From the NCBI GenBank assembly GCA_964628055.1, contig CAZVNL010000003.1, positions 1,795-65,794 of the forward strand: 64,000 bases of DNA, read 5' to 3'. Made by a program: the position numbers and the translations under genes. Source of the DNA: an uncultured bacterium (GTDB taxonomy: Bacteria > Fidelibacterota > Marinisomatia > Marinisomatales > TCS56). The notes beneath the pieces are model-generated. The model did no database searches. It was not told the DNA's origin and was given only the letters and a program-made list of their open reading frames with translations. Of this stretch, positions 1 through 64,000 are shown in pieces (position 1 is the stretch's first letter; every line of letters begins with the position of its first letter).

Positions 1-290
1 CCAAAGAGAAAGAAAGGGACGAAGAACCAGTCGTTCATGTACGTCATGGTGGAGGAGAAGCCGTACTGATAGGCCTTGGCCGAATATTTCAAGAAACTGT
101 GTGACCCTACCCCGGTGGCCACGATAGACATGGTAATGAGCCACCAGGAAAAGCGCCGGCCACTGAAAAAGAAATCAGTGGTGGTCTGGTTGTACTTGGA
201 AAAATAAGACCCAAAGCCCAAAATAAGGGCAAAATACCCGAAAATTATAACCCAGAAAGTGAAGGAGGTGTGAATAATCTGTTCACTCAT
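1..290 (-). CDS. sodium:solute symporter (SSS/SSF family), N-terminal part; the gene runs off the left edge
   Basis: Absent from the ORF track because it is open-ended. My minus-strand translation from ATG 290..288 gives MSEQIIHTSFTFWVIIFGYFALILGFGSYFSKYNQTTTDFFFSGRRFSWWLITMSIVATGVGSHSFLKYSAKAYQYGFSS. It is hydrophobic and has the FFxxGRxxxWW pattern typical of SSF N-termini. The ATG overlaps the TGA of the upstream ORF (ATGA). Confidence 0.6.
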   Translation of the reverse strand, partial: MSEQIIHTSFTFWVIIFGYFALILGFGSYFSKYNQTTTDFFFSGRRFSWWLITMSIVATGVGSHSFLKYSAKAYQYGFSSTMTYMNDWFFVPFFLF

Positions 291-592
291 GAGTAGCTCC
301 TCCAGACGGGTCTCAGGGTAAAAACAGCCACAAGAATGCACAGGACGATGATAATGAAAATGATCGTGTTGCTGGCTCCCAAAGCCGCCAGGGTGGTGAC
401 GGCGTGAATCGTCATGTACCAGGCGAAACCAAAAAACAGGACCCCGAACCAGAGCTTATGTTTCGGCCGCCTCAGGTCCAAAGAGCCCGATCTGAGGACA
501 ACCCAAATTCCCGCTGCAAATAGGATCCCTCCCGCTCCGTAGAGATAAAGGTAAGGTAACCAGGTACGGGTAAAGGGAAGGGCTTCGGTCAT
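287..592 (-). CDS. small integral membrane protein (about 3 TM helices), possibly an accessory subunit of the downstream symporter
   Basis: 101-aa ORF with three hydrophobic stretches. ATGA start/stop overlaps with both neighbours (589..592 and 287..290) imply translational coupling. No family recognised. Confidence 0.5.
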   Translation of the reverse strand: MTEALPFTRTWLPYLYLYGAGGILFAAGIWVVLRSGSLDLRRPKHKLWFGVLFFGFAWYMTIHAVTTLAALGASNTIIFIIIVLCILVAVFTLRPVWRSYS

Positions 593-1074
593 GACAGGCG
601 ATCAAACTCCGGTTTTAGTAAATCGTAGGTCTCCCACAATCCCTCAACAATGACTTTGGTATGGCCCAGGATGGGCATGTAGTTGGTGTCCCCCACCCAC
701 CGGGGAACCAGGTGGTAATGAACATGCTCTTCAATACCGGCGCCAGCCGCCCGACCAATATTCACCCCAAAGTTGAACCCCTCTACACGCATGGTCTTCC
801 GTAAAATGCTCATGGAGTAATTGGCTAACGTCATGATTTCTGTCAGGGTGTCGATTTTTAGGTCTTCGGTGCTATCGCAGTGTTGGTACGGAGCTACCAT
901 GAGATGACCATTGCTGTAGGGGTAGAGGTTCATCAAGACAAAAGCTTGTTTCCCCCGATACAGGATCAGGGTCTCCCGCTCATCTTTCCTTTGGGGCTTC
1001 GTGCAAAATATGCACTCTTTCTCCTTGGGTTGTCGTACATACTCAATCCGCCAGGGAGCCCAAAGTTTATCCAT
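589..1074 (-). CDS. HIT (histidine triad) family protein, Ap4A-phosphorylase/GalT-like subgroup
   Basis: 161 aa with the histidine triad HVHYHLVPRW near the C-terminus. The N-terminal LWAPWRIEYV and CIFC are seen in this HIT branch. Confidence 0.85.
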   Translation of the reverse strand: MDKLWAPWRIEYVRQPKEKECIFCTKPQRKDERETLILYRGKQAFVLMNLYPYSNGHLMVAPYQHCDSTEDLKIDTLTEIMTLANYSMSILRKTMRVEGFNFGVNIGRAAGAGIEEHVHYHLVPRWVGDTNYMPILGHTKVIVEGLWETYDLLKPEFDRLS

Positions 1075-1189
1075 TTTTAAAAAGCGTGAGGGGTGAAAGG
1101 ATGGGCGAGGGGAACTCGCCTAATAGGTTCTGGGGCGTTGACCGGGGATTAAGAAGTGATCTGTTATCTACGCTGCCACTCAACACCAA

Positions 1190-3271
1190 TCACTCCTCGT
1201 CTTTCTTTTTGCTCTTCTCGATGACTCGTTGTTCCAGGTCCCGGGGCATTTGCTCGTAGTGGCTGAAAGACTCCGAGTGTAATCCTCGTCCCCCTGTAAG
1301 AGAGCGCAGGGTGGTAGAATAATTATAGAGGTTCGCCTGGGGCACCTGAGCCTTGATGACCTGGAAGCTGCCTTCCGTATCCATGCCTAAAATCTTACCC
1401 CGGCGCCCGGAAATGTCCCCCATGACATCCCCCATATAATCCTCGGGCACTTTCACTTCTAAATTGATAATGGGCTCTAACAGACAGGGTTTTGCTGCGC
1501 GAAAGGCCTCCTTAAAGGCTTCCTTTCCGGCAATTTGGAAAGCAATGTCCTTAGAATCTACGGGGTGCTGCTTCCCATCGTAAAATTCCACCTTCAAATC
1601 CACCACCCGATAGCCGGCGATCACCCCTTCTTCACAAGCGGCTTTCACACCTTTCTCCACGGAAGGGACGAATACTCGATCTACGTTTTGTCCCACCAGC
1701 GATTCGGTGAATTCAACCCCCGAACCGCGTTCCTTAGGTTCGATGCGCATCCACACCTCGGCAAACTGGCCCGCGCCGCCACTTTGTTTCTTGTGACGAT
1801 ACTTGGACTCCCCTTTAGCCTGGATGGTTTCCCGGTAGGGAATCTTTGGTTCCTTCAGATCAATCTCCACATTGTACCTGCGTTTAAGACGTTGGCTCAC
1901 TACCTGTAGATGCAACTCCCCCTGACCGGAGATCACCGTCTGTTTCAACTCGGCGTCCACCCGATACTTGAAAGTGGGGTCTTCTTCATGGAGCGTAGCC
2001 AGACCCACGGCTACCTTCTCCTCATCACCTTTGGAATGAATGCTAATGGCCGCATGGATATTGGGCTCCGGGTAGTCAATCCCAGCCAATTCTACGGTAA
2101 ACTTGGGATGGCACAGGGTATCCCCAGTATGCGTGTCTTTCAATTTGACCACCGCCCCGATGTCTCCGGCGTTCAGAAAATTCACGCTGGTGCGCGTCTT
2201 CCCATTGAGGACAAAAAGCTGGCCAAGGCGCTCGCTCTTATCGCGACTGACATTATAAAGATCCTGTCCGGTGGAGACCTTTCCTGAATACACCCGAAAA
2301 AGGGACAGTTCCCCCACATGGGCCTCGGAAAGGGTCTTGAAGATAAAGACTACCGGCTCCTTACCCGAGAGATTCACCGGTACCTCTTTTCCGTCACGGG
2401 GATTTTCCGCCATGACGGTGGCCCGGTCAACGGGTGAGGAACCGTATTTAGCAATAAAGTCCATTAATCGGCTGACGCCTAGGTTGCGTACGGCTGAAGT
2501 ACAAAAAACGGGGATAAAGGCCTGGTTCTGCACGGCGGCATGAATCCCCCCGCGCATTTCCTCTTCTGTTAAACCCTCCTGCTCAAAGAATTTTTCCAAC
2601 AAGGCGTCATCAGATTCGGCCACATACTCGATCAATTCTTCATGAAGCTTCTCTACCCGCGTGACCCAGTCACCAGTTAAGTCGCTTTCAGTAAAAGTGC
2701 CATCCCCATCAGCGGAGTAGGTCAATATTTTTTTCCGCAGGACATCCACCACCTGGTTAAATCCTGGTCCCGGATTAACGGGCAACATCAAGGGAAACAC
2801 TTTCTGTCCAAAATGATCCCGGAGGTCCTGAAGGGCGCCTTCAAAACCAACATGCTCCTTATCCGCGCCGTTCAAGACCAATAGCTTGGGCAGGTTCAGT
2901 TTACTGGCGTAGTTCCAGACCTGTTCGGTGCCCACCTCCACACCAGCGGTCACTCCTACGACAACCAGGGCAAAGTCGGCCACCACCAGGGAGCTGAGCG
3001 TTTCCCCGATAAAGTCTAAATACCCCGGGGTATCAATGAAGTTGAATTTTTTCTCCAGCCATTCCAGGTGGAGGGGTGTGGCGTGAATGGAAATTTGACG
3101 CTCTTTCTCGCCGGTGTGATAATCGGAAACGGTGCTCCCCGCAGCGATGCTCCCCAGACGATTCAGCGCGCCAGCAGTGACTAAAAAGGATTCACTGAGC
3201 ATGGTCTTGCCACAGGCGCCATGCCCCACCAGAGCAAAGTTGCGGATATCCTCAGTTTGATACTCTTTCAT
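1190..3271 (-). CDS. elongation factor G paralog (EF-G2-like translational GTPase)
   Basis: 693 aa. P-loop GHGACGKT and G3 DTPGYLDF. The full EF-G domain order extends through domains IV/V (..GQGELHLQV.., ..YRETI.., ..LLEPI..). It deviates from canonical EF-G at G3 (His to Tyr) and G4 (NKxD to NGAD). Confidence 0.9.
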   Translation of the reverse strand: MKEYQTEDIRNFALVGHGACGKTMLSESFLVTAGALNRLGSIAAGSTVSDYHTGEKERQISIHATPLHLEWLEKKFNFIDTPGYLDFIGETLSSLVVADFALVVVGVTAGVEVGTEQVWNYASKLNLPKLLVLNGADKEHVGFEGALQDLRDHFGQKVFPLMLPVNPGPGFNQVVDVLRKKILTYSADGDGTFTESDLTGDWVTRVEKLHEELIEYVAESDDALLEKFFEQEGLTEEEMRGGIHAAVQNQAFIPVFCTSAVRNLGVSRLMDFIAKYGSSPVDRATVMAENPRDGKEVPVNLSGKEPVVFIFKTLSEAHVGELSLFRVYSGKVSTGQDLYNVSRDKSERLGQLFVLNGKTRTSVNFLNAGDIGAVVKLKDTHTGDTLCHPKFTVELAGIDYPEPNIHAAISIHSKGDEEKVAVGLATLHEEDPTFKYRVDAELKQTVISGQGELHLQVVSQRLKRRYNVEIDLKEPKIPYRETIQAKGESKYRHKKQSGGAGQFAEVWMRIEPKERGSGVEFTESLVGQNVDRVFVPSVEKGVKAACEEGVIAGYRVVDLKVEFYDGKQHPVDSKDIAFQIAGKEAFKEAFRAAKPCLLEPIINLEVKVPEDYMGDVMGDISGRRGKILGMDTEGSFQVIKAQVPQANLYNYSTTLRSLTGGRGLHSESFSHYEQMPRDLEQRVIEKSKKKDEE

Positions 3272-3390
3272 TCGTCCATCCTAATAATTTTTCCTTGATG
3301 ATCCCTACAATTAGGGGTGGGTAAGGGGGAAATAAATACGGGGAAAAAGAACTCAATTGTAACCAGTTTGCAAGGGTGAAATCAAGGGTT

Positions 3391-3666
3391 TTACACCGTT
3401 TCAGCGTCCCAGGGCAATAATTGTTGCTCTTCGATATAGGCCCGGAGGGCCGGGATGACATATACCCCCTCCAAATCCAGGTTAGCAAACTCCTGAGCCA
3501 GTATACGCAGGCGTTGTTCTAAGGGTCGTACCTTGTTCAAGACGATGAAACGTTTGGAATTCACCGTACAGCCACCGCCCACAAAATCCCCTTTCCCCTG
3601 GACAATGGTAATGTCCAAGCGCTCTGCCAGCTCCTGGAATTGATTCAGCAACACCTCACCATTCAT
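3391..3666 (-). CDS. hypothetical small protein (91 aa)
   Basis: Clean ATG ORF packed between manC and the EF-G paralog on the same strand. No motif recognised. Confidence 0.45.
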   Translation of the reverse strand: MNGEVLLNQFQELAERLDITIVQGKGDFVGGGCTVNSKRFIVLNKVRPLEQRLRILAQEFANLDLEGVYVIPALRAYIEEQQLLPWDAETV

Positions 3667-3677
3667 TTGTCGAGCCC

Positions 3678-4739
3678 CTATAAGAGAGAGTCGCGTTTTT
3701 GTTTCCGGAGCAGGTCTACTAATACTTTCACCTCCTCAGCACGTTCCCGGGGCACCACCAGGGTCACATCTTCCGTGTTTACTACTACAATGTCATTCAG
3801 TCCTAACACCGCCGTGAATTTCCCCGTGGATTGGATGAAATTATTCTTCCCCGCCAACACGACGCCGTCACCACGCACGACATTTCCCTTGGCATTTTTA
3901 GGAATCACATTATAAAGGGCATTCCAGGATCCCAGATCACTCCAGATGAAGTCGGCGCGCACCACGTAAAAATCCTTGGCCTTTTCCAAAAGACCGTAAT
4001 CAATGGATTCAGGAATGATCGTACTCCAGATTTCACGATATATGTCTTCGTTCTTACCCAGTATCGGTTTCAGGGCCATGAGTTGTTCATAGAGTTCGGG
4101 CATGTGTTGTTGCAACTTGTGGAAGAAAGAATCCACGCGCCAGATGAAAATGCCCCCGTTCCAGAGAAAATCTTTACTCTGCAGAAAACGCTGCGCCAAC
4201 TGCAAATGGGGTTTTTCAGCGAATGTTTTAACCTTGAAAGCGTTCAAGTGTTTTCCCGGCCTCTTGTGGTCATACTGAATGTATCCGTAGCCCGTGGCGG
4301 GATACGTAGGTTGAATTCCAACCGTGACTAGGGAACCATTTTGGATGGCGATTACCCGGGCGGTTTTCAGTACCCGTTCAAACTTTTTATGTCCTATGAT
4401 GAGGTGATCAGCTGGGAAAATACCCATCACGGCATCGTCCTTCAGTTTGGCAATATGCAAGGCGGAGAGTCCAATACAGGGAGCCGTATTTTTCCCTTCA
4501 GGCTCAATGATTATGTTTTCCGGTTTTAAGCCCTTTACTTCCTCCCGGATCAAGTCCACCAAATCAGCACTGGTCACCAGAAAGATGTCCTCTACAAATT
4601 TGATCTTTCGCAGTCGGTCTACCGTCATCTGAAGCATGGACTGATCCCCGATGATTTTTAACAACTGCTTAGGGCGATTGTGACGGCTGTAAGGCCAGAA
4701 ACGCGTTCCCCGACCCCCGGCCATGATTACACAATACAT
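3678..4739 (-). CDS. manC: mannose-1-phosphate guanylyltransferase (short form, no PMI domain)
   Basis: 353 aa with the N-terminal nucleotidyltransferase signature MAGGRGTRFWP. Length and colinearity fit the GDP-mannose pyrophosphorylase family. Confidence 0.8.
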   Translation of the reverse strand: MYCVIMAGGRGTRFWPYSRHNRPKQLLKIIGDQSMLQMTVDRLRKIKFVEDIFLVTSADLVDLIREEVKGLKPENIIIEPEGKNTAPCIGLSALHIAKLKDDAVMGIFPADHLIIGHKKFERVLKTARVIAIQNGSLVTVGIQPTYPATGYGYIQYDHKRPGKHLNAFKVKTFAEKPHLQLAQRFLQSKDFLWNGGIFIWRVDSFFHKLQQHMPELYEQLMALKPILGKNEDIYREIWSTIIPESIDYGLLEKAKDFYVVRADFIWSDLGSWNALYNVIPKNAKGNVVRGDGVVLAGKNNFIQSTGKFTAVLGLNDIVVVNTEDVTLVVPRERAEEVKVLVDLLRKQKRDSLL

Positions 4740-4877
4740 TTTAATTACCCACTCCTACCGGAACAAACCGCACAATAAACACGGGGTCTAACCCCACCAA
4801 GGGCAATCGCCCTGGTTGGTTTTACCCAGGATGGCATGGTGGTGTAGTCTGCTCTGAACTTTATGTACAAAACGAGA

Positions 4878-6620
4878 TTAATCGTATGTTTTTCCTAAGA
4901 GGCCGGCACGCCAGGGAAGGGGACCTACTTCCAAATCCCAATTGGCCCGCACCTGGAGGGTATCCGGATAGATGAAGAACCGCTCACTGGGCTGGAAAGG
5001 AAAGGCTGTGCCAAAGGTGTAAGCGCTGTCGCCATCGCGATCCTCAAAAATCATCAAGGTGTAACGGCCTTCAGGCAAAGCATTAAATTCAAATTTCGCC
5101 TGAGAATTTACAACCACAAGGGTTCTTTTGGATGCCTTTTCCACCTCGCTGACCTCTACCATCAACCCTGGAGAAGGCGCTCCCTGAAGGGAGCCCAAAA
5201 TGCTCCCGTAACCTGGAGGCTCCACTGTACCTACCTGGAAAGTAAGCAGCGAATCTCTTAATTGCGTTCCGTTCCAGGCGGTGAAACCTTGACTGAATAA
5301 AAATAATTGATACTTGGCTTTTGGCTGCCATCCCTGGACAGGACGCACCTTCACCACCATGGGATTTGCGATTTCAACTTCCAGCTCCACCTTCAAAGTG
5401 TCCTGGAGAAAAAGTCGGATATGATCATCGGGGTTGGAAACAGTAACCGGTTTCGTAAAGACAAGTTCCAGGGCCCTTGTGCGGTTTTCTTCCAGCTTTA
5501 AAGTTGCTTTTTGCGGGGGTTGACTCAGCTCCAGGGCGGTGGTGTCACGTTCCTCTGGAATGTGCACGGTGATGAAAGCCGAGTCCACGAAAGTCGTATC
5601 GCCATGACGTAAATCTTGCACCACAATCTTGACCTTTTCAGTTGGCAGGGAATCCCGGGTCACTACTATTAAATTGTGTCGGTCCCGGGGGTCTACGAAG
5701 GTTTCCGTTTCCGGTATTAACCTAGCGGGCGTTTGGATCGCCACTTTCGCTGTTATCTCCTCCAGGGGTAAGATACGATTAAAAATCAATTGGCCATAAC
5801 CTTGCGGTGACCAATTCCCCCGCAGCAAACGCCACGGTTCCGGTTTGCGGTGGAGGCGCATGTTCACACCCGTGACGGTTTCCTTTTTCCCTATTGAAAT
5901 GAAGGAATCCCAATAAATCCCATGTTGCATGCGGAGAGGATCCAGGGGTAGCCCGGCCGCCTGGCGTCCCAAAGCCAAAATCTGATAGCGCCCCGGCGCC
6001 AGGAAGTTAAACTCGTACGTCCCCTCGTCCGTGGCCTCGGTGATATAATCGGGGGGCTCCTGAAACAGGCTGTCCAGGGAAAGACCGCCTCCCAGGGAAT
6101 AGAGATGGAGAGAGACCTGGATCGCTCCGTACACCCGTCCGGTAATGCGGCTGCTGTCAATGGCTTCACCGGTGCTGTAGGCCAGATAGACGGGCGCCGC
6201 AAGTTCAACACCGTGTTCATCGGTCACTTCCCGCCCCAGGGAGATAATATAAGTTTGATCCGGTAGCAGGTCCTCGGGTAATGAAATTTCCAATTCTTTC
6301 CCCTGAAACTGCACCGCGGGTGGTGAAGATAGCTGAGGATACACGCGAATCCCTTTTGTCAGGCGGTCCTCATCCATATATTCTGAAAAGACCAAACGTA
6401 TGTCCCCTCCTTGAAAGCGGGTCGTGCCGCTGGGCGGTTCAGCCAAGACCAACATGGGCGGCGTCGTGTCAGGAGGGCCTCCCCCAGGAAGTTTCACGGC
6501 AGCACAAGACGCCCAGTAAAAACCGTAGAGTAGGACGGCTGAGTATCCTAAAAAAAGATACCACTTTCGTGCTGGCGCCAGCCGATGCAAAGCAATTGTC
6601 TTGAAAGGGAGCGGGAACAT
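4878..6620 (-). CDS. Ig-like (SbsA/Big_5-type) domain-containing lipoprotein
   Basis: 580 aa. N-terminal hydrophobic segment followed by Cys (FYWASCAAV). The pattern PPMLVLAEPPSGTT..IRLVFSEYMD is typical of SbsA-like Ig domains. Lies 7 nt downstream of sfsA. Confidence 0.55.
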   Translation of the reverse strand: MFPLPFKTIALHRLAPARKWYLFLGYSAVLLYGFYWASCAAVKLPGGGPPDTTPPMLVLAEPPSGTTRFQGGDIRLVFSEYMDEDRLTKGIRVYPQLSSPPAVQFQGKELEISLPEDLLPDQTYIISLGREVTDEHGVELAAPVYLAYSTGEAIDSSRITGRVYGAIQVSLHLYSLGGGLSLDSLFQEPPDYITEATDEGTYEFNFLAPGRYQILALGRQAAGLPLDPLRMQHGIYWDSFISIGKKETVTGVNMRLHRKPEPWRLLRGNWSPQGYGQLIFNRILPLEEITAKVAIQTPARLIPETETFVDPRDRHNLIVVTRDSLPTEKVKIVVQDLRHGDTTFVDSAFITVHIPEERDTTALELSQPPQKATLKLEENRTRALELVFTKPVTVSNPDDHIRLFLQDTLKVELEVEIANPMVVKVRPVQGWQPKAKYQLFLFSQGFTAWNGTQLRDSLLTFQVGTVEPPGYGSILGSLQGAPSPGLMVEVSEVEKASKRTLVVVNSQAKFEFNALPEGRYTLMIFEDRDGDSAYTFGTAFPFQPSERFFIYPDTLQVRANWDLEVGPLPWRAGLLGKTYD

Positions 6621-6627
6621 TAGGAGA

Positions 6628-7332
6628 TTAATCCGGGGTCAAATTTATTGGAATTTCCCGTTGATAAGTGACGTCTTTTTCAGTCACCAGGAGCGTAATA
6701 CACCACAGGCGCACCCCGGTCTGGAACGCCTTGCGAAGGGCGGCCCCAAATTGGGGGTCCCGGGACCAGAAAGGTCGCAACTGGCGGGCATCGGGCCGCT
6801 GGCAAATGAAAAGGATCCCCGCGCCAACACCCTGTTCAACGAGCCTCTGCAAGGCCTCCGCATGACGGCGTCCCCGAAGACTCACGGCATCGGGAAAACG
6901 AGCAACACCCTGCTGAACATAAGTCACTGACTTCACTTCCAAGTAAAAGGGATTCCCGTGAGTGTCTTCAATAAGAAAATCAAACCGATGTCGACCCAAA
7001 CACACTTCTGGCTTTACCATGGTATAATGGCGGAACATGGGTAGAGTATGTTCCTGTAACGCCTGGCTGACGAAACGATTGGGTAACAGGGTATCCACAG
7101 AGACCCAATAGTTCCCGTGACGCACCATGACGGTGGAATAGGCTGTTTTACGATGGGTGGCAAGCGCAACTGGGCGTATCAGGACCTCCGTTTCCGGCAG
7201 TAATAATTCCATCAGGCGGCCGGGGTCAGGAAGATGACTTTCCACCGTCTGTCCATCCATTTCCACAATGGTCAAAAAGCGGTTGGGACGACTCTGGAAC
7301 CTCCCGCGCAGCAATGGCCCGGCAATTTTCAT
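6628..7332 (-). CDS. sfsA: sugar fermentation stimulation protein SfsA homolog
   Basis: 234 aa. The N-terminal GRFQSRPNRFLTIVEMDG and overall length match the SfsA family. Confidence 0.8.
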   Translation of the reverse strand: MKIAGPLLRGRFQSRPNRFLTIVEMDGQTVESHLPDPGRLMELLLPETEVLIRPVALATHRKTAYSTVMVRHGNYWVSVDTLLPNRFVSQALQEHTLPMFRHYTMVKPEVCLGRHRFDFLIEDTHGNPFYLEVKSVTYVQQGVARFPDAVSLRGRRHAEALQRLVEQGVGAGILFICQRPDARQLRPFWSRDPQFGAALRKAFQTGVRLWCITLLVTEKDVTYQREIPINLTPD

Positions 7333-7468
7333 TCGTAGAAATTAACAGTACACCACCATAAAGACCTACGATTCCAGCAGGCCCCGGTTTAACTCAAATT
7401 AGCTCTGGTAGGCAGTGTAAAAAATCTCCCGGTTGGCGTAATTTCCGGTAACCGTAATAAACCTGATT

Positions 7469-8554
7469 ATGCCCCTCGTCCCTGATTACATTCGCGACCT
7501 GGCCAATTACGTGCCCGGAAAGCCCATCGAAGCAGTTCAAAAAGAACTCGGGCTCCGGGAGGTAGTAAAACTGGCTTCCAATGAAAATCTATTAGGCCCC
7601 TCCCCCCGAGCAGTGGCTGCCATGAAGCAGGCCATGAACTCCGTCCACCGTTACCCTGACGCCACCGGCTACCGCCTAAGGAAAATACTGGCCCAACGGT
7701 ACCAGGTTCGTCTGAAGAACGTTATCTTAGGCGCGGGCTCTGAAGGAATCATGTCCACCATATTAAGGACTTTCCTCTTGCCGGAAGATGAAATCGTCAC
7801 CGCTGCCCATTCCTTCATCGGCTTCCAGGTTCTGGCCACCGCCACCGGTAGGAAAATCCACTGGGTGCCCATGTTTAAACACCGTTACAACTTGCCAGCC
7901 ATGGCGGAAAAAATAAACCAAAACACCAAAATCATCTACATAGCCAATCCGGATAACCCCATGGGGACCTACATTACCCGCCGGGAGTTCGACGAATTCT
8001 ATTCCCACGTTCCCGAGCGGGTCCTCATCATTTTAGACGAAGCCTACTTCGAATTCACCTTCGACCTGCCAGATTATCCCAACTCCATGACCTACCGTTA
8101 CGACAATGTCATTACCCTGCGGACCTTCTCCAAGGCCTATGGTCTGGCGGGACTCAGGGTGGGGTACGGCTTTGCCCATGATGAGCTCATCAGGAATCTC
8201 ATGAAAGTGAAGGTCCCATTCGAGCCTAACTACCTAGCACAGGTGGCGGCCTATTCGGCCCTAAAAGACCACGATTTTCTCCACCGCACCCTGAAACTCA
8301 ACCAGGAAGGATACCGTTACCTCACCACCGAAATGGAAAAACTCGGGGTCCGTTTCATCCCCTCTGCCACTAACTTTATTACTACCATTTGGGATTCGGA
8401 AAAACGTGCCCAAGAAATCGCCCAGGAACTGCTAAAAGCGGGGATTATCGTTCGCCACCTAAAACCGTTCGGCTGGCCCAATTACATCCGGGTCTCCATC
8501 GGACTGAAAACCGAAAACCACCGGTTCATCGACGTACTGAAAACCATTCTGTAA
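7469..8554 (+). CDS. hisC: histidinol-phosphate aminotransferase
   Basis: 361 aa class-II aminotransferase. Motifs LASNENLLGPSP, IANPDNPMGT and TFSKAYGLAGLRVGY (PLP lysine). Confidence 0.85.
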   Translation: MPLVPDYIRDLANYVPGKPIEAVQKELGLREVVKLASNENLLGPSPRAVAAMKQAMNSVHRYPDATGYRLRKILAQRYQVRLKNVILGAGSEGIMSTILRTFLLPEDEIVTAAHSFIGFQVLATATGRKIHWVPMFKHRYNLPAMAEKINQNTKIIYIANPDNPMGTYITRREFDEFYSHVPERVLIILDEAYFEFTFDLPDYPNSMTYRYDNVITLRTFSKAYGLAGLRVGYGFAHDELIRNLMKVKVPFEPNYLAQVAAYSALKDHDFLHRTLKLNQEGYRYLTTEMEKLGVRFIPSATNFITTIWDSEKRAQEIAQELLKAGIIVRHLKPFGWPNYIRVSIGLKTENHRFIDVLKTIL

Positions 8555-8665
8555 ATCACTTCCACCAGGAATGTTAGGTCACGGTTTCCCAAAACAAAAC
8601 CTTCCCCTGGTGAATATCTGTGTTTCAAAACATTTTCTTTCCCAATTACCAACCGAAATAGAACC

Positions 8666-9277
8666 ATGATCATAGATCCTAACGAACAAACCGTCAAGGA
8701 CAACTACCGCTTGATGATCGGCTCCATCCTGCCACGGCCCATCGCCTTCGTCTCGACCCTTTCCAAAGATGGTATTCCCAACCTGGCGCCCTTTTCCTTT
8801 TTTACCGGAGTTTGCGCTCGGCCCCCCACCCTACTCTTTGTCCCTGCCCTCCGCGGTTACGATAGTCAGCCCAAAGACACCCTGGTGAATATCCGGGATA
8901 CAGGGGAATTTGTGGTGAACATCGTCTCCCGGGATTTCGCCGAACAGATGGTGCTTTGCGCTACGGACTACGACCCCGAGGTGAACGAATTTGATATTGC
9001 GCGCCTCACTCCCACCCCGTCGCAGAAAGTCACGCCACCCCGCGTGGGGGAGGCCAAGGTAAGTTTTGAATGTCAGTTAGAGCAGTTGATACCCGTCTGT
9101 ACCGGTAACGCCGAATTGGTTTTAGGGAGGATTGTCCTCTTCCACGTAGCGGAAGAAGTCTATATTGACGGACGGATACATGTGGAAGCCTTGCACCCCA
9201 TCGGCCGGTTGGGCGGCCACGAGTACACAACGGTGAAAGACACCTTTCAAATCATCCGAAAAATAAAACCAGATTAA
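8666..9277 (+). CDS. flavin reductase-like (FMN-binding split-barrel) protein
   Basis: 203 aa. The pattern ILPRPIAFVST..G.PNLAPFSFF is typical of the Flavin_Reduct domain. Confidence 0.75.
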   Translation: MIIDPNEQTVKDNYRLMIGSILPRPIAFVSTLSKDGIPNLAPFSFFTGVCARPPTLLFVPALRGYDSQPKDTLVNIRDTGEFVVNIVSRDFAEQMVLCATDYDPEVNEFDIARLTPTPSQKVTPPRVGEAKVSFECQLEQLIPVCTGNAELVLGRIVLFHVAEEVYIDGRIHVEALHPIGRLGGHEYTTVKDTFQIIRKIKPD

Positions 9278-9294
9278 AGATTTCTCGCTATTCA

Positions 9295-10242
9295 ATGAGT
9301 CTGCCGGTGACTGAAAAAGAGCTTGGGAAACGAATTTACGCCGCCCAGTGCCTGGGCAATGTGGAACCCATCGAACACATGGTTCCCTATCCGGATCTTC
9401 CCTCCCTGTTAGAGGGGCAAACCATCAAGCGCGGAGCGGCCTGGGCTTATGCCGAGGGCAATATTACCAACCAGACCTTCTACGATTGGGCCCGGCAGAT
9501 GGCCGCCTGGTTGAGAAAACAGGGAGTTCGTCCCGGTGATCGTGTTTACCTACCCCCGCTCCCCTTTCCCCGGGCGGAAATTCTGGCCTTCGGCTCCTGG
9601 TTGATCGGGGCTTCCCTCCTCATCGTTGGGGATGAAGACCCAAACCCGGCCCTCCAGCAAGTCCATCCCCGGCTATGCCTCCCCCAGGACTGGAACCTGT
9701 TTACCGCCATCAAGGATGTTAATAGCCTCTACGAACCGAACTCCAGCATTCACCTGACGGATGAAGCCGTGGTGTACTGGGAAGGAGGACGTGGTGTTCG
9801 CCTGAGTCACTACAATCTGTTAGTCAATGTCAACGGAATTCAACACACCCTGGACCTCTACGAAGACAAGACCTTCCTGGTGCAATTACCCCCAACAACC
9901 ACGGCCTGGGTTGTACTCCAAGTCTTGCTCCCTTTTTATACCGGGGCTTGCCTTACCGATCAGAATCCCCATCTAATCCTCGGTCTTCCGGATCAATTCA
10001 GAGCCCCCAGTTATATCATCGACCTACACTGGAAAACGATTAAAGCCACAGACCCACCCCACCTGTTCATCCTCCCGGAAAACACGGCTGTCCTAGCCAT
10101 CGGAGCAGAACCGGTGCACTTAACGAACCTCCAAGGAACGGAACGACCTTTAAAAATTGAGGGCCACAGCGTGATGATGGGTTATTGGGACAACGCCCAG
10201 AGCGATGTGGCCTTTCGCGACGGCGTGCTCGTGGTGGAATAG
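9295..10242 (+). CDS. truncated, degenerate adenylate-forming (ANL superfamily)-like protein
   Basis: 315 aa. It is colinear with the N-terminal domain of acyl-CoA synthetases (GVRPGDRV.., ..LSHYNLLVN.., ..MMGYWDN..AFRDG). The P-loop YTSGTTGxPKG is reduced to YWEGGRGV, and the protein ends before the TGD motif and the C-terminal subdomain. Confidence 0.5.
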   Translation: MSLPVTEKELGKRIYAAQCLGNVEPIEHMVPYPDLPSLLEGQTIKRGAAWAYAEGNITNQTFYDWARQMAAWLRKQGVRPGDRVYLPPLPFPRAEILAFGSWLIGASLLIVGDEDPNPALQQVHPRLCLPQDWNLFTAIKDVNSLYEPNSSIHLTDEAVVYWEGGRGVRLSHYNLLVNVNGIQHTLDLYEDKTFLVQLPPTTTAWVVLQVLLPFYTGACLTDQNPHLILGLPDQFRAPSYIIDLHWKTIKATDPPHLFILPENTAVLAIGAEPVHLTNLQGTERPLKIEGHSVMMGYWDNAQSDVAFRDGVLVVE

Positions 10243-10276
10243 AGATACTTAGGTCCCTGGATATGGGCGACATTAA

Positions 10277-10293
10277 TATATCAATTTGATATA
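10277..10293. promoter_or_regulatory. perfect 8-1-8 palindrome TATATCAA-T-TTGATATA, a candidate activator (UAS) site
   Basis: Read directly from the sequence. It lies about 105 bp upstream of the sigma-54-like -24 element. The half-site AATATATCAA recurs at 10358..10367. Confidence 0.3.
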
Positions 10294-10389
10294 GCCAGAC
10301 CAAAATGATATTATTTCCAGCATAATATTCTATCTGTTCATTCCTCATATCCTCCACAATATATCAAAATACAGGTAAACTATAATTCC

Positions 10390-10404
10390 TGGCACGGCTT
10401 TTGA
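10390..10404 (+). promoter_or_regulatory. candidate sigma-54 (-24/-12) promoter
   Basis: TGGCAC-GGCTT-TTGA matches the consensus TGGCAC-N5-TTGC in 9 of 10 defined positions with correct spacing. It is intergenic. rpoN and a GAFTGA activator are encoded in the same window. Confidence 0.45.
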
Positions 10405-10423
10405 CTTCCTTAAGTAGCAACTT

Positions 10424-10561
10424 ATGAAAAGGAACGGAATCATGGATCACGTACTTAATCAAAACGAAGAAAAAATAAATCGGCTGAATAATCATTGGCT
10501 GGTTACCCTTTTTGTCTTGGCCTTAGCCTTCTGTCCCTTCTGGATGCTGATCCTCCTGTAA
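10424..10561 (+). CDS. possible 45-aa membrane peptide
   Basis: Below the ORF-track size cutoff. The ATG ORF reads MKRNGIMDHVLNQNEEKINRLNNHWLVTLFVLALAFCPFWMLILL, a polar N-terminus plus one C-terminal TM helix. It starts 19 nt after the sigma-54-like -12 element. No clear RBS. Confidence 0.3.
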   Translation: MKRNGIMDHVLNQNEEKINRLNNHWLVTLFVLALAFCPFWMLILL

Positions 10562-10619
10562 GGTTAGGGCCAGACAACCTTTCATTAACACCTTCATTAC
10601 TAACACAAGGAATATAACC

Positions 10620-11849
10620 ATGAATACACTACGACGCTCCGCAGTCGTCCTGCTTCTTGGAATCGCCCTACCGGGACTTTCCTACAGTCAGGTGGAAGAA
10701 CAGGAAGTAGAGACTAACCTGGAAGATACGGGGGACCAATTAGAACAATGGGGGAACCGCATGGACGAGTGGGGTCAGGAGGTGGAACAAGCGGTAGAGG
10801 CCGGGCGACCCATTCCCGAGCTGCCAGCCCTTTCGTTGAATCCCGAAGATGAGCGCGGGGTAAAATTGGGTCTCTATCTTGACGACCTCGATTTCGAAGA
10901 GGCCTACGAGCGGCACTATCCAGAAAACTACGGCGTGCTCATCACCGGTGTGGTGAAGGGGGGTAACGCCGACCAGGCCGGGCTGGTTAAAGGCGATATT
11001 ATCATGGAATTCGATGGCGAAAAAGTGCGCTTCGAAGACCATCTCATCAGCCTGCGGGACACCAAGCATGTTGGGGATACGGCGGAGGTAAAATTTTTCC
11101 GGAATGAAAAAATCTTAACCACGAAAATCTACTTCCTACCTCCGGCGCCTGAGGTTGACAAAAAAGGGAAGCCTATCTCCAAGAAAAAACTCTCCCCTGG
11201 CTATGGAGGGGGTGGATTTCAAACTCTGGTCATCGATTACGACTTTCCCGAAATTCGAGAGTATCTCCAATTGAACGGTTTCAAAGACCTGAACTCCGGT
11301 TACATGGTAACCTTTGGTGGGGGTGGCATGGGTACCATCGGCAAAGGTTGGTTCATCGGTGGCATGGGAGCCGGTCTCACTAACGAACAAAAAATCCAGG
11401 TGTTGGATAGTGACAACGCTCTCATTGGCTATCGTAAGTATCGGCTGGACTTTGGTTACGGTGGGGCTACCATCACCAAAAGATATCCCGTCTTCACTGA
11501 GCGACTCGTGCTCGATCTAAGCATCATGCTTGGCGGCGGGGCCGTTAACCTGACCGTTAGCCAGACCGACGGAAATTTTTCCTGGGGTAATAGGGTGGAC
11601 AACGGTGAAACCTATTCAGTCACCTACAAGAAAGACTTCTTTGTCTATCGTCCTTCCCTCGGCTTGTTGATTCGCATCAAGAACTGGGTGGGAATTCACG
11701 GTTCGGTGGGCTACTTCGGTACCTACACCACCGACCAGAGTTGGACCGACGACCTGTTCGACTTTACCGTAACGCCAGCGACCGGAAAATCTTCACCAGC
11801 GCTTCCTAAAACGCCTTCTTATTCACTGGGGTTTTGGTTCGGCTTCTAA
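10620..11849 (+). CDS. secreted PDZ-domain protein fused to a predicted outer-membrane beta-barrel
   Basis: 409 aa. It has a signal peptide (VVLLLGIALPGLSYSQ), an acidic segment and a PDZ signature (GVLITGVVKGGNADQAGLVKGDIIMEFDG). The C-terminal 220 aa or so are Gly-rich with alternating hydrophobic residues and end in GFWFGF (terminal Phe). Confidence 0.65.
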   Translation: MNTLRRSAVVLLLGIALPGLSYSQVEEQEVETNLEDTGDQLEQWGNRMDEWGQEVEQAVEAGRPIPELPALSLNPEDERGVKLGLYLDDLDFEEAYERHYPENYGVLITGVVKGGNADQAGLVKGDIIMEFDGEKVRFEDHLISLRDTKHVGDTAEVKFFRNEKILTTKIYFLPPAPEVDKKGKPISKKKLSPGYGGGGFQTLVIDYDFPEIREYLQLNGFKDLNSGYMVTFGGGGMGTIGKGWFIGGMGAGLTNEQKIQVLDSDNALIGYRKYRLDFGYGGATITKRYPVFTERLVLDLSIMLGGGAVNLTVSQTDGNFSWGNRVDNGETYSVTYKKDFFVYRPSLGLLIRIKNWVGIHGSVGYFGTYTTDQSWTDDLFDFTVTPATGKSSPALPKTPSYSLGFWFGF

Positions 11850-11856
11850 AACATGA

Positions 11857-11888
11857 GGGGGAGTGACTGAGGCAGGGGTCACTCCTCC
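11857..11888 (+). terminator. stem-loop after the PDZ gene (possible intrinsic terminator or attenuator)
   Basis: GGGGGAGTGAC / GTCACTCCTCC forms an 11-bp stem (one G-T) with a 10-nt loop. T-rich sequence follows, but not an immediate T-run. Confidence 0.4.
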
Positions 11889-11953
11889 TTGTTCTACTCC
11901 AGGTCTTTTTTGAATCTACCCTCAAAGAATACCTGGCTTTAGTAATTTCATTC

Positions 11954-12538
11954 ATGGAGCCTTCCTTTTTCAGCATTCTTTCCCGCAAGATCGTCACCAC
12001 GATCATATCCATTGGGTCCCTCTTCTACTCCACCATTCCCGGCGTAAATGCGACCTTCGGGGGAATTGACCTATCCTTGGAGGGGGATCGTCTCCTGATG
12101 ACCACCCAGCTTAACAACTGTTACTCGGAGGCCCTGGACCAAATCTTCCGCTCGGGGATGACCATCCAGATTCACTTTTTAGTGCAGGTCATTCCGGTGA
12201 ACAGTATCAAACCCGTCGGTGAAACCACCTTTTATCACTCGATCCACTACTCCCTTTTGGACGATGTATTTGACGTATACCGATCCGAAAGCCAGGAAAC
12301 CTACCAGAATCTGAACCTGAAAACTGCTAAAGACTACCTGGCGGAGATCGAAGAATTCCCGGCGCTCTCTACGAACCAATTGGACCCCGACGAGAATTAC
12401 TACCTCCGGCTAACGGCCTGGATGAATAAAATTCAACTCCAGGGAATGGAGGAACCCTTGAACCTCATGTTTTACTGGAACAGCATTAAACCCACCGGTC
12501 TATCGCGTACTTTCAATAAGGCTGTTTTCACCCAATGA
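11954..12538 (+). CDS. DUF4390-like periplasmic protein
   Basis: 194 aa with an N-terminal hydrophobic anchor. Pattern SEALDQIFRSGMTIQIHF..HSIHYSLLDDVFDV..YYLRLTAWMNKIQL, and a position immediately upstream of an NtrY/NtrX-type pair as in the DUF4390-ntrY-ntrX arrangement. Its TGA overlaps the kinase ATG (ATGA). The start is uncertain. Confidence 0.5.
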   Translation: MEPSFFSILSRKIVTTIISIGSLFYSTIPGVNATFGGIDLSLEGDRLLMTTQLNNCYSEALDQIFRSGMTIQIHFLVQVIPVNSIKPVGETTFYHSIHYSLLDDVFDVYRSESQETYQNLNLKTAKDYLAEIEEFPALSTNQLDPDENYYLRLTAWMNKIQLQGMEEPLNLMFYWNSIKPTGLSRTFNKAVFTQ

Positions 12539-13728
12539 AAATTCGTTTACCGTCCTTCCGCACCCAGATTCTTCTGGTGGTCCTCTTTCTGGTTTTCAAT
12601 TCGGTGCTGTTTTACCGCAACTATTTCCTGGATAGTCTCCAGAACTTCACCGCGGAAGTGGAAACCCTCAACACCCGGGACGATTTCAACCGTTTATACC
12701 AGAAATACGCCCCGGAACTCAACGAAGCTCAGCGGAAAATCTTTAAAGAGGACATGGAAAAAATTCTGGCAGCCGAATGGCAAAAGGGACTGGCCCGGGA
12801 AATGTTCCAGAAAGAGGTAGCCCTGTACTCTAAATTCATCTTTGTGTTCCTCACGTTGGCGGTCTTACTCCTCTTTTTCATCAGTTTTAACCTCATCACC
12901 CGTCCCCTTCAACGCCTTCAACGCACCACCCAACAACTCTCCCGGGGGAACTGGAATATCCAGGTACCAGAGAGCCCTTTTTCCCCTCTGAATGACCTCA
13001 TCGTCTCCTTCAACACGATGATTAGGGAATTGGAGGTGAGTCGCAATAAAATCATCCAGGCAGAGAAAGAGGCCGCCTGGCGGGACATGGCCCGGATCAT
13101 GGCCCACGAAATAAAAAATCCCCTCACACCCATCCGTCTTTCCCTGGAGCGATTACAACATAAATTCACCAGTGGCGCTAAAGACCTTAAAACCGTCTTC
13201 GACCACGTTACTACGGTCATCCAGGAGGAAGTAAACAATCTCCAGAAGCTGGCCTCGGAATTCTCCCAGTTCGCCAAACTACCCCCCGCTGTACCCGCCC
13301 ATTACGACCTTAACGCCCAAGTCCAGGAGCTAACCGCTCCTTACCAGTCCCAGGCTGATTTCACCTTGCACCTGGACCCCAACCTGCCAACGTTCTTCGG
13401 GGACAAAGACCAGTTGAAACAGGTTATTACCAACCTGATCCAGAACAGCATTCAGTCGGCGGAAAACCCTTGCCACATTCAGATCACAACCCGGGTAGAC
13501 CGGGGAGGTATCACCATCCTTTTTCAGGACAACGGCAAGGGGATTCCTGCTGAAGACCTGGCGAAAATCTTCGACCCCTACTTCACCCGGCGGACCAAAG
13601 GAACCGGCTTGGGCCTTTCCATCGTTAAGCGTGTTGTGGAGAGCCACGACGGGACCATCAACGTTGCCAGCGATGTGGGCACCGGTACGCGGTTTACTTT
13701 ACATTTCCCTACTAAGGATAAGCGTTAA
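12535..13728 (+). CDS. sensor histidine kinase (2 TM, HAMP, HisKA, HATPase; NtrY-like)
   Basis: 397 aa. H-box AHEIKNPLTPI, N-box NLIQNSIQS, G1 DNGKGI and G2 GTGLGLSIV. Two TM segments flank a periplasmic loop of about 70 aa. Confidence 0.9.
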   Translation: MKIRLPSFRTQILLVVLFLVFNSVLFYRNYFLDSLQNFTAEVETLNTRDDFNRLYQKYAPELNEAQRKIFKEDMEKILAAEWQKGLAREMFQKEVALYSKFIFVFLTLAVLLLFFISFNLITRPLQRLQRTTQQLSRGNWNIQVPESPFSPLNDLIVSFNTMIRELEVSRNKIIQAEKEAAWRDMARIMAHEIKNPLTPIRLSLERLQHKFTSGAKDLKTVFDHVTTVIQEEVNNLQKLASEFSQFAKLPPAVPAHYDLNAQVQELTAPYQSQADFTLHLDPNLPTFFGDKDQLKQVITNLIQNSIQSAENPCHIQITTRVDRGGITILFQDNGKGIPAEDLAKIFDPYFTRRTKGTGLGLSIVKRVVESHDGTINVASDVGTGTRFTLHFPTKDKR

Positions 13729-13796
13729 ATTGAACCCATGAAACAGCCAAAGATACTCTTCCGTGATCGCTCCATGAGATTATTTACCAAACGGGA

Positions 13797-15182
13797 ATGT
13801 TCAGCATTAAACAACCAGGTCACTCCATGAACATTTTGATCGTTGACGACGAACGAAACATTCGTATGACCTTGCGGGATATCCTGGAGGACGAGGGTCA
13901 TCGTACCTTCCTGGCGGAAAGCGGTGAACGGGCCTTAGAGGTGGCCAATAGGGAAGAACTCCAGCTAGTAATCCTGGACGTAAAATTACCGGGAATGGAC
14001 GGCATTGCCACTTATGAAACCTTACGAGCCCGCTTTCCCTCCCTGGAGGTCCTCATGATCTCCGGTCATAGCGACATTGAGACGGCCGTGAAAGCGGTAA
14101 AATTGGGAGCCTACGATTTCCTGGAGAAGCCCCTCTCCATGGCCAAGGTCCTCACAGCGGCACGCAACATTGCCGAGCGGCACCAACTTCTGCTACGGGT
14201 TCACCAGGAGAAGGTACGGCAAACGGAGCAATACAAGTTAGTGGGGAATTCCCGCGCCATGCAGAGGGTGCGGGACCTCATCCAGCGTGCCGCCCCTACG
14301 AACGCCAAGGTTCTCATCCGGGGGGAAAGTGGCACTGGGAAGGAACTGGTCGCCTACGCTATTCATCACCAGAGTGCCCGCTCTCAGGAGCCTTACGTCA
14401 CCTTTAACTCCGCCGCCATTCCCAGGGAGTTGGTGGAAAGTGAACTGTTCGGTTACGAAAAGGGGGCTTTCACAGGCGCCGGAAGCCGGAAAGTGGGAAA
14501 ATTGGAACTGGCCCACAAAGGCACCCTGTTCTTAGACGAAATTGGGGATATGAGCCTTACCACCCAGGCCAAGATTTTACGGTTCATGCAGGAAGGCACC
14601 TTTGAACGGGTGGGCGGCACCAAGACATACCACCTAAATGTGCGCCTCATCGCCGCCACACATAAAGGCCTGGAAGCCATGGTTCAGGAAGGCACCTTTC
14701 GGAAGGACTTGTTTTATCGCCTGAACGTCATCCCCATCACCCTGCCGCCTCTCCGGGAACGGGAGGGCGATTTACCCTTGCTCGTGGATCACTTTTTGGA
14801 TTTCTACGCCCGGGAGTTGAATCTGCCCCGCAAGTCCCTGACCCCCCGGGCTCTGGAACTGTTAGAAAGTTATCCTTTCCCCGGGAATGTGCGCGAACTC
14901 AAGAACTTGGTGGAACGCCTGTACATTCTCCTCTCCCATGACGAAGTCCAACCGGAGGATTTACGGCCCTACCTCCCAGCGAGCAAAACGTCGGAAGCAA
15001 GTTCTTTCCTTTCTTTCCAAAATTTTAAAGCGGCCCGCCGGGAATTCGAAAAGGCTTATCTCACGCGCCAGTTGGAACGCTTTCAGGGGAATATCAGTAA
15101 AACAGCCCGACACTTGGGAATGCAACAGTCTAACCTCTCTCGAAAACTGAAGGAATTGGGAATTGAGAACAGACCGATTTAG
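13797..15182 (+). CDS. sigma-54-dependent response regulator (NtrC/NtrX family enhancer-binding protein)
   Basis: Receiver domain (ILIVDDE, LDVKLPGMDG). AAA+ domain with Walker A GESGTGKE, the GAFTGA loop (YEKGAFTGA) and Walker B LFLDEIG. C-terminal Fis-type HTH (ISKTARHLGMQQSNLSRKLKELGI). An alternative start is ATG 13827 (MNILIVDDE). Confidence 0.9.
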   Translation: MFSIKQPGHSMNILIVDDERNIRMTLRDILEDEGHRTFLAESGERALEVANREELQLVILDVKLPGMDGIATYETLRARFPSLEVLMISGHSDIETAVKAVKLGAYDFLEKPLSMAKVLTAARNIAERHQLLLRVHQEKVRQTEQYKLVGNSRAMQRVRDLIQRAAPTNAKVLIRGESGTGKELVAYAIHHQSARSQEPYVTFNSAAIPRELVESELFGYEKGAFTGAGSRKVGKLELAHKGTLFLDEIGDMSLTTQAKILRFMQEGTFERVGGTKTYHLNVRLIAATHKGLEAMVQEGTFRKDLFYRLNVIPITLPPLREREGDLPLLVDHFLDFYARELNLPRKSLTPRALELLESYPFPGNVRELKNLVERLYILLSHDEVQPEDLRPYLPASKTSEASSFLSFQNFKAARREFEKAYLTRQLERFQGNISKTARHLGMQQSNLSRKLKELGIENRPI

Positions 15183-15211
15183 TTCCCGAACCTTTAACGC
15201 TTGGCAACCGA

Positions 15212-16558
15212 TTATTTCAGCACAACCAGCTTCCGCGTCTGCGTAAAGTCTCCGGCTCGTAGGCGATACAAGTAAACACTGGCTGGTACCTTCTGGCCCT
15301 GGGTACCCTTCCCGTCCCAAATAAGGGTTTTATAGCCTGCTTCTTGCACGTTATTAATCAACTGTCGTACTTCCCGGCCTAATAAATTGTAAATCAATAA
15401 TTTAGCCTGCAATCTTTCCGGTAAATCATAGCAAATCATGGTGGTGGGATTGAAAGGGTTGGGATAATTCTGGTGGAGGGCAAACGACTTTGGTATAACA
15501 GAACCATTATCTTGAGTGGATAATAACAAGTCATTTCGAATAATATAGTCCGTCATTAAAATCAGCCACACAAGCATAAATCCCGGATACTGCCACACCT
15601 TCTGCGACACTAGGCGTATCGTAATAGCCTACATGCTAGGGGTTGGCGGGGTTTGTGACATCAATGATCTGTAAGCCTGCATTACCCGCAGCCACATAGG
15701 CATAATCGTCATTTACAGCTACATCGAGAGGTCCCCCATTGTAACAATATCCCACTTCTTGGGGAGCGGTGGGATCGGTAACGTCAATAATCCACAAATC
15801 ATCACCGGTAACCGTCAGATAAATATAATTCCCGCTCAGAGCCACACCATGCGCAGTTCCACTCACTTCATAATAGCCCACTTCCAGCGGGCTATACGGA
15901 GTGGTTATATCGACAATCCGCAAAAACCTCCCGCTCCAGCGGCCAAATAAGCATAATTCCCACGTATAGTCACATCATAGGCAATCTGCAGCGTAAAAGA
16001 TCCTACCTCCTGGGGAACGGTAGGATCGCTGATGTCAATGATACGCAAACCACCACCCAAGGCCGCCACGCAGGCGAATCTATCGTTCACAGCCATTCCA
16101 ATCGCTTGACCAAAGGTATTAAGACGCCCCACCTCTATCGGATTCGAAGGATTAGCCACGTCAATGATATATAAACTATCTCCACCGCTCACCAAGTAAG
16201 CATAAGAGCCCCCCACAGCAATATCTATTAGCCCGGAGATAATATAATCCCCTAACTCCACCAGGCTGTCCGGATCAAAAATATCCACAATTTCCAAATA
16301 CACACCATTGCCAAAATAGAGGATATTATCAACTACGGTTACACCATGGCAGTAACCGCTTCCCAAGTGGGCAATGAGAGTGGTGTTACCGTCAATAGCA
16401 AAACGGTCGGTATGGCCCATAACTGCCTTTAACTCTTCACTTAGAACCCGTGCGAAAGGATTAACTTTTGTTCCCCATCCATGAACCGGATAAGGAATGT
16501 CTTGTTGGGCAAACAGCACAGTCATAGTAAATAGTACTAAAACCGAACTACGTTGCAC
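15212..16558 (-). pseudogene. LVIVD-repeat beta-propeller protein with a T9SS C-terminal sorting domain, disrupted by one in-frame TAG and two frameshifts
   Basis: Three track ORFs (15905..16558, 15636..15923, 15212..15610) are pieces of one gene. The pieces carry a GTG start with AGGAG RBS plus signal peptide, LVIVD repeats (LRIIDISDPTVPQEVG, LQIIDVTNPANP) and a CTD (NYPNPFNPTT..VYLYRL..). The lesions are detailed in the findings. Confidence 0.7.
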
Positions 16559-16688
16559 GCTTTACTCCTATTGACATTGATTGTTTAGCTCTCGGAAACA
16601 ACAATCTAGGCATGCTATACCTATTATTGGAAAAGATAATAGGCCTTACGATTAAAAATTGTCCCGGCATAACGGCCTTGAGCGTACG

Positions 16689-18701
16689 TCAGTACTTATT
16701 ATGGTATAGCATATACTTGGCCCCTTCGTACAGCGCTATAGCGTAATGCCGATAAGCCTGATAAATTCCAGGATAGTCAGCGCGCATATCAAATAACGGC
16801 GTATCGCTATTTAACCGATGGAGATTATCCCCCGATCCATCGAGAAAGACCTGTAGATAAAAATCCTGGCCCACGACCCCAAAGCTGGGAGGCGACAATT
16901 TCTTATTGATGACTAGTGCCAGGGGTTCCTGACCCTGCAGATGGAGCACATCCCGACCCATGGTCTGGGCTCGATAGGATACCCCCGTTAGGCTTAATAC
17001 CGTAGGCAACACATCGGTGAGGCTGCACACCGTACTTACCGTGCGGGGTTCGGGCAGGTACTCCGGGCCGTAGATGATGAAGGGAATATGGTAAGAGCGT
17101 AACTTTAAATCAAAATCCGCTGGCGGCATGTGGTAGGCTTTAGGGTCGGCGCGGCCATGATCGGCCACTAACACAAACACGGTCTGCTTAAAATAAGGGG
17201 CCGACCGGGCCAGGCGGAGAAATTCCCCCAAGGAGTGATCGAGTAAGCGCATGGCGTTGTATTGGTCTAAAGATTGGAACCCAGCCCGACGTAGGGAATC
17301 TTCGGGAACGGAGCGTACCTTGAACCCGGCATTATCCTCTGGGATGGAATAGGGTTTGTGATTGGTGGCCGTTTGAATGATCGCTAAAAAGGGACTCTCC
17401 AGCGGACGGGAACGAAAGAGCTCATGGGCTTCCCGGAACAGGTCCAAGTCGGAAATCCCCCATACGTCCAGGCGGGGACGATCAAAATCATCCATCTCCA
17501 GCAAGGTTAAACCGGGGAGATTGTAAGTAATCAGGTTACGGATGCTGGCCCAACTGGCGCTTCCCCCTAACAGGAAATACAATTGGTATTCCTTCAAACC
17601 CGAGAGTGGTATATATTGTTCCCGAATCAGGGGATTACGAGAGGAGGTGCGTACCTGAGCCACATCCGGGATACCCGTTAGCAGGGCAAAAACCGATCGG
17701 GCCGTTCCCACATAGGGCACGTAACATCGCTCGAAGAAAAGGCCATGATCAATGAGACGGTCTAAAGTAGGGGTCGCATTGAGGGGATTGCCCAGGGTTC
17801 TCAGGCGGTTGACCCCCACCGACTCCAGGAGGATAATGACAATATTGGGAGGCGGTTGACCACCGTTCAAGGGGGTTGGATTAACCACGCGGCGGAAGTT
17901 CAAACGCAAGGAATCCTTTTCCTCCACCCCCAACCAGTCGGCTAACAAGTCGTAATTACGACGGACGGCGACTTCATCGTAATCCTGCTTCTGGAATTGG
18001 ATGGTAGTGTAAAAATATAATACTGGATTTAAGGCCAGGGAGGACACAAAAGGATTCGTGCTGAAGGTAGTATCACTCCACAGCAACCGGTATTGGGCTA
18101 AGGTTCCCCAATAACCAATCAGTAACAACGCGGAGGTAAGTACCACGCCCGCGATTTTCTGTTTCCGGGGAATAAGCTGCGAGGATTTCAAAACGGTACC
18201 TTGCAGCAACCTGACAAACAAGCGATCCAATAAGAACACACACCCCACCAACCCTATCACAATCCAGACCAGGGGATAGGATTCCCACAACATCTGGAGC
18301 GCGATCAATGGATCCTCCAACAGGTTCAGGGCCACGATGTCAAGCCGTTGCTTCAGGTAGGCGTAGTGTCCTAAGTCAAAGGCATAAAAAACATTCAACA
18401 GCGCAACGCTTATTCCCCAGTACGCTCGGGCCAACGTCCTGATCTCAGGGCGACTGGTTACATTAACCTTGGGCAAAAGCGTCAACACGATTAACGGTAA
18501 GGTACCGAGAATCGCCAGACGGAGGTCGAAGCGTACCCCGAGCCATAGGGCGCGCCAAATCTCGGCACTCGTCGCGGACGTGGTCTCTCCAGCAAAAAAA
18601 ATAAGGAAAAGAAGACGATAAAACACATTCAACACCCCGTACAATCCCACACTTCCCAGGAGGAAGCGGAGGCGCCGGGAGCGATAAAATTTAAATGGCA
18701 C
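16689..18701 (-). CDS. LTA synthase / phosphoglycerol-transferase family protein (membrane-anchored sulfatase-fold enzyme)
   Basis: 670 aa. The N-terminal part has about 5 TM helices. The C-terminal part is an alkaline-phosphatase/sulfatase-type domain (IVIILLESVG.., ..VADHG). GTG start. Confidence 0.75.
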   Translation of the reverse strand: MPFKFYRSRRLRFLLGSVGLYGVLNVFYRLLFLIFFAGETTSATSAEIWRALWLGVRFDLRLAILGTLPLIVLTLLPKVNVTSRPEIRTLARAYWGISVALLNVFYAFDLGHYAYLKQRLDIVALNLLEDPLIALQMLWESYPLVWIVIGLVGCVFLLDRLFVRLLQGTVLKSSQLIPRKQKIAGVVLTSALLLIGYWGTLAQYRLLWSDTTFSTNPFVSSLALNPVLYFYTTIQFQKQDYDEVAVRRNYDLLADWLGVEEKDSLRLNFRRVVNPTPLNGGQPPPNIVIILLESVGVNRLRTLGNPLNATPTLDRLIDHGLFFERCYVPYVGTARSVFALLTGIPDVAQVRTSSRNPLIREQYIPLSGLKEYQLYFLLGGSASWASIRNLITYNLPGLTLLEMDDFDRPRLDVWGISDLDLFREAHELFRSRPLESPFLAIIQTATNHKPYSIPEDNAGFKVRSVPEDSLRRAGFQSLDQYNAMRLLDHSLGEFLRLARSAPYFKQTVFVLVADHGRADPKAYHMPPADFDLKLRSYHIPFIIYGPEYLPEPRTVSTVCSLTDVLPTVLSLTGVSYRAQTMGRDVLHLQGQEPLALVINKKLSPPSFGVVGQDFYLQVFLDGSGDNLHRLNSDTPLFDMRADYPGIYQAYRHYAIALYEGAKYMLYHNKY

Positions 18702-18727
18702 GTTTAGACCGCAAGAACGTCACGTGT

Positions 18728-19186
18728 TCAGCCACTAAGGTCCTGGAGTACCTCCTGGGCGTGGGCCTTTACCTTCACTTTCGGATAGGCCCTGTCAATA
18801 CGCCCCTCCTCGTCGATCACATAGGTTATACGGTGGATGCCTTCGTATTCCTGTCCCATGAATTTTTTCGGCCCCCAGGCATGGTATGCCTGCAAGGTTG
18901 CGTGACTCTCATCGCAGAGCAGGGGAAAGGGAAAGGCATACTTTTCGGCAAACTTTCTCTGCTTAGCCGGCGGGTCAGCACTCATCCCTATAATAGCGAC
19001 CCCCTGCTTTTCAAACGACTGGAATTCATCCCGGAATCCCTGGCCTTCCACAATTCAGCCCGGGGTATTGGCTTTGGGGAAAAACCAGAGGACCACTTTT
19101 TGCCCTCGATAGTCACGAAGGGTAATGTCTTCTCCGTAGGCATTCGGCAAGGTGAAAACAGGTGCTGTTGCTCCAATTTCAAGCAT
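18728..19186 (-). CDS. bcp: thiol peroxidase Bcp/PrxQ with an in-frame TGA (candidate selenocysteine) at the peroxidatic position
   Basis: ATG 19186 with GGAG 8 nt upstream. The translation reads MLEIGATAPVFTLPNAYGEDITLRDYRGQKVVLWFFPKANTPG-[TGA 19057..19055]-IVEGQGFRDEF... in a single frame. It is colinear with E. coli Bcp (..[20 protein letters not shown]..). The track shows only the 107-aa part after the TGA. Confidence 0.65.
19021..19040 (-). other. candidate SECIS-like stem-loop downstream of the in-frame UGA
   Basis: In the RNA, GGGAUUC-CGGGAU-GAAUUCC forms a 7-bp stem (one G-U) with a G-rich 6-nt loop. The loop begins 21 nt after the UGA. The fold was drawn by hand only. Confidence 0.3.
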
Positions 19187-19567
19187 AGTATCTCCTTTTC
19201 AAAAGATTATTTCACATGGGAGTAAATTACAAAATAATGACCCCTCAAACGATGGTTTGGAAGGAAATCTAACCCTCCCTGGAACAGAAATTGGGCCTAT
19301 CAAAATCAGGGTGCTGTTTCCATCCTACCCAGCCACATTAAGGATAGTAAAAGTGGTGAACTTCCTAATTTCAATAATAGATACAAGATAACCCAACATA
19401 CTATAAGAAAAACCGTTAATATGTCCTTGTAAATATTTATGAACACCTCGATTAGCCATCATGTATCGTGCTATTATCGAAGTCTTAAGGGTGTCATTAG
19501 GAAGTTTCCCTCGCAATCCGTTGATTTTACAGTGAGTTTTCCAAGTTGGGAAAATTTATCAACAGAC

Positions 19568-20035
19568 TCAACGGTCGAATGTTATAATGGACCTGCGCAG
19601 CCGATCATCGGCTGACAAAATCATTTCATTTACCGTGCGTAAGGCTCGTTTCTGATCCTTCCAGGTCAGGAGTTCTAACGCCTGTTCCAGGGCTAGCCAA
19701 CGAAATTCACTATGCTCGTTAGACAAATTGACTTCACTGGAGACCACTTCTATTCCGAAAACTGGCACCAGATTAATACCATCGGTATGTGAATCGTAGA
19801 AGTGATTAACATGATCGGCTACGAAGATGCTTTGGGGAGCCAACCCGGTTTCTTCCTGCAATTCTCGCAGGGCGGTTTCCCACGCCTTTTCCCTGGCTTG
19901 TATATGACCCGCCACCCCCTGCCACAAGCCCCCGTAGTGGCTGGAGGAACTCCGCTTCAAAAGCAGAAAACGAAGACTATTTTCGGTTCTACGAAATACA
20001 AAAGCTTCTACCAGTGAAACAACCGTCCGTGTCAT
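19568..20035 (-). CDS. NUDIX hydrolase
   Basis: 155 aa with an intact Nudix box, GHIQAREKAWETALRELQEETGL (GX5EX7REUXEEXGU). Confidence 0.85.
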   Translation of the reverse strand: MTRTVVSLVEAFVFRRTENSLRFLLLKRSSSSHYGGLWQGVAGHIQAREKAWETALRELQEETGLAPQSIFVADHVNHFYDSHTDGINLVPVFGIEVVSSEVNLSNEHSEFRWLALEQALELLTWKDQKRALRTVNEMILSADDRLRRSIITFDR

Positions 20036-20038
20036 AAC

Positions 20039-21187
<1,149 letters not shown>

Positions 21188-22543
21188 TTAAAACAGGACC
21201 TGGATCGCTTCCCGGACGGTTTTTACCGGTGTAAGCGTGAGACCACGCGGTTTGGGTTTTATCTTCTCAATATTCAACCGAGGAGCCACGATCCGCTTAA
21301 AACCTAACGCCTGGGCCTCTTGCACCCGTTCCCGCAAGCGTCCCACCGAACGCACCTCCCCGGCGAGACCAACTTCACCGATGAGCACCACTTCGGGAGG
21401 TAGGGGTTTATCCCGGGCGCTGGACACCAGGGCACAGATCACCGCCAGATCCACCGCCGGATCGTTGATGTGTAAACCTCCCACTAAATTCACGAAAACA
21501 TCTCGGGTCCCCATGGGCAGGCCCAGCCGTTTTTCCAGCACTGCTAAGAGCATGGCCAGACGATGGTAGTCGATTCCGTTCACATTTCGCTGGGGAGTGC
21601 CGAAATTGGCGTTGGACACCAAGGCCTGCACCTCCACCAAGATGGGACGAGTCCCTTCCAACGATGCGAAAATGGCTGTCCCTGCTGCAGTTTCCATACG
21701 TTCGGCTAAAAACAGCTCCGAAGGGTTCTTGATCTCCTGCAATCCTTCTGGTTCCATGCGGAAAATCCCCACTTCATTGGTGGGACCAAAGCGATTCTTA
21801 GTAGCCCGCAATATCCTATGATCGTACTGGTCTTCCCCCTCCAAATAGAGCACCGTGTCCACCATGTGCTCCAACATTTTCGGTCCAGCGATAACCCCCT
21901 CCTTGGTTACGTGCCCAATCACTAACACAGCAATGTCACGTTGCTTGCTCAGCTGCAAGAATTGTTGACCAGTCTCTCGAATTTGGCTCACTGATCCCGG
22001 TAAGGCATCAATTTCATCGGAAAATACCGTCTGGATGGAATCGATAATTACTAAACTAGGTTTCACTAGGGAAATCTGGTCTAGGATAGTGCCGACGGAA
22101 TTTTCTCCGGAAAGGTGCAAAGCAGGGGTCTCGACCTTTAAACGGCGGGCCCGCATGGCCACCTGATCTTCGCTCTCTTCCGCTGAAACGTAAAGGGTGG
22201 CCTGCCCAATCCCAGGCACCATTTGCAGGGCCAGGGTGGATTTCCCCACACCCGGATTGCCCCCTAACAGGATCATAGACCCTGGCAGGATGCCCCCTCC
22301 TAAAACCCGGTCTACTTCACTCATCCCGGTTGACAAGCGCGTGTGGGGCGGACGTTGGAGGATCTCCTGCAGGCCGGTAGCTGGTTGAGACTTGGCAGGT
22401 CGCCGGGCGCTGGTTCTACGGGGAGGGTTGAATTCATTCAACGTACCCCATTCACGGCAGGCCGGGCACTGCCCGAACCATTTGGGGAAATCCTCGCCAC
22501 ACGTGGAACAGAGAAAAACCGTCTTACCCTTTGCTTTCACCAT
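21188..22543 (-). CDS. radA: DNA repair protein RadA/Sms
   Basis: 451 aa. N-terminal zinc finger (CSTCGEDFPKWFGQCPAC), Walker A GGNPGVGKST, the KNRFG motif and a C-terminal Lon-like domain. Confidence 0.9.
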   Translation of the reverse strand: MVKAKGKTVFLCSTCGEDFPKWFGQCPACREWGTLNEFNPPRRTSARRPAKSQPATGLQEILQRPPHTRLSTGMSEVDRVLGGGILPGSMILLGGNPGVGKSTLALQMVPGIGQATLYVSAEESEDQVAMRARRLKVETPALHLSGENSVGTILDQISLVKPSLVIIDSIQTVFSDEIDALPGSVSQIRETGQQFLQLSKQRDIAVLVIGHVTKEGVIAGPKMLEHMVDTVLYLEGEDQYDHRILRATKNRFGPTNEVGIFRMEPEGLQEIKNPSELFLAERMETAAGTAIFASLEGTRPILVEVQALVSNANFGTPQRNVNGIDYHRLAMLLAVLEKRLGLPMGTRDVFVNLVGGLHINDPAVDLAVICALVSSARDKPLPPEVVLIGEVGLAGEVRSVGRLRERVQEAQALGFKRIVAPRLNIEKIKPKPRGLTLTPVKTVREAIQVLF

Positions 22544-22662
22544 AAGTACGTGAAAATTGGATACATTCCAGAGGGAATGTCAAGGGAATAGAAGGAAAAT
22601 ATTCAGCCAGCTATTAGTTAGCGACCCGGTAAACTAGCGCTAAAAATTGAAAGGCCACTCAG

Positions 22663-25600
22663 TTAAAAATCAGGACCTAAGGAGAAATAGTACTGGGGTT
22701 TGGAGTACCCGTCAGGTTCCACATCCCAGGCGGCGTCGATACGCAAGAGGGCAAAGCCCATATTGAACTTAATACCGAGGCCGATGCCTTTTATCACCGG
22801 ACTGAAACGAGCGGGTAAGTTAGCGTCGCTATATTTCTCTTTTAGGAGGGCCCGGTCGCGGAATTCAGCCCCCCGATCCCAGGCAGCCCCAATATCAAAA
22901 AAAGCGTGTCCCTGGATATTCCCGATCACCCCCCTTGGGAATCCGGTGGCGAGGTAGCGGATAAAGGGGAACCGAAACTCAAAATTGGCCAGGGCAACGT
23001 TTTTCCCAAAGCGATCCATATACCGGTAGCCCCGGACGGGCAGGGCATATTCGGAGAAATAAATGTCTTTCAGCATCGATTCCCGGGAGGTGTCCAGGAT
23101 AACCTCTCGGAAGCGACCTTGATCGGGTTTGCCGTCAGTTTCCCCGTAACCGAGAATCCAGTTGGGAAGACCCCCCAAGAGAAATTTTTGGGCATCCGAA
23201 CCGCCGCTGTGCCCTAACATGAGGCGTGTGGCAAAACTGTAGCTCCTTCCAATCCGGAAATAACGCCGCAGATCAATTTTAATAGTCTGGAATTGCATGT
23301 CTGTTTTGCCCCACCCGGGACTCACCGTAAAGGTAGTATTCTCCCGAAAACCGTCTATAGGTCCCGTGGCGTCAAAAATGGAATTATCATAGACCCAGCT
23401 AATGGAAGGAATGAGTACCGAGAACCCCTGACGGTATTCCTTTTGCTCGATCACTTCGCCAAAAATTGTCTGCGTGAAAATGCGGTAATCGATAGTGTGG
23501 TATGCAGCGCCGCCTTCCAAGCGGTTAAAGCGATTGAAAGGTCGTGAGAGAAAGGTCATGAGACTATAATGTCGCAAGCGGCCAATGGTGCTCCCGGCAC
23601 CGAAAAAATCCGCCACATGGAAAAAAGTAAAAAAGAGATCCGTCCGCTGTTTCAAATAGGCGTAACTGAAAAAATAATCACTATTCTCCAGGGTCAGAAC
23701 CAATTCGGTACCGAAAAAGATCTGGTTATCCCCCAAAATATCGCTAAAAGCAAACATGGTCATTCCAGAAGCACCAAAAACGTTATTATAGGAAGCATAC
23801 CCATTAATGAAGTCGAGGGTGAACCGGGTAATATAGGGTCGAGGAATAAATTCTCCGCTTTCGGTTCGGCTGCTCTCCGGGGGAATGGTTTCTTGAACCG
23901 GGGCGCTATCCGCTAAGGGTTCGTTCATGTGGGTGTATTCTGGCGCAAAAATCCAGCCGGAATAGTCCGCGATGCCTTCCTCTTCAGGTACCTTCACACC
24001 GCGTTTATTCCGTCGCAGGTCGGTTACGTATTCTCCCGTCTTGTCTTTATTTTGCACATAATTCGTAACCGGGACCTCCTTCGGTGTTAATCCCAGGGGA
24101 TTGTTAATTGTGTAGATGTCCCATCCTACGTCGGAATAGCCAGAAAACGCCAGGAGATTATCATCTGCCGATAGACTCGGTTGAAAAATGCCTGTAAGCA
24201 CGTTGGTTAGGGCGGTGGTCATCTGAGAATTGAAGTCGTACACGTACAAGTTCCACACGCCATTGCGGTCGGCAGTGTATAAAAGCTTATTAACGGTATG
24301 CGCCCAGGTGGGATAGTTCTCGTCATAATCGGTGACGGTGATCCGCTGGAGTGTTCCCGTGGCCAGGTCTACCACGTAAATATCCTTATTGGAATAGTCG
24401 TATTCTGCCATATCAAAAGTCGAATCGACGCCAACCCCTGGCTGGAGGTGATTACGGCGATCAGAGACAAAAGCGATCTTCGTCCCGTCAGGGCTCCAGG
24501 CCGGTTCAGAATCACTGAAAATATCCCTGGTCAGGTTGGTCAATTGCTTGGTTTGTAGATCGTAAACATAAATATCGCTGGCATTGTCCGTGTTACCCAC
24601 AAAGGCAATTTTGTTCCCATCCGGGCTCCAGGCTGCCGTGAACAAGCCATCCAGATCAAAAGACTGTTTCCGTTTTTTCTTGGTATTGATGTCGATGAGA
24701 TAGAGGGCATCGCGACGGCCGGATTTCGCGGCAATGACTACCCGGCGATTATCCGGCGCCCAGGAAATCCCCGGCTGAAGCCACTTAAGCTCCTCAAAGT
24801 CGATGGAACGGTTCCCTTTGACTAAACGCTTGATATCCTTACCATCGATAGCATTGATTAAATAAATATCCGCATATCCCGAGCGATCAGTAAGCACCGC
24901 GATTTTACTCCCATCCGGGGATATGGTTGGCGATATATTGAAATAATTCTGCAACTCCTTATGATCCGTCAACCGCTTGGCGATGTCTTCGATCTCATCC
25001 CGCCCGGCTACATCAGGCCAGTAATCTTTTTTAAGATACTTGTGCCACTGCTTGGTCAAATCTTCATAATCCATGCCCAGTGCTCTTTCAAACCCCTTTT
25101 CCGCCCGTTGGAGCTTCTTCATGTCGCTGAAAATTTCACCGATCTTCTCCCGCCCATACTTCTCCGCAATAAACCTCCACACCGATTGCCCCCCCTTATA
25201 GGCCAGGTAGTAATCCAATTCCTCAATGGTGGGGATTTGTTCATGGATAGACAGGTCCCGCATGATCATATCCGCCTGCGTGTCCCAATTGGTAGATAGA
25301 TATTCCGCCAATCCTTCGTTGGCCCATAAGGGAATGCGCAGCTTGACCCTTCCAGAGATGATACTTTGAATGGTGCCTCCATAGACCATATCGTTGATGA
25401 CAGCATGCACTAATTCGTGGTGAATCACATGGCGGAATTGGGAGTAATTCCCTTCGAAGGGGATGACGACACGGTTTTTAAATAACTCCGTTACGCCCCC
25501 GATTCCTTCCACCATATACTCCCAGGTCACATTGGTCTGCTGAAAATCGTTGTGGGAATGGTACACGATAATAGAGACGCGCTTGTTGAGGGTCCACCGG

Positions 25601-25854
25601 AGGTGTTTGGAAACCTGTTCGTAGGTCTCTTCCGCTACGGTGGCCGTGAACTTTGCCAGATCGAGCTTGTCTGAATAATAGTAAATGTCAAAATGGGGGG
25701 TGGAGATGTACGACCAGTCAAAATCCCGGTATTGGACTTTGTTTTGACCAAAACTTTGCCCTAAAACGATCCCTGTGAATATCCAGAGATAGACGATAAA
25801 GATATTCCTCACGCCCGCTAAACGTCCTGTTTGTATTCCTGTTCCACTAAACAT
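22663..25854 (-). CDS. outer-membrane-anchored gluzincin metalloprotease with PD40 (TolB-like) propeller repeats and a C-terminal Omp85-type barrel
   Basis: HExxH (HHELVHAV) with WANEGLAEY about 30 aa downstream. At least 5 PD40-like repeats (SPDGSKIAV.., WSPDGNKIAF.., WSPDGTKIAF..). The C-terminal 430 aa or so end ..GLGIKFNMGFALLRIDAAWDV..YYFSLGPDF. The start is uncertain: ATG 25854 is preferred and TTG 25899 is possible. Confidence 0.65.
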   Translation of the reverse strand: MFSGTGIQTGRLAGVRNIFIVYLWIFTGIVLGQSFGQNKVQYRDFDWSYISTPHFDIYYYSDKLDLAKFTATVAEETYEQVSKHLRWTLNKRVSIIVYHSHNDFQQTNVTWEYMVEGIGGVTELFKNRVVIPFEGNYSQFRHVIHHELVHAVINDMVYGGTIQSIISGRVKLRIPLWANEGLAEYLSTNWDTQADMIMRDLSIHEQIPTIEELDYYLAYKGGQSVWRFIAEKYGREKIGEIFSDMKKLQRAEKGFERALGMDYEDLTKQWHKYLKKDYWPDVAGRDEIEDIAKRLTDHKELQNYFNISPTISPDGSKIAVLTDRSGYADIYLINAIDGKDIKRLVKGNRSIDFEELKWLQPGISWAPDNRRVVIAAKSGRRDALYLIDINTKKKRKQSFDLDGLFTAAWSPDGNKIAFVGNTDNASDIYVYDLQTKQLTNLTRDIFSDSEPAWSPDGTKIAFVSDRRNHLQPGVGVDSTFDMAEYDYSNKDIYVVDLATGTLQRITVTDYDENYPTWAHTVNKLLYTADRNGVWNLYVYDFNSQMTTALTNVLTGIFQPSLSADDNLLAFSGYSDVGWDIYTINNPLGLTPKEVPVTNYVQNKDKTGEYVTDLRRNKRGVKVPEEEGIADYSGWIFAPEYTHMNEPLADSAPVQETIPPESSRTESGEFIPRPYITRFTLDFINGYASYNNVFGASGMTMFAFSDILGDNQIFFGTELVLTLENSDYFFSYAYLKQRTDLFFTFFHVADFFGAGSTIGRLRHYSLMTFLSRPFNRFNRLEGGAAYHTIDYRIFTQTIFGEVIEQKEYRQGFSVLIPSISWVYDNSIFDATGPIDGFRENTTFTVSPGWGKTDMQFQTIKIDLRRYFRIGRSYSFATRLMLGHSGGSDAQKFLLGGLPNWILGYGETDGKPDQGRFREVILDTSRESMLKDIYFSEYALPVRGYRYMDRFGKNVALANFEFRFPFIRYLATGFPRGVIGNIQGHAFFDIGAAWDRGAEFRDRALLKEKYSDANLPARFSPVIKGIGLGIKFNMGFALLRIDAAWDVEPDGYSKPQYYFSLGPDF

Positions 25855-26050
25855 GGTTCCAATATTCGGAAAAATACAGATGAATCCTCCATGTTGCAAT
25901 ACTTCAGTGCAATTTTTATGTCACTAACGCGACAAAATCTCCAGCACCCAAATTTCCACCCTGGGTCCCCACTAACCAACAGCTCACAATGGGCTGACAC
26001 CTGACAATTCCTTTGCCTCATCACTTTCGTAACGGTAAGTTCATCCGCTT

Positions 26051-26791
26051 ATGGAGTTGCCAGTCTATTTTATTTCCGATTTGCATCTCATGCTCACCCC
26101 ATCTGAACGGGAAGCTCGAAAGTTGCGAAAACTGTCCCGCTTCTTCCAGGAGGTGCAGAACACGGGGGGAACCCTCTTCTTAGTGGGAGATATTTTCGAC
26201 TTCTATTTTGAGTATTATGACACCATTCCCAAAACATATTTCCGTATCTTTAATTGGCTGTACACTTTAAAGAACAACGGTATAGAAATCCATTACGTAT
26301 TGGGGAATCACGATTACTGGGTAAAGGAATTTGTCACGGAGACAATAACCACCAAAACTTACTTCGACGACACCCAATTTGAATTGGTTGGTAAACAGTT
26401 TTACCTGACGCATGGGGATGGTGTTCTTTCCTGGGATCGAGGTTATCGGCTTTTAAAGTACATTATCCGCAGTCGGTGGTGTATCTGGGGATTTCGCTGG
26501 CTACACCCGCGGTTAGGATATCGTTTTGCCCGTTGGATCTCGGACCGAGGCCATCATTACACCCACACCGAAGAGTATAACCAGATGGTTTTCCAGGAAC
26601 TAAAAACGTTTGCCGAACGCCTCACCGCCCAGGGGAGTGATTACGTCATCAGCGGACATTATCACCAAGCCAATATGGCCGCAGTCAACGGGGGAACGTT
26701 GCTGGTACTTGGAGACTGGATAAATTATTTCTCTTATGGTTATTTTGACGGGGATGAACTCCAACTAAAATTCTGGGAAAGGGATGAATAA
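26051..26791 (+). CDS. lpxH: UDP-2,3-diacylglucosamine diphosphatase
   Basis: 246 aa calcineurin-like metallophosphoesterase. Motifs ISDLHL, GDIFDF, GNHD and THGDG in the LpxH order. Confidence 0.75.
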   Translation: MELPVYFISDLHLMLTPSEREARKLRKLSRFFQEVQNTGGTLFLVGDIFDFYFEYYDTIPKTYFRIFNWLYTLKNNGIEIHYVLGNHDYWVKEFVTETITTKTYFDDTQFELVGKQFYLTHGDGVLSWDRGYRLLKYIIRSRWCIWGFRWLHPRLGYRFARWISDRGHHYTHTEEYNQMVFQELKTFAERLTAQGSDYVISGHYHQANMAAVNGGTLLVLGDWINYFSYGYFDGDELQLKFWERDE

Positions 26792-27905
26792 GCTCCTCAT
26801 CGTCCTGCTATCGGCAGCCCTGGCTTTTTCCGGCTGCACCATGGTGAAAAAGTTATTCGGTAAAAAAGGTTTTGAAGGAACCTCCGTTGGGGACGTGGAG
26901 ATGTTGCGTTTAGCTTATCAAGAGGGGAAACTCCAGGCCCTGGAAGAGCTTATCAGCATGTACAATGACTCCAATTTACCTTTTGATGTACGGATAGCCG
27001 CCGGGAAAGCCCTGGCGGAAACCCACCATCCAACAGCTTTAAATGCCCTTGCCAAGGTGGTAGCGGATGCCGAAGCCCTGGACCTTACCCTCATGGAAGC
27101 TTCCATCGAACTCCTGGCCACCTTTCGGGACAACCCTAAAGCCGCCGACGCCATGGTGGCTGCCATGCATCAAGTCGATGAAAAAAGCAATCACCTGTAC
27201 ATGACCCTGGTTAAGAATTTGAACCGGGTACGGACCAAAGACCAGGTCCTGGCGCTGCTTGACCTGTACGAAGCGGCCCGTTCCAACGTTACCCGTACCG
27301 ACAAACTCCTGGCCGAAACCCTGGGCGCCATCGGATCCCAGGAAGTCATCCCCATTCTGGTGTCCATTGCCAAAGACCCGGAAATCAACGTGGGTGTTCG
27401 GAACCGGGCGGTGGAAATTTTAGGGCGGAAAAATCCTCAAGAAGTGGCGGTCGCCTTTGCGGAGCTATTGGGAGATCCGAACACCAACCTGGAAGTACGG
27501 GAATTCGCCCTCAACACCATCGCCGGAGTACGCGAAGAAAACCTCGTCCTTTCATTAATCGATACTTACAATATGGGGAAAAAGCAGTATTACAGTTTGG
27601 TCCAAACCCTATTAGAAGCTCTGGGGGAGTTTGACGATCCTCAAATCAAGCGGGCCATCGTGGAAATTGCCTTGAGCGAAGACTTCCCCCTTCCTATTCG
27701 TAAAAAGGCCATTGGTAATTTAGGGAAGATGGGGGATCCTTCAGTGGTACCACCTTTTCTGGAGCTATTGAAAGATCCCCGGAATTATACCCTCTATTAC
27801 CCGATCCATGACCTGATCCAGACCCTGGGAGTTCAGGATCAATACCAGGAACCCATGCGCCGCTTTGCCCTGCAAGCCCAAATGCAGGAGCGCGCCCATG
27901 AATAG
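26784..27905 (+). CDS. HEAT-repeat lipoprotein
   Basis: 373 aa. Lipobox LAFSGC, then repeated ..R..A..ALG.. helical HEAT-like units. Overlaps lpxH by 8 nt. Confidence 0.65.
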   Translation: MNKLLIVLLSAALAFSGCTMVKKLFGKKGFEGTSVGDVEMLRLAYQEGKLQALEELISMYNDSNLPFDVRIAAGKALAETHHPTALNALAKVVADAEALDLTLMEASIELLATFRDNPKAADAMVAAMHQVDEKSNHLYMTLVKNLNRVRTKDQVLALLDLYEAARSNVTRTDKLLAETLGAIGSQEVIPILVSIAKDPEINVGVRNRAVEILGRKNPQEVAVAFAELLGDPNTNLEVREFALNTIAGVREENLVLSLIDTYNMGKKQYYSLVQTLLEALGEFDDPQIKRAIVEIALSEDFPLPIRKKAIGNLGKMGDPSVVPPFLELLKDPRNYTLYYPIHDLIQTLGVQDQYQEPMRRFALQAQMQERAHE

Positions 27906-28665
27906 CCGTTGGTTTCTTATCGCCGGCCTGGTTGCCCTGGGCTTTTCTCAACCGCCCGACACTACGGACACCACAACCGCCTCGCAAGTTACTCCCCTAC
28001 CGGAAATACAAGCCGTAGGCGATACCTCTATATACCTCCCGGAAGGGAAACCCTTCTTCGAAGTGAAATCCAACTTGGAGTCTCTCCAACATCAAATCGA
28101 CTCTTTGAAACAGGTTCTCAAAGTGTACGAGAAGAAACAACCGTTACCCACCATTAATGAGGAATTGTTGAATCTCATTAAAGTGCCCCAATTCCAACAC
28201 CGCATCGAACTTACTAACGGCACGGTGGTCATGGGGAAAATCATTCAGGAATCCCTGGAAGAAATTATCGTCCAAACCAGTATTGGTCGTTTGGCCATTG
28301 ACCGTGATAAAGTGGTCAACATTACTGAAGAGCTACCTCCCCATGCTGAGGTGGAGTTAGTGAGCGAACCTTTCGTAAATGTATTCCCGGATCGAGAAGA
28401 AATCACCGGACTGGTAAAAAACACGGGGAAAATTCGGGCCGATTTCGTACGGGTTGTGGCAAACCTATGGGCCCTCACTACCGAACTGGCTGCTCAGGAT
28501 TCCGCTTTTATTAACGGAAAAGAAGTGAAATACCGTAGCGGGGTCATCACCGACACGGCTCTGGAACCGGGAGCCTCGGCCCCCTTCCGAATTATCGTCC
28601 CTTTAAACGAGAAGACTGCTGTGGAATACCGGACCTACGATATCCGTTGGTCCGAAGTAGAATAA
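27898..28665 (+). CDS. hypothetical secreted protein
   Basis: The ORF is open from 27865. ATG 27898 overlaps the upstream stop and yields the signal peptide MNSRWFLIAGLVALGFSQ. No family recognised. Confidence 0.5.
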   Translation: MNSRWFLIAGLVALGFSQPPDTTDTTTASQVTPLPEIQAVGDTSIYLPEGKPFFEVKSNLESLQHQIDSLKQVLKVYEKKQPLPTINEELLNLIKVPQFQHRIELTNGTVVMGKIIQESLEEIIVQTSIGRLAIDRDKVVNITEELPPHAEVELVSEPFVNVFPDREEITGLVKNTGKIRADFVRVVANLWALTTELAAQDSAFINGKEVKYRSGVITDTALEPGASAPFRIIVPLNEKTAVEYRTYDIRWSEVE

Positions 28666-28670
28666 AGTTA

Positions 28671-28694
28671 GCGGGTTTTCCTTTTTTAACCCGC
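28671..28694. terminator. hairpin between convergent genes (possible bidirectional terminator)
   Basis: GCGGGTT-TTCCTTTTTT-AACCCGC has a 7-bp perfect stem. It lies between the stop of the 27898..28665 gene and the stop of argF. Confidence 0.4.
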
Positions 28695-28757
28695 AAGAAA
28701 ATACCCTGGACGTGAATTACTTTCTAAAGAAAATGTCCTTGGTTTTGAACTGCTGTG

Positions 28758-29675
28758 TTAACTGCTACCTGCCAGAGTGACCATGATGGCGTCCTGAACA
28801 TGGAGGCGATTTTCCGCCTGCTGGAAAACGATGGAATAGTCCGCCTCCATTACCTCATCCGTAACTTCCCGGCCCCGCTCCGCCGGTAGGCAGTGCATAA
28901 AGAAGGTGTTCTTTTCTGTAGCTTGCATGAGCGTTGCATTCACCTGGAAAGGTCTAAAGACCCGTTCACGCTCAGCAATCTCTTCTTTCTGGCCCATGGA
29001 CGCCCACACATCGGTATACACCACGTCGGCCCCGACCACAGCTTTCATCGGATCGTGGACGACGGTTATGGAGGAGCGTCCGGTCTTTTGGGCAATAGCG
29101 ACGGTAGCAGGATCCGGTTCATAGTCTTCCGGACAGGCGCAGACGAATTCCAGGGGGAATACGGCGGCCAACCGGAGCCAGGAATGCACCACATTGTTGC
29201 CATCTCCCAGATAGGCAATTTTCAATCCGTCCAACGCTTGTTTCCGTTCCCAGATGGTGAAAATATCCGCCATAATTTGGCAGGGATGGTTGTAATCGGT
29301 AAGGCCATTAATTACCGGGATGGTCGCATGTTGCGCCAATTCCAAGAGGTGGGCGTGGTCAAAGAGCCGGGCCACGATGAGGTCATTATAACGATTTAAT
29401 AACCGGGCGATGTCCTTGATAGCTTCCCGCTTACCAATTCCGATATCAGCAGGCCCCAGAAAAATGGCGTGGCCTCCCATCCAGGAAAAACCGGTTTCGA
29501 ACGAAACCCGGGTACGGGCGGAGGGCTTGGCAAATATCATTGCCAGGGAACGGTCCTGGAAAGGTTTGAACCGTTCCCGACGGTGAAATTTCTCCTTTAA
29601 CTCCTTGGCCAAGTGCAGGATTTCCCATAACTCATCAGCCGTGAAATCATCAAGCTGGAGAAAATCTCGCTTCAC
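28758..29675 (-). CDS. argF: ornithine carbamoyltransferase
   Basis: 305 aa. Carbamoyl-phosphate motif SARTR, HPCQ, ornithine-binding DVWASMG and HCLPA. GTG start. Confidence 0.8.
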   Translation of the reverse strand: MKRDFLQLDDFTADELWEILHLAKELKEKFHRRERFKPFQDRSLAMIFAKPSARTRVSFETGFSWMGGHAIFLGPADIGIGKREAIKDIARLLNRYNDLIVARLFDHAHLLELAQHATIPVINGLTDYNHPCQIMADIFTIWERKQALDGLKIAYLGDGNNVVHSWLRLAAVFPLEFVCACPEDYEPDPATVAIAQKTGRSSITVVHDPMKAVVGADVVYTDVWASMGQKEEIAERERVFRPFQVNATLMQATEKNTFFMHCLPAERGREVTDEVMEADYSIVFQQAENRLHVQDAIMVTLAGSS

Positions 29676-29700
29676 GCCACCTTCCTTTCTTGCGTGGTCG

Positions 29701-30546
29701 TCACTGATTTAACATTTCGAATAACTTCGAGTCGGCTGGTAGAACCAAGGTGGTTTTATCATCAATGATCTTTTGATAAGCTTCCAGGATGCGCATGAAC
29801 TCGTAGAAGTCGGGATCAGAGGAAAAAGTCTGAGCGTAAATATCCACTGCCTTGGCATCCCCTTCACCCTTAATCTCTTCAGCCTGTTTGTAAGCCTCGG
29901 CCAGGATGACGGTCTTTTCCTTATCGGTCAAAGCCCGGATTTTCTTGGCCTCCTCTTCACCTTCCGACCGGAAGCGATTGGCTTGTCGTTTCCGCTCCGC
30001 ATCCATACGAGCATAGATGGACTTTTCATTCTCCTGGGGCAGGTCCACCCGCTTAATACGCACATCCACTACGTCGATCCCATAATCATCGGTAGCGGTG
30101 TCGCTGGCGGCGGTGACCTGGTTCATAATCAACTCCCGGTTTTCGGTGATAATCTCGGACATATTATGGGTGCCTAATACCTGGCGTAACTTGGAGTACA
30201 CAATATCGTCCAACCGAGTGACGGCGTTGGGAATCGCTTGAACCGTCTGCAGAAACAGGAGCGGATCTTTAATTCTCCACCGGACATAGTTATCGACGAT
30301 GAGAGTCTTCTTATCCTTGCTTAATATTTCCTCTGGTGGAACGTCGTACTCCAGGAGACGATCATCAAACACCACAGTATTCTGGAACGGCACCGGCAGC
30401 TTGAAATGCAGGCCCGGTTCCTGGATGGTCCGCACCGGTTTCCCGAATTGCAAAACGACCACCTGCTCTGTTTCGTCCACTACAAAAACGGTGGTGTAGA
30501 CTATAATAATACCTAAAACTATGAGGGCTAAGATCCACTTTTTCAC
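29701..30546 (-). CDS. hflC: protease modulator HflC (SPFH/band-7)
   Basis: 281 aa with an N-terminal TM and an SPFH domain. It follows hflK with a 4-nt overlap. Confidence 0.8.
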   Translation of the reverse strand: MKKWILALIVLGIIIVYTTVFVVDETEQVVVLQFGKPVRTIQEPGLHFKLPVPFQNTVVFDDRLLEYDVPPEEILSKDKKTLIVDNYVRWRIKDPLLFLQTVQAIPNAVTRLDDIVYSKLRQVLGTHNMSEIITENRELIMNQVTAASDTATDDYGIDVVDVRIKRVDLPQENEKSIYARMDAERKRQANRFRSEGEEEAKKIRALTDKEKTVILAEAYKQAEEIKGEGDAKAVDIYAQTFSSDPDFYEFMRILEAYQKIIDDKTTLVLPADSKLFEMLNQ

Positions 30547-31517
30547 TGCTGACCCCCTTTCTCGTTAGTGAGATTCAAAAGATTGAGAAGGTTGCTGTTC
30601 TTCCCTTTTGGTACAATGTATTTCTGAATCCCCGGTAATATTTTTTCCATGGTCTCTAAGTACATCCGTTTGCGGGTAATATCCTTGGCTTTGCGATACT
30701 CTTTAAGAATGGTTTTAAAACGGGCCACATCTCCTTCGGCTCGTTTAATACGGGCTTCTCGAAACCCTTCCGCCGCTCGAATCATGGCTTCGGCTTCTCC
30801 CCGTGCCTTTGGAATAATATCGTTGCGATACCCTTCCGCTTGGTTAATCATGCGATTCTTATCCTCTTTGGCCGAGGCCACGTCCTTGAATGCGGCAACT
30901 ACCTGTTTGGGTGGGGAAACATCCTGAAGCTGCACAGCCACAACCTGAATCCCGGTCTTGTACTTGTCCAAAATCAACTGGAGTAATTCTTTGGATTCCT
31001 CCTGGATTTGCAACTTTCCGGTTGTGAGGGCTTGATCAATATCATGTCGGCCAATGACCGTGCGGAGGGTGGCTTCGGAAGCTTCACGGACGGTCACCAT
31101 AGGCCGTACAAAGTTGAACAAGTAATCGGCGGCGTTCTTGATTTTATATTGGACGATCAATTCCGCATCGACAATGTTCTCATCGCCGGTGAGCATGAGA
31201 CTTTCATTTTCCACCGTACGAAACTGGTTTTTACCCACCGACCGAAAACCGATTTCGATGCGCTTTACCTCCATGACTTTAGGCGTGTCCACTACCTCAA
31301 TGGGGTAAGGTAGATGGTAGTTCAACCCGGATTGGGCAATGCGGGTAAACTTACCAAAGGTTCGAACGACGCCCATTTCATCAGGACCCACAACGTAGAT
31401 TCCCGTGAGTAGCCAAATGATAAGGGCGATGCTTACAATGGGTATCACTCCCAGGGTAAGCAAGCGTTCTGGGACGCGTATTTCGCGGTCCCCTACAATG
31501 ATCCGTCGAAAGGCCAT
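30543..31517 (-). CDS. hflK: protease modulator HflK (SPFH/band-7)
   Basis: 324 aa. TM helix, SPFH domain and a C-terminal coiled region. Paired with hflC. Confidence 0.8.
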   Translation of the reverse strand: MAFRRIIVGDREIRVPERLLTLGVIPIVSIALIIWLLTGIYVVGPDEMGVVRTFGKFTRIAQSGLNYHLPYPIEVVDTPKVMEVKRIEIGFRSVGKNQFRTVENESLMLTGDENIVDAELIVQYKIKNAADYLFNFVRPMVTVREASEATLRTVIGRHDIDQALTTGKLQIQEESKELLQLILDKYKTGIQVVAVQLQDVSPPKQVVAAFKDVASAKEDKNRMINQAEGYRNDIIPKARGEAEAMIRAAEGFREARIKRAEGDVARFKTILKEYRKAKDITRKRMYLETMEKILPGIQKYIVPKGKNSNLLNLLNLTNEKGGQQ

Positions 31518-31541
31518 ACAAATACCTCCCTTTTCTTTAGT

Positions 31542-32891
31542 TTAGAGGGTGCGACGCAACCTGGCTACGGGATAGTGCAACTGTTCACGATACTTCGCCA
31601 CGGTCCGGCGAGCCACCGGAAAACCACGCTCATTTAACAGGTGCATTAATTCAGCATCCGTGTAAGGATGGTGCTTATCCTCTTGCTCAATGATTTCCTT
31701 CAAAGCCACTTTAATCTGGTGGGTACTTATCTCCTGGCCAGAGTCTAAAGTAAAGGATTCGGTGAAAAAAAACTTCAGTTCGTACACGCCGAAGGGGGTG
31801 TCCACGTATTTCCCTCTAGTGGAACGACTGATTGTAGAAATATCCATGCCGATATCGTCGGCAATATCCTGGAGCTTCAGGGGTCGTAATTGATCCACAA
31901 GACCCTGGAAAAATTCTGGTTGGTGCGCAATAATCGCTTCCATGACTCGCACCAGGGTACGGCGACGTTGCTCGATAGCCTGGATGAACCAGTAGGCAGA
32001 ATCCAATTTTTGCTTAAGGTACCTCTGGGCGGTCGCGTCCATTGGCCCTGTAGACTGAAACATGGCCGCATACTGGCTATTGATACGCAAATCCGGCAAC
32101 CAGTTGTCGTTCAGTAAAACCACCCACTTGCCATCTTGTTCCACAACTCTTAAATCGGGTATCACCGTCTGGTCTTTGGTGAGGGATTGCCCCTCCCCGG
32201 GCCGGGGATTCAAATGGGAGATCACCTCCAATGCCTGGGTAAGTTCCTCCTCGGTACACCCGAGACTCCTCAGGATCGCTTCATAACGATGGTTGGCAAG
32301 GTTCTCAAACTGCTTAGCGATAATACGGTAAGCCAAACTCTCCGGATTCCCATCTAACTGCACCAATAAACACTCGCGTAAATTCCGGGCCGCAATCCCA
32401 GGGGGATTCAAATGCTGAACGACTTTCAAAATACGTTCAACCTCGGCTTCTTCCCGGCCGTACCGATCAGCTATGAGTACCAGGTCCACCGTGAGGTAAC
32501 CGCGGTCGTCTATATTCCATAAAATCTCCAGGGCGATTTCCCGTTCCCAATCTTCCAGCTCACACAAGTCTAACTGCTCTACCAAATCGTCGCTAAAATC
32601 CCGCCGTTCGGGCAAGGGCATGTCTGGCGTTTCTTGTCGGGAATCGAACACCCGCGGCGGTTCAAACGTGTCCTCTCGCTCCCAATCCAATTCATTGGGA
32701 ATCGTCTCTTCCGGGGTTGGGACTTCTTCCTCTACGGGAGATTCAACCGACTCCAGGACAGGATTGGATTCCAATTCCTCAATAATCTTTTGTTCCAGGT
32801 TAATGGTGTTTAATTGCAACAGAGTCGCCTGCAAGATTTGCTGGGGTGAGAGGATTTGTTTCTGGGCTAACTTTTGCTCTAACCGTACCAT
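31542..32891 (-). CDS. rpoN: RNA polymerase sigma-54 factor
   Basis: 449 aa. Gln/Leu-rich region I (KLAQKQILSPQQILQ), an acidic region II and the C-terminal RpoN box ARRTVAKYR. It sits immediately downstream of lptB, as in many Gram-negative bacteria. Confidence 0.92.
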   Translation of the reverse strand: MVRLEQKLAQKQILSPQQILQATLLQLNTINLEQKIIEELESNPVLESVESPVEEEVPTPEETIPNELDWEREDTFEPPRVFDSRQETPDMPLPERRDFSDDLVEQLDLCELEDWEREIALEILWNIDDRGYLTVDLVLIADRYGREEAEVERILKVVQHLNPPGIAARNLRECLLVQLDGNPESLAYRIIAKQFENLANHRYEAILRSLGCTEEELTQALEVISHLNPRPGEGQSLTKDQTVIPDLRVVEQDGKWVVLLNDNWLPDLRINSQYAAMFQSTGPMDATAQRYLKQKLDSAYWFIQAIEQRRRTLVRVMEAIIAHQPEFFQGLVDQLRPLKLQDIADDIGMDISTISRSTRGKYVDTPFGVYELKFFFTESFTLDSGQEISTHQIKVALKEIIEQEDKHHPYTDAELMHLLNERGFPVARRTVAKYREQLHYPVARLRRTL

Positions 32892-32892
32892 C

Positions 32893-33630
32893 TCATCCCA
32901 GCTTGAACTGCTCTCCTAAATACAACCATCGCGCCTCGGGATCATTGGCTAAAAATTCAGAAGTCCCCGCCTTCAAAATCTGCCCCTCATAGAGGAGGTA
33001 GGAACGGTCCGTGATAGAAAGCGTCTCGCGCACATTATGATCAGTGATTAAAATTCCAATATTGCGATCTTTCAAACTATGAACCAGGGATTGGATATTC
33101 TCCACTGCAATGGGGTCCACACCGGCAAAAGGTTCATCCAAGAGAATGAAGTCCGGATCCAGGGCCAGGGTTCTACAAATCTCTACGCGCCGACGTTCAC
33201 CACCAGAGAGGGTGTTGCCTTTATGTTTTCGCAAGTGGGTAATAGACAAGTCTTCCAGTACTTGGTCGATGCGCTCCTGCCGTTCCGTCTTACCCAACTT
33301 CGTTATTTCCAACACCAGGTGAATATTGTCTTCCACGGTTAACTTACCGAAAATAGAGGGTTCCTGGGACAGATACCCGATCCCCTGCCGAGACCTGCGA
33401 TACATGGCGGCCTGGGTAATTTCTTCATCATCCAAAAATATCCGCCCGCGAGTAGGTTTGATCATCCCCGTAATCATATAAAAGGTGGTGGTTTTGCCAG
33501 CACCGTTGGGACCTAAAAGTCCAATGATTTCGCCTTTCTTCACGTCTAAACTGACATCCGACACGACCATGCGCTTACCATACTTTTTGTACAGTCCCTC
33601 GGCGCGTAAACGTTGGTGACTATTTTTCAT
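32893..33630 (-). CDS. lptB: LPS export ABC transporter ATP-binding protein
   Basis: 245 aa. Walker A GPNGAGKTT, signature LSGGERRRVEI and Walker B ILLDEP. It lies in the lptC-lptB-rpoN context. Confidence 0.9.
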   Translation of the reverse strand: MKNSHQRLRAEGLYKKYGKRMVVSDVSLDVKKGEIIGLLGPNGAGKTTTFYMITGMIKPTRGRIFLDDEEITQAAMYRRSRQGIGYLSQEPSIFGKLTVEDNIHLVLEITKLGKTERQERIDQVLEDLSITHLRKHKGNTLSGGERRRVEICRTLALDPDFILLDEPFAGVDPIAVENIQSLVHSLKDRNIGILITDHNVRETLSITDRSYLLYEGQILKAGTSEFLANDPEARWLYLGEQFKLG

Positions 33631-34174
33631 CTTGCCCTCGCTGCGTTACGCCAGAAGGGTTTAGTATCTTCCAGTGTTCCAGGCTCACGTCGGACTCGAA
33701 ACCTACACCATAAAGGGTATCCCCGTTTTCGGTGGTGAGCATGATGGGGTCGTCGGTGTAGATCATCTCTAACGCGGAATTCCACGCCAAGGTGTCCGTA
33801 AACAGGGTAACGCCACTGTCCGACTCCACGATCACCTCCTGTATCGCAGTCATAAAGTTGGATTTTTCATCCACTTCGGCCCGCTGAGATACCAACTTGG
33901 TCGTATGAACTTCCCTGGTATTGTAAAAATCAGCCTCCACGCCCTGATCCAAAAGAATGTACTGTTTTTGGCTATATTTCTCTAAATGTCCCGAGCGTAC
34001 TACCGCTCGCTGCAACCCCTCGTTCGTGAGGAAAATCGTAACCCCCCAGCTTTCCTGGTCAGGCCGCCCTTCCCGGCTCTCTCCCTGGGGTACGGAACCG
34101 GGAGAGGAGCACGACATAACGAATAAGCTAGCGAGCAGGAAAGCGAAGGCTAATACGGGACGAAAAAAGTGCAT
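33620..34174 (-). CDS. lptC: LptC-like (OstA-fold) LPS export periplasmic protein
   Basis: 184 aa with an N-terminal anchor/lipobox (LFVMSCSS) and a beta-rich body. Positioned between kdsC and lptB. Assignment as LptC rather than LptA rests on size and position. Confidence 0.55.
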   Translation of the reverse strand: MHFFRPVLAFAFLLASLFVMSCSSPGSVPQGESREGRPDQESWGVTIFLTNEGLQRAVVRSGHLEKYSQKQYILLDQGVEADFYNTREVHTTKLVSQRAEVDEKSNFMTAIQEVIVESDSGVTLFTDTLAWNSALEMIYTDDPIMLTTENGDTLYGVGFESDVSLEHWKILNPSGVTQRGQDEK

Positions 34175-34195
34175 TGTTCCCCACCTTCGGAATAG

Positions 34196-34750
34196 TCATC
34201 CATCTTCCACCCGCTCTAAAAGCTCGGCCTTTAATTTTTCAACCACTTCCGTATAGATTCCCCGTTGCCGTAGAATCCAGTCCACCGCTTCCCGGAAAGC
34301 CCCTTCACCTCCCCGCGCTCCCGTCGTGTAGACAGCTACGGTTTTTACGGGTTCGTACGCATTACGCACCGCGATGGGTAGCCCCACGCGCTCCATGACA
34401 GAAATATCCACCAAGTCATCCCCCAAGTAGGCAACGGCATCTTCTTTGAGATTATATTTTTTTAGCAGGGAAAGATATGGTTTTAATTTATTGAGACACC
34501 CGTTGTATACATCCTGAATCCCTAATTCTTGGGCACGATTAGCTGTAGCGAGTGAGTGACGCCCGGAAAGGAAAGCAATTCGTAATCCTGCGGTGCGGGC
34601 CAGGGCTACACCGGCACCATCAGCAATACAGAACCGCTTCATCTCCGCGCCTTCTTCTCCCAGATAAACCGACCCGTCCGTGAGGACACCATCCACATCG
34701 GAGATAACCAGTTCAATTTTTGAACAACGCTCTCTAAACTCACCGGACAC
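34196..34750 (-). CDS. kdsC: 3-deoxy-D-manno-octulosonate 8-phosphate phosphatase (HAD-IIIA)
   Basis: 184 aa. HAD motif I ISDVDGVLTDG and the C-terminal GDDLVD. Lies next to kdsA. Confidence 0.8.
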   Translation of the reverse strand: MSGEFRERCSKIELVISDVDGVLTDGSVYLGEEGAEMKRFCIADGAGVALARTAGLRIAFLSGRHSLATANRAQELGIQDVYNGCLNKLKPYLSLLKKYNLKEDAVAYLGDDLVDISVMERVGLPIAVRNAYEPVKTVAVYTTGARGGEGAFREAVDWILRQRGIYTEVVEKLKAELLERVEDG

Positions 34751-35573
34751 GGTTAACCACTACCTCGCGAATGCGTATTAAATCGGTAAGTAAAGGGGTC
34801 AATTGATCCAGCGGCCATTGCGTGGCGGCGTCGGATTTGGCTTGGGAAGGATTGTCGTGTACCTCCATGAAAATGCCATCGCAACCCACGGCAACTGCAG
34901 AGCGGGCCAGGGCCGGAATGAACTCCCGGGACCCACCGGTTTCCCCGGCTCCCGAACCAGGTATTTGAGCGCTGTGTGTAGCGTCGAATATCACCGGGTA
35001 TCCCGTCCTCTGCATGATGAGAATGGACCGCATATCCGACACCATGTCCTGGTAACCAAAAGTAGTCCCGCGGTCAGTGAGTAGAATGCGGTGGTTGTCC
35101 GTACTTTCGATTTTAGCGACTACATGTTCCATCTTATAAGGCGCCAGGAACTGGCCTTTCTTTACGTTCACCACTTTTCCCGCCCGACCCACCGCCAGCA
35201 CCAAATCAGTCTGCCGGCAGAGAAAGGCTGGAATCTGTAGGACATCGGCGACTTCGGCCACGGCCGTCACTTGCTCAGGAAGGTGAACATCCGTTAAAAC
35301 CGGGACTCCCACGGTGTCTTTTACCTCTGCCAGGATAACGAGGCCTTCCTCCAAGCCCGGTCCGCGGAAAGAATCCAGGGCGGTACGGTTAGCTTTATCA
35401 AAGGAACTCTTAAAGATGTACGGAAGGTCTAATTGCCGGGCGATGGCGGCGATGGCAGAGGCCATTTTCAACGCATGGTCACGGCTCTCAATAACGCAGG
35501 GGCCTGCAATGAGCGGCATGGCCTCGGTGCCAAAACGGACACCCTCAATATTAATATGTTTAGACGACGGCAT
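34740..35573 (-). CDS. kdsA: 2-dehydro-3-deoxyphosphooctonate aldolase (KDO8P synthase)
   Basis: 277 aa. Motifs ..IAGPCVIES.., ..FKSSFDKANR.. and ..DATHS.. Confidence 0.9.
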   Translation of the reverse strand: MPSSKHINIEGVRFGTEAMPLIAGPCVIESRDHALKMASAIAAIARQLDLPYIFKSSFDKANRTALDSFRGPGLEEGLVILAEVKDTVGVPVLTDVHLPEQVTAVAEVADVLQIPAFLCRQTDLVLAVGRAGKVVNVKKGQFLAPYKMEHVVAKIESTDNHRILLTDRGTTFGYQDMVSDMRSILIMQRTGYPVIFDATHSAQIPGSGAGETGGSREFIPALARSAVAVGCDGIFMEVHDNPSQAKSDAATQWPLDQLTPLLTDLIRIREVVVNRVR

Positions 35574-35642
35574 GATTTTTGTTGAACTACGTTAATTGAA
35601 AATACCCACAAATAGCCTAAAGGGCCAAATGGGGATTAAATA

Positions 35643-38016
<2,374 letters not shown>

Positions 38017-38311
38017 AATTATTGGTCCCCGATCACCATAGGAGATTCATAAAAAATAGAGCGACGAATATACCACCCCTTACAGCAAGGAGTATGAGGA
38101 TCGACCGACCAAGGATCCGTCTTAGACACCCGTTCGGTGCCATAAATCGTGTTTAGCCCCACCATGAGTTACAAAACTAAGGGCTGAATTTAGCGTGGGT
38201 CGAGTAAGATATTTGAGGGAAAAATACGACGCCAGAATATCGTCTCATTACCCGAGTTTGGCCCTCGAGAACCCCGACTAAGAAGAGAAACGATTTAAAC
38301 TTAGGGGCTAA

Positions 38312-39868
38312 TTAAGCGTGCAGTCTGGTGGTCGATTCGTAGCTGGGATCAGGCTCCTGTAGATGTTTGGTCCGCTCGATGATCATGGGATAACTCAGAT
38401 TAAGTACCTGCCCAAGCACCGTTTTATTGTAGCCATATTTTCGGTGGAGATACCGGAAAAAGTCTCGGCTGAACGTCTGATTCAACTCCTTCCAGGAAAG
38501 ATCCTTGTGGCCATAGATGTAACCTTTCAGGGAATCTACAACCTGTTCCTCCGGTATTTTCGGATGGGGTCTACGATAATCCGGGAACTTAAAACCCCGT
38601 TTGATGAGCTTGGCCTGCATGGAATAGAAGGTCGTTTGTTTAATCTGTAACCGGTGGAAGAAGGCCTCCCGCGATGGGGCCCATCGACGCTGCCATATGA
38701 TCACGTTGTAATGGAAAATATCCCTGATTTGCACCCAGGTCTTTCCCTCGGTATATGCAAACACAGATTCCAGGGTAGGAGCGGGAGCGGCAACAGGGAT
38801 GAAACGCTGCAACAATTCCACGTATTCTTCCACTACGCGTAGGCGGGAACCGGTGAGACTAAGGCCCTGGCTCACCTGATCAATGGTGGCCTCATATCCA
38901 CGTTGATAATAGTGACGCGCCTTCAACGGCTGGTGGAGGTACCGATCGTAGACTTCCCCGATGAAACGGTATTCTTCCGGTATTTGAGAGATGACGTTGT
39001 GATCCAGACTGATATCTAAAGCCTGGAGACAAAACTCAACGGCATCCACGTAATCTTCTTGTTTGAACCGTAGATACGCCAGGTTCTCATGGATGTAGGC
39101 CTTCAAGTAATAGCTCTCTACTGTCTCCAGCACAGCCTTCAACTGATACTCGGCCTCTTCGTACTTGCCCTGCATGACGTAAAAATATCCAATGGAATTA
39201 TTCACCATCCAAATGAGATAGTGGTACGGGCCTTTTTCGGCCAAGCGTAAAGCCCCGGCCAATAACTTCTTCGCCTTGGCATATTTCCCCTCTCTAATCG
39301 CCACATGACCCGAACGATGCAAAGCAAGTATATATTGCATCGTATAGGGTTTCAGTTGCTTGACGAGATCCTGTAGATGTTTAGATTTCTGACCGAAATA
39401 ATCAACCTTGATACACTCAATTTGATACTCGGCGAATAAATTCAAGGTTGGTGACGAAGCGTACTTCTTCGCTAAGATGAAATTGTTCAATGCTAGACCA
39501 TATTCTTTTACCAAGCGGCAATAAAGCCCTACCTCATAGTGTACATAGGCTAAGACTTCATCCTCACTCGGATTATCCAAGGTGGTATTATTTCTCGTAG
39601 CAATATTCATGGCTTCATCTAAAAGCTGTTTCGTGGCAACCAAGTTACCCTCCAGGGAATATACCTTGGCCTTTCCAGCTAAAATAAATGCCCGTAAGCG
39701 TTCGTCGATAATGGCCTCAGGATTAAATTGCACAAACATCTCCTTCAAACGGGTAGGATCGTAGAATCCTAACTGTCCGAAAAATACCAACTGTTCCTTG
39801 AGATGATACTCCGGCAACTGCTCTAAAGCCCAATCATTGACTCTTTTTGGTCTGGTATTCATTTTCAA
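38312..39868 (-). CDS. TPR-repeat protein with two C-terminal Fis-like HTH segments (putative transcriptional regulator)
   Basis: 518 aa. TPR-like helical repeats run through the first 330 aa or so (..GKYAKAKKLLAGALRLAEK.., ..GKYEEAEYQLKAVLE.., ..EDYVDAVEFCLQALDI..). The C-terminus carries LQIKQTTFYSMQAKLIKRGF and YNKTVLGQVLNLSYPMIIERTKHL, which resemble HTH_8. No family name recognised. Confidence 0.55.
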   Translation of the reverse strand: MKMNTRPKRVNDWALEQLPEYHLKEQLVFFGQLGFYDPTRLKEMFVQFNPEAIIDERLRAFILAGKAKVYSLEGNLVATKQLLDEAMNIATRNNTTLDNPSEDEVLAYVHYEVGLYCRLVKEYGLALNNFILAKKYASSPTLNLFAEYQIECIKVDYFGQKSKHLQDLVKQLKPYTMQYILALHRSGHVAIREGKYAKAKKLLAGALRLAEKGPYHYLIWMVNNSIGYFYVMQGKYEEAEYQLKAVLETVESYYLKAYIHENLAYLRFKQEDYVDAVEFCLQALDISLDHNVISQIPEEYRFIGEVYDRYLHQPLKARHYYQRGYEATIDQVSQGLSLTGSRLRVVEEYVELLQRFIPVAAPAPTLESVFAYTEGKTWVQIRDIFHYNVIIWQRRWAPSREAFFHRLQIKQTTFYSMQAKLIKRGFKFPDYRRPHPKIPEEQVVDSLKGYIYGHKDLSWKELNQTFSRDFFRYLHRKYGYNKTVLGQVLNLSYPMIIERTKHLQEPDPSYESTTRLHA

Positions 39869-39972
39869 AGCCCTCTCAGTACTATTTTTTTAAGCCATGG
39901 TGACAGGTTCTGCTCTTCAATGCTATCACTTCCCTCAGAAAGTGTATTCAACAACTAGCATCTTCAAGGAGT

Positions 39973-40008
39973 GCAGAGTAGCAATTGGCCAAACAATTGC
40001 TACTCTGC
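39973..40008. repeat. 15-bp perfect inverted repeat (hairpin or palindromic operator)
   Basis: GCAGAGTAGCAATTG-GCCAAA-CAATTGCTACTCTGC, read directly. It lies 92 nt downstream of the lipoprotein stop and about 105 nt upstream of the TPR/HTH start. No flanking U-tract on either strand. Confidence 0.6.
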
Positions 40009-40099
40009 CGCTTGATTTAGCGATTTTCTACCTATTTTGTGATGACCTAATTTTTCTAAACTTCTCTTTAACTATCAATCCTTATTTAAAAAAAATTAT

Positions 40100-40639
40100 T
40101 CAATTATTATCGCCACCACCACCTATTCCCACGGGGCCCGTTGTTTCTACATCGGTGCTTCCGTTTTCACCGGTGGCAACTGCCTGGGTGGTTACCGTTT
40201 GCGTTGTAGAAACTGCAACCCAAGTATTGTTCGCATCTAAGTAGGTCGTGTTTACGGGGTCGATTAGCGTTACGGTTTGTAACCCACTAAAGGTCAAAGT
40301 GCTATTAGCAAAAAGGGTGGTGGTGAAAACATTTCCGTAAGCGTTATCAATCCATGTACCACCAGGAAGTTGCTCTCCCCCTTGGGCCAAGTATACATTC
40401 GTTGAATCGGTCTGCAAACCATACACCGTACCGTCACTGGGGTTGCTTTCTAATTCAGCATCAGGATTGGCTCCCTTAGCACGAATTCCTTTAGGTGCAT
40501 TTAAGATAAAGGGGGCCGGTCCTCTTTTTACCTGTATTCCATGGTAAACGATTACACCCCCCGCCTGCGTTATAGGTTGGTCACAACCCACCACCAATAG
40601 AAACGCCAAACTGAGAACTAACAAGACGAGCTTTTTCAT
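40100..40639 (-). CDS. hypothetical lipoprotein
   Basis: 179 aa. Signal peptide plus lipobox (LLVVGCDQ), a Thr/Asn-rich body and a Gly-rich tail (GPVGIGGGGDNN). AGGAGG RBS 6-11 nt upstream of the ATG. Confidence 0.6.
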   Translation of the reverse strand: MKKLVLLVLSLAFLLVVGCDQPITQAGGVIVYHGIQVKRGPAPFILNAPKGIRAKGANPDAELESNPSDGTVYGLQTDSTNVYLAQGGEQLPGGTWIDNAYGNVFTTTLFANSTLTFSGLQTVTLIDPVNTTYLDANNTWVAVSTTQTVTTQAVATGENGSTDVETTGPVGIGGGGDNN

Positions 40640-40674
40640 TACTACCTCCTACTTTTTATCAATATCCAATAATA

Positions 40675-40703
40675 AATGTACAACTAAATAATTACAGTGT
40701 CAA
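40675..40703 (-). promoter_or_regulatory. candidate sigma-70-type promoter for the lipoprotein gene
   Basis: On the minus strand, TTGACA (40703..40698), a 17-nt spacer and TACATT (40680..40675), about 35 nt upstream of the ATG. It lies in an AT-rich region, so a chance match is possible. Confidence 0.3.
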
Positions 40704-40837
40704 TATGTATCATAAAAAAATATAAAACTATTATATTTCTATTGTTTTTTATCATTAATGTATGTAATATAATCGTCGTAAATTTGTTATAGAAATATCC
40801 AAGATAATGTTCCCAAAAAGCGATTGGTAAACCAACA

Positions 40838-41296
40838 TTGAACTCCCAAAAAGATAAAAAGCGAGGCTCACAACAGATCCCCAACAACGTCTCTTTTAAT
40901 AGACTTAGCCAACGACCAGTCGTCTTGGTTGTAGAGGACCAACCACCCGCACGGAAATACCTCCTCTTCCTGCTAAAACATTTAAGCTTAAATCCTTTGG
41001 TTGCTGAAACAGGAGAAAAGGCATTAGATATTCTCGAAAATCAACCTGTGGATTGTATTTTACTGGATATTTCCCTGGGGGCTGGTATGAGCGGTCTGGC
41101 CCTCATGAAAATGCTTCGGAAGAAAAAGCCATTCCAGACAACTCCTATGATTGCGGTAACAACTTACGAAAAGAAAAATTTATTAAACGGTGCCGTTAAG
41201 GGTTTTACCGACTACTTGCAAAAACCGTATCTGCTTCAGGACTTAGAAAACATCCTGAAAAAACATTCCATAACCCCTAAACCTTCGGAGCGTTAA
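40838..41296 (+). CDS. single-domain response regulator (CheY-like receiver, no output domain, no adjacent kinase)
   Basis: 152 aa. Acidic pocket VVEDQ, phosphoacceptor ILLDISL, AVTTY and LQKPY. TTG start, so the N-terminus is uncertain. Confidence 0.75.
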   Translation: MNSQKDKKRGSQQIPNNVSFNRLSQRPVVLVVEDQPPARKYLLFLLKHLSLNPLVAETGEKALDILENQPVDCILLDISLGAGMSGLALMKMLRKKKPFQTTPMIAVTTYEKKNLLNGAVKGFTDYLQKPYLLQDLENILKKHSITPKPSER

Positions 41297-41368
41297 AAAC
41301 CTACGTCTACAGTAACGTGTAAACTAACAATACGCTAGGTGATTGTGTCCTTTAACTGGTATATCGAA

Positions 41369-41410
41369 CCTCCCAGATGGGCAGTACACACTCCCTTCTG
41401 GGAGGTTTTT
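41369..41410 (+). terminator. rho-independent terminator
   Basis: CCTCCCAGA / TCTGGGAGG forms a perfect 9-bp stem, extendable by GGG/CCC after one mismatch. TTTTT follows. It lies 72 nt after the receiver-gene stop and between convergent genes. Confidence 0.65.
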
Positions 41411-41465
41411 CATTCTAATTTCATTTAATCCTGCTGTGGTACAGAAAACGTTAATTCACCAGCCC

Positions 41466-42725
41466 TCACTCATAACGTAAGGAATCGATGGGGTCCATTC
41501 GCGCCGCACGCCAAGCCGGGTAAATCCCAAAACCAATTCCGATAAACGAACAAACCACCAAGCCAATGACGGCCCAATCAATGGGGATCACGGCAGGAAT
41601 ATGAAAAGCAACCGCCACCAGATTACCCACGGCAATCCCTAACAAGACACCTGCCAAACCACCAAATTCACTCAAAAATACCGCCTCGGATAAAAATTGA
41701 GCCAAAATATCCCGCCGGTTAGCGCCGATCGCCTTGCGAATACCAATTTCCTTGATGCGCTCGGTGACGGAAACCAGCATAATATTCATTATACCAATCC
41801 CCGCTACCAACAAGGCAATAATACTGATAGCAAAAGCAAAGAGTTTTACTCCATTCGTGAACTGGGCAAATGTATCCAATAATTCGGCGTTGGAAACCAC
41901 CTCAAAGTCATTTTCTTTGTCGGGAGGGACTTTCCGAATGGCTCGTAACAAGCCAATGACTTCATCGCGGGTTTTCTCGTACAACTCAGCCGAAGGTGCC
42001 TCCACGGTTATTCCCAGGGAGGTCCAGCGGCTGGAAAAATATTCTAAAAAGGTGGTGAGCGGTATGAGCACGTAGTTATCCTGGCTTTGGCCAAAGGATT
42101 CTCCTTTTTTCTCGGCAATACCTACAACCCGGAACTTCAAACCTTGAATCGTAATCGTCTTGCCGAGAGGATCTTCAAAGGGGAATAACTGATCCACTGC
42201 ATCCATTCCCAAGACGGCCACCCGGCGAGAATTATCCACGTCTTCGTCGGTAAGATTGCGTCCATCATCGATATATGTATTAAAACTCCTCAAGCTCCCC
42301 TTATCTCCTCCCATGAGGGCCACGTTCTTTTTAGCCTGGCGATCCTTATATTTAATACTCTTGCCAAAAGTTTGCTCGTTGGCACTGATGAGAATGGGGA
42401 GGGTGGCCCGTCGTTTTAGCTCTTCAAATTGGGCGTAGTCAATATTTTTCCGATTCCGATAACGATGCCTCCCTCGACCACCAATTTGGATAGCCGGATA
42501 CTTCTGAATCAAAAAAGTATTGGTGCCAAATACGTTCAGCCCTGTTTGCACGGACGTCTCTAAGGTCCGGATGGCCGTCATTACACCAATGACCGAAAAC
42601 ACGCCGATGGTAATCCCCAACAAGGTCAGGACAGACCGCAGTTTATTATCCCTGATGGCCTCCCAGGCCATACGCAGGCTTTCTTTTAAGGTGTTTTTCA
42701 GGTGACTTCGTTTAGTCTTACTCAT
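41466..42725 (-). CDS. ABC transporter permease (MacB/FtsX-like)
   Basis: 419 aa. N-terminal TM, a large periplasmic MacB_PCD-like domain and a C-terminal FtsX 3-TM bundle. Ends in DPIDSLRYE. Confidence 0.85.
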   Translation of the reverse strand: MSKTKRSHLKNTLKESLRMAWEAIRDNKLRSVLTLLGITIGVFSVIGVMTAIRTLETSVQTGLNVFGTNTFLIQKYPAIQIGGRGRHRYRNRKNIDYAQFEELKRRATLPILISANEQTFGKSIKYKDRQAKKNVALMGGDKGSLRSFNTYIDDGRNLTDEDVDNSRRVAVLGMDAVDQLFPFEDPLGKTITIQGLKFRVVGIAEKKGESFGQSQDNYVLIPLTTFLEYFSSRWTSLGITVEAPSAELYEKTRDEVIGLLRAIRKVPPDKENDFEVVSNAELLDTFAQFTNGVKLFAFAISIIALLVAGIGIMNIMLVSVTERIKEIGIRKAIGANRRDILAQFLSEAVFLSEFGGLAGVLLGIAVGNLVAVAFHIPAVIPIDWAVIGLVVCSFIGIGFGIYPAWRAARMDPIDSLRYE

Positions 42726-43935
42726 AACGCAAGGCTTCGATGGGATGCAGTTTCGCGGCCCGAAAGGAAGGGGCTAACCCGGCAGTTACCCCTACAAGGG
42801 TACTGAGCGCTAAAGATACAAAGGCTAACCAAAGAGGCATACTGGAAGGGAAGACAAATTTCTGAATCAGAACACTGCCTCCATACGCCAAGAGAATACC
42901 CACAATACCCCCAACTAAACAGATAAAGACGGCCTCTAAAAGAAACTGGGCTAAAATGTTCCCCCTGGTAGCACCCACTGCCTTCCGGACACCAATCTCT
43001 CGGGTGCGCTCTTTTACAGACACAAACATGATATTCATAATGCCAATACCTCCCACGACCAACGAAAGGACGGTAATGAAAATGCCGGTTCCCCCAATGG
43101 CTAACTTGATCATGCGATACTGCTGGCGGAAAGCATCCTGTTGATTGATGGCGAAATTATTTTCCTCCTGGGGTCGTAGCCCGCGGATGCGGCGCATGAT
43201 CGCCGTTACTTCATCTTTGGCCTCCGCAATATGTGTGCCATCCACTTTTACGTTCAAACGCATCCAACCCCGCCGGGAAAAAAGACGGGTGAAAGTCCCC
43301 ATAGGAATGATGCCCTGATTATCCAGACTGAAAAGCCCTAAAAATTTACCCTGCTTCTCGATGATGCCAATGACGCGGAACGTGTAATCTCCGATCTTTA
43401 CCTTCTGCTCAAGGGGACTCTCATTTTCAAATAAAGCATCGGCAACATCTTTACCAATGACGATAACCCTGGCGCCAGAACGATCTTCCCCCCGGGTGAA
43501 AAAACGCCCTTGCTCAATATTTATATACGCCGTCTGGAGATAATCGGTCGTGGTTCCAATGATTCGCACATCCAGGGCGGTCTTATCCTCGCGGGTAATA
43601 CTGCTTCCCCGTTGACGCACTGGGGCAACCGCCCGCACATACCGCCCTTGGGCCAATAGTTTATCAGCATACTCCTCACGCATATTGGGGCGGTTGCGGA
43701 CCTCCCACCACTCCTTGTCTCCGAACCACTCATACTTCGCGATGAATAACACGTCACGACCTAAAAAACTCATGCTCTTTTCAAAGGAACGGTCCAGACC
43801 GGTTATGAGGGTCCCCATGAGAGTCACTGCCAGGATCCCAATGATGATCCCCAACGTGGTCAACAGCGCTCGCAGCTTATTTGTGGAGATAGATCCCAAA
43901 GCCATGCGAAACATTTCCCAATACATGTTAGTCAA
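42718..43935 (-). CDS. ABC transporter permease (MacB/FtsX-like), second copy
   Basis: 405 aa with the same architecture. Ends in HPIEALRYE. Overlaps the downstream permease by 8 nt. Confidence 0.85.
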   Translation of the reverse strand: MTNMYWEMFRMALGSISTNKLRALLTTLGIIIGILAVTLMGTLITGLDRSFEKSMSFLGRDVLFIAKYEWFGDKEWWEVRNRPNMREEYADKLLAQGRYVRAVAPVRQRGSSITREDKTALDVRIIGTTTDYLQTAYINIEQGRFFTRGEDRSGARVIVIGKDVADALFENESPLEQKVKIGDYTFRVIGIIEKQGKFLGLFSLDNQGIIPMGTFTRLFSRRGWMRLNVKVDGTHIAEAKDEVTAIMRRIRGLRPQEENNFAINQQDAFRQQYRMIKLAIGGTGIFITVLSLVVGGIGIMNIMFVSVKERTREIGVRKAVGATRGNILAQFLLEAVFICLVGGIVGILLAYGGSVLIQKFVFPSSMPLWLAFVSLALSTLVGVTAGLAPSFRAAKLHPIEALRYE

Positions 43936-44036
43936 TCCCAGCTAAAATAAAACCAAATATCTTCCATCGTACATTTATCCACCTAGACATGTCAACTGTC
44001 TGAATACGAAAAATGGAAAGGATCATTCAAGGGGGT

Positions 44037-44729
44037 TCATTCCCCGGGTTGGCCGTTCTTAGTATCTTCGCTAATCTTACCGTCCAAAAGACGAATGGTA
44101 CGTTTAGCGTGACGGGCAATATGCGGTTCATGGGTTACAACGATTAGAGTATTGCCGGCAGCGTGGAGGGTGTCGAACAGGAGCATGATTTCCTCCCCGC
44201 TTTTCGAATCCAGGTTGCCAGTGGGCTCATCGGCGAGGATGACGGAAGGTTCGGTGACCAGAGCGCGGGCAACGGCTACGCGTTGGCGTTGACCACCGGA
44301 GAGTTCATTCGGTTTATGATGCATTCGGTCGGCTAAGTCAACCTTTCCCAGTGCCTCTTCGGCCCATGCGAGGCGTTCTTCCCGGGGTACATTGGCATAG
44401 ATGAGGGGCAGCTCCACGTTGCGAAGCGCCGTCAAACGTGGTAACAGGTTAAAGGTTTGAAAGACAAAGCCAATCTTTCGGTTACGGATGGACGCCAGTT
44501 GATCATCGGTCATCGCGTGAACCAACTCCCCTTCAAACTCGTAGGTACCCACCGTGGGCACATCCAGACAACCAAGGATATTCATGAGGGTAGATTTGCC
44601 GGAGCCCGAAGGACCCATGACCGAAATGTACTCGTTCCTTTCGATGGTCAAGTCTATTCCCGCCAGGGCGTGTACTTTTTCGGTCCCGACGGTATAAATC
44701 TTTTTTACATTAGATAAGGCAATTAACAC
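44037..44729 (-). CDS. ABC transporter ATP-binding protein (MacB/LolD-type)
   Basis: 230 aa. Walker [10 protein letters not shown], signature [12 protein letters not shown] and Walker [15 protein letters not shown] start. Confidence 0.9.
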
Positions 44730-44735
44730 CGGCGA

Positions 44736-46067
44736 CTAAGACTCTTTTTTACGCCGGAAAGGCCGTTCCTCACCCTGCACCGAGATCGGGGAATTATGCT
44801 CCAACTCCCGGCTAATGGCCTTGTAACTACCGGTGATGACTTCGTCCCCCTCTTGAAGACCGCTCAGTACTTCATAATGAGTCTCACTGGAAATGCCCAC
44901 TTTTACCGGACGTATCAAGGCAAATTTGTGTTTCGACGCCTTAGACGTTTTTTCTCCTCCCGCCAGTGTATCGGAGACCACAAACACCACTTCCTCCATT
45001 TTCCGTTGGGGCTTCTTGAAGTTACTAGTTCTGTCCGGGCGGTCTTTGGAATACTTTTTTCCTCGGCGTTCGCGCTTAGCCTTCTTATCCGATTCCGGAG
45101 CCACCTTGTCAGAACCTTCGGGACGGACCGTGAGCGACTGGATGGGGATGGCCAAGACGTCGGGGTGTTTATCGGTAATAATATTCGCCGTGGCGCTCAT
45201 TCCAGGACGCGCCTCCTTCGGTACATCTAACATCCGTATTTTAACCTTGAAATTCGTCACTTGCTCCTGCGTGCCGAAGTTCGTGGTCTCGGCTACGTGG
45301 GCGATATCACTCACTACGCCGTAAAAAATCGTATCCTGGAAAGCGTCGATTTCCACTTCAGCCGTATCCCCTTCAGCCACCGAAACCACATCGTTTTCAT
45401 TAACGTCAACTACAACTTCCATGCGGCTCAGATCGGCGATGATCATGAGCACATCGGCCTGGAACACGGAACCTAAGGCCATTTCACCCACTTCCTTATT
45501 AATCTTGGTAACCACTCCACTCTGCGGGGCCAGGATTTTGGTTTTGGCCAACTCGTCTTCCCGTGACTCCAAGGCCGCCTGGGCCTGTTCTAAGCGGCTT
45601 TCCGCCAACTCGTACTCTGCCGTGATACTCTCCAATTCCTGTTGCGAAGCCAATCCTTTCTCAAAAAGGGATTCCATGCGGACTTTTTCCGCCGCAACCT
45701 TCTTTAAACTGGATTGACTCGACTTCACCGACGAACGGGCCTGCTCCAGCGACGCTTTATACTGCTTTTCATCTAAAGAAATAAGGTGCTGTCCCTGGGT
45801 TACGTAATCACCCTCCTCTACGGTGATATCCGTTATCCACGCGGAGATCGTGGCGCTAATTTTCACCTCCTTCTCTGGCTGCAAGACACCACTGGCATTA
45901 ACCTTGTGGATCACCGTTTGTCGCGTCACTCTCTCCGTTTCCACGGCAATGATATTTTCATCACTCCGCACCAGGTTCACAATCACAATAATCGCCAGGA
46001 TAACTACCACTCCACCAGCGATCCACCAGCGCTTTTTCCTACCGGGTTTTTTCGATGCTTTAACCAA
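44736..46067 (-). CDS. efflux periplasmic adaptor (HlyD/MacA family)
   Basis: 443 aa. N-terminal anchor, lipoyl/barrel-sandwich segments and a coiled-coil hairpin (..[35 protein letters not shown]..). Confidence 0.85.
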
Positions 46068-46088
46068 TTTTACTCCGTTAAAAAAGGG

Positions 46089-47423
46089 TTAGTTAAAATC
46101 TTGTTCCAGGGTGCCTAATAATTTCCTCAAACTCGCTTCCTGAATACGGACATCGTACTTTGATGCTATCAAGGAGGACTGAGCACTGATTAACGACACC
46201 TGGGCATCCAATACTTCTAAAATCGTCGCCGCACCGAGGGTGTACCGTTCCTGAACGAGTTTCAAGTCCTCTTCCGCCGAAGTAAGTACCTGTTCGTTAA
46301 TGGGAATAATGTCACGGTAGTTCCTAAGGGCTTCCAGGATAGCTTGTAATTGAACGGTCAAATCCTCTAACTGGGTAATGTATTCCGATTGCGCTTTCAT
46401 CACTGCCAATCGCGCCCGCTGGACCTGGGTCGAAAGCCGATGGCCACTATAAAGGGGAACGGAAAACGTTATCCCAGTGCGCAGCTGCCAATTGTCGCGC
46501 CATTCCCGCAGAAGCGTTGTGGGGTCCTCGGCGCTGGAGGAGTAACTCATGGTACCGGAGAGGCTGGGTAACCGCTGCCCCCAAGTCAACTTATACTCGA
46601 TCTCCGCCGCGGTGACCTGCTCTCGTTTTGCCCGGAGGCTGGGATTCTTTGTCTCCATGACTTGCTGGGCCTCTTCCAGACTGGGCAGCAGCCGTAAAGG
46701 ACGCTCTATGCTCACTATCTCAAATTTCGTTGATGAACCTACCAACCCCATAGCATTTAACAAATCCTGGTAGGCATTGGCCACAGCCGCTTCCTGATTC
46801 AAGACATCCACTTTATACTGTCCCCGGCGAACCTCGGCTTTCAACAAATCTGTTTTCTTCACGGCTCCCAACTCGTACTGCCGCTTAACCAATTCCACTT
46901 GCTGTTCCCCCGATTTAAGACTCAAGCGGGCCACTTCTAACAATTGCTTGGCTTTCAAATAAGTATAGAAGGCTCGATGGACTTCCCAGATGACATTCAA
47001 ACGTACTTGGCGTTCCCGTTGCCGGGCGATTTCGTAATTGTTCTTGGCCTGGGTAATGGTATTCCACCAGATGCCCCCATCGTAAATCGTTTGGGATAAA
47101 GCCAAACCGCCCGACCAGGAAGTGATACTGGAAAACTCTCCTCCGACAGGTTTCTGAGTAACTGGATCCCAACCAAAAGTCCGTGGAGGAAACTGGGACC
47201 GACTCCAACCATTGGACATATTCACACGGGGTAAAATACTACTGTAGGATCCCTTGGTAGCAGCGCGAGCAGACTGCACGTCTAACGTCGCTGCTTGAAG
47301 ATCGCTTCTATTCTGCAAGGCCAGGTGGACACACGCTTCCAGATCGTATACCTGGCTCTTTAAAGGTACCATCCCTACCAGAGAGTAGCCGAGAATTATG
47401 GTGTAAAAGCGTCGTTGATTCAT
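46089..47423 (-). CDS. TolC-family outer membrane efflux protein
   Basis: 444 aa with two OEP repeats showing a coiled-coil heptad pattern. First gene of the adaptor/ABC cluster. Confidence 0.85.
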   Translation of the reverse strand: MNQRRFYTIILGYSLVGMVPLKSQVYDLEACVHLALQNRSDLQAATLDVQSARAATKGSYSSILPRVNMSNGWSRSQFPPRTFGWDPVTQKPVGGEFSSITSWSGGLALSQTIYDGGIWWNTITQAKNNYEIARQRERQVRLNVIWEVHRAFYTYLKAKQLLEVARLSLKSGEQQVELVKRQYELGAVKKTDLLKAEVRRGQYKVDVLNQEAAVANAYQDLLNAMGLVGSSTKFEIVSIERPLRLLPSLEEAQQVMETKNPSLRAKREQVTAAEIEYKLTWGQRLPSLSGTMSYSSSAEDPTTLLREWRDNWQLRTGITFSVPLYSGHRLSTQVQRARLAVMKAQSEYITQLEDLTVQLQAILEALRNYRDIIPINEQVLTSAEEDLKLVQERYTLGAATILEVLDAQVSLISAQSSLIASKYDVRIQEASLRKLLGTLEQDFN

Positions 47424-47426
47424 GAA

Positions 47427-48134
47427 TCAATAGAATAGAGCGCCCAGACCAGCGATGAGGGCGATCTGCAAGACCCAATAGGTTCCTAACGCCAGGAGCA
47501 AGGATTTCGTTCCCTGCCGGTAAATTACGGTCATCCCCATGGCCAGCAATAGAATCCGCCAACCACCAAAAAAGTCCAACCCCGCTAAAAAATAAGACAG
47601 GAAAGAGCCGGGTTCCCCGATTCCCAAAATGCCCAAACCAGTGTAGACCTCGGTGCTACCCCTCATCCACATGATGGGCACTTTAATCGCCAACTCTAAA
47701 ACAGAAACTAAATAAGTGTAAGCTGTAATGGGTAACAGATTATTAAACGACTCTTCTCCGCCGAAAATAAAATTCCCGATCAGGTAAATAATCAAGGTCA
47801 TGAAAACAACACGAAGCGGAAGGGCAAGGGCGTTGACACCCCACATAACGACCTGCTCACCCACGCCTGGATTTTCAAATCGGTCCACCATGTCCAGGAT
47901 ATATTGCTCTTTTTGCTCTTCGGGTATGCGGGAGCTTCCTTCAATGCGTTCTATCGTTTGACTCAATTGCTCATCAAGATAAATATCTTTCATAATGGCC
48001 AGGCTAACTAATCCCACAATCACTAAGAGGACTAAAGGGAATAAACTGTCTTTCCAATCACGCCGACTTGATAAGTCTTCGAACAAATCTTTCGGCGCCA
48101 TGAATAAGTTAATAATGCGCGCTATTGGAGTCAT
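47427..48134 (-). CDS. Yip1-like integral membrane protein
   Basis: 235 aa with about 5 TM helices. N-terminal pattern ..INLFMAPKDLFEDL.. as in Yip1/YIF-domain proteins. Lies 3 nt upstream of tolC. Confidence 0.5.
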   Translation of the reverse strand: MTPIARIINLFMAPKDLFEDLSSRRDWKDSLFPLVLLVIVGLVSLAIMKDIYLDEQLSQTIERIEGSSRIPEEQKEQYILDMVDRFENPGVGEQVVMWGVNALALPLRVVFMTLIIYLIGNFIFGGEESFNNLLPITAYTYLVSVLELAIKVPIMWMRGSTEVYTGLGILGIGEPGSFLSYFLAGLDFFGGWRILLLAMGMTVIYRQGTKSLLLALGTYWVLQIALIAGLGALFY

Positions 48135-48274
48135 GGAATTATTTCCCCCGGGTTAAGGTTTATGAGACAAAATAGAAACCAAAAGGTTGCCAGCCAATTC
48201 GCCCACACCTTTCTCATTTTTAAAGTCAACTCTCTCATTCGGCATTATTGTAGTACACGATAGTATATCGTTTT

Positions 48275-49714
48275 TTATTGGCAATGGGAGGTACGATTTT
48301 GTAAGAATTGATCTTTGATCGTTAAAAGATATTCATACGCCGCTTCGTAGGTATTTTCAATCTCGCCGCCCAGGATGGCTTCTTCGATGGCGGCTTTAAT
48401 TTTCCCCACCAGTTTCCCTTCACCGATTCCACAGACGCGCATAATAACGTCTCCGCGAACTGGAGATTGGAAAGCTTGCATGGCGTCACGTTCCTGAACA
48501 TCCTGCATTTTCCGTTCAACACGTTCGAAGTTACCCATATACTGCTGTACCAACCGTGGGTTTTTACTGGTTATATCAGCTCGACAGAGAGTCATGAGAT
48601 CGTCAATATCATCCCCTGCTGCCACCATAAGCCGGCGGACCGCCGAATCGGTGACCCCTTCTTTGGCCAAAACAATGGGACGCAGGTGGAGTTCAGTCAT
48701 TTTCTTTAAATAATCCCGCAACTCGTTGGGGAGTTTCATCCGCCGGGCGATTTGATCCAGCATCTTAGACCCCACGTAATCATGACCGTAAAATGTGTAA
48801 CCGCGTCGCTGATCAATACGTCGGGTGCGTGGTTTGGCAATATCATGAACCAGGGCGGCAAAGCGTATCTTCATCTTATCCGACAAACGGGCTGCGTTAT
48901 CCACCACCTGGAGGGTGTGGGCGAAAATGTCTTTATGGTGCCACTCGGGAGTCTGCTCCAAACCGTACATGGCATGGATTTCAGGAAAGACAAACCGCAT
49001 GAGTCCCGATTCCTGTAGAATCAGGAGCCCAACAGAAGGTTTAGGTGTTTGCAAGATCTTCGTAAACTCGACAGTAATCCGTTCCTGGGAGACGATGGTA
49101 ATGCGATGCGCCTGATGAACCATAGCCGTCAGGCAGCCTGGACTCAGGGTAAAGCGCAACTCCGAGGTAAAATAGGCAGCCCGTAACATGCGCAGCGGAT
49201 CTTCGGCAAACGTCTCTTCCGGGTTGAGGGGAGTGACCAACAACTGCTTCCGGAGATCGGCAATCCCCCCGTGAGGATCATACAAATTCCCGAAGTGCTC
49301 CGGGCGTATGTCCATGGCCATGGCATTAATGGTAAAATCACGCCGGAGCAGATCCCCTTCTAAATCCGTGTAACGAACAGTGGTAGGTTTACGGGAGTCT
49401 GGCTGGTACGTCTCCTTACGTGCTGCAGCTACTTCTACAGCCAAGGGTTTACAAGGAATTTTGGCCGTGGAAAACTTGGGGAAAGGAATAATCTTTTTAA
49501 CTCCCAATTCACGGGCTAACGCCTGGGCAAATTCAATCCCATCGCCTACCACCATTAAGTCCACCTCTTTCAAAGGTCGTTGCAGGAAAAGATCCCGGAC
49601 AAAGCCCCCTACAACATACACTTCTTGACCCCGGCGGGCAGCCACTGCGCTCACCTGTTGCAACAAGGCGGCACACCGGGTATGGGGTTGGAGCAAATCC
49701 TTAATGTTGGTCAT
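48275..49714 (-). CDS. cca: CCA tRNA nucleotidyltransferase / poly(A) polymerase family protein with an HD domain
   Basis: Pol-beta NT motifs GGFVRD and DLMVV, RRDFTINA, and an HD domain (HDIAKP). ATG 49714 is preferred over the track's TTG 49753. Confidence 0.85.
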   Translation of the reverse strand: MTNIKDLLQPHTRCAALLQQVSAVAARRGQEVYVVGGFVRDLFLQRPLKEVDLMVVGDGIEFAQALARELGVKKIIPFPKFSTAKIPCKPLAVEVAAARKETYQPDSRKPTTVRYTDLEGDLLRRDFTINAMAMDIRPEHFGNLYDPHGGIADLRKQLLVTPLNPEETFAEDPLRMLRAAYFTSELRFTLSPGCLTAMVHQAHRITIVSQERITVEFTKILQTPKPSVGLLILQESGLMRFVFPEIHAMYGLEQTPEWHHKDIFAHTLQVVDNAARLSDKMKIRFAALVHDIAKPRTRRIDQRRGYTFYGHDYVGSKMLDQIARRMKLPNELRDYLKKMTELHLRPIVLAKEGVTDSAVRRLMVAAGDDIDDLMTLCRADITSKNPRLVQQYMGNFERVERKMQDVQERDAMQAFQSPVRGDVIMRVCGIGEGKLVGKIKAAIEEAILGGEIENTYEAAYEYLLTIKDQFLQNRTSHCQ

Positions 49715-49832
49715 AGCGTAAATTACAAACCGTGATACATTACGAAAGTTCAAAACTTAAGTAAAGCACTCAAATGATTATCATTATCATCATTTAACTT
49801 GCTCCGGTAAAAGGGCTAAGCATAGTTTCCAT

Positions 49833-50681
49833 ATGATGGGTAACAAAAAATACATCTTAATCGTTCCATTATTAGTCAGCCAGCTCTGGGGCCAATTCGG
49901 AAAGGTCACTGTGGTTTTCGATGACCACCTGCTCCGCGACACGGAGCGTCAACTCCTGTACCCTCTCAAAGAGGACATCCAGCGATTCCTGACCACAACC
50001 GTTTGGAATGCAGAGTATAGTGATCTAAATATTCCCCTGCACATACAATTCATTTTCGAAGGCACTGCCACCAAAGGGTCAGTGGAAACCTATTTGGCCC
50101 AAACGCTCGTCACTAACGGCAGCGATCAACGTTATTTCGATACCGCTTTACAATTCTTCTACAACGCTGGAAGCTCCCTCTACTACGATCCAGTACGGTT
50201 TGATCCCCTCACCAGCTTCCTGGCTTACTATGCCTTCCTTGTTTTAGCCATGGAGATGGACACCTACGAACCCAATGGGGGTACTCCGGTCTTTGAACAG
50301 TGTCGGGCCCTTGCCCTGCGCGGAATTGCCAGTGATTACACCCAGGGATGGGATAACCGCATGAAGGAGGTGGATCTGCTCATCTCCAACTTTGGTTTAA
50401 GGAAAGCCCGTTATTCTTATTACTACGCCATGGAGTTGGTGGCCGATGGAGAACTGGCGTATGCCGTGGAACAATTCCAAAAAATGATCGCCGGGCTCAA
50501 CGAGGTTTATGATCGCTCCCCCCGGGAACACTACACCGTTTTATTTTTAGGCGCTCACGCCAAGGACTTGGCTCGTGTCTTAGGGAAATTGCGCCAGAAA
50601 ACGATGTTGGAAAACCTGATGGAATTGGATCGGGATAACGAATCCCTCTACGAAGAAGCTTTACGCGCGATCGCTCCATAA
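49833..50681 (+). CDS. hypothetical secreted protein (possibly DUF4835-like)
   Basis: 282 aa with signal peptide ILIVPLLVSQLWGQ. The family assignment is from memory of overall pattern only. Confidence 0.4.
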   Translation: MMGNKKYILIVPLLVSQLWGQFGKVTVVFDDHLLRDTERQLLYPLKEDIQRFLTTTVWNAEYSDLNIPLHIQFIFEGTATKGSVETYLAQTLVTNGSDQRYFDTALQFFYNAGSSLYYDPVRFDPLTSFLAYYAFLVLAMEMDTYEPNGGTPVFEQCRALALRGIASDYTQGWDNRMKEVDLLISNFGLRKARYSYYYAMELVADGELAYAVEQFQKMIAGLNEVYDRSPREHYTVLFLGAHAKDLARVLGKLRQKTMLENLMELDRDNESLYEEALRAIAP

Positions 50682-51691
50682 GTCTGGTGGCGCATTACAT
50701 AGTGTTCCCAGACGACACTGCCCTTGTAGAAATAACGTAGCAAGAACCGATCTTTCAAGGTCCGTAAAGCACGCATTCGTCGCCGCCGGCGGCTGATAAC
50801 ATGGGGATGGGCCAGAAGCCAACCCTGGGCCATCAAAATACCCTGGACGTGCCTGAAATCCCCCTTTGTTACAGCATAAACAAAAGCCACCCACTCCAAA
50901 GTATACCGTAGGGGGAAAAGGTACAGCGCCAGGGGTAAGTTATAATTAGAAAGCAACATGAGCATGGAATTGCGATGGTTCAGGTAGTACTTCCGGGTAG
51001 AATTCATGGGTAGCGAAACGGCGTTTTTGTGGTACACTACCGATTGGGGAACACACCACACCTGATACCCCATGAGGTACAAACGCCAGCATAAATCCAC
51101 CTCCTCCATGTGGGCAAAGAAGGTTTCATCAAAAGCGCCTGCGGCTAAAAAAAGTTCCTTGCGAAGGAGAATAGCCGTTCCGGAAGCCCAGAAAATTCGC
51201 CGGGGTGTGTCGTATTGCCCCCGATCCACCTCCTGAGCCAAAAAGAGTCTACCCCGGGCAAAGGGAAAGCATAATACATCCATGAGCCCCCCGGCAGCAC
51301 CGGCGTAGTCGAAACGATCCCGCTGATAATAATTCAATAACTTAGGTTGCACGGCTGCCACCCGGTCGTGGGTATCAAGATACTCCACTAACGGCTCAAT
51401 CCAATCCGGCTCTTGAACAGTGTCGTTATTTAAAAACAAGACGTAGTCACCTTTGGCCTGGGTTACCCCACGGTTACACCCTCCGGCATAGCCATAGTTG
51501 CGTTTCAACTCCACGAGATGCACTTCGGGGTGATGTTCTTTTACCCATTCGGGACTCCCATCATCCGAACCATTGTCTACAACAATAATCTCCAGTGAGT
51601 TGTAGGTCGCCTGTTGGAGCGAAGCCAGACACTCCTTCAACACCGCTACCCCATTCCAATGAGGTATGATGATGGAGACTCGGAGGTGCAT
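50648..51691 (-). CDS. glycosyltransferase family 2
   Basis: 347 aa. Motifs SIIIPHWNG, VVDNGSDDGS, FLNNDT and a GT-A fold DxD region. Confidence 0.85.
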   Translation of the reverse strand: MHLRVSIIIPHWNGVAVLKECLASLQQATYNSLEIIVVDNGSDDGSPEWVKEHHPEVHLVELKRNYGYAGGCNRGVTQAKGDYVLFLNNDTVQEPDWIEPLVEYLDTHDRVAAVQPKLLNYYQRDRFDYAGAAGGLMDVLCFPFARGRLFLAQEVDRGQYDTPRRIFWASGTAILLRKELFLAAGAFDETFFAHMEEVDLCWRLYLMGYQVWCVPQSVVYHKNAVSLPMNSTRKYYLNHRNSMLMLLSNYNLPLALYLFPLRYTLEWVAFVYAVTKGDFRHVQGILMAQGWLLAHPHVISRRRRRMRALRTLKDRFLLRYFYKGSVVWEHYVMRHQTYGAIARKASS

Positions 51692-51838
51692 GGATTTAAA
51701 AAAGACTAATCGTAAGGTCTAAAAGATAGTGATCGTAAAGTCACGTCAAATAGGGTAATCCCGGGTCGGTTTATCGTACCCTCTCCAGGTCACAAAGGCG
51801 CTGATAGGTTTTTATGGAGCTTGGTAAATTAACGAACT

Positions 51839-54772
51839 TCAAAGATCGTTTTGTTGACGGATTTCCTCCAACATGCGTTTGGCTTCCTGATCCTGGGGAT
51901 TTTCCTCCAACCAGGTAGTCAACACCGCCTCCGCCTCGGCGGGTAATTCCAACTTTTTGTAGGCAAAGACCAGATGGGAAACAATCTCCGGATACACTTT
52001 CATCCATTCCGACCAAGCCTTCTGGCTGACTCCGCTGTTTTGAATACCGCCCGACTGAATCCGGGTCTTTAACTCCTGGTATATCCGATACAGTCCTGCG
52101 AAAATGTCTTTCCCGCGCTCATAATCCTGCAACTCTATTAAATAAGATTGCCCATAGATGATACGATCCCGAAGGGATAAGTCGTGCCGTTTTAGGAGCG
52201 CATCCAGCACCTGGCGCAATTTCTCTGGATTCCCCAAACCGTAATACAAACGACCCAGTTGATAATAAAGTTCTTTGGAATCCATCCTAATCGTTTCTTC
52301 GGGAATATTCGTGGCCATTTTCTCCAGAACATCTATTACCTGTTGTTTACTTTGGGCAATCTGTACGGAATCAACCCCGGGATTTCGGCTTATCCGTTGA
52401 TACTCCAGGAAATCGTGCACCGCCAATTGCATGTAGGCACTGCGATAATTTTGCAAGAGGCGGATAATCTGGGGATTGTAATAGACTTCTGGATTTCCCA
52501 AGTGACGGAAGAGATATTTATCATTATTGTCCCGGAACCAATATTTCCCTTCCGCTTTTTGCCAATCCCAGCCTCCAAAAGGTTGAGACCAGGTTTCGGC
52601 ATCGATGTCGGTCATGAGGTGGGCGGCCATACGATCGGGGTTAATACTCTTGGTAGGATAGGGGCGGAGTCGGTAGGTGAGACCTTCCATTTCCAGGTAT
52701 TTTTCCAACCCGATGCGGTTCCCCGGGGAGACCGTCACGGCAAAATAAATGGGAACCCGCCAGTTGGCATCATTAATGATCTGCATGATCATCAAGTCCT
52801 GAACCTTCAAAGCTACCTTGGCATAAGTGGGCTTCACGGTCCAGGTGATCTGTTGTTTGCTCTTTACCGGAAAAGTTACCTCCCGCGTGCTCCAACGCTG
52901 CAATCCCGCCGTTAAACGATCAATTTGGTCATCGGTAAGTTTCACAAAGCGCGTGGAGTCCGGCCGCGCGTCGCGCAACTGACGGATATACCAGGGAGTA
53001 TTCAACAGGCTGAGATTGGCTACCGTCACGTCCCGACGAATCCCCTCCACCTCCTGGAGATACCACACGGGGAAAGTGTCGTTATCCCCATTCGTGAACA
53101 GTACCCCATTCGGTTCACAAGACTGGAGCAGGTTGTAACTATAATCCCAGGCCAAGAAGTTCCCGGAACGGTCGTGGGTGTGGTAATTTGCTTTCAGCAT
53201 CACACCCGGGATCAGAAACAACTGGGCCACAATGGCCGCTACCGTCACCTTACGGCCCGGATTATCACCAAAGCGTTTTAACAGCCACTCATGGAGGGCC
53301 GCGGCACCTATCCCAATCCAGATGGAGAAAGCCAAGAAACTGCCCACGTAGGAATAATCCCGTTCTCGCGGTTGGGGATTGTCCTGGTTAAGGTAAACAA
53401 TAATGGCCATACCGGTCATAAGGAACAGGGTAGCCACCAGAAAGGCTTTTTCACCATCCCGTTTAAAATGATAGAACATGCCCCCCAATCCCAATAAAAA
53501 GGCTAAGGGTAAGCCGAATTGAAACCAATCTACCCCGTCTTGAGGGGTGGGATGCGTTAGGGGATTTGCCCCCATAGCTGTGACCCCTGGACTACCGGCA
53601 GGACCCCGCCCTGCAAACTGCCAGAGAAAATAGCGCCAGTACATTTTTTTTACTTGGTAGCTCCAGAAGAAGTCCCACTGCTTCCCCAGGTTGTAGGTCA
53701 TGTAGCGCCGTTTTTGCTGCGCCGTATACTTACCATTGGTAGGTGGCCCAACAACTTCGTGCTGAGGCGGCAACCCGTCATAACGCCGGGGCAGTTGTCC
53801 TACCCTTCCATACTGTTCCCTTTCCAGGTACGAGATGGCGGCAGCTATAGTCTCCGGATCATTTTCGTTAATACCCGGGTCCTTCTGTGAACGGATGAAA
53901 ATCAAAGCGTAACTGGAATAACCAATCAGGATCAATACTGCCGAGGTCATAGCCACGGAAAGCATCTGTTTCTTGTTAGCAATGGCCCATACCATGCCTC
54001 CAGCCACCAAAAGAACGGCCAGGATTACCCCTAACAACCCAAAGCTCCGGGCTAACTTTGGCAATCCTTTAATGATGCCATTGTGAATGATTAGAAAGGT
54101 TACCCCGGTAATCAGGATGGCGACGAAAAAGGTTTTCCAACTGAATTTCAGTTTACGAAAATAGATGACCAGGGCGATAAAGGGCAGGGTGAGGAGATTC
54201 AACAAATGCACCCCGGTGGCTAGGCCTAACATATACGCGATAATCAAAATGTACCGCTCACTTCCCGGTTGGTCCTCACGTTCGTTCCAAAGCAGGATAA
54301 GCCACACCACGATCGCTGTAAAGAAGGTGCTCATGGCATAAACCTCGGCTTCCACGGCGTTGAACCAATGGCTATCGGTGAAAGCAAATGTCAGGGAGCC
54401 TACCAGTGCCCCACCAAAGGCCACCAAAACATCTTTCCGGTTTTCAATTGGGCCGCGCCATTGAGTCACAAATTTCACAATGATCAGATACAGCAACATA
54501 ACCGCCACGGCGCTTACAATGGGCGATATAAGATTCACCCGGTAGCCAACATCCCCGCTGAAGGGAATCATGGAAATAATCCGTCCTAAGATGAGATAGA
54601 GGGGACTACCCGGTGGATGGGGAACCCCTAACGTGTAGGAAGTGGCAATAAATTCACCACAATCCCAATAAGAAACCGTGGGAGCCATGGTGGCAAAATA
54701 GACGATAAACGAAATCAGGAGAATGACTCCCGCAATAATCCGATTTAATCGGAGGTAATTTCTATCAATCAC
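51839..54772 (-). CDS. DUF2723-family polytopic membrane protein (putative glycosyltransferase) with a TPR-like C-terminal domain
   Basis: 977 aa. N-terminal YWDCGEFIA motif, more than 10 TM helices and a large soluble C-terminal half. Confidence 0.75.
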   Translation of the reverse strand: MIDRNYLRLNRIIAGVILLISFIVYFATMAPTVSYWDCGEFIATSYTLGVPHPPGSPLYLILGRIISMIPFSGDVGYRVNLISPIVSAVAVMLLYLIIVKFVTQWRGPIENRKDVLVAFGGALVGSLTFAFTDSHWFNAVEAEVYAMSTFFTAIVVWLILLWNEREDQPGSERYILIIAYMLGLATGVHLLNLLTLPFIALVIYFRKLKFSWKTFFVAILITGVTFLIIHNGIIKGLPKLARSFGLLGVILAVLLVAGGMVWAIANKKQMLSVAMTSAVLILIGYSSYALIFIRSQKDPGINENDPETIAAAISYLEREQYGRVGQLPRRYDGLPPQHEVVGPPTNGKYTAQQKRRYMTYNLGKQWDFFWSYQVKKMYWRYFLWQFAGRGPAGSPGVTAMGANPLTHPTPQDGVDWFQFGLPLAFLLGLGGMFYHFKRDGEKAFLVATLFLMTGMAIIVYLNQDNPQPRERDYSYVGSFLAFSIWIGIGAAALHEWLLKRFGDNPGRKVTVAAIVAQLFLIPGVMLKANYHTHDRSGNFLAWDYSYNLLQSCEPNGVLFTNGDNDTFPVWYLQEVEGIRRDVTVANLSLLNTPWYIRQLRDARPDSTRFVKLTDDQIDRLTAGLQRWSTREVTFPVKSKQQITWTVKPTYAKVALKVQDLMIMQIINDANWRVPIYFAVTVSPGNRIGLEKYLEMEGLTYRLRPYPTKSINPDRMAAHLMTDIDAETWSQPFGGWDWQKAEGKYWFRDNNDKYLFRHLGNPEVYYNPQIIRLLQNYRSAYMQLAVHDFLEYQRISRNPGVDSVQIAQSKQQVIDVLEKMATNIPEETIRMDSKELYYQLGRLYYGLGNPEKLRQVLDALLKRHDLSLRDRIIYGQSYLIELQDYERGKDIFAGLYRIYQELKTRIQSGGIQNSGVSQKAWSEWMKVYPEIVSHLVFAYKKLELPAEAEAVLTTWLEENPQDQEAKRMLEEIRQQNDL

Positions 54773-55164
54773 GACTCAGTGGTTCCTGACTGAGCGTCCT
54801 GCTGTTCCTGTTCCCCGGCCGTGTCTGGTGGATCCTTGGCATCTTTTTGCTCAGTAGAAGGCTCTTCTTTCGAACTGCTTTCTTTGGACTCTTTGGCGGC
54901 CTTTTGTTCTTCAACGTAATTAATCTTTAGCTCCCGGATTACATGGGTTAAATATTGCTCCTCGGCCTCCGAAAGGTTGCCGGTCATCCGTTTGTAGAGC
55001 ATGTCTAACATATCGATTGACGTGGCTGCTTGTTGAAGATCCCGCTCCAGTTTATCCGTCATGGGATTCTTGATTTTACCCATAGCAACCCAGGCGCTAT
55101 GTACCAGAGATGAGATTAACTGGTCAAAGAGCTGTTCTTCGGTTAAGCGACTTTCCAGAGCCAT
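54769..55164 (-). CDS. DUF1844-like protein
   Basis: 131 aa. The pattern FDQLISSLVHSAWVAMGKIKNP..LERDLQQAATSIDMLDMLYKRMTGNLSEAEEQYL matches my memory of DUF1844. Acidic tail. 4-nt overlap with the downstream gene. Confidence 0.6.
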   Translation of the reverse strand: MALESRLTEEQLFDQLISSLVHSAWVAMGKIKNPMTDKLERDLQQAATSIDMLDMLYKRMTGNLSEAEEQYLTHVIRELKINYVEEQKAAKESKESSSKEEPSTEQKDAKDPPDTAGEQEQQDAQSGTTES

Positions 55165-55426
55165 AATACCCCACTGCGGTTAGTGTTTGACAAACGTTAA
55201 GACCTAACGATGGGTTCCCAATAACCTCCTGTCTTGGATAACAGGAAATAAAGCCCCGTAATTTAGGTTAGGGAGGGGAAAAGGATGAAATAATAATCAC
55301 CCTCTGTTGTGACCGTTCTTATAATCGACGAGCTCCCTTGGAGGAAGAACGCTTCCCAGCGCTCCCTTCCCCGAAAGAGAGCTGAACGATTAGAGGGTTA
55401 TATGTTTGTTGAGCCGATAAGCGGAT

Positions 55427-55699
55427 TTAGTATCGGCGCGGACGGGAGGGCCGTTCGCCCCGGGGACGGGCTTGGTTCACCCGTAGATTACGTCCATTGA
55501 CTTCAGCTTCGTTTAAAGCTTTTATCGCTTCCTCAGCTTCAGCGTCATTGGGCATCTCTACAAAACCAAATCCCTTGGACTGACCCGAATAGCGATCGGT
55601 AATAATATTAACACTCGCTACTTCTCCATACTCAGAAAACATATTTCTGACTTCTTCTTCGGTAAGGCTATACGCCATATTACCTACGTATATATTCAT
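55427..55699 (-). CDS. RRM-type RNA-binding protein
   Basis: 90 aa. RNP2 IYVGNM and RNP1 KGFGFVEM, with an Arg-rich tail. Confidence 0.9.
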   Translation of the reverse strand: MNIYVGNMAYSLTEEEVRNMFSEYGEVASVNIITDRYSGQSKGFGFVEMPNDAEAEEAIKALNEAEVNGRNLRVNQARPRGERPSRPRRY

Positions 55700-56025
55700 C
55701 GAACATTCCTTTGCATTGAAGCGCTGTCGAAGTTACGCTACCGCCTAACCAACGCGAACATTAAGCGCTAACGACCACCCAGTAATTGGTTGGTGGCTTT
55801 ATGGGGAACATCAAATTTATGAGGCCCCCTCCATTGGTTGATTGAGTATTAAAGCGCCAACCAGATGATTAACCGGGTATATGCTATCAATCAACCGTTA
55901 CGGAAACTAAGGCAGGATAGTGGTCCTACCAAGGATAAACATTTACCATCGTAAAATTCTTTTAGCGCCGTTTTCGCCACCGAAAGAAAGTATTCCGAGA
56001 GGAAAAAGAGCCCAGGCCTACCTCG

Positions 56026-58092
56026 CTAACCCACATTAACCTGTTTCAATAAGGGTTGGTAATCCTTCAGAAATCGGTCCCGTAGAAGACGATGCTCCAC
56101 ATCCCCCAGGCGAGGGTCTTTTTCCACCAGCGTAAAAGCCGCCTGGCGGGCTTTCTTGATTATGGGTCCGTCAAACACCAAATCGGCAATCCGGTACTTT
56201 AAGAAACCGCTCTGACGACGACCATAAAACTCTCCTGGCCCACGCATTTTTAAATCTTCAGCAGCGATCACAAAGCCATCGCTCGTCTTTTCGATAATGG
56301 CTAAGCGTTCCTGAGCTTCGGCAGTGGGTTTACGCTGGACCAGAATACAATAACTTTTTTCGCTACCCCGCCCCACCCGGCCACGCAACTGGTGTAGCTG
56401 TGTCAATCCGAAACGGTCGGCATGTTCCACCAACATGACGGTAGCATTGGGAACGTCTATTCCCACCTCAATTACTGTGGTGGAGACTAAAATTTGCAGT
56501 TCGTTCCGGGCAAAGGCATCCATCACCGCATCTTTTTTCTCCTTTTTCATTCTCCCGTGCAGGAGGCCCACTTCAACCTCTGGGAAAATATGGGTAGACA
56601 GGTATTCGTGTCCCTCTACTGCCGCCGCCACGTCGCTGCGCTCTGTTTCCTCCACCAGCGGGAACACCACCATACACTGACGCCCACGACGTACCTCTGC
56701 GGCCATGAAACGGTAGATTTTAGGCAGACGGTCAGGGTCTACCACCGTCGTGATTACCGGTTTACGATCTTTCGGCATTTCATCGATGATGGAAAGATCC
56801 ATGTCTCCGTGGTAGGTGATCGCCAGGGTCCGGGGAATGGGTGTAGCCGTCATGGCTAAGAAATGGGGATTATAGCCTTTGGCTTGCAAATCCCCCCGCT
56901 GAACCACGCCAAACCGGTGCTGTTCATCTACGATCACCAGCCCCAATTCACGAAAGGTGACATCCTTCTGAATGAGCGCGTGGGTTCCAACGACAATACC
57001 CACACGGCCTGCTGCCAAACCGGTAAGGACCTTGCGCCGCTCCTGAGCCGGAAGATTCCCCACTAAAAGGGCACAACTGAGATGGACTAAATCCGCGTAT
57101 CGTTTGAAAGAACGATAGTGTTGATGAGCCAATATCTCGGTGGGGGCCATGACAGCCACCTGGACCCCGTTGGCCACGGCTATGGCCGCCGTTAAAACGG
57201 CCACGATCGTCTTTCCCGAACCCACATCCCCTTGAAGGAGACGATTCATGGGAACCGGACGCGCCAGATCCTGGCGTATCTCCCGCAAAACCAGCTTCTG
57301 AGCATCAGTAAGTTCAAAATCCAACCTGTCATATATCCGTCGTACAGCCGGTCCTACTTTGGCCAGCGGTTTGGCGCCCAAATGCTGGTTCGTCGCGCGT
57401 CGCAATGCCATGAGGAGTTGGAGAAAAAAATGTTCATCAAACTTCAGGCGGTAGATGGACCGCTTCAATTGGGCTTCATTCTCGGCGAAGTGTATCCACT
57501 GGAGGGCATCGTCCAAAGGAATTAAGCGGTATTGCTCCCGGAAGGCAACAGGAAAATGATCGCTCACTACCGGTTCACTTTCCAGAATCCGTCGCAAGAG
57601 ACGGCGTAAACCCAGATTATCCAACCCCACCTCTTTCAGCTCCTGAGTAAGGGGATAAAGGGGAACAATGGCACCGGAATTAATGGGGTCCTCCCCTGTT
57701 TTAAGCTGGTCATATTCCGGATGGACGAGCTGATAACCGTTGTAGAACTCTACCTTACCGTGGGCTGCCAGGAGGGCGCCTTTTTGGATCGATTTTTTAA
57801 CATAAGGCACAGCGTTAAACCAGGTGAGGGTCACATAACCCGTCCCGTCATAGAGGATGGCTTGAAAGAGTTTTCGTCGCCGTGTCTGCCGTTCATCCGC
57901 CACCTGTACCGTCCCCACTACCGTTACGACCTGGTCTTTTTGCAGGTCTTTTAGGGGGGTTACAGTGGTACGGTCTAAATGCCGGCGGGGAAAATAATAT
58001 AACAGATCGGAAAGTGTTTCAACGCCTGCTTTTTGCAGCGCCTCCGCTCGGCGGGGACCCACTCCTTTGATAAATTGAACTGGTGTTGCCAT
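56026..58092 (-). CDS. recG: ATP-dependent DNA helicase RecG
   Basis: Wedge domain, motif I GDVGSGKT, motif II DEQHRFG and motif VI QLRGRVGRG. ATG 58092 (MATPVQFIKGVG) is preferred. GTG 58122 is also open. Confidence 0.9.
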   Translation of the reverse strand: MATPVQFIKGVGPRRAEALQKAGVETLSDLLYYFPRRHLDRTTVTPLKDLQKDQVVTVVGTVQVADERQTRRRKLFQAILYDGTGYVTLTWFNAVPYVKKSIQKGALLAAHGKVEFYNGYQLVHPEYDQLKTGEDPINSGAIVPLYPLTQELKEVGLDNLGLRRLLRRILESEPVVSDHFPVAFREQYRLIPLDDALQWIHFAENEAQLKRSIYRLKFDEHFFLQLLMALRRATNQHLGAKPLAKVGPAVRRIYDRLDFELTDAQKLVLREIRQDLARPVPMNRLLQGDVGSGKTIVAVLTAAIAVANGVQVAVMAPTEILAHQHYRSFKRYADLVHLSCALLVGNLPAQERRKVLTGLAAGRVGIVVGTHALIQKDVTFRELGLVIVDEQHRFGVVQRGDLQAKGYNPHFLAMTATPIPRTLAITYHGDMDLSIIDEMPKDRKPVITTVVDPDRLPKIYRFMAAEVRRGRQCMVVFPLVEETERSDVAAAVEGHEYLSTHIFPEVEVGLLHGRMKKEKKDAVMDAFARNELQILVSTTVIEVGIDVPNATVMLVEHADRFGLTQLHQLRGRVGRGSEKSYCILVQRKPTAEAQERLAIIEKTSDGFVIAAEDLKMRGPGEFYGRRQSGFLKYRIADLVFDGPIIKKARQAAFTLVEKDPRLGDVEHRLLRDRFLKDYQPLLKQVNVG

Positions 58093-58191
58093 CTGCAGGG
58101 GAGGTCGCGGGGCGGAATTCACAAACTACACTGAAAAAGGGTGAAATGTCCGGCCGCTACACCTAAATATTAGCTAAAACTTCAGGGAGCC

Positions 58192-59541
58192 CTATTTCCA
58201 CTCCTTGCGATAGGTGTAAGTCACCACTTTGGAAGCCTCTGGCAACACCATGAGCGGGATATGAATAGTGGAAGCATCTTTCTTTAAATAATTGTCAGAG
58301 GCCTCCCGAATCACCCAATCACCCCTGATGTGTTCAATGAGACGCACCTGAATTGTGTCTGTGCGAGTATTCGTAACCTGGATTTCGATGGAGGCTTCCT
58401 CGCTTTTCCGTTGCCGGTCGTAGTTCAGGATACGTCGTTTACCCACCACGTCAAAGGCTCGCCCGGCAATAAGGGTAGCGGTTCCCCCGCGGGGGACCTG
58501 CTTGATCCGATCTTCTCCGGTGAATTCCAGGTTCCCGGAAGAGGTTTGCAAATACAACTCGATTTTCCCTTCAGGTAAGGGAACGTTCAGGTTATTTTCT
58601 TCGGTATTGGCGAAGACATATTCTACGGACAAAGGTTCTTCCCTTTGGCTACGTTCGGAGTTCTCAAAGAGATACGTTTTTTGGTAGGTTATCTCCCGGG
58701 GATCATAGATGCGGATCGTAACGCTCTCGCTCCCCCGGAAGACCATGCGCTCCGGGATTGTGTAAATGTGATAATCACCTAAGCGTTCCTCCGTAGGGAG
58801 GGACCCTTCATCAAAGGCCAATTGCGCCTTGAACTGAGCCCCTTCTGGGCCACCCCGCCGCCGACCGAGCTTGCTGATACGCTTCAACTTCCCTTCCACT
58901 AATTGCAAATTCAGGTTGGTAAAGTCCACATTGCTACCGTTTTTAACGAAGGCCTCCGTGAGGAGCGTCGCCTGGGACCATTCCGGCTGGACAATCAACC
59001 GATATACGGCATCCCAATCGAAACCCTCGGTAAGATAGACCAAATCCCCTTTCAACACGCCGGCTTGGGCAGGGCGAATATCCCATTCCAAAGTGGGATA
59101 AAATTGCGGTTGGTCAACGATGCCCTTGATTATAAGATAAGCGATGCGCTCCCGGGGAATGATATAAACCTCTTTCCGACCCTGCACGGTAATCCCAGTG
59201 GAGCTCAATTCCAACAGGTTGCCTACCACCTCCTTACCGGTTTGAATGCGAACGGTGACCTCTTTCCCGATCTGTTCCTGGAGGTAGGCGGCTCCTGAGA
59301 ACACTTTTCCCACGTAACGCTGGCGCAGGATAGAAGCCCCCTCTAAAGTCAAAAAGGGCGAATCTAAAATTAACCCGCGGGGTAAATTCTCGTGATGGAT
59401 GGCTGTGCGCCCTCTCTCAACGGTCCATTGGACCGGCTGTTTTACCAGGGCATACCCATCTTTGTAAATCGTCATAGTTGCCCGATCGGATTGACTAAAC
59501 CCGACCGCTACCAGAAAGAGAAGGTTTAAAAATAGTCTCAT
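58192..59541 (-). CDS. hypothetical secreted protein (DUF4139/MuiA-like?)
   Basis: 449 aa with a signal peptide and a beta-rich body. The start overlaps the valS stop by 4 nt. The family name is tentative. Confidence 0.45.
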   Translation of the reverse strand: MRLFLNLLFLVAVGFSQSDRATMTIYKDGYALVKQPVQWTVERGRTAIHHENLPRGLILDSPFLTLEGASILRQRYVGKVFSGAAYLQEQIGKEVTVRIQTGKEVVGNLLELSSTGITVQGRKEVYIIPRERIAYLIIKGIVDQPQFYPTLEWDIRPAQAGVLKGDLVYLTEGFDWDAVYRLIVQPEWSQATLLTEAFVKNGSNVDFTNLNLQLVEGKLKRISKLGRRRGGPEGAQFKAQLAFDEGSLPTEERLGDYHIYTIPERMVFRGSESVTIRIYDPREITYQKTYLFENSERSQREEPLSVEYVFANTEENNLNVPLPEGKIELYLQTSSGNLEFTGEDRIKQVPRGGTATLIAGRAFDVVGKRRILNYDRQRKSEEASIEIQVTNTRTDTIQVRLIEHIRGDWVIREASDNYLKKDASTIHIPLMVLPEASKVVTYTYRKEWK

Positions 59542-62192
59542 TGCAGCATCTCCAGATTAGATTGCACTTTTTCCAATTCCGTAGAAAGGGTCTGTAATTT
59601 TTCACGCTCCCGTTCGATGACTTGTTGTGGCGCCCGGGTGAGGAAATTCTCATTAGCCAATTTCCGCTCAATACCCTGAATGTATCCCATTACTTCATCA
59701 AAACGCTTCTTTAGGCGCCGCTGTTCCAACGCCAAGTCAATAAGACCCTCCAAAGGCATATAAATCTCCATTCCCCCGGTAACAGCCACTGCCGAGTGGG
59801 GTGGTTTTGTGGCTTCTGGATCAATGGTAATGTCCTGAATTCTGGTAAGGGACTGAATGATCTCCAAATATTCCCGGATCAGCTGGGAATGGTCGCCCGC
59901 AACTTTGATAACCACTTCACCTTTCCGAGCCGGGGGCACGTTCATCTGGCTACGGATGGTGCGAATTCCAGTGATTACCCCCTGCAAAGTCTCCATGGGC
60001 GCCAGGGCGGCGGGTGCTTCCCACGGCTCTTGCTGAACAGGCCAGGGAGCTACAATGAGATCAGGCTCGCCGGTGGCTTTAAAATGCTGCCATAGATCCT
60101 CGGTAATAAAAGGAGCGTAAGGATGAAGCAGGGCCAAAATGGATTTTAATACCTCTACGGCCACAAAACGGGCCTGCCGGGCTTTCTCCGGATCGGATCC
60201 CTGAAATCTGATCTTGGCAATCTCCACGTACCAGTCACAATAATCGCTCCAGGTAAATTCGTAGATGACCTTGGCAGCTTCGTTGAAATGAAAGCGCTTT
60301 AACTGGTCATCAACCCGCCCAATCGTCCGGTTCAGGCAATGTAAAATCCAACGCTCCGGCAAATCCAATTTTTCATAATCTAATTCTGCCGGGGAGGTCT
60401 CTGCACCATCCAAATTCATGATTACAAAGCGGGCGGCATTCCACAGCTTGTTCATAAAATTCCGGCCTATTTCCAGGCGGTTAGTGGAAAAGAGGACATC
60501 TAAGCCCTGGGGCGCCATGAGCATGATCCCCATTCTGACAGCGTCGGTCCCATACCGGTTGAACAGCTCAAAGGGGTCAGGGGAATTCCCCAGGGACTTG
60601 CTGAACTTCCGTCCCCGTTCGTCTCGGAGAATGCTGGTGAAATAGACATCCTTAAAGGGCGGCTTACCCATAAACTCGTACCCGGCCATGATCATGCGTG
60701 CCACCCAGAAAAAGATAATGTCGGGTCCCGTCACTAACACATGGGTGGGATAGAAATAGTGCAGTTCTTCACTCTCGTTGGGCCAGGAATGCACGGCAAA
60801 GGGCCACAACCAGGAACTGGCCCACGTATCCAGCACGTCTGGGTCCTGCTCAAGATTAGAACCGCCACACTGGCTACAGGTTTTCGGAGGCTCTACCTGA
60901 ACCATGATCTGCTCACAACCCTGGCAAGTATACACGGGAATACGATGGCCCCACCAGAGCTGGCGGCTAATACACCAATCCTTAATATTCTCCATCCAAT
61001 GATTGTAGGTTTTGACCCAGTGGGCGGGATGAAACCGAATCTTGCCCGCGGCTACCGCCTCCCGGGCCGGCTTGGCCAACTCGGTCATCCGCAAAAACCA
61101 CTGATCGGAAAGGTAAGTCTCAATGGGGACGTGTCCCCGTTCCGAGTAACCTACTTTGTGCCGGTAGTCCTCCACCTTCTCCAGGAGGCCCTGAGCTTTC
61201 AAATCGGCAATCACCGCTTCCCGCGCATGTTCCCGGCTTAATCCTTGATAGCGGTCGGGAACCTTTCCGTTCAAAGAGGCGTCGGGATTGAAGATGTTGA
61301 TTACCTCCAACCCATGGGTAAGCCCCATGGCGTAGTCGTTAGGATCGTGAGCGGGGGTAACTTTTACGCACCCTGTTCCAAACTCCGGGTCGACAAAGTC
61401 ATCAGCGATGATGGGGAGTTCCCGACCTACTAAAGGAAGCCAAGCTTTCTGACCCACCAGGTCTTTAAAGCGCGGGTCGTGGGGATTCACGGCAATGGCC
61501 GTATCCCCTAACATGGTCTCTGGTCGCGTGGTTGCCACCCTTACAAAACCGTCATGGCCCACTAGGGGATACCGCAAATACCATAATTTCCCTTGGACCG
61601 CCCGATAAAGGACTTCCTCATCGGAAATAGCCGATTGGGAGACGGGGCACCAGTTCACCAATCGGTGCCCGCGGTAGATTAACCCTTTGTGGTATAAACG
61701 GACGAATGCTTCCAGCACAGCGCGGCTATAGTTTTTATCCATCGTGAAACGCTCGCGCTGCCAATCACAGGAACAACCCAATTTCTTCAATTGACTGATG
61801 ATGATACCGCCGTATTTTTTCTTCCAGGCCCAGGCCTGTTCTAAAAAAGTCTCCCGGCTCAAGTCTTCCTTGCGAATTCCCTGCGCGGCAAGATGCTTGA
61901 CCACCTTGGCCTCCGTGGCGATGGAGGCGTGATCGGTACCGGGAATCCAACAGGCCTGTTTCCCCTTCATGCGGGCTTGGCGGATGAGGATATCTTGCAT
62001 AGTATTATTCAGGACATGACCCATGGTAAGCATACCGGTAACATTGGGGGGAGGAATCACAATTGTAAAGGGTTCCCGGTGGGGGTCAGGCTCCATGTGA
62101 AAATAGCCTTTACGCTCCCAGTGGCTATACCACCTCGCTTCCACCTGGGCGGGTTGGTAAACCTTATCTAAAACCACCGGATTCATTTCCAC
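59538..62192 (-). CDS. valS: valine--tRNA ligase
   Basis: 884 aa. HIGH-region PPPNVTGMLTMGHVLN, KMSKS as KFSKSLGN, an editing CP1 insertion and a C-terminal coiled coil. Confidence 0.95.
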   Translation of the reverse strand: MEMNPVVLDKVYQPAQVEARWYSHWERKGYFHMEPDPHREPFTIVIPPPNVTGMLTMGHVLNNTMQDILIRQARMKGKQACWIPGTDHASIATEAKVVKHLAAQGIRKEDLSRETFLEQAWAWKKKYGGIIISQLKKLGCSCDWQRERFTMDKNYSRAVLEAFVRLYHKGLIYRGHRLVNWCPVSQSAISDEEVLYRAVQGKLWYLRYPLVGHDGFVRVATTRPETMLGDTAIAVNPHDPRFKDLVGQKAWLPLVGRELPIIADDFVDPEFGTGCVKVTPAHDPNDYAMGLTHGLEVINIFNPDASLNGKVPDRYQGLSREHAREAVIADLKAQGLLEKVEDYRHKVGYSERGHVPIETYLSDQWFLRMTELAKPAREAVAAGKIRFHPAHWVKTYNHWMENIKDWCISRQLWWGHRIPVYTCQGCEQIMVQVEPPKTCSQCGGSNLEQDPDVLDTWASSWLWPFAVHSWPNESEELHYFYPTHVLVTGPDIIFFWVARMIMAGYEFMGKPPFKDVYFTSILRDERGRKFSKSLGNSPDPFELFNRYGTDAVRMGIMLMAPQGLDVLFSTNRLEIGRNFMNKLWNAARFVIMNLDGAETSPAELDYEKLDLPERWILHCLNRTIGRVDDQLKRFHFNEAAKVIYEFTWSDYCDWYVEIAKIRFQGSDPEKARQARFVAVEVLKSILALLHPYAPFITEDLWQHFKATGEPDLIVAPWPVQQEPWEAPAALAPMETLQGVITGIRTIRSQMNVPPARKGEVVIKVAGDHSQLIREYLEIIQSLTRIQDITIDPEATKPPHSAVAVTGGMEIYMPLEGLIDLALEQRRLKKRFDEVMGYIQGIERKLANENFLTRAPQQVIEREREKLQTLSTELEKVQSNLEMLQ

Positions 62193-62219
62193 AGGATCGT
62201 TTGCCGTCGTCGATGGGAA

Positions 62220-62723
62220 TTACCGTTCGAGAATTAAACTAAAGGCGGTCGTCAGTTTTAATACGTCCTGGTTGGCTTTCACCAGTTTGCGGGTAATGAT
62301 CCGTCCCAGGTTCCGCATGAGCTTGTAACCAATACTCGGATCAGTTTTGCAGACCTCATACAAATCTTCCTTGGTGATTTTAACCAATTCACATTCGGTG
62401 ATGGACTTCACGTTAGCCGTTCGGCGGTCTCCATCATCAAAAAGGGACATCTCCCCGAAAACGGGGTACATATCACTGGTGATGTGGATCATGGCCTTTT
62501 CACGATTATCAATCCTTCCTTTGGTCAGGGGCAGGGTCAGGGCCTTGGTTACTTCGACTTCGCCAGCGGTGAGGAGGTAAATACTATCCCCCACCTCCCC
62601 TTCGGTAATAAACTGTTCTTCGGCAGGAATTGTCATCTGGGTTCCTTTTTCACAGAACCGCTTGATTTCGCCATCCTCCATATCCCGGAAGATTTCAAAG
62701 GCTTTGGCTTGTGCTATTTCCAT
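62220..62723 (-). CDS. stand-alone cyclic-nucleotide-binding domain protein
   Basis: The cNMP-binding signature is FGEMSLFDDGDRRTANV. I use ATG 62723 (MEIAQAKAF), 7 nt after the channel stop, rather than the longer track ORF that overlaps the channel gene. Confidence 0.75.
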   Translation of the reverse strand: MEIAQAKAFEIFRDMEDGEIKRFCEKGTQMTIPAEEQFITEGEVGDSIYLLTAGEVEVTKALTLPLTKGRIDNREKAMIHITSDMYPVFGEMSLFDDGDRRTANVKSITECELVKITKEDLYEVCKTDPSIGYKLMRNLGRIITRKLVKANQDVLKLTTAFSLILER

Positions 62724-62730
62724 GAAGACC

Positions 62731-63855
62731 TCACGGTATGATAATGGCGCGTTCGCCAGCTTTAATAAGATACTCTTTACCGGGATTAATCGCCGTCTGA
62801 ATTTTGCTCTCTTCCTGCAAGGAGATACCACCCTCCTTTAATTTCCGTTCGATGAAAGCGTCTAAAGCGGACGTATCCGCCGAGAGAACTTCCCCAATTC
62901 CCAGGTTTTCCTCCTCCGAGTAGATCCCCACTAAAATCCACCCATGTTTCGTATGAAAATGATCAAACAGATCTTCAAAGGATTGGCCAATAAACTCCTT
63001 GGGGATGGAAACCCGTTTGAAACGCGCCGGAGTTTTATTGTTGAAGAGGGTATTAATCGTTTGGGGAATCCCCGGATCCATGACATGCGAAGCGAGAATA
63101 TAGGCCCCAAAATCGTCACTTACCACTACTTCATCCACATTGGCCCGGCGAATGTGGGTTAAATTTTCCCGATCGCTCAGGTAGGCAATAACCCGAACAT
63201 TGGGCTCCATCCCTTTGATAGTAAGGGTGGCAAATATGGTCTTTTCATCGGGATTCACCACCGTCCCATTAACAATATTGGGAATGATGACCACTGTGGA
63301 GGCTTCTCGCAGGTTGGCCTGTTCCAGAATCTGTTCGCTGGTAAAATCCCCGGCGACGAAATGCAAGCGGACGTCCCGGTAGCGATTCTTGAGATGGTTG
63401 ATCTGATCCTCCCCCAAATCGTTGATTAGAACTAAATCCAGGGATTCCCCTTCGGAGAGATACTGGATGGAGTCCATAATCTGCTCCCCGTTCTTGTTCC
63501 ATCCACAGAGAATAATATGATCACTTACTTTTACTTTTTCCAAGCCTTTATCCTCCCGGATACGTTTTGCTACAAAAATGGATGATATGGTGGCGGTGAG
63601 GAGTGACACTAAGGAAATGCCGGCAAACATTACCAAGACGGCGAATACCCTTCCTTCCATGGACTGGGGTGTATAATCACCGTACCCCACCGTGGTCATG
63701 GTGACAATGGCCCACCAGAACGGATTTTCACCTTCCGTAATCTTACCCGCTTCCAGGTGCCTCAATACCACGCCCCCCAGGAGCATGACAATGAAAATCC
63801 CCATGGCCACTTGGAAGAAGCTGTTACGAATCAGAACTCTAAACCACCGACGCAC
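62731..63855 (-). CDS. 2-TM potassium channel with an RCK/TrkA-N domain (MthK-like)
   Basis: 374 aa. Selectivity filter TTVGYGD between two TM helices, then a Rossmann-like RCK domain (IILCGWNKNG). GTG start. Confidence 0.85.
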   Translation of the reverse strand: MRRWFRVLIRNSFFQVAMGIFIVMLLGGVVLRHLEAGKITEGENPFWWAIVTMTTVGYGDYTPQSMEGRVFAVLVMFAGISLVSLLTATISSIFVAKRIREDKGLEKVKVSDHIILCGWNKNGEQIMDSIQYLSEGESLDLVLINDLGEDQINHLKNRYRDVRLHFVAGDFTSEQILEQANLREASTVVIIPNIVNGTVVNPDEKTIFATLTIKGMEPNVRVIAYLSDRENLTHIRRANVDEVVVSDDFGAYILASHVMDPGIPQTINTLFNNKTPARFKRVSIPKEFIGQSFEDLFDHFHTKHGWILVGIYSEEENLGIGEVLSADTSALDAFIERKLKEGGISLQEESKIQTAINPGKEYLIKAGERAIIIP

Positions 63856-64000
63856 AGTGAAAAATTTAAGGCTATCCTACTAAAGAAATAAGGATTGGAT
63901 TTCAGATTCCCAAATTCCACTAAAAACGAAGTGAGCGCTGTTCATTGGGCTACATTTCGTGGTAACTGCCTTGCTAACGCAAAAGTTTAGTAAAGTGCCT

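Follow-up and report, generated by a model that had tools for sequence, protein, structure and literature searches.

A 64,000-nucleotide stretch of DNA from an uncultured bacterium of the phylum Fidelibacterota (called the window here) contains a gene for a 152-residue peroxiredoxin of the Bcp/PrxQ type that is interrupted by an in-frame UGA at codon 44. We conclude that it is very probably a single gene, in which a selenocysteine insertion sequence (SECIS) directs selenocysteine (Sec) to this UGA and thereby to the peroxidatic residue of the protein. Two lines of evidence carry this reading, namely the conservation of the UGA in orthologous genes from two phyla, with purifying selection on either side of it, and a hairpin just downstream that is conserved at the RNA level. 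Sec insertion itself, a set of selA, selB, selC and selD genes in the genome and the nature of the reductant are inferred.

RESULTS

A Bcp/PrxQ gene contains a single in-frame UGA at the peroxidatic position

Read on the minus strand from ATG 19186..19184, the frame translates as MLEIGATAPVFTLPNAYGEDITLRDYRGQKVVLWFFPKANTPG, reaches TGA at 19057..19055, continues with IVEGQGFRDEF and ends with LSG at the stop at 18730..18728. The TGA is its only internal stop. The features of the gene are as follows.

18728..19186, minus strand: complete gene for a putative Sec-containing Bcp/PrxQ peroxiredoxin, 152 codons plus the stop at 18730..18728, defined by translation and profile matches
19192..19196, minus strand: Shine-Dalgarno sequence AGGAG, separated from ATG 19186 by a 5-nt spacer
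19055..19078, minus strand: active-site motif P37-K-A-N-T41-P-G-U44 (PxxxTxxU), read from the sequence; WFFPKANTPGU is nearly invariant among orthologues
19055..19057, minus strand: UGA codon 44 at the peroxidatic position, very probably read as Sec; the same in independent assemblies and in a divergent syntenic lineage
18830..18832, minus strand: codon of the conserved catalytic Arg119 (GIHRITY), placed by alignment

The AGGAG is retained at a similar spacing to the start in a lineage of about 85% DNA identity (loci L004 and L005). Profile searches, run with Cys entered at the TGA position, matched the 152-residue product to the Pfam family AhpC-TSA (PF00578; E = 2.8e-35, 121.4 bits against a cut-off of 26) and, over residues 2-150, to the NCBIfam model for the thioredoxin-dependent thiol peroxidase Bcp (NF006960; 164.9 bits against a curated cut-off of 140). 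The protein is colinear over residues 3-150 with BCP/PrxQ chains in the PDB (5enu and 5iph), and the alignment sets the UGA opposite the peroxidatic Cys of PKDNTPGC (5enu) and PKDSTPGC (5iph). Arg119 pairs with the Arg of GIERSTF in the solved BCP structures and is invariant in all 45 aligned orthologues. A PxxxTxxU motif has been described for Sec-containing peroxiredoxins (PMC13188914). By its sequence, the window gene is a member of the BCP/PrxQ subfamily of peroxiredoxins, and thioredoxin-dependent peroxidase activity is predicted for its product. An earlier note on this DNA, made from its letters alone, had proposed a Bcp peroxiredoxin in this frame with a TGA on the catalytic Cys of the TPGC motif, for which the ORF list offered only a 107-residue piece. 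Our translation and the ORF list bear out its coordinates, strand and frame, and the profile and structural alignments agree with it on the family and on the residue.

The note had also described a 1-Sec enzyme with Gln at the place of the resolving Cys, as we find. Residue 49, five positions after U44, is Gln, so the protein falls outside the atypical 2-Cys type represented by Escherichia coli Bcp, which is defined by a resolving Cys at this position. Most Sec-type orthologues carry Gln or Lys there, and Cys is found in L043-L045, L047 and L055. The only Cys of the window protein, C91, occupies a position that varies among Cys, Ser and Ala in orthologues and is not conserved.

TGA ends 20 of the 51 long ORFs of the window, which together span 90% of it, and therefore the genetic code is the standard one. 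Among these ordinary stops are those of the HIT gene (591) and the DUF4390 gene (12536), the two genes from which the same conclusion had been drawn before.

We scanned one genome per GTDB species for orthologues, using peptide patterns such as WFFPKANT, and recovered 49 loci. Codon 44 is TGA in 39 of these, TGT or TGC in 9, and the motif is absent from the remaining one; since the scan was pattern-based, these fractions do not amount to an unbiased census. Many of the 39 TGA loci lie in unclassified metagenome-assembled genomes (MAGs), and the records that bear a taxon name are mostly Marinimicrobia, Neomarinimicrobiota or Fidelibacterota. Four are from Acidobacteriota (Thermoanaerobaculia). 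Complete relatives have the Sec-type gene too, for example the Fidelibacterota chromosome OZ252221.1 (L035). The 9 TGT/TGC loci belong to Myxococcota, a few Marinimicrobia and more distant phyla. The relatives thus do not uniformly carry a Cys codon, and their similarity continues past codon 44.

A hairpin downstream of the UGA is conserved at the RNA level

The RNA that follows the UGA can form a hairpin within the coding sequence.

19021..19040, minus strand: candidate bacterial SECIS core, stem GGGAUUC/GAAUUCC (7 bp), loop CGGGAU
19017..19045, minus strand: possible extended SECIS, in which the core is flanked by a 3-bp lower stem (GGC/GUC), predicted on the window sequence with weak support

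The core stem begins 14 nt and its apical loop 21 nt past the UGA. In a local 39-mer the core is both the minimum free energy (MFE) and the centroid structure, at -9.0 kcal/mol; the stem, which includes one G-U pair, accounts for about -6 kcal/mol by itself. Published criteria for bacterial SECIS elements are a 3-9-nt loop, a 4-16-bp upper stem, 16-37 nt between UGA and loop and an MFE of -7.5 kcal/mol or lower, together with a G at loop position 1 or 2, after which G or U is typical (PMC13188914). The window hairpin falls within every one of these ranges (6-nt loop, 7-bp stem, 21-nt spacing, -9.0 kcal/mol), and its loop has G at position 2 followed by G (C-G-G); in about half of the orthologues the loop reads C-G-U. 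A hairpin of the form GGGAUUC-CGKGAY-GAAUUCC is the local MFE structure in most Marinimicrobia-type orthologues, whereas the lower helix of the extended form is variable among them.

The argument for a SECIS is comparative, not thermodynamic, because the stability of the single sequence is unremarkable and RNAalifold returned no consensus. Against dinucleotide shuffles the window 39-mer scored z = -0.10, and the MFE structure of the 71 nt 3' of the TGA does not contain the hairpin (z = +0.58). RNAalifold found no consensus structure in the mixed alignment of 39 sequences, so we tested the named structure by pair counts. Over the 39 orthologues, 90.1% of cells in the named helix are paired, compared with 11-65% when the 3' partner is slid. 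Double changes occur in three of the seven stem pairs (12 cells; A-U to G-C, and G-C to U-A or C-G), and none of 500 shuffles matched the covariation score of the helix. A scan of the whole window at Rfam gathering thresholds gave zero matches; this SECIS has no curated family there.

The clearest evidence for the hairpin is constraint at synonymous sites. Phe is encoded by TTC at 63 of 64 sites within the two stem arms but at only 82 of 299 in other parts of these genes (Fisher p about 1e-28, without phylogenetic correction). The stem Gly is encoded by GGR in 34/34 (about half elsewhere) and the stem Glu by GAA in 35/35. The loop Arg is CGG or CGT in all 34 cases, compared with 43 of 115 Arg codons elsewhere, a preference that reproduces the published G[G|U] loop rule. 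The shuffle and Fisher statistics treat the orthologues as more independent than their shared ancestry allows, and part of the stem conservation acts at the level of the protein because the stem overlies the conserved peptide GFRDEF. Two Cys-type orthologues from surface-ocean Marinimicrobia single-cell genomes (L046 and L048) provide a natural control: they use TTT and lack the hairpin.

The four Sec-type genes of Acidobacteriota have a different, GC-rich hairpin in the same place (-11 to -17 kcal/mol), with an 8-11-bp stem and a GUU or GUUC loop on Gly-Phe codons about 17-18 nt past the UGA, whereas the CGKGAY loop of the Marinimicrobia hairpin lies on Arg-Asp codons. Column-wise covariation analysis of these four hairpins was abandoned, as their registers are one column apart.

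Sec machinery and the surrounding DNA

We searched the DNA at hand for the genes of Sec synthesis and insertion. ARAGORN detected no tRNA gene of any kind in the window and no tRNA-Sec in 46 + 5 related loci, and Rfam likewise found no tRNA-Sec in the window. Searches by tblastn with E. coli SelD and SelA probes gave no match in the window and related DNA, about 790 kb in all, and extensions past the window ends through other assemblies revealed no sel genes; the genome of the window itself is covered to only about 75 kb, so that this absence is uninformative for the genome as a whole. Past one end of the window lies an SSF transporter, and past the other end lie genes for microcompartment shells.

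A second selenoprotein gene was sought among same-frame ORFs joined by TGA in the window and among clusters of U-containing ORFs in all loci. Sec-Bcp was the sole credible cluster; the others were off-frame or antisense shadows of conserved genes. The ORF at 10620..11849, a candidate "Trx7/PDZ (seleno)protein" (NF041199), was rejected, as only its PDZ domain matched (27 bits against a cut-off of 300).

The remaining genes of the window are chromosomal housekeeping genes, among them those for EF-G, HisC, RadA, Tgt, RpoN, LptB/C, KdsA/B/C, CTP synthase, ValRS and RecG. A MacAB-TolC-like efflux system and a T9SS sorting domain are also encoded. The closest named relatives of the window RadA, at 64-67% identity, come from MAGs labelled "FCB group", "Candidatus Marinimicrobia", "Fidelibacterota" or "Neomarinimicrobiota". 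We place the window within Marinimicrobia/Fidelibacterota or beside them.

A dedicated study linking Marinimicrobia, SAR406 or Marinisomatota with selenocysteine was not found in the literature. A 2016 survey lists three SAR406 single-cell genomes, all partial, as having an "orphan" SelD, in that selA, selB and selenoprotein genes were all missing from them (Peng et al., PMC5029168), and by this listing SelD exists in the SAR406 group.

The same listing, together with the negative searches for Sec genes in the DNA at hand, lends some weight to read-through that requires no selenium, in which a near-cognate tRNA would insert Trp or Cys at the UGA, or tRNA-Sec would deliver Cys, and the hairpin would act as a generic stimulator. 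We consider this improbable, though it is the strongest of the competing explanations. The hairpin fits the SelB-type bacterial SECIS model in spacing, loop size and G[G|U] signature, and the recoded position is the redox-active residue, as in the classic pairing of Sec with Cys. With Trp at the peroxidatic position the enzyme would be inactive, which does not fit the strong purifying selection on the gene (see below). The family also co-occurs with abundant SelD and with other selenoproteins in the same marine metagenomes. Insertion of Sec directed by the hairpin accounts for the UGA far better.

Gene callers split the gene in two

The mechanical ORF list shows only the C-terminal part of the gene.

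18728..19051, minus strand: mis-called C-terminal fragment of 107 residues with a GTG start, from the mechanical ORF list

The gene is divided into a 43-residue piece and a piece of 85-107 residues in every public assembly that we examined. In public protein collections the 107-residue fragment forms a small cluster of its own, and a 43-residue AhpC-TSA N-terminal fragment is called adjoining and upstream of it. A spurious antisense ORF of 176 residues can even be reported in place of the Bcp gene.

One could take these calls at face value and suppose two products, a 43-residue peptide that stops at the UGA and a 107-residue protein whose translation restarts at GTG 19051, a codon that lies 4 nt past the TGA and is the start used by gene callers. 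We regard this as very unlikely. The GTG is not conserved, being GTA in L004 and L005 (the L004 fragment is called from a later start, at 85 residues), and no Shine-Dalgarno sequence precedes it. Neither piece would contain the peroxidatic residue, and the junction TPGU-IVEGQGF is conserved as one unit in both frame and residues, as expected of a single protein read through the UGA.

The UGA is conserved, with purifying selection on both sides

Around the TGA, three independent Logan assemblies (ERR2834521, ERR2834522 and SRR350561) have the same DNA as the window, whose contig also occurs, with the same TGA, in the ENA assemblies ERZ27248470 and ERZ4201062, in the latter under the name NODE_15_length_96709. 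The TGA is kept as well in a syntenic lineage of about 85% DNA identity (JGI 3300038380; NCBI MAG CAZBEL010000038), which has the gene order RadA-Tgt-NUDIX-Bcp-sulfatase-like in common with the window and differs from it on either side of the TGA mainly at third codon positions.

We calculated dN/dS by the Nei-Gojobori method separately for codons before and after the TGA. For the window and L010 the ratio is 0.12 before the TGA (codons 1-43) and 0.02 after it (codons 45-148). Other pairs gave values of 0.03-0.57, the maximum coming from the small-count comparison of the L011 and L015 N-terminal parts, and non-saturated pairs gave 0.02-0.17 for codons 45-148. Purifying selection acts on both sides of the UGA, and the gene is intact.

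A pseudogene, in which a Cys-to-stop mutation had inactivated bcp and the downstream part was decaying, might be suspected from the division of the gene into 43- and 107-residue calls and from the lack of Sec machinery in the DNA that was examined. It is excluded, to a degree that leaves it a negligible chance, because the TGA is conserved (at 39 loci, in different species of two phyla and from many independent projects) and selection is purifying on both sides, with dN/dS of 0.02-0.17 downstream of the TGA; the orthologues also retain the catalytic Arg and a full-length architecture, and a pseudogene would not retain an RNA hairpin through selection on synonymous sites. A false TGA produced from TGC or TGT by sequencing or assembly, which the presence in the window of at least one gene with apparent frameshifts (15215..16567) could suggest, is excluded on the same grounds and just as remote, the region being identical in the five data sets named above and the TGA recurring in both JGI and NCBI assemblies of a divergent relative. 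The preference that the earlier note had expressed for Sec recoding over a nonsense allele is upheld by the presence of the TGA in dozens of species, by purifying selection on both sides and by the conserved SECIS-like hairpin, whose covariation answers the question it had raised of a conserved structure downstream.

The gene belongs to a selenoprotein family known from marine metagenomes

The selenoprotein family named "Peroxiredoxin (Prx), TxxU" ranked second in abundance among those known from the Sargasso Sea, with 43 genes (Zhang, Fomenko, and Gladyshev 2005, PMC1088965), and numbered 253 genes in the Global Ocean Sampling (GOS) data (Zhang and Gladyshev 2008, PMC2398784). The family shares with the window protein its assignment to PF00578/COG1225 (= Bcp), its T-x-x-U motif and its length of about 151 residues. 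One member, AACY01006566, has 61% identity to the window protein in a gap-free alignment of 150 residues, and another from the GOS supplement (JCVI_READ_1092256231692; ...IIWFFPKANTPGUTIQGCGFRDEF...) is nearly identical to our L047. The surveys worked with reads that had no taxon assignment, whereas the window copy belongs to a Marinimicrobia-affiliated lineage of higher GC content; otherwise we see no substantial difference. Judged by its sequence, the window gene is almost certainly a genuine selenoprotein gene and an instance of a family known for two decades, that is, a missed annotation and not a discovery. Peroxiredoxin selenoproteins had been called an established class in the note, and the supplements of both surveys contain orthologues of this very gene.

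The Cys-type Bcp/PrxQ proteins (E. coli Bcp; Xanthomonas campestris PrxQ, 5iiz/5iph; 5enu) are colinear with the window protein over the whole length (E = 1e-25 to 3e-31) and share with it the catalytic Arg and the active-site motif, which in them is PxxxTxxC. The window protein differs in having a predicted Sec for the peroxidatic Cys and, compared with E. coli Bcp, Gln for the resolving Cys at +5.

PrxU, a Sec-peroxiredoxin of Eubacterium acidaminophilum, was reportedly characterised biochemically by Soehling et al. in 2001. It has Sec at the peroxidatic position, as is predicted for the window protein, but represents another subfamily of peroxiredoxins, with a profile of 233 residues (NF040737). 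The window protein is not a member of this subfamily, because it reaches only 30.8 bits against a cut-off of 270, through its N-terminal 104 residues only.

The SECIS elements of E. coli fdhF and fdnG, like the consensus bacterial element (PMC13188914), are hairpins within the ORF, 3' of the UGA, with a small loop in which G is followed by G or U, and the window hairpin resembles them in all these respects. It has no sequence similarity to the fdhF and fdnG elements, and its stem is short.

DISCUSSION

If the window gene is expressed as we propose, the hairpin within its coding sequence would recruit SelB-GTP-Sec-tRNA(Sec) to the ribosome at the UGA, by analogy with SelB and the SECIS of E. 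coli fdhF. Sec would be inserted there and translation would proceed to the true stop at 18728. From what is known of the chemistry of peroxiredoxins, U44 in its selenolate form, with T41 and R119 as activating residues, would attack the peroxide and be converted to a selenenic acid. The oxidised enzyme would then probably be recycled directly by a reductant of the thioredoxin or glutaredoxin type, in a 1-Sec mechanism; direct recycling is probable because Gln occupies the +5 position and C91, the sole Cys, varies among orthologues.

What our analysis adds to the known family is modestly new: Sec-Bcp appears to be widespread in genomes of Marinimicrobia despite the "orphan SelD" label, and structurally different candidate SECIS hairpins are found in two phyla. 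A broader statement, which we put forward as a tentative possibility and would not yet favour over its opposite, is that Sec-Bcp is near phylum-wide in Marinimicrobia/Fidelibacterota (SAR406) and that one active-site UGA is served by two structurally unrelated SECIS hairpins, one in Marinimicrobia and the other in Acidobacteriota. If Sec-Bcp is phylum-wide, the "orphan" SelD of SAR406 would simply serve Sec synthesis. Two unrelated hairpins would imply either independent conversions of Cys to Sec or turnover of the SECIS at a fixed site of the protein, and the loss of both Sec and hairpin in streamlined surface-ocean lineages (L046 and L048), if true, would be a further event of this kind. The gene also offers a further well-supported case of a SECIS within a coding region that constrains both codon choice and peptide, here GFRDEF.

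The main practical value of the finding lies in annotation, as standard callers miss this selenoprotein gene. Because they split it, counts of the main thiol peroxidase in these organisms come out too low, and the selenium dependence of Sec-Bcp would be hidden in metabolic reconstructions of an abundant ocean phylum. Our results suggest, in a way that will not surprise a selenoprotein specialist, that selenium supply may matter for the defence of Marinimicrobia against oxidative stress.

Transcription of bcp and neighboring reading frames

The peroxiredoxin gene bcp ends only 26 nt (18701..18728) before the GTG start codon, at 18701, of a gene encoding a 670-aa sulfatase/LTA-synthase-like protein. 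The two genes are also neighbors in L004/L005, loci of a syntenic lineage approximately 85% identical in DNA, and based on this conserved adjacency, they are probably cotranscribed. Upstream, bcp is separated from the NUDIX gene by a spacer of approximately 380 nt in the window (19187..19567), compared to approximately 139 nt in the L004/L005 lineage, and the sequences directly preceding the bcp Shine-Dalgarno motif are unrelated between the two lineages. Five sigma-70-like hexamer pairs were found in the window's spacer, where 1.4 are expected. Three further features lie in this part of the window:

19088..19107, minus strand: terminator-like stem followed by a U-run, within the bcp coding region (codons 27 to 36), upstream of the UGA
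18695..19225, plus strand: 176-aa ATG ORF, antisense to bcp over its full span
15215..16567, minus strand: LVIVD-repeat protein gene with a T9SS C-terminal sorting domain, in three ORFs

The terminator-like stem is probably meaningless, since one such site was found and 1.3 are expected by chance. The antisense ORF is probably spurious; it is, however, longer than either of the two fragments into which bcp is split at the TGA, and thus a gene caller could choose it instead. The reading frame of the LVIVD-repeat gene shifts twice, at approximately 15923 and 15540. Its L004 orthologue is unbroken, with a length of 457 aa, and the tblastn match falls into pieces in frames -1, -3, and -1. The broken gene is either a pseudogene or the product of indel errors in the window's assembly.

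Just past the window's right end lies L059 (1..3965), from the same organism in assembly JGI 3300002231, where bacterial microcompartment shell genes (BMC, EutN/CcmL, and CsoS1D-like) are clustered directly outside the window. RecG, ValRS, and a TMEM260-like gene are each in two pieces in JGI 3300002231 but whole in the window, which points to frameshift errors in the JGI assembly.

Variation among bcp orthologues

In the window's Bcp protein and most other orthologues, the residue five positions after the selenocysteine codon is Gln or Lys. Five Sec-type orthologues (L043-L045, L047, and L055) have Cys at this canonical resolving position (UxxxxC), where it could pair with Sec in a selenenylsulfide.

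The Sec-type bcp genes of Acidobacteriota (Thermoanaerobaculia; L053-L056) have a hairpin approximately 12 to 35 nt 3' of the TGA, with 8 to 11 bp, a GUU/GUUC loop, and a folding energy of -11 to -17 kcal/mol. This hairpin differs from the candidate SECIS core of Marinimicrobia in that it is far stronger and is centered on Gly-Phe rather than Arg-Asp codons.

In two low-GC surface-ocean relatives, the Marinimicrobia single-cell genomes AH-324-M03 (L046) and AH-287-G16 (L048), the codon is TGT (Cys) rather than TGA, and both the hairpin and its codon constraints have been lost (GGT TTT AAA GAC GAT TTC). These sequence differences suggest that Sec was replaced by Cys in the Bcp of streamlined lineages.
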